32,179 nucleotides of DNA, from positions 1 to 32,179 of the forward strand of contig JANLPS010000037.1 in the NCBI GenBank assembly GCA_031367385.1, in the 5' to 3' direction. Under the pieces are notes generated by a model that saw only the letters and a list, made by a program, of their open reading frames with translations, did no database searches and had not been told where the DNA came from. Position numbers and translations under genes: made by a program. The DNA is from Archangium sp. GTDB lineage: Bacteria; Myxococcota; Myxococcia; Myxococcales; Myxococcaceae. The stretch's first letter is position 1. Each line of letters begins with the position of its first letter. This document shows, piece after piece, positions 1 to 32,179 of the stretch.

Positions 1-92
1 CTCGGCCCCAAACCGCCGGGGCTTTCCTGTCTGGTCAACCTCGTCACGCTATTTCACGCGGCAGCTCAATTCGGTGAATCGTACCCACCTCG

Positions 93-446
93 TCACGAAA
101 CAGTGTGGTGACCTGCTGATCGAACAGCGCGGTCAACAACAACCGCCATCGGGCGCTCATTTCCGCTCGCCAGCACTGTCACCGTTGCGCCGAGCATCAC
201 GAGCCCCATCGCGAACGACGACGGCAGACGGAGGTTGCGCACGAAGAGCCCGACCCCTCCGAGAAGCTGCGCGGCGCCGACGAAGTACATCATCCACGGT
301 GGGAGCTGCCAGCCGTGGAACTGCTCGACGAGCGCCGGCACCGCCGCGAGCTTGGTGGCGCCGAAGATGACGTGCGCCGCGCCGAGCACGTAAGCGAGAG
401 CCTGAATTCGTCTGTCGGTGGAGCTTGCTGTGAGCGCCGTTGTCAT
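93..446 (-). CDS. DoxX family membrane protein (C-terminus possibly frameshifted)
   Basis: Hydrophobic helices with the DoxX pattern (FGATKL...F..W.LP.W...VG..QLLGGVGL); AGGAGG RBS upstream; lies downstream of the SnoaL gene. Confidence 0.75.
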   Translation of the reverse strand: MTTALTASSTDRRIQALAYVLGAAHVIFGATKLAAVPALVEQFHGWQLPPWMMYFVGAAQLLGGVGLFVRNLRLPSSFAMGLVMLGATVTVLASGNERPMAVVVDRAVRSAGHHTVS

Positions 447-485
447 AGAGACCTCCTGGTTCGCTTCTCAATGTTCTGCGAGCCT

Positions 486-899
486 TCAGCTCTTGAGCTG
501 GCGAAGGGCGCTGGCCCAGTCTTCGACGTGGTGAGCGCGGGAGAGTTTGCCGTTGGCCACCGTGTGAATGTCGATGGTCATGATGGCGAAGCGCTTGCCA
601 CCGTGGGGCACCCCCATGAAGTCGCCCTTGGGAGTACCGCTGACCTCGCTCCGGACGATGATCTTCTCGCCATCGACGAAGATCTCTTTGATTTCCCAGG
701 CGAGGTCGGGGATGGCCTGCCCGAAGCCAATCACCTGGCCGATGAACTCTTCGCGCGACTTGCTCGCGGTCTCACCGGCGTACGACCGCCAGTCGGCGCT
801 CGCGGCACCCTCGACCAGCGTACGGATGTCTTTCGAAGAAGGGCGGTTGAGCGCGTCATAGAAAGGGGCAACGGCGGCGCGGGCGGCTTCGGGGTTCAT
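486..899 (-). CDS. SnoaL-like ester cyclase / NTF2-fold protein
   Basis: Motifs IPDL.W.I.EI..DGEKIIVR...SGTP.G.FMGVP..GKRF....IDIH.V.NGK match the SnoaL family; GGAG RBS. Confidence 0.85.
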   Translation of the reverse strand: MNPEAARAAVAPFYDALNRPSSKDIRTLVEGAASADWRSYAGETASKSREEFIGQVIGFGQAIPDLAWEIKEIFVDGEKIIVRSEVSGTPKGDFMGVPHGGKRFAIMTIDIHTVANGKLSRAHHVEDWASALRQLKS

Positions 900-982
900 A
901 GGGGCTCCAGGGTTCGGTTGAACGACTGTGCCGGTTTTTGCGGCCTAGGGCGTAAAGAACAAGAGCTACAAAACGAAATGAC

Positions 983-1001
983 TGTTCGGTACAGTCGAAC
1001 A
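983..1001. promoter_or_regulatory. LysR-type binding box (T-N11-A inverted repeat) overlapping the lysR -10 and start
   Basis: TGTTCG-N7-CGAACA palindrome with T986-N11-A998, between divergent snoaL and lysR; contains TACAGT 6 nt before the ATG. Confidence 0.6.
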
Positions 1002-1946
1002 ATGATCTCAGCCGCCGAAATGCCGCTGATGGCCGTCTTCGCCGCCGTTGTACGTCGTGGCTCGTTCTCAGGCGCCGCGCGCGAGGTCGGGCTGTCGAAG
1101 AGCGTGATCAGCGAGCGGGTGAAGCTGCTCGAAGAGCGGTGCAGCGCCCGACTGCTCGAGCGAACCACACGCCGGCTGAGGCTGACCGACGCGGGGCAGC
1201 TCGTGCTCGCGGCCATGGCCCGCCTCGAAGACACCGTCGGCGAGCTGAGTCGAACGCTCGATCTGAACCGCGCCGAGCCCAGCGGCGTGCTGCGGGTGGC
1301 GACCACCGCTGATCTCGGGCCCTTGCTGGTCGGCCCGGTGGCGGCGCGGTTCGTGACCCGCTACCCGAAGGTTCGCGTCGAGGTGCTGTCGAACGACCTG
1401 ATGCGCGACATGCTCGAAGCCCGCATCGACATCGCGGTGCGCATCGGCAACCCAAACGACTCATCGCTGGTGATCCGCCGTCTCGCACGACTGCCCGAGC
1501 CGATCGTTGCCGCCCCCTCGCTGGTGCAGACGCTGGGGCCGATTCACCGGCCGCGCGACCTCGCAAGTGCTCCGTGGGTGCGCCACTCCCTCGCGCAGGG
1601 GGCGGGAGCGCTGCGCTTCACCGGCCCAGGTGGCCGGCACGACGAGGTCGTACCGACGGTGCGTGCGCTCGCCGACTCGGGCGCGACGCTGCTGGCGCTG
1701 TTGCTGCATGGCGCGGGCGTCGGCGTACTGCCATTGCACCTCTTACGCGAGCCGCTCGCGAGCGGGCGGTTGGTTCAGCTGTGCCCTGGCTGGGTGTGGA
1801 AGACGGTGACCTTGCACGCGATGTTTCCGTCGCGGCAGCACCAGCGGCCGGTGGTCCAAGAATTCGTCGCGGCGCTGCAGGAACAATTCGCAGAAGACGA
1901 GGCGCGGTGGGGGCTGTTTCCCAGGTCTCGCACCTCGACGCGTTGA
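1002..1946 (+). CDS. LysR family transcriptional regulator (CrgA-like), divergent from snoaL/doxX
   Basis: HTH (F.AVV..GSFS.AAREVGLSKSVISERVKLLE...LLERTTRRLRLTDAG) plus substrate-binding domain. Start set at ATG 1002; the 315-1001 part of the ORF is antisense shadow. Confidence 0.92.
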   Translation: MISAAEMPLMAVFAAVVRRGSFSGAAREVGLSKSVISERVKLLEERCSARLLERTTRRLRLTDAGQLVLAAMARLEDTVGELSRTLDLNRAEPSGVLRVATTADLGPLLVGPVAARFVTRYPKVRVEVLSNDLMRDMLEARIDIAVRIGNPNDSSLVIRRLARLPEPIVAAPSLVQTLGPIHRPRDLASAPWVRHSLAQGAGALRFTGPGGRHDEVVPTVRALADSGATLLALLLHGAGVGVLPLHLLREPLASGRLVQLCPGWVWKTVTLHAMFPSRQHQRPVVQEFVAALQEQFAEDEARWGLFPRSRTSTR

Positions 1947-2001
1947 GCGCCGGCATGGTGGCCAAGAGAAGAATCGGCGCGTCAGCGAACGATGCCGGTC
2001 G

Positions 2002-3948
2002 CTAGGCCGCTGCCTGCAGCTGCCGCGCGATCACGTCGAGGTTCAAGTCGACGTTCGGCATGTCTGCCAGCATGGTCTCTGGGTCGTACTGAAACTCGGC
2101 CTGCGGCACCGTCAGCAGCGCCGAGATCGCAGGCTCGCCCTTCTTGTCGCCGAACTGCGCGAACACCACCCGGCCGCGCTCCAGCTGCAAATGCCCCTCT
2201 TGCGGCCCGTTTCTCACCAGCAAGCGCCCCGACTTCTGCCCGGTGCCGAGAATCTTGATGAGCTCGATCGCCGCCAGCTCGTCGAAATTGCCGCGCACCA
2301 GGCGACCGGGCCCACCGTGCTCGATGCGATCGATGAACGCGCCCCGAATGGTGATCGCCGCGTCGTCTGGGTTGAGCGGCACGGGCACAAAAGCCGTCAC
2401 CCCGGCCTGCACCAGGCGCTCGCGGCTCGTCGGGTCGGTCGGGTTGCCCAACACCAGCACCGGTACCGACGCGCTCTCGGGTCTGGCCCGAATGAACTGC
2501 GTCATCGCCACGATGTCGCTCACCCCGTACCCAAGCCCCACCACCAACGTGTCGGCCTCGTTGCTCAGCGCCGCGTCGACCACTCCGTCGAGCTTCACCA
2601 CGGTCTGCACCACCAGCCCAACCCGGGCCAGCGCATCGAGCAGGTCGGTTCGCACCGCCTCGTCTGGGTCGGCGACGAAGATCTGCCGGCCATCATTCTC
2701 GACCCGCTGCCGCAACAAATCGCCGCTCTGCAACGCGGCCAGGGTGTCGACGATCACCGGGTCGAAGAGCGTGTTGCCTTGCTCAACCAAGAAGGCCAGC
2801 GCCTCCTCTTTGCTCAGAATGCGGCCGAACCCGTTGTTCACGCTCCGGGTCAAATCGAGAAACGCGTCGACCGCCGAAATGATCCTCGCCGGAGCGGGGA
2901 TGTCTTCTCCCTTCGCTCCCTGCGGTACACCCGAGCCGTCATACGCCTCGTAGAGGTGCGCCAGAATCGCGTTCACCGCCGGCGGCAGGTGCACCGATTC
3001 GAACAGCTTGATCGGCGTGCGCACGAACCGCTTCGCCTCGCCTCGGGTATCAGGCTGCATCGCCAGCAGGGGCAGGGTGAAGTGCTTGCCGCTGGGCTTG
3101 CCGAGGTCGTGCAGATACGCCGCGATCGCCGTGTGCGAGACCTCGCGGGGCTGCAACCCCATTCGCCGGGCGATCAGGCTCGCTTGCCGCGCCACCTGGC
3201 TCGAGTGCCCGCGAAAGTCCTTTCGTGACATCTCGAGCATCGAGACCAGAATGTTCAAGGTCTCGAGGTAGTCGCTCTCGGCGACCGAGCCACGCACCGC
3301 ACCGAGCGACTCACGCATCTGCGTCGGGTTGATTCGGCTCGAGCTGCGGCCCGAATTGCTCCCGCTGCCGCTGCTGATGCCAGACCCCGAGCTGGGCAGC
3401 AGCGCCATTCGCGAATCGGCGCCGTCATAGGCCCGCGCCAGCACCGAGGCGTCGCGCTGCAGCGCCTGCACCCCGGCGCCCTGCTCGAGCGCCGAAAAGG
3501 CAGTCGGGTCGCCGTAGTAGTGCTTCTTGATGCCCGCTTGAATCGCGCTGCGCACCCCGACGAACGCGAACACCTCGTTCATCTCGGTCACCAACGCGAT
3601 CTCCCGCGTCAGATCGGTGTTCTGCGGCTCGGCCATCACGATCGACAGAATTTTTCGCTCGACGTCGAGGGCAATCGGCAGAAAATCTTGCGCCTCGGCC
3701 ATGCGCACCGGCACCTTGTCGAGCACGTGCGGCGCAATGGTGGCCTTGGCCAACTTCTCGGCTGAAACGAAGCGGGTGTTGAACTGCTGAGCCAAGAACC
3801 GCAGCAGCGCGTTCTCTTGCACCAACCCCAGCTCGACCAGGCAATCGCCGAGCCGGTGACCGGTGATTTTCTGGTGCGCGAGCGCCTGGTCGATGGCCTC
3901 TGCCGAGACCAGCCCTGCCTCAATGAGTCGCTCGCCGAGACGTTTCAT
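2002..3948 (-). CDS. MshEN/GspE-N + HD-GYP-like + receiver-like + DUF4388 signalling protein
   Basis: Tandem RLGxxLxxxGLV...LxxQ motifs at the N-terminus; HSSQVA..LHDLGK..YDGSGVP..ARII..VDAF; a CheY-like segment; C-terminal DUF4388-like G.F...L...KSGRL...G.L.LE.GRVV.A. Start set at MKRLG (3948). Confidence 0.85.
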   Translation of the reverse strand: MKRLGERLIEAGLVSAEAIDQALAHQKITGHRLGDCLVELGLVQENALLRFLAQQFNTRFVSAEKLAKATIAPHVLDKVPVRMAEAQDFLPIALDVERKILSIVMAEPQNTDLTREIALVTEMNEVFAFVGVRSAIQAGIKKHYYGDPTAFSALEQGAGVQALQRDASVLARAYDGADSRMALLPSSGSGISSGSGSNSGRSSSRINPTQMRESLGAVRGSVAESDYLETLNILVSMLEMSRKDFRGHSSQVARQASLIARRMGLQPREVSHTAIAAYLHDLGKPSGKHFTLPLLAMQPDTRGEAKRFVRTPIKLFESVHLPPAVNAILAHLYEAYDGSGVPQGAKGEDIPAPARIISAVDAFLDLTRSVNNGFGRILSKEEALAFLVEQGNTLFDPVIVDTLAALQSGDLLRQRVENDGRQIFVADPDEAVRTDLLDALARVGLVVQTVVKLDGVVDAALSNEADTLVVGLGYGVSDIVAMTQFIRARPESASVPVLVLGNPTDPTSRERLVQAGVTAFVPVPLNPDDAAITIRGAFIDRIEHGGPGRLVRGNFDELAAIELIKILGTGQKSGRLLVRNGPQEGHLQLERGRVVFAQFGDKKGEPAISALLTVPQAEFQYDPETMLADMPNVDLNLDVIARQLQAAA

Positions 3949-4035
3949 CGAAGCGCCAGACCCTACCAATGATCGTTCAACCCCAACGGAAGAACGGTGT
4001 GCGTGACGAGCCTACCTTTGGGCAATGACGGTCGA

Positions 4036-4785
4036 TTACGACTGCGACGGAGGCTCGCCCACCAGCGCGGTGAGCGGCTTGAACGAGAGCCCCTCTGGCA
4101 AGCCGGGGTCGCGCTTGAGCTCGGGCTTCTCGGCACGCGCCTCGTCGGTCTGCGGCTTGCGCTCGACCCGGGGGCCGCGCTCACGCCGCTCATGCCGGCG
4201 GCTGGGTGAGGCCGGTGAAACCCCCGCGGGAGCCGCTTCTTTGCCCTGCATCGCGGTCAGCAGCACATCGAGCGCCGCCACGACCTTCGGGTCATCGAGC
4301 AACCGCAAGATGCGCTGACGCATCGCCTTGGGCGACGAACCGGCCACAGGCGTGCTCGGGGCCGTTGGGGCCGTCGTACCCGCATCAGCCGCCGTCACTT
4401 CAGGCTTCACCGGCTCCGCAGGCGCCACGTACTCGAACTCGCCCGCGTCGATGGGCTCAGGGTCGAGGCGCTCGAGACGGTCGATCACCATCTGCAGCTT
4501 GCCGTGAAAGGTGCCGATCTTGCCTTGCACCAGCAGGTAATCGCCCACCGCGAACGCGGCCTCGGCCGGCTCGGTGTTCTCGAACACCCGGGCATCGATC
4601 TGCCCCGTCTTGTCGACCAAAGAGATGGCCAGGTAGGGCTTGCCCGACCGGCTCATGTGCTTCTCTTTGCTGATGGCCTTGAAGACGGTGTGCAGCACTG
4701 CGCCGTTCTTCACGTTTTTGACGTAGATCTTCTGAATGCGCTCTTCTGCGGCGCCGGGCTGTTCTGTGGTTTCGGTCTGGTTCAC
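4036..4785 (-). CDS. OB-fold nucleic-acid-binding protein (YhaM/Cbf1 N-terminal-like, no HD domain)
   Basis: SRSGKPYLAISLVDKTGQIDARVF...GDYLLVQGKI..F.GKLQ resembles the YhaM OB fold; followed by a low-complexity charged tail. Confidence 0.75.
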   Translation of the reverse strand: MNQTETTEQPGAAEERIQKIYVKNVKNGAVLHTVFKAISKEKHMSRSGKPYLAISLVDKTGQIDARVFENTEPAEAAFAVGDYLLVQGKIGTFHGKLQMVIDRLERLDPEPIDAGEFEYVAPAEPVKPEVTAADAGTTAPTAPSTPVAGSSPKAMRQRILRLLDDPKVVAALDVLLTAMQGKEAAPAGVSPASPSRRHERRERGPRVERKPQTDEARAEKPELKRDPGLPEGLSFKPLTALVGEPPSQS

Positions 4786-4829
4786 GGTCGTGCGACACTA
4801 CACACAACTCCCGTCCTACGAGAACCACC

Positions 4830-5465
4830 ATGACGAGCTTGCTCCTGATTCCTCTGATGCTCCTGACCGCCGACGAGCCGCGCTGGGAGCTCTCCGCTGA
4901 AGACACGGGCGTGAAGATCTACGGCCGCAAACGCCCCGACAGTGAAATCAGAGAGATGAAGGCGATGGGCCTGGTCGACGCAACGCCCCAAGAGATCTGG
5001 CACGCCGTGCGCGACCTCGAGCACTACACCAAAACCATGCCCTACATGGAGGAGGCCAAAATCCTCTCCCGTGAAAGCGACGACAAGGTGATTCTCTTCT
5101 ACTCGAAGATCAACACGCCCCTGGTCGACCGCCGCGACTACATCATCAAGCTGCTCGACGAGAGCGATTGGAAGGAGGGCAAAGGCTTCTTGAAGGTCTC
5201 GTGGACGGTCGTGAACGACAAAGACGACCTGATGCCAGTGAAGGGCGACGTGGTGCGGGTGCGGGTCAACGACGGCTACTGGCTGCTCGAGCCTCGCGAA
5301 GACGCCAAGAAGACCTTCGTGACCTATTACATCTACACCTCGCCCGGCGGAGCGATACCCAACTTCATCGCCAACAAGGGCAACAGCATCGCCGTGCCCA
5401 AAGTCTTTGACGCGATTCGCACTGCCGTCGCGAACGATCGCAAAGCGGCCGCTGCGAAGAAGTAG
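4830..5465 (+). CDS. START-domain (SRPBCC) lipid-binding protein, probably exported
   Basis: Short hydrophobic N-terminus; W....GVKIY.R......E.KA.G, P.V..RDY, GYWLLEP, PGGAIP..IAN are START motifs. Confidence 0.85.
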   Translation: MTSLLLIPLMLLTADEPRWELSAEDTGVKIYGRKRPDSEIREMKAMGLVDATPQEIWHAVRDLEHYTKTMPYMEEAKILSRESDDKVILFYSKINTPLVDRRDYIIKLLDESDWKEGKGFLKVSWTVVNDKDDLMPVKGDVVRVRVNDGYWLLEPREDAKKTFVTYYIYTSPGGAIPNFIANKGNSIAVPKVFDAIRTAVANDRKAAAAKK

Positions 5466-5468
5466 TTC

Positions 5469-5831
5469 TTACTTGCCGTGAGGCTTGCGGCGCTTTTGTG
5501 CCTTGACCGTCACATTGGTCAGCAAGAACGCATCGGCGAACGAGATCACCATCGCGGGCAGCCACTGGCCCTCTTTGAAGAGCACCAGCGCGATCGTGGC
5601 CAGCGCCACGCCGATCAGCGCCCACAGAAACCACGAGCCATTCCACACGTCGTCGCCATGCCGCCTGGCCTGCGCCAGCAACGGAAACGAGTCGGCCCGG
5701 CGCCACATCGTCTTGCCTTCTTCGAGCACCTCATCTGAGGGCTCGACCAGCCCCATCAGCCACGCTTGCTCGACTTGGCCGAAGCTCGAATACTCGAGCT
5801 GCCCGTCTTTATTTCGAACCGTGTACTTCAT
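5469..5831 (-). CDS. Hypothetical membrane protein (N-terminal GYF-like segment, two TM helices)
   Basis: GLVEPSDEVLEEG...WRRA..FP.L pattern, two hydrophobic helices, basic tail; ATGA overlap with the upstream gene. Confidence 0.65.
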   Translation of the reverse strand: MKYTVRNKDGQLEYSSFGQVEQAWLMGLVEPSDEVLEEGKTMWRRADSFPLLAQARRHGDDVWNGSWFLWALIGVALATIALVLFKEGQWLPAMVISFADAFLLTNVTVKAQKRRKPHGK

Positions 5832-7432
5832 GCGTTGAGCTCGTTGCAGATCTGGTCAGCGATGCGAAGGCCGTCGATGCCCGACGACACGATGCCGCCA
5901 GCGTAGCCACACCCTTCACCTGCCGGGTAGAGGCCTTTCATCGACACCGATTGCAGCGCTTCGTTCCGCGTCACGCGCACCGGGCTGCTGGTACGGGCCT
6001 CGATGCCGATGAGCAAACCATCGTCGCTCAAGAAGCCGCGCATCTTCTTGTCGAACAGCTTGATCGCCTGCTTCAGCGACTGGGTCAGCGCCTCAGGAAA
6101 GAGGGTGTTCAAATCGGCGTGCGCCAACCCCGGCCGGTACGTCGTGCCCTCGGGCTTCTTCTTGAGCCGCCCCGCCAAGTAGTCAGGAATCGTCTGCGCC
6201 GGCGCCCAGAACTTGCCGCCGCCGAGCTCGTAGGCTTTGCGCTCCCAGTGGCGCTGAAACATCAGGCCCGCCAGCGGCCCAGTGAAGCCCTCGCGCGCGA
6301 AGTCATCGACCGAGACCGAGACCACGATGCCCGCGTTGGCGTACTTCGAGTTGCGCCGTGAATTCGACATGCCATTGGTGCACTGAAACCCGTCTTCAGT
6401 CGGAGTCGCCACCACGATGCCGCCCGGGCACATGCAGAACGAGTACACCCCGCGCACGTCGCCGTTGACCGCGAGGTTCTCGGCCAGCTTGTAGTCGGCG
6501 GGCGGCAGCTTGGCGTGCCCCGCGACCTTCTCGCCGTACTGAATCTCGTTGATCATCAGCTGAGGGTGCTCAGCGCGAAAGCCAATCGCGAAGGGCTTGG
6601 CCTCGACGAACACCCGGCCGTCGGCGGCGAAGCGCTCGTAGAGCTCGCGGGCCGAGTTGCCGACCGCCAGAATCACCCGGTCGCTCTCGAGCGTGCGCCC
6701 GTCAGAGAGCCGCACACCGCCCACCGTGCCGTCGCGGTAGACCAGGTCTTCGACGCGGGTCTCGAAGTGCACCTCGACTCCGCCGGCGATGAGGTCTTTG
6801 CGCATCGCTTCGACCGCGAAGGGCAACAGGTCTGAGCCGATGTGCGGCTTGCCTTGCACCAGAATGCGATCGGGCGCTCCGTACTTGGCGAAGGTCTCGA
6901 TCACCTTGCGAACATGCGGGTGGTTGATGCGGGTCGAGAGCTTGCCGTCGGTGTAAGCGCCTGCGCCGCCCTCACCAAAGTTCATGTTGCTCTCGGGCAT
7001 CAGCGTGCCGTCTCGAGACATCAGCGCCACGTCTTTGCGGCGCTGAATCACCTCGCGGCCGCGCTCGACGACGATCGACTTCACCCCTCGCTCGAGCAGC
7101 GCCAGCGCGCAGAACAAACCCGCCGGCCCGGTGCCGACGATGATTGGCCGCTGATCGGGCAAGCGCTTGACCGGCAACGGCTCGGGTACGCGCTCTTCGA
7201 CGAGGCTCACGTCAGGCGGCAGCACCCCCGGCACTTTGCCGGCGGCCAGCTCGACCTCGAGCGTGAAGATGGTGCGGGGGTGGTTGCGCTTGCGGGCGTC
7301 GAGCACCGAACGCACGACCCGAACCGACTGAATGTCGGAGGCCGTGACCCCCAACTTCTTGGCGGCCTTCTCGCCCAGCAGGGTGTCGGGCTCGTCGAGC
7401 CATTGTGCGATGTTGTTGACGCGGTACGGCAC
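5828..7432 (-). CDS. NAD(P)/FAD-dependent oxidoreductase (conserved uncharacterised family)
   Basis: GTGPAG dinucleotide motif, FGEGGAG.Y.DGKL..R, HIGSD, FCMCPGG, TNGMS, GLYPAGEGCGYAGGIVSS. Start uncertain (GTG 7432 or 7450). Confidence 0.9.
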   Translation of the reverse strand: MPYRVNNIAQWLDEPDTLLGEKAAKKLGVTASDIQSVRVVRSVLDARKRNHPRTIFTLEVELAAGKVPGVLPPDVSLVEERVPEPLPVKRLPDQRPIIVGTGPAGLFCALALLERGVKSIVVERGREVIQRRKDVALMSRDGTLMPESNMNFGEGGAGAYTDGKLSTRINHPHVRKVIETFAKYGAPDRILVQGKPHIGSDLLPFAVEAMRKDLIAGGVEVHFETRVEDLVYRDGTVGGVRLSDGRTLESDRVILAVGNSARELYERFAADGRVFVEAKPFAIGFRAEHPQLMINEIQYGEKVAGHAKLPPADYKLAENLAVNGDVRGVYSFCMCPGGIVVATPTEDGFQCTNGMSNSRRNSKYANAGIVVSVSVDDFAREGFTGPLAGLMFQRHWERKAYELGGGKFWAPAQTIPDYLAGRLKKKPEGTTYRPGLAHADLNTLFPEALTQSLKQAIKLFDKKMRGFLSDDGLLIGIEARTSSPVRVTRNEALQSVSMKGLYPAGEGCGYAGGIVSSGIDGLRIADQICNELNA

Positions 7433-7527
7433 GGTGCGGGCCACTACCACACCTTCTGGCCGCTGCTCCTGGCCACCCGGTACTGCGTAGCCGCCGTGGC
7501 ACCCGGCAACCGGCCTCAGCCCGGAGG

Positions 7528-7624
7528 GTGCGAAAGGGGGTTCGCACTGTCACGGGGCTGTCACATCAAACCCACTGAAATTGCTGACAATTCCATGACG
7601 AGGGGAGGTGGCACGAGGGGTGTA
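7528..7624 (+). promoter_or_regulatory. Putative sigma54-like promoter with upstream operator repeats
   Basis: GTGCGAA-N6-TTCGCAC palindrome 7528-7547; CTGTCAC-N4-CTGTCAC direct repeat 7547-7564; TGGCACG-N5-TGTA 7609-7624 (-24 perfect, -12 GT instead of GC). Confidence 0.45.
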
Positions 7625-7670
7625 GTACGGCGCCCAGAGTTCGCACGAAGTCGTGCGCCAAGGGGACCAC

Positions 7671-7859
7671 ATGAGCACCGATAAAAAAGGCACGAAGATT
7701 TTGGCGCGGACGTTCTTTGCCCAACTGCGTGCGGGTGGTTACACTCAGAACCAGATCATCGACATTGCCAGCGAGCTGATTGACCTGGTGACTGTCGACT
7801 TGAAAGCAGATGTGAAGACTGTTGACGGCGCGCAGCAAGACAATCGCGCGCACGCCTAA
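7671..7859 (+). CDS. Small hypothetical protein (62 aa, amphipathic helical)
   Basis: AAGGGGA RBS before ATG 7671; MSTDKKGTKILARTFFAQLRAGGYTQNQIIDIASELIDLVT; has its own terminator. Confidence 0.75.
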   Translation: MSTDKKGTKILARTFFAQLRAGGYTQNQIIDIASELIDLVTVDLKADVKTVDGAQQDNRAHA

Positions 7860-7947
7860 CAGTCGGTGGCCACGAAGGCACCGCTGGAGTTCCGGTCTGG
7901 TACCGGGGTTTCAGGGTCCTTCGAGGTCAAGCGGTAGAACCGCAGTC

Positions 7948-7979
7948 AAGACCCGGCCTGGTGCCGGGTTTCGTTTTTT
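7948..7979 (+). terminator. Rho-independent terminator
   Basis: AAGACCCGGC-CTGGT-GCCGGGTTT followed by CGTTTTTT, between convergent genes. Confidence 0.8.
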
Positions 7980-8639
7980 CTAGGGCTGGTTCGAGCGGCT
8001 GCGTTGGCGAAGGTACGCCGCGTTCGCCATCACCACGAGTAACCCCAACGTCATCGCCCAGAACACGTAGCTCTGTGTCCACTCCAGCGACGCGCCCCAG
8101 ACACCGAGCGCCGCGAGGCCGAAGAGCACGTCGAGCCACGCTGGCTTCTTCGACTCGTGCATCAGGGCGCCGCCCAAGAAGGTCAGGGGTACTCCCACGA
8201 TGACCTGGCGGGTGATCGCCGTGGGGTTTGCGAAGATGGTCTCGGCGTTGTGCACCAGAATCGCGGCGAAGATGACGACCGTGCCGATGGCGAGCACCAA
8301 GACTCCGGCGGCCGCGATGTCTTTGGTGAGCTTGGCTTTCTCGTCGAACTGCTGAATGGCCAGATCGACCAATTGCTCGAGCGCCGAGTTCAACATCTCG
8401 GCGAACAGAATCAGCATCACGCAGAACAGCATGGTGACTTTTTCAGCGAGCCCCAGCGGTATGCCCTGGCCGACCTGCGCCACCAGCAGCGCTGAGATGA
8501 GGTGCATGCGCATGTTGCGCTGATGCATCACGGTGTACAGCAGGCCGCTCCAGGCGTGCGTCATCGAGCGGTAGAAGGTGCCCGCGCTGTTTGGGGCTGT
8601 GTAGGGAGCCGGTTTTTCCAAGCGCTGCAGAGCTACCAC
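7980..8639 (-). CDS. dgkA: Prokaryotic diacylglycerol/undecaprenol kinase family protein with extra C-terminal TM helices
   Basis: S..HAWSGL......QRNMRMH, AEMLNSALEQLVDL, AKLTKDIAAAGVL are DgkA signatures. Confidence 0.85.
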   Translation of the reverse strand: MVALQRLEKPAPYTAPNSAGTFYRSMTHAWSGLLYTVMHQRNMRMHLISALLVAQVGQGIPLGLAEKVTMLFCVMLILFAEMLNSALEQLVDLAIQQFDEKAKLTKDIAAAGVLVLAIGTVVIFAAILVHNAETIFANPTAITRQVIVGVPLTFLGGALMHESKKPAWLDVLFGLAALGVWGASLEWTQSYVFWAMTLGLLVVMANAAYLRQRSRSNQP

Positions 8640-8827
8640 GTCAGGTTCTTCTGTGTCGCATCGTCAATTGCGGCGGGGGTTCACCGAGGTCTCCGCCGAG
8701 CCGTGCCAGTCGCAACCCGAGTCGTGCTCGGTCTTGTTCGCCTGGCCCGTCGTTCAAAGGCGGTTCGCCGTTGACGTGCGTCTCCATACTCCGCGGTCGT
8801 GAAAAACCGCTCCCAGCCTTGAACGCT

Positions 8828-8901
8828 GGGTCCATAGCTCAGCCCGGTAGAGCAGCAGACTCATCCTCTGCGTGTCGAAGGTTCGACTCCTTCTGGACCG
8901 G
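8828..8901 (+). tRNA. Atypical tRNA-like element, anticodon CAT (Met/Ile2-derived; probably not a decoding tRNA)
   Basis: Full cloverleaf: GGGTCCA/TGGACCG acceptor (G1:G72 mismatch), D GCTC/GAGC, anticodon stem GCAGA/TCTGC with loop CTCATCC, T stem GAAGG/CCTTC with TTCGACT. C37-C38, G73, no encoded CCA. Confidence 0.8.
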
Positions 8902-9119
8902 TCGTCTGCGCGATGAGCCGGAGTGATGACGGGCCGTTCGTGTCACCACCGGTGCCGCGTGGCCGTGCTGTCTCGCACAGCGTTGGGGGCCGTTCGCCTT
9001 CAGTGACCTGCGAGAACACCACGGCCTTGCGCCACGGGCAGGCCACGGGCGGCGGTGCTCGCGGTCTTGGGGCACCCCCGGAGTCACTCCCGTGATTCGC
9101 GTGGGCGACCACTTTTTTT
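8900..9119 (+). ncRNA. Putative ~210-nt rod-like structured RNA between the tRNA-like element and the slipin gene
   Basis: Nested helices found by hand: 8900-8913/9097-9110 (14 bp), 8920-8927/9083-9090, 8947-8951/9053-9057, 8961-8967/9020-9026, TCTCGCA/TGCGAGA, 8981-8990/8996-9005; T7 tract 9113-9119; no credible ORF. Confidence 0.6.
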
Positions 9120-9155
9120 GCAAAACCAACGCAGTACACCCAAGGAGGCACCATC

Positions 9156-10268
9156 ATGATCATCGACGTCGCGGTTCACGAGCGGGTTTTCGTCATCACC
9201 GAGGGGGTGCCCACCCGGTACCTCGCGCCGGGCCGGCATCGGGTCTGGGCGCTGTTCGACAAGGTCGAGGTCGAGCGAATCGACACGCGCCAGCTCTGGG
9301 CGAACCTCGACGCGACCCGGCTGGCCCTGGTGCCTGCCGAAGACCTGCAGGTCATCACCCTCGACGAGCACCAGCGCGCGCTCGTTCGGCGCAAGGGTGT
9401 GCCGGTGCTCTGGCTGACCGCCGGGGTGCACCAGATCTGGTCAATCGAGCGCCTGATCAACCGCCAGACCAAGGAGCTGTCGCCGCTGATCAAGGTCGAC
9501 GTCTTCGATACCTCTGGCATCGCGGCTCCGCTGCTGAACGCTGACGTCGCGGCGCTCTGCAAGGGCAAGGACTACGTCGAGGCGACGGCGCCTGAGGGCT
9601 CGGTGGTCGTTCGCTACGTCGATGGTCAGCTCGAGGCGGTGCTGTCGGCCGGCCGCCACGCCGCGTGGAACACCATGCGTACCGTTCAGTTGATCGTGAT
9701 CGACCTGCGAGAGCGGTTGCTCCACATCACCGGCCAGGAAGTGATGACCAAGGACCGGGTGTCGCTGCGACTCAACCTGTCGGCGACGTTTCGGGTCAAC
9801 GACGCCAAGAAGCTGGCGCTGGTGGCCCGGGCGCCTGACGACGTGTTGTACCTGGCGATGCAGCTGGCGGTTCGAGACGCCGTGACGACCCGCACGCTCG
9901 ACGAGCTGCTGGCGTCGCGTGAAGAGCTGCCCAAGGTGATGTCGCCGCTGGTCTCTGAGCGCGCGCTGTCACTGGGTCTGCAGCTCATTGAGCTCGGCAT
10001 CAAAGACCTGATTCTGCCTGGTGAGATGAAGGAGCTTCTCAACAAGGTGATTCAGGCCACCAAAGAGGCCGAGGCCAACGTGATTCTGCGTCGAGAGGAG
10101 ACGGCGGCGACCCGATCGCTTGCGCAGACCGCGAAGGTTCTCCAGGAGAACCCGCTGCTGATTCGCCTCAAGGAGCTCGAGGCGTACAAGGAGCTGGCCG
10201 GCAAGGTTGGGCAGCTGCACCTGGTGATGGGTGAGGGTGCGTTGCCGAGCCTGCAGCTCAAGGCATAG
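9156..10268 (+). CDS. Slipin family SPFH/band-7 protein with three N-terminal repeats
   Basis: AAGGAGG RBS; IDLRE......GQEVMTKDRVSLRLN, LDELL, GIKDLILPGEMKELLN.VI.A.K.AEANVI.RREETAATRSL..TAKVL..NP.L.RLKELE. Confidence 0.92.
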   Translation: MIIDVAVHERVFVITEGVPTRYLAPGRHRVWALFDKVEVERIDTRQLWANLDATRLALVPAEDLQVITLDEHQRALVRRKGVPVLWLTAGVHQIWSIERLINRQTKELSPLIKVDVFDTSGIAAPLLNADVAALCKGKDYVEATAPEGSVVVRYVDGQLEAVLSAGRHAAWNTMRTVQLIVIDLRERLLHITGQEVMTKDRVSLRLNLSATFRVNDAKKLALVARAPDDVLYLAMQLAVRDAVTTRTLDELLASREELPKVMSPLVSERALSLGLQLIELGIKDLILPGEMKELLNKVIQATKEAEANVILRREETAATRSLAQTAKVLQENPLLIRLKELEAYKELAGKVGQLHLVMGEGALPSLQLKA

Positions 10269-10272
10269 TGCT

Positions 10273-10309
10273 GAAGGCCCCGCGTGCTCTTTTGAGGCGC
10301 GGGGCTTTC
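10273..10309. terminator. Probable bidirectional terminator
   Basis: GAAGGCCCCGCGT...GCGCGGGGCTTTC hairpin between the convergent slipin and kinase genes. Confidence 0.7.
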
Positions 10310-10320
10310 GGTGTTGGTGC

Positions 10321-12045
10321 TCAAGGCGCCAGGCGGCGGCTCTTGTTGTACTGCAGCGGCAGGGTCGCGGTGACCTGCTTGTCGACATGCGCGGGGAACT
10401 TGAGGGTCTTCATCTTGTCGTCGATGCACTTGCCGACCGGCTTGTTCGACATCGGGCTGCTCACGCTGCTGACCCGGCCATTCGAGGCGATCACGAAGGT
10501 GACGTCGAGCGTGCCCTTCACCTCGGGCAAATCGGCGTCGAATTGATCGAAGCACTTGTAGAAGGCCTGCGAGTTGCGCATCACCACGCTGACGATCATC
10601 TGCGTGCTCAGCACCACCGGGCCCTGAACGACGGCCGTCTTCTTGGGCCCCGCGTCGATGACCTCGGCCACCGGCGTCGGGCTGCCAGCGTCGACCACCG
10701 GCACCACCGCCACCGGCTCAACGTTCGCGTCAGGCACCTGCACCTGCACTGGCACCGGCACCACGACCGTGGGGCCCGCATCGACGGGGTCTTTCGTGGT
10801 CGAGCCCGAGAGCTTGAGCGCCAGCACCGTGCCAATCACGCCAATCGCCAGCGCGGCGGTGATCGCCACGGCGAGAGTGCTGGTTCGCTTTTTTCTCCAC
10901 TCGACCACCGACTTGGGCATCACCGCGGCGGTGCCGTGCTCGGGCTTGGTCACCGACGATGAAATGCCGGTCAAGACCACCGGCACCTCGGGGAAGGTGG
11001 GCGACCCGCTGTTGCTGACCAGCCCGGCCTTGGTCTTGAGCTCCTCGAGTGAATCGATTCGCGTCTTCGACTGAACCCGCTCTTCGCCGAAGAACTCGAA
11101 CATGTACTGCGCGAGGGCCTTGCCGTTCGAGACCGAGGTGGTGGCCCGCAGGTATTGCTCGATGTCACCGGCCAGCTCGGCGGCGCTCTGGTAGCGGGTC
11201 TCGGGTATCGGCGAGAGCGCCTTGACGATGATCTGCACCACCTCGAGCGGCAGGTCTGGCCGGGCCTCGCTGGGCGCGCGGTACTCGTTCTTCAAGACCG
11301 CGTTGAGCACCGCCAGGTCGCTTTCGCGCGCGAAGGGGCGGGTGTTGGTGACCGCCTCGTAGAGGCAAACCCCCAATGAATACACGTCACTGCGGCGATC
11401 GACCGGGCTCGACGAGGCCTGCTCGGGCGACATGTACTGGTACTTGCCCTTCACCACGCCGGCGGTGGTGTTGGTGACCCGCGACTCGGCCTTGGCGATG
11501 CCGAAGTCGAGCATCTTCACCTGGCCGTTGTAGGTGACGAAGATGTTCGAGGGTGAGACATCGCGGTGCACGATGTTGAGCTTCTGGCCTTTGCCGTCGG
11601 TCACCTCGTGGGCGAAGTTGAGCCCGTGGGCGGCGTCGGCGATGACCTTCAGCACCACATTGAGCGGCACGTAGTTGCCGCGCTTGGCGGCCGAGCGAAT
11701 CACGGTCGAAAAATCTTCGCCCGCCAGGTACTCCATCGCGATGAAGTAGCAGCCCTCTTCGAGGCCCAAGTCGAGAATTTGAACGACGTTGGGGTGGGCG
11801 AGGGTGGCGGCCAGGCGCGCTTCGTCGAGAAACATCGAGACGAAGTCTTGAACGCCAGACAGGTGCGCCAGCATGCGCTTGACGACGACGTTCTTCTCGA
11901 ACCGCTCGACGCCCATCTGCTTGGCCAAGAAAATTTCGGCCATGCCGCCTTCGGCGAGCTTCTTGACCAAGAAATATTTGCCGTACTGGCGAATCGCGAC
12001 CGTACCGACCGGGTCACGCGCGCCATCGAGCGGCCCCTGCACCAT
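10321..12045 (-). CDS. Transmembrane Ser/Thr protein kinase with C-terminal AgmX/PglI (TonB-C-like) domain
   Basis: LAEGGMAEIF, VVVK, HRDVSPSN, DFGIAK, GKYQYMSPE, DVYSLG; TM helix; Pro/Val linker; C...F.I..NGRV....C.....K.LKFP. Start ATG 12045 overlaps the upstream stop (TAATG). Confidence 0.92.
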   Translation of the reverse strand: MVQGPLDGARDPVGTVAIRQYGKYFLVKKLAEGGMAEIFLAKQMGVERFEKNVVVKRMLAHLSGVQDFVSMFLDEARLAATLAHPNVVQILDLGLEEGCYFIAMEYLAGEDFSTVIRSAAKRGNYVPLNVVLKVIADAAHGLNFAHEVTDGKGQKLNIVHRDVSPSNIFVTYNGQVKMLDFGIAKAESRVTNTTAGVVKGKYQYMSPEQASSSPVDRRSDVYSLGVCLYEAVTNTRPFARESDLAVLNAVLKNEYRAPSEARPDLPLEVVQIIVKALSPIPETRYQSAAELAGDIEQYLRATTSVSNGKALAQYMFEFFGEERVQSKTRIDSLEELKTKAGLVSNSGSPTFPEVPVVLTGISSSVTKPEHGTAAVMPKSVVEWRKKRTSTLAVAITAALAIGVIGTVLALKLSGSTTKDPVDAGPTVVVPVPVQVQVPDANVEPVAVVPVVDAGSPTPVAEVIDAGPKKTAVVQGPVVLSTQMIVSVVMRNSQAFYKCFDQFDADLPEVKGTLDVTFVIASNGRVSSVSSPMSNKPVGKCIDDKMKTLKFPAHVDKQVTATLPLQYNKSRRLAP

Positions 12046-13982
12046 TATTTGCCCCGCCTCAACACGCGCACGATCATCTGCTCGCCGCCTTCTCCGAGCG
12101 AACGAAACACCACGCGGTTGGCGACTGGCACGACCTTGCTGCTGAAACGGGCCTTCTCGTCGAGCACCAGCAACTGACCGTTGGCGCTCACCTTCATCTT
12201 GAACGGAGCAACTCCGGTCACCGGCACGGTCGGCCCGCTGGGGTCTCCGTTGCGCGGCGTCTTGATGATCAGCTCGGCGACCGCGTTGTCGTAGACCATC
12301 TCGAGCTTGGTCATGCGACCACCGGCGATCGCGTTGCCCTTCGCGCCGAGCGGCGTCACCGACCAGAGGTAATTGCCCTCGCCCAGCGCGTTCTCGGGCA
12401 GCTGCAGGGTGGTGGTCTTCACTTCGCGTTGTTCGATCGGTTTGTCCAACGCGCCTTCGCGGTACACCTGCAGGCGGTATTCGGCGGGGGCGGGCTCGGG
12501 CGCCTTCCACAAGAAGGTCACCGAGGGCGGCTTGTCTTGGTAATAAATGACCGTCTTCTCAGCGCCTTCGGGCACCTCGTTGCGCAGCCGCTGAAGCTCT
12601 CCGCCGGCGCGCTCGGGCGCACACGAGGCCGAGCCCTTGGCGACTTCGGTCTCGGCGGCGAGCACCTTCCAGTACAGGCTGCCGCGGGCGGGCACGTTCA
12701 CGTTGAGCCAAGGCTGTTTGGTGGTGCCATCGATGAAGGGGTTGGCGAGCGTGGGCTCGGTGCCGACGATGATGTGAAACAGGGTGCCCGCTTCGCCCGG
12801 CCAGACGAGCGCCGCCTGCCCGACGTTGGGGTGAAACACCTTGAGCCCTTGGTGGGAGGGGATGAGCAGGCTCTCTTTCGCCAAGTCGGTGACGACCGCG
12901 CCGCCCTTGCTCGAGAGCCGGGTGATTTGCGAGGCGTGGGTGGTGACGGTCTCCATGCTGTCGTGCTCGACGACGACTTCACCGACCACGGTGTTGATGT
13001 CGAGGCCGGTCTTCGACCGGGCGATGCTGAACTGCGCGCCGTCGTTGACCGAGAGCGTGTAGCCGTCGCCCGGGTGCAGCTTGCGCTTGGTGCCCAACGG
13101 CATGTTCACCGTCATCGCGCCCTTGCGCATCTCGAGCGCCACGTCTTCGAGGCCCGAACCGGTCTGCACCTCGCCGATGCCGACCTCGCTGTTGGCGGCC
13201 ATCACCAACCGGGCACCCGAGCCCTTGGGCTGCACGGTGGCCGAGCCATAGACGACTCTCAGCGAGTCACCCGCTTCGAGCTCGGGGAGCTTCTTCGCGT
13301 TGATCGGCGCAAAAGCCTTGGCGTCTTTCTTCTTCACGTCGACCCGGCCCGAGATCGCGGCCAGCTCGATTTGCAAGGGCTCGAGGCGAACCGTGCGGTT
13401 GCCCTTGGTGACGCCTTCGCGCGAGAGCACCGAGAGGTCGCCGGCGGTGACGGTCATCGAGTCGCCCCCTCGCGAGATGATCTGCACGTTGCCGGTGACG
13501 ACGTCGACGTTGGCGTTGTCGCCGCCGACGCCGATCTTCACTTCGCTGGTGCCCAGGCGAACCAAGCCGTAGGGGGTGAGCACCGAGAGGCGCATCTTGT
13601 CGTCGAGCGAGAGATCTCCGACCACCCGAGAGATGACCAGACCCGAGCCGACGTTGAGCACCAGACCATCGTCGCCGTTGCCGATCTCGAAGTGGCCGTT
13701 GGGCCCCAGCTGAATCTCATGCCCATCTGAGAAGCGAATGATGCCGTCGCCGTCAGCCCCGGTCTCGACGGTGTCTCCGAGCAGCAGGTCGCCTGGCTTG
13801 GCGGGGCCGGTGATGCCCTTGCGGGTCAGGGTGATGGTACCCACCGCTTTGGTGAGCTGCGCCAGTGCCTTTTCGGGCACGGCTGCCTGGCCCGCGTCGG
13901 GCACGACGGGCTTGGGCTCAGCGCCTTCGGGGCAGCCGAGCGCGAGCAGACACAGCACTGCCGTGAATAGAAATCGTTTCAC
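12045..13982 (-). CDS. Lipoprotein with tandem FecR-like beta domains and C-terminal Ig/FN3-like domains
   Basis: Lipobox LALGC; L..GD.VETG.DG...IRFSDG..I.LG.N..F.I (FecR-like) with a second copy near ELEAGDSL; G.YLWSV FN3-like motif. Confidence 0.7.
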   Translation of the reverse strand: MKRFLFTAVLCLLALGCPEGAEPKPVVPDAGQAAVPEKALAQLTKAVGTITLTRKGITGPAKPGDLLLGDTVETGADGDGIIRFSDGHEIQLGPNGHFEIGNGDDGLVLNVGSGLVISRVVGDLSLDDKMRLSVLTPYGLVRLGTSEVKIGVGGDNANVDVVTGNVQIISRGGDSMTVTAGDLSVLSREGVTKGNRTVRLEPLQIELAAISGRVDVKKKDAKAFAPINAKKLPELEAGDSLRVVYGSATVQPKGSGARLVMAANSEVGIGEVQTGSGLEDVALEMRKGAMTVNMPLGTKRKLHPGDGYTLSVNDGAQFSIARSKTGLDINTVVGEVVVEHDSMETVTTHASQITRLSSKGGAVVTDLAKESLLIPSHQGLKVFHPNVGQAALVWPGEAGTLFHIIVGTEPTLANPFIDGTTKQPWLNVNVPARGSLYWKVLAAETEVAKGSASCAPERAGGELQRLRNEVPEGAEKTVIYYQDKPPSVTFLWKAPEPAPAEYRLQVYREGALDKPIEQREVKTTTLQLPENALGEGNYLWSVTPLGAKGNAIAGGRMTKLEMVYDNAVAELIIKTPRNGDPSGPTVPVTGVAPFKMKVSANGQLLVLDEKARFSSKVVPVANRVVFRSLGEGGEQMIVRVLRRGK

Positions 13983-15502
13983 TTCGGCTGGAGGTCGACG
14001 TTGAGAATGGCCTGCTCAGCGTCTTTGACGATGAGCTGCTTGGTCTGAGAGAGAAAGCCCTTGCCCGAGATGTTCACGGTGTACGTGCCGCCGACCACTT
14101 TGAAGGTGAAGGCGCCCGCCGCGTTGGCCTTGGCCTTGATTTTCGCCTCGGGTATCTCGAGGTTCGCTTGAATCGGAGCGCCACCGCGGCCGCTGCGCAC
14201 CAGGCCGGTGATGGTCGCCAACTCGCGCTTCTTGGCCGAGAGCAACCCGACCTCGACCGTCGAATCAACGCCCGCGACGATTGACGCGGCTTCGCTGCCA
14301 GGCTGGTACCCGTCGGCGTTGAAGGCGAGGTTCACGGGGCCCGGGTTCAAGTCGTGAATCACGACCTTGCCCGCGTCATCGGTGGTGTAGGTCTGGTCGC
14401 CCATCTTCATGCTCACATTGGGCAGCGGGGCACGGGTGATCTTGTCGGTGACCATCACCACCAGGCCTCCGACCTTGGGCGGCGTCTTCTGCAGGGTCAG
14501 GTCGAGCGCCAGCGTGTTGAGCACCGCGAGGTCGCCTTCGGCATCGGCGGGCTCGTAGCCATCGAGCTTGGCGTGCGCGGTGACGTGGCCCGCGAGCACG
14601 TCGGCCAAAATGGCGTGACCGGTCTCATCGAGCGGGGGTGAGAGCGGGCCGCTGGGCGTCTCCAACGAGACGATCGCTCGGCCGAGCGGCTTGCCATCGG
14701 GGCCCTTGACGCCGACGTTGACGGTGCCGGTGCGAATCACGATGGGCTCGTCTTTCCACTGCAAATCAAGGGCGAGGCCGGCGCGAATCAGGCTCTGGTA
14801 CGCGGTGTTTCGCGGGGCGTTGTCGGTGCTGTACGAGGCGTCGGCCATCGCGCCCCAGACGACCTTGCCGGTTCTGGCCAACGCGAGGCGAACGCCGCCA
14901 CCGACGGTGAAGCCGGGCATCGGCATCGAGGCCCCAGCGGCATTCGTCGTGGCCAACGCGAGCGGGTACTCGAAGCGGCCTTCGATGGTGACGGGGCCGA
15001 GGTCGAGCAGCGCGCGCGCGGCCAGCATGATCGCGTGGCGGCTGCCGGTCATGAAGGTCGGAGCGCTGGTGGTGCTGCCAAAATCAGGCAGCTGGTGAAA
15101 CGCGTAGCCTGCGAGCGCCTCGAGGCGAACCGGCCCCAGGCGCAATCTGCCCGTGGGCCCGATGTGCGCGCGCAACAACCCGCCGCCGGTGACGCGAACG
15201 CCGTTGTCGTAGAGCGCGAAGGCTTCACGCTCGAGCGAGAGCCCCACGCCGACCACGTCGAACAAGAACCAGAGCCAACCGCGCAGCGCGAGATCGTTGG
15301 GCGTGATGCCGGTGTACGTGAGGCCCGGCCCGCTGTCGGTCAGACCGCCAGAGCGCGAGACGATGCCGTATTGAAGCCGCAGCTCCCACGCCTCTTCTTT
15401 CGAGACCGCGCGTGCAGCGTCGGTCGACGAAGTCACTTGAGATTGAGCGCTCGCCATCGCACTGACGAGCACCAACGCAACGCAGCACAAGGGAGAGCGC
15501 AC
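13979..15502 (-). CDS. Exported protein: predicted beta-barrel N-domain plus three carboxypeptidase-regulatory-like (Cna-B/PEGA-type) repeats
   Basis: Signal peptide; alternating amphipathic strands ending LALDLQW; repeats G.V....G.P....V...TD..G......L.PG.......GY. Confidence 0.7.
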   Translation of the reverse strand: MRSPLCCVALVLVSAMASAQSQVTSSTDAARAVSKEEAWELRLQYGIVSRSGGLTDSGPGLTYTGITPNDLALRGWLWFLFDVVGVGLSLEREAFALYDNGVRVTGGGLLRAHIGPTGRLRLGPVRLEALAGYAFHQLPDFGSTTSAPTFMTGSRHAIMLAARALLDLGPVTIEGRFEYPLALATTNAAGASMPMPGFTVGGGVRLALARTGKVVWGAMADASYSTDNAPRNTAYQSLIRAGLALDLQWKDEPIVIRTGTVNVGVKGPDGKPLGRAIVSLETPSGPLSPPLDETGHAILADVLAGHVTAHAKLDGYEPADAEGDLAVLNTLALDLTLQKTPPKVGGLVVMVTDKITRAPLPNVSMKMGDQTYTTDDAGKVVIHDLNPGPVNLAFNADGYQPGSEAASIVAGVDSTVEVGLLSAKKRELATITGLVRSGRGGAPIQANLEIPEAKIKAKANAAGAFTFKVVGGTYTVNISGKGFLSQTKQLIVKDAEQAILNVDLQPK

Positions 15503-15508
15503 GCGCGC

Positions 15509-15536
15509 AGTATAAATGCAGAACCGCGCGTAACAA
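15509..15536 (-). promoter_or_regulatory. sigma70-type promoter (TTGTTA-N16-TATACT), leaderless-type spacing
   Basis: AT-rich intergenic stretch; the -10 lies 6 nt before GTG 15502; an ACGAGTC...GACTCGT inverted repeat lies further upstream (~15554-15586). Confidence 0.55.
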
Positions 15537-15588
15537 TTTCAGTTTTGACTATCTACGAGTCACGTGTAGGGAACTTGACGACTCGTGA

Positions 15589-17040
15589 TTACCGTGGAGC
15601 GAGCCAAGTGGGAGGGCTGACGATCTTCTCGCCCCCCCGTACCTGGGCCGGAATCGAGGTTCTGGCCCCGTGGCGGCGGGTCTTCGGGTCTTGGCGCTCG
15701 ACGACCTTGGCGACCAAATCGTAGTCGTGCGCTTCGGTGACTCCGACCGTCACCAGCTCGCCCGGGTATGCCAGACCGTCGTTGATGTAGACCTGCCCGT
15801 CGATTTCGGGGGCCTGGCCTTCGTGTCGGCCGACCAGCAGGTGCTCTGACTCGGGGCTGACGCCCTCGACCAAGACCTGCATGCGGGTGCCGATGAGCTT
15901 CTTGTTCTGCTCGCGGGCGATGCGCTTTTGAATCGCCATGACCTCGCGCCAGCGCCGCTCGATGGTCTTCTGGGGCACCTTGTTGCCCATCTCGAACGCG
16001 CTGGTGCCTTCTTCGTCTGAATACTGAAAGACGCCGAGGCGCTCGAAGCGCATCTCTTTGACGAAGGTTTTGAGAATCTCGAAGTCTTCGTCGGTCTCGC
16101 CGGGCAACCCGACGATGAGCGAGGTGCGAAAGACCAAGTTGGGCACGCGGGTGCGAATCTTGGCGACCAGGGTCTTCAAGAACGACGAGTCGCGGCCGCG
16201 CTTCATCGACTTGAGCAGCGAGTCAGAGGCGTGCTGCAGCGGCATGTCGAGGTACTTGGCGATCTTCGGCTCGCTGGCGATCACCTCGATGAGCTCGTCG
16301 GGGAAGACGCGCGGGTAGGCGTAATGGAGCCGAATCCACTTCACGTCGACTTTCACCAGCTCACGCAACAGCTCGTACAGCTTGGGCTTGCCCGGCAGGT
16401 CGTGGCCGTAGGCGGTGAGATCTTGCGCGACGAGGTTGAGCTCCATCACGCCAGAGTCGGCGAGCTGCTTGGCCTCGGCGACGATGTCGTCAATCGGGCG
16501 GCTGCGCTGCAACCCCCGCAACGTGGGGATGATGCAGAACGCGCACTTGTTGTCGCAGCCCTCGGAGATCTTCAAATACGCGGTGTACCCGGGCATCGAG
16601 TTGACCCGCGGCACCGAGGCCGAGTGAATGTACTCCGGGTCGGGGATGACTTGGCGCGGGCTGGCTTCGGCCGCGAGGAGGTCTCCGATTTGAACGTAGG
16701 CGCTGGTGCCCAAGAAGTGGTCGACCTCGGGCAGCTCTTTGGTGAGCGCTTCGCCGTGGCGTTGCACCAGGCAGCCGGTGACGACCAGGGTGTCGCAGGT
16801 GCCGTTTTTCTTGTGCTCGGCGAGCTCGAGAATGCTGTCGACCGACTCTTTCTCGGCGGCCTTCAAGAAGGCGCAGGTGTTGACGACGATCACCTGTGCC
16901 TGCTCGGGCTCGTCGACCAGGTGGTAGCCGCGCTGCGAGAGCGAGCCCAGCATCACTTCGCTGTCGACGCGATTCTTCGGGCACCCGAGGGTCATCATGT
17001 ACAGCGACTTCGACTCCAGCTTCTTTTTGCTCTTCGTCAC
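15589..17040 (-). CDS. rimO: Ribosomal protein S12 methylthiotransferase RimO
   Basis: [20 protein letters not shown]; radical [14 protein letters not shown] after YLKISEG; APEIDG TRAM domain. Confidence 0.96.
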
Positions 17041-18158
17041 AGCGTGCTCCGTTGAAAAATGGCGTTGCGCTCTCGCGAGCCGAGCTCGCTGCGCTCGAAG
17101 TGTTCGTCAGACCACACGAAATGTTGGGTCGACCCGTTGGTGTAGCCGATGGCGAGGGTGCCGTTGTCGCCCAGCTCGAAGCGCATCGCGCGGCCCAGGC
17201 CACAGGTCGCCGCGGGCCACTCGAGCACGCGGGCAGCGGTGGTGTTCTTCACCACGTACATCGCCATGCGCAGCTCGTTGGCCGGGTTGCAGCTGTCTTT
17301 GCTGTACGGGTTCTTGCCGGTGAGCACGGTGTAGATGGGCCGGTTGTCGACCAGCTTGAGCTCGCGGGGTATCGGCAGCGCGACCTTGGCGGGCTCGATC
17401 GCGTCGTCACCGGCGACCAGCACGGCGAGTGATTCGGGCGTGAGCGCGGCGTCGGCTTCAACCCAGGTCGGTGAGCGGAGGCTCGCGTACCCGACCCACC
17501 CGGTCTCGCGCGCTTCGACACCGTCGACGGTGGTGGGCGGTGAGAGCTTCAAGTTCTTGCGAAACTCGTCGGGCAAGCGGGCCGGGCCGCCGAGCATGTC
17601 GCCGCTGGGGCAGCTGCTCAGCTTCGAGGCCTCGCCGGTGGGAGAATCGAGATCGGTGTAGTCAGCGCAGATGCTGATGGCGAGCGGCTTGGTGCCTTGA
17701 AATCGAGGCAACGACCGCGCGGGAAAAGCGAGCTCCACCGACCACCCTTTGGAGTCGGTCTTGATGGCTGCTTGCACGAGTGCGCTCGCGAAGGCGGGGG
17801 CTGCGGCCTCGGAGGGCACAGCGCGGGTGCCCTCGATGCCGAAGCGGTAGGCGAAGCCACGAGAGGTCGGGCCCGTGCCGGGAAAGTAGAGGGTGATCTC
17901 GGTCTGGTCTGCGGCGATGACCACGTCGTCAGCGATGGTGAGCCCCACGTAGAGCGTGTCTTTTCGAAAGGCCGCCTTGAGGCTCAGCTTGGCTGAGCTG
18001 CCGGTCGCGCCGTCGGGCATCTTGAGGTCGGCCGAAGGGGTGAGATCTTTGAGATCTCCATCGAGTTTCGGCTCTTTGGCGAGCACCGGCAGGGGCTTGA
18101 TCGGTTTTTCAACCGGCCCGGCGGCGAGGGCAGAGATGACGAGGAGTGGCAGCAGCAT
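17037..18158 (-). CDS. Exported hypothetical protein with CBM9/DOMON-like N-domain
   Basis: Signal peptide from ATG 18158; PKLDGDL.D...LYVG..I.DD...W.VEL.FP is a CBM9-like pattern; GTGA overlap with rimO. Confidence 0.6.
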
Positions 18159-18200
18159 GCGAGGTCGGGGGCAGGTAGCACACTGCCGCGCGGTGAGCAC

Positions 18201-18959
18201 TCAGGGGGTCCTTCGACTCCGGTCCTTCGGACCTCCGCTCAGGATGAACTGGTCGCTCAGGTCTACAAAGGGGACCCGGTCTGGGCGCCCATCTGTCGAG
18301 AATACCTTGGGTTTTTCACCCGCGAAATACACGAACGACGACCGGGTGCCGTAGTTGAAGTCGCGCACCTCGACGCAGACCCCGCCCACCGGGTCGTCAG
18401 GGCGGGTCAGCGAGAGCAGGGCCGTCAGCGAGGCGATCGTGGGCACCGCCCCGCCGCGGCTGACCTCGCTCCAGTGCTCGTGAATCAGCGACGTGCGCGC
18501 GCGATCATCGCCGCCAAGCGAGCGCTCCGTCACGATGTGAACGCCGGGAGGCAGGGTCTGCTGGTGCGCCTCGACCCCATCGAACCAGGTGACATAGGTC
18601 TCGCGCCCGTCTGAGTAGAGCAGATGAAACGGGTTGAACCGCTTCGGTGCCAGCGCGCGCATCGCCCAGTGCAGCTTCGCCGGTGAGTCGTGCCGCAGCG
18701 CTTCGACGACGAGAGTGCCGCGCGATTCTCGGCTGGGGTCGTTCTGTGACTGAAAGCGGTTGGTCAACCCGACGAACATGCCGGAGCGGGTGATGCCCAA
18801 CCAGGTGCCGTGGGCCACCTCGTCGCGAGGCGCGAAGAATGGCTCGCCTGGCCACCAGAAGGGCCCAATTGCAGGCCTGCTCAGCGACTCATCGCGGTTG
18901 GCGGCGACCACGAGTGGGCATTCTGGCCACTGACCCGCGCTGACGATGAGCGTGCACAT
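18201..18959 (-). CDS. NRDE family (TANGO2-like) Ntn-hydrolase-fold protein
   Basis: MCTL...LVVAANRDE...RP, GTWLG, LTN, SRG.LV, FNPFHL, YGTRSS. Confidence 0.92.
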   Translation of the reverse strand: MCTLIVSAGQWPECPLVVAANRDESLSRPAIGPFWWPGEPFFAPRDEVAHGTWLGITRSGMFVGLTNRFQSQNDPSRESRGTLVVEALRHDSPAKLHWAMRALAPKRFNPFHLLYSDGRETYVTWFDGVEAHQQTLPPGVHIVTERSLGGDDRARTSLIHEHWSEVSRGGAVPTIASLTALLSLTRPDDPVGGVCVEVRDFNYGTRSSFVYFAGEKPKVFSTDGRPDRVPFVDLSDQFILSGGPKDRSRRTP

Positions 18960-18966
18960 GGCAAGG

Positions 18967-19464
18967 CTACTTCTCGAGCGAGCCGAACACCGGAGTCATC
19001 GCTTCGAAGCGCGCGTCGCTTGCCGAGAACTGCCGAAAGAACGTGTAGCGAACCCGCTGCCACTGGTTGTCGTTGCGAATTCGAAAGCTGTTCAGTGCCA
19101 CGTCGAACATCGCGTCACCCTGTGCGCGCGCGGCGTCGAGGGCCGCCTGGCACTCGAAGAAGTGCTTCACGTCGCGATCAAGCAATGGGCCCCAGTCAGG
19201 CTTGAAGGTTCGGTCAGCGCCGAACATCTGCGCGGGCCCATCGGAGTCATTGAAGCCGTTGCCGTCGGCGGTCACCACGTCCCACTCCAGGCCGGCGGGG
19301 TCGAGCGGGAGGCCTGAGGCGCTGCGACCGAACGGCGCCACCTCTTCGAGGCTCGGGTCGGTGTCGGTGTTGTCGAACATGTCGAAGGGGGTGAAGCCAC
19401 CGCTGGTGGGCGTCTCGTCTTCGTCATCGCCGAGCGTCTCGGGCGCGTGGGGAGTCGTTGACAT
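18967..19464 (-). CDS. Hypothetical acidic protein
   Basis: Co-oriented ORF filling the gap between rnj and NRDE, with GC3-biased codons; start ATG 19464 (or GTG 19473). Confidence 0.6.
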   Translation of the reverse strand: MSTTPHAPETLGDDEDETPTSGGFTPFDMFDNTDTDPSLEEVAPFGRSASGLPLDPAGLEWDVVTADGNGFNDSDGPAQMFGADRTFKPDWGPLLDRDVKHFFECQAALDAARAQGDAMFDVALNSFRIRNDNQWQRVRYTFFRQFSASDARFEAMTPVFGSLEK

Positions 19465-19500
19465 CGAAATCACCGTACCAGGCCTGCGCCGAAGCGCAGT

Positions 19501-21159
19501 TTAGATTTTCGGTATGCGCAAGACGATCGGCAAGACGTTCGGCCGCGTGCCCAGAAGCTGCTTGAAGACGCGTCTGACGCCACGTGTCAGCTCCTCTCGA
19601 ACGCGCTCATCGTCGGCCCGAAAGCCGGCGTTGACTTCGGACAGCGCCAGCCGCGCGCCTTCGGCCGAGAGCCCCAGCGCTTGAAGCTCATCGCCGGCGA
19701 GGCCCTGGGCGTACACGGTCGGCCCTGAGATCACGCTGCTCCCGCCGGGGTGCATGGCGACGATCACGATCACGAGCCCCGCTTCGGCCAGGTTGCGCCG
19801 CTCGTGCAACGCGGCCTCGGTCACGGTGCCGTACGAATCGCGGCGGGTCAGAATGTGGCCGATCGGCACCCGGCCCTGTGAGGTCGCGCGGGTGTGGGTG
19901 GCGAAGCCCATCGCGTCACCATCGGTCATCACGAAGGTGCGCTCGTCGGGCAACCCGGCCTGTCGGGCCAGGTCGCGGTGGCGGTGCAGGTGGCGCAGCT
20001 CACCGTGAATGGGCACGAAGTTCTGTGGCCTGACCGCTTCAATCATTCGTTTCTGCTCGTCTTGCGACGCGTGCCCAGAGACGTGAACGCCCGGCTCGAT
20101 GCTCGCGTAGATGACCTTGGCGCCGCGGGCGAAGAGGCGGTTGAGCAGCCCCGCCACGCCCTGTTCATTGCCGGGGATGGTGCGCGACGAGAGGATCACG
20201 GTGTCGCCGGGCTCGAGGCGAAGAGGGCCCGGGTCGTTGCCCAGCATGCGGGTCAGCGCGGCTTGGGGCTCGGCCTGCGCTCCGGTGCAGAGCACCAACT
20301 GCTTGTCGCGTGGCACCTCTCCCGCCGTGTCCCAATTGAAGAGGAGGTGATGGGGCACGTCGAGAATGCCTGCCTGGCGCGCGAGCTCGACGTTTCGCTG
20401 CAGGCTGCGGCCCGCAAGAATGATCTTTCGCCCGAACTGCTTGGCGAGCTCGACCGCGGTGCGCACCCGGTGCAGGTGTGAGCCGAACATCGCGACCACG
20501 ATTCGGCCGGTGGTGGCCGCGGTGAAGAGCCGCTCGAAGGTCTCGCGCACGAGCTGCTCGCTGCCGGTGGTGCCCGGCACTTCGGCGTTGGTCGAGTCTG
20601 AGAGCAGCACCTCGACGCCGCGCTCGCCGAGCTCGCTGAAGCGCTCGAGGTCGGTCAGCTGGCCGTCGACCGGCATGCCATCGAGCTTGAAGTCTCCGGT
20701 GTGAATGGCGGTGCCTGAAGACGTGGTGACCGCCAGCGCGACCGCGTCAGGCACCGAATGGGTGACCCGAATCGGCTCGACGGTGAACTGGGTGCCGATG
20801 CGCACCGGGTGTCTCGGCTCAATTTCTCGTAAATCAGCACGAACTCCGGCCTCGTCGAGCTTGTGCCGCGCGACCGCCAGGGTGAAACGGGTGCCGTACA
20901 CGGGCACGTTGAGCTCTCGCAGCAGCCACGGCAGTGCACCCAGGTGATCTTCGTGTGCGTGGGTGAGCACAATGCCCTTCAAGGTGTCGGGGGCGTCTTT
21001 GAGCCAGCTGAAATCAGGCAAGACGACGTCGACCCCGAGCTGGTCAGCCCGGGGAAACATCAATCCACAATCGATGAGAATTCGTTCACCAAAGTGTTCA
21101 ACGACCATGGTGTTGAGGCCAATTTCACCAAGGCCTCCGAGCGGAACAATGCGCAACAT
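19501..21159 (-). CDS. rnj: Ribonuclease J
   Basis: PLGGLGEIGLN, THAHEDHLG, HSVPD, HTGDFKLD, SDSTNA, IPGNE, HVSGHAS, P.HGE. Start set at ATG 21159. Confidence 0.95.
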   Translation of the reverse strand: MLRIVPLGGLGEIGLNTMVVEHFGERILIDCGLMFPRADQLGVDVVLPDFSWLKDAPDTLKGIVLTHAHEDHLGALPWLLRELNVPVYGTRFTLAVARHKLDEAGVRADLREIEPRHPVRIGTQFTVEPIRVTHSVPDAVALAVTTSSGTAIHTGDFKLDGMPVDGQLTDLERFSELGERGVEVLLSDSTNAEVPGTTGSEQLVRETFERLFTAATTGRIVVAMFGSHLHRVRTAVELAKQFGRKIILAGRSLQRNVELARQAGILDVPHHLLFNWDTAGEVPRDKQLVLCTGAQAEPQAALTRMLGNDPGPLRLEPGDTVILSSRTIPGNEQGVAGLLNRLFARGAKVIYASIEPGVHVSGHASQDEQKRMIEAVRPQNFVPIHGELRHLHRHRDLARQAGLPDERTFVMTDGDAMGFATHTRATSQGRVPIGHILTRRDSYGTVTEAALHERRNLAEAGLVIVIVAMHPGGSSVISGPTVYAQGLAGDELQALGLSAEGARLALSEVNAGFRADDERVREELTRGVRRVFKQLLGTRPNVLPIVLRIPKI

Positions 21160-21252
21160 GGGGGCACGGTACTCTGGGTGCCCACGGGCCGATGCGTTAA
21201 TTGCCCTCTCCATTCGACGTGACCTGGCGACGTTTGATAGTCGTAGAGACCC

Positions 21253-22356
21253 ATGGCCCGTATTTCAAATGCCGATCGAGCGCCGTCTGCCCAGCCCAAG
21301 CCCACCGAGCCGCGTGGTGAAGCCGCCGCGTTGCCAACCTCGTTGGCCGAGCTCGCGAAGACCAAGCTCATCGACGTGCACCTCGCCGTTGCAGGCGACA
21401 CGCTCTTCACGGTGTGGAAGGCAAAGGCCTCGGCGATGGCCTGGCCCGAGTTCGAAAAGCTCAACGCGCAGCTGAACACGGCCGAGCGTGAGGGCGGCAA
21501 CACGTTGGTGGTTGGTGACGCCATCGCCATTCCCTCGCAGGCGCAGGCCCGCGCGACCGACAAGCGAGTGGCCGACAGTTACGGCGCGATTCCGCTCCCG
21601 CACCTGGTGCCTCCCGCCGAGCCCTCGGCGGAGTTTCTCGAGCTGCTCAAGAACAGCAGGCCGCCCGGCAAAGAGCCGTTCACCTTCGCGGCGCTCGGCA
21701 AGAAGCTGATCGCTGACGCCGACAAGAACATTGCGCGCCTGGCCAAGGAGCAAGACGACCTCGGCGCGAGCACGACGGGGGTCACGCGTCAGGTGCTGGG
21801 GGCCGCCGCCGCAGCAGGGGCGTTCATGGGCAAGACCGTTCACAGCCTCGAGCGACTCGCCGGCTTGGCCATCGAAGGCATCGCGATCGCCGGTGACAAG
21901 CCCGAAGAGACCTTTCACAAAGCGCTCGAAGCGGCGAGAGGCGTCTCGGTCGGAGGGACCGTCAACGCAGTGGTTCACGTCGCTCAGGGTTTGGCGGGCG
22001 CGGCCGTCGAGGCTGCCGACAAGCGGGGGCTTGCTTCAGCGGTCGTCGAGACCGCCCTCAACGTGGTGGTCAGCCGCGGCGCTGGAGCGCTGAGCAAAGA
22101 GAAAATCGTCACCGACCTGGCGAACGCCGCAGAGAAGGCCTCGGGAGGCGACGCGGTGGTCGCGCAGGTGGCCGAGGCTGCCAAGCGAAGCGTCAAGAAC
22201 CAGACGCTGGTTCAACGAATGGGCGCGATCGCTGCCTCGATCGAGCCGGTGGCCGACGCGGCGGTCTCTCCCGCGGTCAACGCGACCCGGGCGGCGGCGG
22301 CGGCGACGGTGATCAACAAAGCACCTGCGTCATCGACCGACGGCAAACCCGAATAG
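21253..22356 (+). CDS. Hypothetical protein with LysM-like domain and Ala-rich helical C-terminal region
   Basis: H.AVAGDTLF.V......LN......N.LVVGD.IAIP resembles LysM; GC3-biased codons; hairpin GCCGGGTC/GACCCGGC follows the stop. Confidence 0.6.
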   Translation: MARISNADRAPSAQPKPTEPRGEAAALPTSLAELAKTKLIDVHLAVAGDTLFTVWKAKASAMAWPEFEKLNAQLNTAEREGGNTLVVGDAIAIPSQAQARATDKRVADSYGAIPLPHLVPPAEPSAEFLELLKNSRPPGKEPFTFAALGKKLIADADKNIARLAKEQDDLGASTTGVTRQVLGAAAAAGAFMGKTVHSLERLAGLAIEGIAIAGDKPEETFHKALEAARGVSVGGTVNAVVHVAQGLAGAAVEAADKRGLASAVVETALNVVVSRGAGALSKEKIVTDLANAAEKASGGDAVVAQVAEAAKRSVKNQTLVQRMGAIAASIEPVADAAVSPAVNATRAAAAATVINKAPASSTDGKPE

Positions 22357-22437
22357 CGGCCGGGTCGCCCGACCCGGCAGGCGGCGCACCATCAGGCGGG
22401 ACAGGCTCGCCCGAAAAAGGGTAGGTGTCAGCGCGCC

Positions 22438-23454
22438 ATGCGTTTTCTCTTCGCTCTGCTCCTGTTGGCTTCGTGCGCCACGGTCTCCCCGACCCCGACC
22501 GCTCCCGACCCGGGGTCAAGCCCCGTCGCCCGCTTCGGAGATCGCCGCATCACCCTGGCCGAGGTCGATGCCAAAGCCGGCGACGAGCTGTTCAAGTTGC
22601 AAGAGCAGACCTACGAGCTGCGTTCAGAGACGGCCGAGCGCATCGCGATCGAGCTGCTCGTCGAAGCGCGGGCCAAGAAAGACGGCCTGAGCGAAGACCA
22701 ATGGGTCGAAGCCCGCCTCGAGGCGGGGCTGCCCAAGCCGAGCGACGCTGATCTGCGCGCCCTGTTCGAGAAGGTTCGTGAGCGCCTGCCGCCCGATGCC
22801 CGCTTCGAAGACGTGAAGGGCAAGCTCACCGAGGCGATTCTCCGCGACGCGCGGGCCAAGCGGGCCCGGGTGCTGTTCGATGAGCTGAAGAAAGAAGCAG
22901 GGTATTCGCTGCTGCTCGAGGCCCCGGCGCAGGCGCGAAAGACGGTCATCGGTTCGGGCCCCTCTCGAGGCCTTGCCACCGCGAAGGTGACCATCGTCGA
23001 GTTCGCCGACTTTCAGTGCCCGTACTGCGGCCAGGCCTCCGAGGTCGTCGAGAAGTTGATGGCGGCGTACCCGGGCCAGGTGCGGGTCGTGTACCGCCAC
23101 TTTCCCCTCTCGTTTCACAAGAACGCGCCCAAGGCCGCCGAGGCCGCGATGTGCGCCAATCAGCAGGGCCAATTCTGGCAGTACCACGACTCGCTCTACG
23201 CCCATCAGGGCTCGCTTCAGATCGACGACTTGAAGGGCCAGGCGATGGCGCTCGGGCTCGACCTCAAGCGCTTCGAGAAGTGCCTCGACGGCAACGAGAT
23301 GAAGGCCTCGGTCGACACTGATCAACGCGAGGGCGAACGGCTGGGCGTCTCTGCGACTCCGGCGTTCTTCGTCAACGGCTTCATGCTCTCAGGCGTGCAG
23401 CCGGAGGAGAAGTTCAAGCGCATCATCGACCGAGAGCTGGGCAAGCAGCCGTGA
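22438..23454 (+). CDS. DsbA family thioredoxin-fold lipoprotein with SurA-like N-terminal region
   Basis: Lipobox LASC; VTIVEFADFQCPYC, YRHFPL, GV.ATPAFFVNG. Confidence 0.92.
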   Translation: MRFLFALLLLASCATVSPTPTAPDPGSSPVARFGDRRITLAEVDAKAGDELFKLQEQTYELRSETAERIAIELLVEARAKKDGLSEDQWVEARLEAGLPKPSDADLRALFEKVRERLPPDARFEDVKGKLTEAILRDARAKRARVLFDELKKEAGYSLLLEAPAQARKTVIGSGPSRGLATAKVTIVEFADFQCPYCGQASEVVEKLMAAYPGQVRVVYRHFPLSFHKNAPKAAEAAMCANQQGQFWQYHDSLYAHQGSLQIDDLKGQAMALGLDLKRFEKCLDGNEMKASVDTDQREGERLGVSATPAFFVNGFMLSGVQPEEKFKRIIDRELGKQP

Positions 23455-23996
23455 AAGCGCTCGCTCCGGGTTTTCTGATTGCGATGCCGCAGCTCAACGA
23501 CTCGAACTTTCAGCGCTCGGTGGTGCTGATCGTCAAGCATGGGCCGAGCGGCTCGATGGGGCTCGTCATCAACCGGCCGTCTGAAGTCAGCTTCGGTGAC
23601 CTGGCGGGTGATCAGCACTTCGAGATACCCACGGAGCTGCGCTCGAACCGCATTTACGTGGGAGGGCCGGTCGAGCCTTTTCGCGGCTTCGTGCTGCACG
23701 ATGTGGCGGGCATCGAAGAGAAGACCGAGGTCTTGCCGGGGCTGTACTTGTCGCTCACCACCGACTCGCTCAAGCCGCTGATGCGCGACACGGCGGCGAA
23801 CGTGCGGTTTTGCTTGGGGTATTCGGGGTGGGGTGCAGGCCAGGTCGAGGCTGAGCTGGCCTCGGGCTCGTGGCTGTTCACCGAAGCGACCGCGAACACC
23901 GTGCTGAAGCTTGAACCCGAGCAGATATGGGAGCAGACGATTAAAAGCATGGGCGTCGACCCTGCAATGCTGGTGACCACCGGAGGCGTGAACTGA
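23451..23996 (+). CDS. YqgE/AlgH family protein
   Basis: FLIAMPQL.D.NF.RSVV...H...GSMGLVINRP, GGPV, LGYSGWGAGQ.E.EL...SW. Confidence 0.95.
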   Translation: MKALAPGFLIAMPQLNDSNFQRSVVLIVKHGPSGSMGLVINRPSEVSFGDLAGDQHFEIPTELRSNRIYVGGPVEPFRGFVLHDVAGIEEKTEVLPGLYLSLTTDSLKPLMRDTAANVRFCLGYSGWGAGQVEAELASGSWLFTEATANTVLKLEPEQIWEQTIKSMGVDPAMLVTTGGVN

Positions 23997-24253
23997 TGCT
24001 GAACGCGACTGAAATCAAACGCCGCATCGAGCTGGCCTTGCCGGGCGCGCAGGTCGAGGTCAACGACACGACCGGCACCAATGATCACTTCGAGGCCTAC
24101 GTGATGAGCCCGAGCTTCGATGGCTTGTCGATGGTGCAGCAGCACCAGCAAGTCTACGCACCGCTGCAAGACGTCTTGGCGACTGGCGAGCTGCACGCCC
24201 TCGCACTGAAAACCTACACGCCCGCGCAATGGGCCAGCACCCCCCGGAGATAG
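23996..24253 (+). CDS. bolA: BolA/IbaG family protein
   Basis: DHF...V.S..F.GLS.VQQHQ.VY..L......LHAL.LKT.TP; adjacent to grxD. Confidence 0.92.
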   Translation: MLNATEIKRRIELALPGAQVEVNDTTGTNDHFEAYVMSPSFDGLSMVQQHQQVYAPLQDVLATGELHALALKTYTPAQWASTPRR

Positions 24254-24257
24254 CCCC

Positions 24258-24569
24258 ATGTTGACCCCCGAGCTCAAGCAGCGCTTCGACGACGAGATCA
24301 AGAACCACAAGGTCGTCATCTATATGAAGGGCAACCAGCTCTTCCCCGCGTGCGGGTTCTCGGCCAAGGCGATCGAACTGCTCAAGCCGTTCGGCGCGTT
24401 GCACACCGTCGACGTGCTCACCACGCCCGGCGTGCGCGACGGCATCAAGGCCTACTCGAACTGGCCGACCATTCCCCAGGTGTACATCAACGGCAAGTTC
24501 GTCGGTGGCAGCGACATCGTGACGGAGCTTGCCCAGCGCGGCGAGCTCGAGTCGATGATCAAAGGGTAA
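24258..24569 (+). CDS. grxD: Monothiol glutaredoxin (Grx4)
   Basis: YMKG...P.CGFS, YSNWPTIPQVYINGKFVGGSDI. Confidence 0.95.
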   Translation: MLTPELKQRFDDEIKNHKVVIYMKGNQLFPACGFSAKAIELLKPFGALHTVDVLTTPGVRDGIKAYSNWPTIPQVYINGKFVGGSDIVTELAQRGELESMIKG

Positions 24570-24582
24570 GAAGAACCCCGCC

Positions 24583-25287
24583 ATGCCCGACGAGCAGCCA
24601 CCTCTCGACAAAGAACAGCGCATCGTCGAGGCGCGCATGAAATTGCGTGAGCGCTTCTTCGAGAAGATCAAAGCGTCTCCGGCGATGAGCGACGAGAAGC
24701 CGCAGGGCTCCGGGGCGGCCAACCGGCACGGCATGCCGCGCTTGCCTCCGGGGCAGCACCCGACCAAGTCGTGGCCGGTGCTCGATCTGGGCCGCAAGCC
24801 AGACGTGCCGACCAGCCGGTGGTCGCTCACCATCGACGGCGCGGTCGAAACCCCGCTGACGCTCGATTGGGCGGCCTTCTTAGCGTTGCCCCAGCATGAA
24901 GACGTGAGCGATTTTCACTGCGTGACGACCTGGAGCCTCTTCGACTCGAAGTGGAAGGGCATTCAGTTCTCGACGGTGGCGGCGCTGGTGCACCCGCTGG
25001 CCTCGGCCACGCATGTGATGACGTATGCGAGCGATGGGTACACCACCAACGTGAACCTCGAAGAGGCGATGAAAGACGACGTGCTGCTGGTGCACTCGTG
25101 GAATGGTGCTCCCCTGTCGAGGGAACATGGCGGCCCGGTTCGAATGATCACCCCGCAGCTGTACGCATGGAAGGGCGCGAAGTGGATCAACCGAATCGAG
25201 TTTCTGACGGCCAACCGCCGCGGCTTTTGGGAGGCACGTGGATACAGCAATACCGCCCACCCCTGGCGAGACGACCGCTACTCCTGA
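24583..25287 (+). CDS. Sulfite-oxidase-like molybdopterin-dependent oxidoreductase (YuiH-like)
   Basis: RLPPGQ....WPVL, DFHCVTTWS, GYTTN, EHGGPVR...P.LYAWKGAKW, GFWE.RGY. Confidence 0.92.
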   Translation: MPDEQPPLDKEQRIVEARMKLRERFFEKIKASPAMSDEKPQGSGAANRHGMPRLPPGQHPTKSWPVLDLGRKPDVPTSRWSLTIDGAVETPLTLDWAAFLALPQHEDVSDFHCVTTWSLFDSKWKGIQFSTVAALVHPLASATHVMTYASDGYTTNVNLEEAMKDDVLLVHSWNGAPLSREHGGPVRMITPQLYAWKGAKWINRIEFLTANRRGFWEARGYSNTAHPWRDDRYS

Positions 25288-26383
25288 CGGGTTTTCGCAT
25301 CGGGCCAAGGCGTTCAAAGAGCGCCATCACCTCGCCTTCGAGGTGGCCTTCTTCTTCGCGGGGTTCTTGTTCGACGTGGTGTTGTTGCATCGCATCGACA
25401 GCACGCCGCTGCTGATTCACCAGGCGACGTACCTGTTCTTGAGCGCCGCCCTGATTTTCTGGGACCACCGGTTGGCGGTGATGGGGCGCGAACCGGCTGG
25501 GTTGCTCGGCAAGGTCGCGTCGTACCGGCTGTGGGCGATGCACTTTTTCTTGGGCACGCTGCTCAACGCGTTTCTGGTGTTCTACTTTCGCTCGTCGAGC
25601 GGGCTGTTCGCGTTCATCTTCATCGTGTTGCTCTCGGTGGTGATCGTCGCGAACGAGCTGCCGCGGTTTCGGCAGCAGGGGCCGATCGTTCGGGTCGCGT
25701 TGCTGAGCTTCGCGACCACCTCGTTTCTGGCCTACCTGCTGCCGGTGGTCTGGGGCGAGCTGCGCAGCTGGCAGTACCTGGCGTCGATCGCCTTCGGCGC
25801 GGCGGTGACGGTGCTGACCTGGCGGCTGTTCACCCGCATCACCCGCGACCCCAATTGGACGTTTCGGCGCGGGCTGTTGCCGGGCTTGCTGGTGCAGGCG
25901 ACGCTGCTGCTGCTCTACCTGTTCGAGGCGATACCGCCGGTGCCGTTGTCGCTCAAGCACATCGGCATTTACACCCAGGTCACTCCAGAGCGCTCAGAGA
26001 AGGGCATGCATTACCGATTGCAGTACCAGAAGCCGCCGCCCTGGCAGTTTTGGAAGCTCGATCACGACGAGGTGACCGCGGCCGAGGGTGAGAAGGCCTG
26101 GGCGTTCGTGCGCATCTTCGCGCCGGCGCGGTTTCGAGATTCGGTCGGCTTTCAGTGGGAGTACGACGACCCCGACAAAGGGTGGACACCGCGGGGCGCT
26201 CCGTTTCACTCGGGGCTCTCGGGGGGCAACGAAGAGGGGTATGCGACGTTTGCGTACAGCACGATGTCGAAGCCCGGGCGCTATCGGGTGCGGGTGCTCA
26301 CGCAAGACGGGCGTGAGATAGGCCGAAAGAGCTTTCGCTTCGTGGTTGGTGAACCGGTCGAGCAGGTCGAAGAGCTCGACTGA
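25238..26383 (+). CDS. DUF2914-domain integral membrane protein
   Basis: FF.GFLFD...L.RID, about 7 TM helices, IPPVPLSL, IFAP, GG.E.GY, PG.YRV.V.T.DGREIGR; GGGAGG RBS before GTG; 50-nt overlap with the upstream gene. Confidence 0.8.
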   Translation: MDTAIPPTPGETTATPDGFSHRAKAFKERHHLAFEVAFFFAGFLFDVVLLHRIDSTPLLIHQATYLFLSAALIFWDHRLAVMGREPAGLLGKVASYRLWAMHFFLGTLLNAFLVFYFRSSSGLFAFIFIVLLSVVIVANELPRFRQQGPIVRVALLSFATTSFLAYLLPVVWGELRSWQYLASIAFGAAVTVLTWRLFTRITRDPNWTFRRGLLPGLLVQATLLLLYLFEAIPPVPLSLKHIGIYTQVTPERSEKGMHYRLQYQKPPPWQFWKLDHDEVTAAEGEKAWAFVRIFAPARFRDSVGFQWEYDDPDKGWTPRGAPFHSGLSGGNEEGYATFAYSTMSKPGRYRVRVLTQDGREIGRKSFRFVVGEPVEQVEELD

Positions 26384-26391
26384 GCGCTCAC

Positions 26392-27837
26392 TTAGCGCCG
26401 AACCAGGGGGTGCCGCGGTGCTTGCTGGACTCGCTGCACCCAGCGTTCGACCTCTGTTGCCTCGGTGGGCATGCCGGCCGAGAGGTTGACCATGCCCTTC
26501 TTGGTCACCAGCACATCGTCTTCGATGCGCACGCCAATGCCGCGGTACTTCGCGGGCACGGTGAGGTCGTCGAGCTGAAAGTACAGCCCTGGCTCGATGG
26601 TCAACACCATGCCAGCGCGCAGCGGGCCGTAGCGGTAGTTCTCCATGCGTGCCTTCGCGCAGTCGTGAACGTCGAGGCCGAGCATGTGACTGATGTTGTG
26701 CAGCGAGTAGCGCTTGTAGAACTGGTTCTCGTCGGCCAACGCGACCTCGGCGCTGGTCTTCAAGATGCCCAAGCTGACGAGGCCTTCTGCGAGCACGCGC
26801 ATCGCTTGGCGGTTGGGCTCCATGAAGTCATTGCCCGGGCGCACGGCTTCGAGCGCCGCTTGCTGGGCCTGCCAGACCAAGGTGTAGATCTCACGCTGCG
26901 CGGGTGAAAAGCGGCCGCTCATCGGCACGGTGCGGGTGATGTCGGCGGTGTAGAGCGAGTCGCCTTCGACGCCGGCGTCGAGCAACAGCAGGTCTCCCTT
27001 TCGCAGCGCGGAGTGATTCTTCGTCCAGTGCAAAATGCAGGCGTTCGCGCCCGCTGCCGCGATGGTGCCGTAGCCCACGTCGTTGCCTTCGACCCTCGCC
27101 CGCATCGCGAAGAGCCCTTCGACCTCACGCTCATTGCTCGCGGTCGGCAGGCCGGCGATCACGTCTTCGAACCCGCGCTGCGTCGACGCGATGACCTCTT
27201 TGAGCAACTTCACCTCGAGTGCGTCTTTGATCAACCGCAGCTCGCTGAGCGCCCACGCGAGCTCTTTGTCGGGGGGCCGCTCATGCGCCGGGCTGCGGAG
27301 CGCATCGACCTTCGCCGACACACCGCGCAGCACCCTCGCGAGTGGAAACGAGCCGAGTGCGCTCGCCAGCTCATCGAGACCGCGCGCCTTTTCGACTCCG
27401 AAGCGGGCCTGGCTTTGCTCGACCCCGAGCCGAGGGCCGACCCAGAGCGCGCCCTTGTTGCGGTCGGTGAAGAAGGTCTCGTTGCTGTGCCCGGCGTTCG
27501 GCTCGACGAACAGGTGCGCGTCGTGCCCTGATTTTTGACGAGGCACCATCACCAGCACGCAGTCAGGCTCGTCGTTGCCGGTGAGCCAGAAGAAGTCAGA
27601 CCCAGGCCGAAACCGGTAATGGGTATCGTTTGCGCGAACCTTCTCGTGCCCGGTGGGGATGATCAGCACCTCCTTGGGAAACTTCTTCGACACCGCCGCC
27701 CGACGAGCAGCGAAGGCGTCAGCGAAGGGGTGCCGTTGCGGCAGCGTGGTCGAGTCGGCCTTCCACCGGGTGCGCATGAAGGTGAGCAGCGCCTTCGGGT
27801 TGACCGTGTCGCGCTTGGTCTCTTTGAGATACGTCAT
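26392..27837 (-). CDS. pepP: Xaa-Pro aminopeptidase (aminopeptidase P)
   Basis: YRFRP.SDF.WLTG, LHW, LLDAG...YTADITRT, SHMLGLDVHD, TIEPGLY, GVRIEDD. Confidence 0.93.
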   Translation of the reverse strand: MTYLKETKRDTVNPKALLTFMRTRWKADSTTLPQRHPFADAFAARRAAVSKKFPKEVLIIPTGHEKVRANDTHYRFRPGSDFFWLTGNDEPDCVLVMVPRQKSGHDAHLFVEPNAGHSNETFFTDRNKGALWVGPRLGVEQSQARFGVEKARGLDELASALGSFPLARVLRGVSAKVDALRSPAHERPPDKELAWALSELRLIKDALEVKLLKEVIASTQRGFEDVIAGLPTASNEREVEGLFAMRARVEGNDVGYGTIAAAGANACILHWTKNHSALRKGDLLLLDAGVEGDSLYTADITRTVPMSGRFSPAQREIYTLVWQAQQAALEAVRPGNDFMEPNRQAMRVLAEGLVSLGILKTSAEVALADENQFYKRYSLHNISHMLGLDVHDCAKARMENYRYGPLRAGMVLTIEPGLYFQLDDLTVPAKYRGIGVRIEDDVLVTKKGMVNLSAGMPTEATEVERWVQRVQQAPRHPLVRR

Positions 27838-29279
27838 TTCGGAGGTGACACCGGGGCATCGGGTGGAGAAATCGAGAACGGCCGCAGCGAAGAGATGGGC
27901 TCGTCGGCGGTGCTGGGGCCGAACTTGTCGGCGAAGTCGTTGAGCGCCTGAGCCACGTCGCGCGCGTTCGAGGCCAGCCGGCGAATCTCGCGTTCGAGCC
28001 GGGCGAGATCATCAGCCCCTTCACGAGAGATCTGGCTTCGGGTGGTGGCCTTGCGGTGCGCCGCCACCAGCAACGCCGTTCGTCGCAGCGCCTCGAGCGA
28101 GCGATCGATCGCGACTCGGTCATCGGCGTCGAGCTTGTCGATTGGCAGCTCCTTGAGGCCGCGGGCATTGCCTGCCCACACCCGGCCGAGCTGACCAAAC
28201 CCCCCTTCGGCCGAACGATCGAGGTCTTCGATGATCATCAGCGGCCACCCATGCATCGGAAAATCACGAGGAAACACCGAATACACGAACGCGCCATCGG
28301 CCCTCGGCGTCGCCTCGACCGTCAACGTCCCGAAGGGTACGTACAAGTGCCCAAGCTCAGCCGAGGCCTCGATCAACCGGCGCCTCAGCTGCCCGTTGAG
28401 CGGCGCCGAATCGCTCTGCAGCGGCGTGGTGCGCTTGAGCGTGGTCATTAGCTCGCGCACCTGATCGATGTGCACGACCACGTTGAGCGAATTGCCGCGC
28501 GAGTAGTCAGCGTGAAACACCCCGACCAGCTCGTACTCACCGGTCTGACAATTCACCGCGACCACCGGTGACCCCGAGTTGCCGCCCGAGAGCTGCGCGT
28601 CGACCACGAAGTCGTCGTGGTCCCAGTCTTTGTAGTCGTCATGGTCGAAGGCCGAAGTCACTCGGCCCTGCACCGTGGCCTTGAACGCCCCGAGGGGAAA
28701 ACCGCGCACTTCGACCACGTTGCGATCTCGCAAGGCCGAGCTGCGCCCGATCTTCCACGGCATCAGGTTGAGCGCGACCTTCGACTTCACTACCGCCATG
28801 TCGAGCGCTGGGTCAGTGACCACCTTGGTCAGGGGGATGTCGTCGCCTTGATAGGTGTCTTTCTCGTTGTCGACGATGTGCAGCTGGTCGGTGACCCGCT
28901 TGCAGCCCATGGGCACGCCGGTCACAGGGTGATCGTCGTCGGTCACCGCGGGCCACTCGGCGACGTGGGCGTTGGTGAGCATCAACGTCTCGCCGTTCTG
29001 CTTTCGGTACGCGAACCCGGTGCCATGCGCCGAGGCCACCCGCTTCGAGCGCTTGATCTGCCCATCGGGCGCATACGACAAGCACTCGTAGGTGGCCGAG
29101 GTGCGCAGGCAGTACGTGAAGTTGGTGTCGGGCTTGTTGGCGAGCTCGATCGCGTTCTTCGACAGCACCGAGAAGTCATCGGCGTAGGTGCTGCTGCAGT
29201 AGGGTGCTGTAGGTGCTTTGGTCACCGGCTTCGGTGCCGGAGTCGCTCCGACCAGCGCCATCAGCAACACAACGAGCAT
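27834..29279 (-). CDS. Secreted trypsin-like serine protease (S1) without PDZ, with a novel C-terminal region
   Basis: Signal peptide; GTGF, LTNAHV (His), DMAVV (Asp), GNSGSP (Ser). Confidence 0.88.
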   Translation of the reverse strand: MLVVLLMALVGATPAPKPVTKAPTAPYCSSTYADDFSVLSKNAIELANKPDTNFTYCLRTSATYECLSYAPDGQIKRSKRVASAHGTGFAYRKQNGETLMLTNAHVAEWPAVTDDDHPVTGVPMGCKRVTDQLHIVDNEKDTYQGDDIPLTKVVTDPALDMAVVKSKVALNLMPWKIGRSSALRDRNVVEVRGFPLGAFKATVQGRVTSAFDHDDYKDWDHDDFVVDAQLSGGNSGSPVVAVNCQTGEYELVGVFHADYSRGNSLNVVVHIDQVRELMTTLKRTTPLQSDSAPLNGQLRRRLIEASAELGHLYVPFGTLTVEATPRADGAFVYSVFPRDFPMHGWPLMIIEDLDRSAEGGFGQLGRVWAGNARGLKELPIDKLDADDRVAIDRSLEALRRTALLVAAHRKATTRSQISREGADDLARLEREIRRLASNARDVAQALNDFADKFGPSTADEPISSLRPFSISPPDAPVSPPK

Positions 29280-29288
29280 CTGCCCAGT

Positions 29289-30014
29289 CTAACGCGAAGC
29301 GATTGCCGCGCGCACGGCGCCGATGACGGTTGGCACTGCCACTTCGACGCGCAAAATGCGCTGGCCGAGGGAAACCGGTCGAAAGCCGTGCTTCACCAGC
29401 AGCTCGACCTCGAAGGGCACCCACCCTCCATCGGGCCCGATGGCCAAGACCACCCGTTGTTCACGCGGTACCGGGCCCAAAGCGTGCTCGGCGATGGGGT
29501 GGGGCACGAGGCGTACGGCGTCTTTGAACGAGGCCAGCTCGTCTTCGATGAAGGGCTTGAAACGGTCTCGCACTTCGATGATCGGTGCCACGGTGTCGCG
29601 CGCCTGCTCGAGGCCCAGGTCGACGAGCTCATCGAGAAACGCGGCCGCGAGCACCTTCGAATCGAAGTAGCTCTTCTCGACCCGCGCGGCGTTGATCAAG
29701 ATCACCCGGTCGACGCCGAGCGAAGCCACCGCGGGCACGACGCGCTTGAGCGCCTTCGGCCTGGGTATGGCGAGAATCAAATCGATGCCCGCGCGCGGCG
29801 GAGGCGGCTCGGCAATCGTCACCTGCAGCTCGAGCCCCGCTTCGCTCAACGACACCACGGTCGCGGTGCCGCACAGCCCGCCCTTGATGCCGACGCGCAG
29901 GGTTTCTCCTCCCTGTACCCGCAGCACTTCACGGGCGTGCAGATGCCGTCGCCCGGCCAGCAGCACCCGGCCGTCTGGCTCAACCTCGCGCGCCTCGAGC
30001 AACAGCAAATTCAC
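29289..30014 (-). CDS. rsmE: 16S rRNA m3U1498 methyltransferase RsmE
   Basis: H..EVLR, LA.PRPK, LEQARDT..P, LAIGPDGGW..FE, SLG.RILRVE.A SPOUT motifs. Confidence 0.9.
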   Translation of the reverse strand: MNLLLLEAREVEPDGRVLLAGRRHLHAREVLRVQGGETLRVGIKGGLCGTATVVSLSEAGLELQVTIAEPPPPRAGIDLILAIPRPKALKRVVPAVASLGVDRVILINAARVEKSYFDSKVLAAAFLDELVDLGLEQARDTVAPIIEVRDRFKPFIEDELASFKDAVRLVPHPIAEHALGPVPREQRVVLAIGPDGGWVPFEVELLVKHGFRPVSLGQRILRVEVAVPTVIGAVRAAIASR

Positions 30015-30070
30015 AGGCTTCGGCCTACCACGAAAGCACTCTTGCCACCGCGCGCCCCTCTAGGGCAAAG

Positions 30071-31264
30071 GTGCCTTCGTTCGAGTTCAGAAGGAGCCGC
30101 GCCCTGACGTTTCGTGAAGTCTGTCTGAAGTGCCGTCGCCCGAGAGCCGTGTGTTGGTGCGGGTCGGTGACGCCGGTCGACAGCACGACCCACGTGGTGT
30201 TCTTGCAGCACCCGCGCGAATCGAAGGTGGCGGTGAGCACCTGCCGCATGGCGCACCTGTCGCTGCCGAACTCCGAGCTGCACATCGGGCTCACCGCGGT
30301 TGGCAACGCGCGGCTCGAGGCCCTCTGCGCGCAGCCCGACACGGCGGTGCTCTTCCCTTCAGACAGCGCGATTGACGTGAGCCAGGTGACGACCGCTCCG
30401 AAGAACTTGATCGTCGTCGACGGTACGTGGTCGAACGCCAAGAAGGTGGTCGAGAAGTGCCCGGTGCTCAAAGCGCTGCCCAGGCTCGCGTTCACGCCCG
30501 ACAAGCCAGGCAATTACCGAATTCGCAAGGAACCCGCCGAGCACTGCCTGGCGACCATCGAGGCCACCGCCTTCGTGCTGGAGCGCCTCGAGCACGCGCC
30601 GGGCCGCTTCACGCCGATGCTGAGCGCCTTCGACGCGATGGTCGACAAGCAGCTCGAGTACATCGCCTCGACCGGCAACAACTCGCGGCACAAGCGTGTG
30701 AAGAAGCGCAACGGGCCCAAGCGCGACCCGCTGGCGGTGCTGCGCGACAACCCCAAGAACCTGGTGGTCGTGTTCGGAGAAGCAAACTCGTGGCCGCTCG
30801 ATAACCCTGACCGGCCCGCCGACAACCGGGCTGAGCTGATTCAGCTCGTGGCAGAGCGAGTCGAGACAGGGGCGCAGTTTCACGCGCTCCTGCGACCGGT
30901 GAGGCCGATTTCGCCGAGCGCGACGCGGCACCTCGACTTGAACGATGACCTGCTGCGCGAAGCCCCCGAGCGGGCCGAGGTGTTGGCTGCGTGGCAGGGC
31001 TTCTTGCGGCCCGACGACGTACTCGTGGGGTGGGGCCACTTCTGCCAAGACTTGCTTCACCACGAGGGCATCGACCGACCGTTTCTCGATGTGCGCTCGC
31101 TGTTGGCGCAAGCGCGTTCGCGACGGCCCGGGCCCGTGGAGTGCTTCTCAGACCTGCTCGGCGTCGAGCTGCCCAATGGTCAGGGCCGTGCCGCTCGCAG
31201 GCGGGTGGCGCTGACGGCGGTGACTCGCGCGATCGTCGACGGGCGGCTGCTGCCGCAGCGCTGA
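30071..31264 (+). CDS. DTW-domain tRNA-uridine aminocarboxypropyltransferase (TapT-like) fused to a degenerate DnaQ-like domain
   Basis: C..C.RP...C.C, LQHPRE, LFP, VVDGTW..AKK, Y.IRKEP....LATIEA; extra ~170-aa C-terminal domain. Start uncertain. Confidence 0.88.
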   Translation: MPSFEFRRSRALTFREVCLKCRRPRAVCWCGSVTPVDSTTHVVFLQHPRESKVAVSTCRMAHLSLPNSELHIGLTAVGNARLEALCAQPDTAVLFPSDSAIDVSQVTTAPKNLIVVDGTWSNAKKVVEKCPVLKALPRLAFTPDKPGNYRIRKEPAEHCLATIEATAFVLERLEHAPGRFTPMLSAFDAMVDKQLEYIASTGNNSRHKRVKKRNGPKRDPLAVLRDNPKNLVVVFGEANSWPLDNPDRPADNRAELIQLVAERVETGAQFHALLRPVRPISPSATRHLDLNDDLLREAPERAEVLAAWQGFLRPDDVLVGWGHFCQDLLHHEGIDRPFLDVRSLLAQARSRRPGPVECFSDLLGVELPNGQGRAARRRVALTAVTRAIVDGRLLPQR

Positions 31265-31297
31265 CCCGAGCGCGCGAAGACCCCGAAATTCAACAAC

Positions 31298-31837
31298 TTG
31301 AAGCTCGTCTTGAGCGGCAACTCGGTGGCCAGCGGGCCGATAATCACGCCTGGCGGTCAAGACCCGAACCCTGACGGAGCGACTCGCGTAATCGGCGCGC
31401 GGCTGCCCTCAGACCTGCGCACCTTGGGCGGGCGCCTGGCCGACGTTCTTAAACGTGCGAACGCGACCAACACGCCGGTCTTCGAAATCACCGTGCCCCG
31501 CCAATACGGCACCTCACCCGACCTCGCCGCGCTCTCATCGTCGAACTGGGTGAAGATCGAAAAACACAGCGAGAGCGGCTTCGTCGATACGAGCTTGGCG
31601 GCGGAGCTCAAGGCGCGTGGCATCACCGACGTCATCTTGATGGGCACCAACGAGCAGCAGTGCGTGCTGGCGACCGCAGGTGACGCGCTCAACTACGGCC
31701 TCGCCATTCACACCTCTCCGCAGATCGTGCAGTAGGCGTACAACGCCAGAGGCGAGGGGCTCCCGGAGGTGTACCGAAAGTACGGAGAGGTCAAGTCGAC
31801 TGCCCGCCACCTCGACGCCTTTGAAATGATGAAGTAA
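31298..31837 (+). pseudogene. Isochorismatase/cysteine-hydrolase-like gene remnant with in-frame TAG at 31733-31735
   Basis: IEK...SGF..T.L...L...GI..VILMG.NEQQCV..TA.DA...G is present; the N-terminal Asp motif (xxIDxQ) is missing; the frame continues 33 codons past the TAG to TAA 31837. Confidence 0.65.
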
Positions 31838-31957
31838 CGCCTCAGCCCAGTGTGAACCGCAAGAGACAGGCACACAGAGGTTACGCAGACCCACATTGAG
31901 AAGCGCCTGCCGCGCGGGCACATTTCACTCGGTCGGTCACTGACGAGGTGTCTTCGA

Positions 31958-32179
31958 ATGCGGGTTGGAGTCGCGATCGCACTGCTTGTGATGACGGCAG
32001 GGTGTGAGGGGTTGATCACCCTGGCATCGAACGCGCCTCCCATCGGAGCGCGCGGGCCCATCGACGTGAGCTGCGACGTCTCGCTCTACCCGGCCCGCGA
32101 GCGAAAGATCATCGAAGACACGCTGCTGGCCTGCGCCGGCAATCAGAGCAGGGCGGCCGAGCTGCTGGGCATTTCGCGG
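31958..32179 (+). CDS. Partial ORF: lipoprotein signal peptide joined to a Fis-type HTH (runs off the window)
   Basis: My translation: MRVGVAIALLVMTAGC...ERKIIEDTLLACAGNQSRAAELLGISR; GAGG RBS upstream; not in the supplied ORF track. Confidence 0.6.
   Translation, partial: MRVGVAIALLVMTAGCEGLITLASNAPPIGARGPIDVSCDVSLYPARERKIIEDTLLACAGNQSRAAELLGISR

Follow-up and report, generated by a model that had tools for sequence, protein, structure and literature searches.

The window, the whole stretch of 32,179 nucleotides analyzed here, lies on contig C93 of a 7.97-Mb, 98% complete Archangium genome. Our interest is in the interval between a divergent diacylglycerol-kinase-family gene on the reverse strand (7980–8639) and a forward-strand gene for a slipin-family SPFH/Band-7 protein of 370 amino acids (9156–10268, with GGAGG at 9144–9148). 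Here, all on the forward strand, a promoter-like motif recognized from aligned upstream regions, GTCAG-N17-CGTC (8640–8665), is followed by the predicted 5′ domain of an RNA (8672–8812), whose conserved stem with a T-loop-like GGUUCGAA is degenerate in the window copy; by a short hairpin (8813–8830), seen in the sequence and in most close homologues, the 3′ arm of which overlaps the first acceptor-stem bases; by a tRNA look-alike of the b7a-tRNA type (8828–8901), called by Rfam and ARAGORN; by a rod (8900–9110) delimited by fold and covariation; and by a U7 tract (9113–9119) directly after P1, the closing helix of the rod, which is likely the 3′ end by intrinsic termination. The slipin gene starts 37 nt after the U tract. 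The kinase gene is a neighbor by position in this clade only, adjoining the RNA in many close relatives and absent from the Myxococcus and Corallococcus loci examined. Farther upstream, an open reading frame of 62 amino acids with a good ribosome-binding site (7671–7860, forward strand) had no match in Pfam or NCBIfam, and a strong terminator-like hairpin lies at ~7952–7980.

The slipin gene, which was not part of the first-pass annotation, ties the element to the predicted class of band 7-associated tRNAs (b7a-tRNAs). Its product has an SPFH domain, a long helix, and no evident membrane segment, and its N terminus (9156–9707) is modeled (pLDDT 93.9) as three beta repeats in tandem, each with weak similarity to the first SPFH subdomain. 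The closest named relatives of the protein are from Myxococcaceae.

The rod and the tRNA look-alike

The first-pass annotation had described a rod-shaped RNA of ~210 nt fused to a tRNA mimic, closed by a 14-bp helix that uses G72 and G73 of the cloverleaf and is followed by seven T's. The helix was recovered in full: P1 (8900–8913/9097–9110) has 14 of 14 positions paired, 3 of them G–U, with a pair probability of 1.0; it takes in G8900 and G8901, equivalent to tRNA positions 72 and 73, and is followed by AC and then T7 at 9113–9119. This overlap is peculiar to the window copy; in homologues, the tRNA part and P1 are separated by a linker that varies in length and in some cases includes an extra hairpin. 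The minimum-energy fold of the rod has −133.6 kcal/mol, and the suggested comparison with shuffled sequences gave a z score of −6.26, none of 200 shuffles being as good (opposite strand, z −2.66). The concern that high GC content might produce accidental pairing was not borne out, as none of 700 GC-matched 220-nt windows from the same genome folded as well. Five of the six nested helices named earlier are present in the minimum-energy fold; the remaining one, CACCG/CGGTG, is not, and its place is taken by a 10-bp helix (8933–8942/9044–9053) and a side hairpin (9054–9076) carried by a three-way junction. Two internal loops proved to be conserved: GA-GC-N-GG/CC-C-GU-GA at 8914–8921/9089–9096, adjoining P1, and a 3 × 3 loop CAN/NCC at 8978–8980/9006–9008, near the tip and the apical hairpin (8981–9005). 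The rod occurs as a single copy in the genome. In agreement with the earlier failure to recognize a family, the Rfam scan over the rod found none at gathering score, the tRNA at 8828–8901 being the sole Rfam call. A terminator scan, which requires a short loop, did not flag the U7 region.

The tRNA look-alike matches RF00005 with 52.2 bits in normal arm order, and its D, anticodon, and T arms are intact; its CAU loop ends in CC, it has a G1–G72 mismatch, and it lacks CCA. Among 46 modules compared, 40 have a seven-base anticodon loop with 18 different triplets, and the other 6 have loops of other size (range 4–8 nt); only 6 have a complete 7-bp acceptor stem and 1 a CCA, while the D and T loops are nearly invariant. 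The genome contains three further CAU tRNAs in housekeeping form and two in an array. Judged from these sequence features, the module is unlikely to decode, and a gene annotated as a tRNA with an anticodon differing from genome to genome is mis-called. As a separate observation, the genome has two dense arrays of divergent tRNAs, C4:1512–2331 (10 genes) and C232:14–392 (4 genes, preceded by the GTCAG-N16/17-CGT[C/G] motif described below), which, by analogy with the stress-induced trn operon of Anabaena, can be read as a second tRNA set.

Conservation of the element and its relation to slipin

Covariation among homologues, one of the checks proposed for the rod, supports its pairing: in 20 close homologues, 24 of 34 consensus pairs change on both sides. 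In the same alignment 90.5% of the cells pair, a level reached by none of 500 shuffles and compared with 38–46% in slid controls, although these controls flatter the covariation because the structure came from the same alignment and the sequences are kin. Together with 13 G–U pairs among 81, this bears out the earlier suggestion of structure at the RNA level. Beyond close relatives, we folded the rods of 41 loci picked across the phylum plus Burkholderia, taking the rod ends from the fold and using 20 shuffles each. The rods are 169–322 nt long, mostly 200–235 nt, with a median z score of −4.4; 29 of the 41 are at or below −3 and 7 above −2, and folding of the reverse strand is not consistently weaker. 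Sequence conservation is concentrated at the two internal loops, and the mid-rod aligns poorly between genera. Gaps of one and two bases are frequent among the homologues, which argues against the rod being coding. A T-rich tail 3′ of P1 is present in most Myxococcaceae and weak or absent at distant loci. The rod is thus a conserved RNA-level structure.

We scored the regions upstream of slipin at 84 of 93 loci, 9 being left out for short flanks or partial matches, and found the T-loop at 72, the D-arm at 62, and a long-range closing helix of at least 10 pairs at 67. The order promoter, 5′ domain, tRNA look-alike, rod, U7, and slipin recurs across Myxococcota. At ten scored loci of the family, the T-loop/rod pattern is missing before slipin or found only farther off. 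When five such genomes were searched in full, each proved to have the complete RNA at another site without slipin in that locus, and the separated copies keep the promoter motif, the tRNA part, the rod motifs, and a T-containing end. The RNA remaining whole apart from slipin means that it is not only a leader. At nine of nine further loci, read by eye, GTCAG-N16-CGTG stands directly before slipin. Four of the five separated copies (L227–L230), all from one genus, have in the 5′ domain a permuted V-T-AS-D module besides the normal one. At L003 and L061, too, a module in YrlA order (V arm and T arm, then acceptor hairpin and D arm) shares one RNA in tandem with a normal-order module; all these genomes lack Ro60.

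Slipin was found in 111 of the 208 genomes of the family; counting two weak partial matches as negative gives 109 slipin-positive genomes and 99 others. The tRNA-mimic pattern occurs in 80 of the 208, comprising 79 of the 109 and 1 of the 99, counts to be read with the knowledge that the pattern, derived from copies linked to slipin, does not match the copy in the window, and that kin are not independent. The match in the lone slipin-negative genome looks like an ordinary CAU tRNA. As one deletion can remove both neighbors, the separated cases carry more weight than this co-occurrence. Second copies of the pattern were noticed on other contigs of two genomes (G079:C508:30–67 and G092:C266:2088–2125).

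As for genes of RNA repair, the window contains no rtcB, two rtcB genes lying on other contigs of the genome, and searches for RtcR, RtcA, and RlaP in the genome, which is 98% complete, gave no match. Across 90 Myxococcota loci with this type of slipin, rtcB is beside slipin at one (L163 and L209 counted once). Searches for Ro60 (TROVE) gave no match in the window's genome and two weak matches in the 208 genomes, both in genomes without slipin. The second rtcB (C478:1–1592, L100) has an upstream neighbor whose end it overlaps and which, on visual inspection, looks like ribosome-binding factor A.

Promoter and extent of the transcript

The 23 aligned upstream regions share an invariant GTCAG-N16/17-CGTC and further blocks, which form a stem with a bulged GGUUCGAA; in this 5′ domain, 12 of 20 pairs show double changes, the window's own row being misaligned there. 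The motif precedes 50 of the 84 slipin loci. In the form GTCAG-N16/17-CGT[C/G], it is also found before 21 of 34 tRNA transcription units of the window's genome, the window's unit included, in comparison with 36 of 5,000 random windows (0.7%); the tRNA count leaves out four calls of doubtful status and one unit with a short flank. One rtcB gene of the genome (C240) has the same motif. As it precedes most tRNA units, the motif is of a tRNA type and not repair-specific, and its distribution makes it a candidate promoter for an alternative sigma factor serving stable RNAs in the lineage. It resembles TGTCACA-N16-CGTC, which we take to be the ECF41 consensus. Our literature search found no paper on GTCAG-N16/17-CGT[C/G].

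Evidence of transcription was obtained in a close relative of Myxococcus xanthus, a model organism. We used one raw stranded run (X24, organism A), whose reads, mostly 90–99% alike, were mapped on the M. xanthus AM003 locus (L130), the first mate being taken as antisense to the RNA. On the sense strand, depth is 2,374–3,288 over 4456–4741 and then 1,400, dropping to 500 by 4873, after which it is at background, which is 24–58 on both strands (~40x); the slipin gene is at background. The 5′ read ends pile up at 4438, 4439, and 4450, 19–31 nt past CGTC. The RNA thus starts ~175 nt before the tRNA part and has continuous sense coverage through it into the rod, in line with the proposed joining of rod and tRNA mimic. 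Read ends do not pile up at the tRNA borders, although the library may have lost short RNAs. Over the final ~35 nt of the rod, where the 3′ strand of P1 lies (4874–4902), depth does not exceed background. Reads that begin at 4864 and 4868 do so at the final unpaired bulge (4861–4867), a pattern that fits random-priming bias and may also reflect a trimmed 3′ end. With slipin at background while the RNA is abundant, most of the RNA was probably without slipin at the time of sampling.

By homology, the window RNA is predicted to run from ~8672–8685 to 9119, ~450 nt. A transcript start near 8900, expected earlier, does not agree with the promoter-like motif at 8640–8665 or with the start in the relative: rather than a 210-nt RNA in its own right, the rod forms the 3′ domain of the predicted ~450-nt transcript.

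Related RNAs and possible function

The rod had been thought to recall Y, 6S, or vault-type RNAs, a resemblance for which neither Rfam nor the feature tests run gave a match. 6S RNA is a rod with a large central bubble; the window had no Rfam match to it, the fold has no large bubble, and we rejected this identity. The element is probably not a vault RNA either, the window having no Rfam match to it; in comparison with the vault particle (MVP with its vault repeats, TEP1, and vault RNA), the slipin is alike at the SPFH level only, the repeat match is weak, and TROVE was not found. The features described for bacterial Y RNAs are a Ro60 gene within ~4 kb, GNCGAAN0-1G near the 5′ end, and a length of 80–130 nt (PMC4201824). 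In the element, the sole occurrence of this motif is at the variable loop/T stem (8875–8881), within an RNA of more than 400 nt, and with no Ro60, normal arm order, a misplaced motif, and excessive length, we also rejected a Y RNA.

The closest described class is that of the b7a-tRNAs. According to the accessible text of a 2018 preprint (bioRxiv 10.1101/312249), Burroughs and Aravind predicted in 2016 a band 7-associated tRNA encoded next to genes for RtcB and Band-7 proteins, proposed as an RtcB cofactor and at that time unvalidated, and YrlA at times adjoins Band-7 genes. The class, for which no matching Rfam family came up, shares with our element a tRNA-like noncoding RNA that resembles an authentic tRNA and is next to a Band-7 gene. 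The YrlA-by-Band-7 pairing of that account matches two distant Myxococcota loci, L216 and L219, which have partial matches to permuted YrlA (29.6 and 48.7 bits, below the gathering score of 69). In contrast to the described b7a-tRNA, the look-alike here belongs to a larger RNA (~450 nt) that also has a 5′ domain and a covarying rod of ~210 nt, the window locus has no adjacent rtcB and no RtcR, the promoter is of the tRNA type, the RNA is separable from slipin, and reads exist. The element fits the class on two of three testable features, the Band-7 neighbor and the tRNA likeness, and not on the third, an adjacent RtcB. YrlA itself (RF02553; Chen et al. 2014, PMC4201824) likewise joins a tRNA-elbow module to a rod and is tied to RNA-repair genes, and its V-T-AS-D order is present in the 5′ domain of one genus. 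The main module here is, however, in normal tRNA order, the RNA is three to four times longer, there is no Ro60 in the window's genome or the slipin-bearing genera, and the window has no Rfam match to YrlA.

In Pseudomonas aeruginosa, PA4581.1 ("tRNA-Arg4") lies before PA4582 (slipin)-rtcB-PA4584-rtcA and by qRT-PCR is roughly half as abundant as normal tRNAs (PMC13637947, published in 2026). It is similarly a CCA-less tRNA-like gene before a slipin gene; it differs in being inside an RtcR-controlled operon, and in the accessible portion of that paper it is treated as a tRNA with no mention of a rod. The measurement means that the tRNA part of such an RNA has been detected before. Available parts of two further papers place slipin, rtcB, and a tRNA array of Anabaena in a common translation-stress regulon (PMC10272220) and count the rtc-locus slipin of P. 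aeruginosa among SPFH proteins largely dispensable in the laboratory (PMC13086221). Neither the rod nor the myxobacterial RNA was described in anything our literature search found, although subscription papers and the closed supplements of the preprint may contain a description. The myxobacterial RNA extends a class until now mostly computer-predicted. The locus gives the likely real extent of the RNA and a covariation-backed structure with two candidate protein-binding loops; with the reads from a close relative of M. xanthus, and with naturally occurring genomes where the RNA, slipin, and rtcB have come apart, the role of Band-7 proteins and tRNA mimics in RNA repair becomes directly testable.

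We favor, with confidence about evenly divided, a reading in which the rod is the 3′ arm of a stand-alone RNA of ~450 nt with a non-decoding tRNA look-alike and likely a scaffold for slipin in RNA repair. The tRNA-type promoter at 8640–8665 would start this RNA, and P1 closing before U7 would end it; such termination would give far more RNA than slipin mRNA, an excess seen in one run. With the D/T elbow kept but not the anticodon or the 3′ end, the tRNA module likely acts by shape, presumably on tRNA-handling enzymes such as RtcB. The rod, of ~200–235 nt and with two fixed internal loops, would be the protein-binding arm, like the Ro60-binding stem of YrlA, and oligomers of slipin would stand in for Ro60. 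That the element works most nearly like YrlA, with slipin in place of Ro60, is an analogy to which we give an even chance. A bolder version is clearly more doubtful: the abundant RNA, with its rod of fixed length and either one tRNA elbow or two, could be the RNA subunit of a soluble SPFH cage, an undescribed architecture and a Ro60-free counterpart of Y-RNA and vault particles that would bring damaged tRNA or rRNA to RtcB.

The RNA might instead act alone as a decoy or sponge, its elbow or elbows absorbing anticodon nucleases, toxins, or other tRNA-binding proteins, with the rod as a stabilizing clamp and slipin only co-inherited. Such a role has been suggested for YrlA (PMC7790460), and it would suit an RNA that is abundant with slipin at background, an anticodon loop free to vary, and the two elbow modules of one genus. 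We nevertheless consider it unlikely, for a rod acting simply as a clamp could do without a fixed length and without two internal loops of conserved sequence, and RNA and slipin have both been retained after genomic separation.

Somewhat less probable still is a cis-acting leader, in which P1 and the U tract attenuate slipin and binding or cleavage at the tRNA module under translation stress permits read-through. The position of the element directly upstream of slipin in most genomes, the U tract immediately after P1, and the return of read depth to background before the slipin gene all agree with this. It is harder to reconcile with the five of five genomes in which the RNA stays whole with no slipin behind it, with slipin's own promoter-like motif at the nine of nine loci read, and with distant rods that lack a U tract; attenuation may be a side role at the window locus.

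That the module is a working tRNA (Ile2 or Met, CAU) whose long structured 3′ trailer is cut off is what the ARAGORN call and the 52-bit Rfam match would suggest, yet the G1–G72 mismatch, the CC after the anticodon, the missing CCA, the 18 anticodons and 4–8-nt loops of orthologues, the other CAU tRNAs of the genome, and the lack of read ends at the tRNA borders, in a library that may lose short RNAs, make this very improbable. Chance pairing in DNA of 69% GC, or a mobile palindromic repeat, could account for the poor mid-rod alignment between genera but is scarcely credible given the fold statistics and covariation, a single copy with its position fixed across the phylum, and transcription from one strand.

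In favor of the link to RNA repair in the scaffold reading, a slipin-rtcB pair with a leader of the tRNA-mimic/rod type was found at L209 and in Burkholderia cenocepacia (L183). At the latter locus, a divergent rtcR and a sigma-54 site are followed by a leader (4460–4990) with three T-loop motifs, a tRNA look-alike, and a rod of 199 nt (z −8.8), and then by slipin-rtcB-nucleotidyltransferase. We also noticed that in Escherichia coli (L184:4270–4600) a sigma-54 site and a leader bearing T-loop-like hairpins accompany a slipin-nucleotidyltransferase pair; this leader is present in 1,632 of 5,426 complete genomes.
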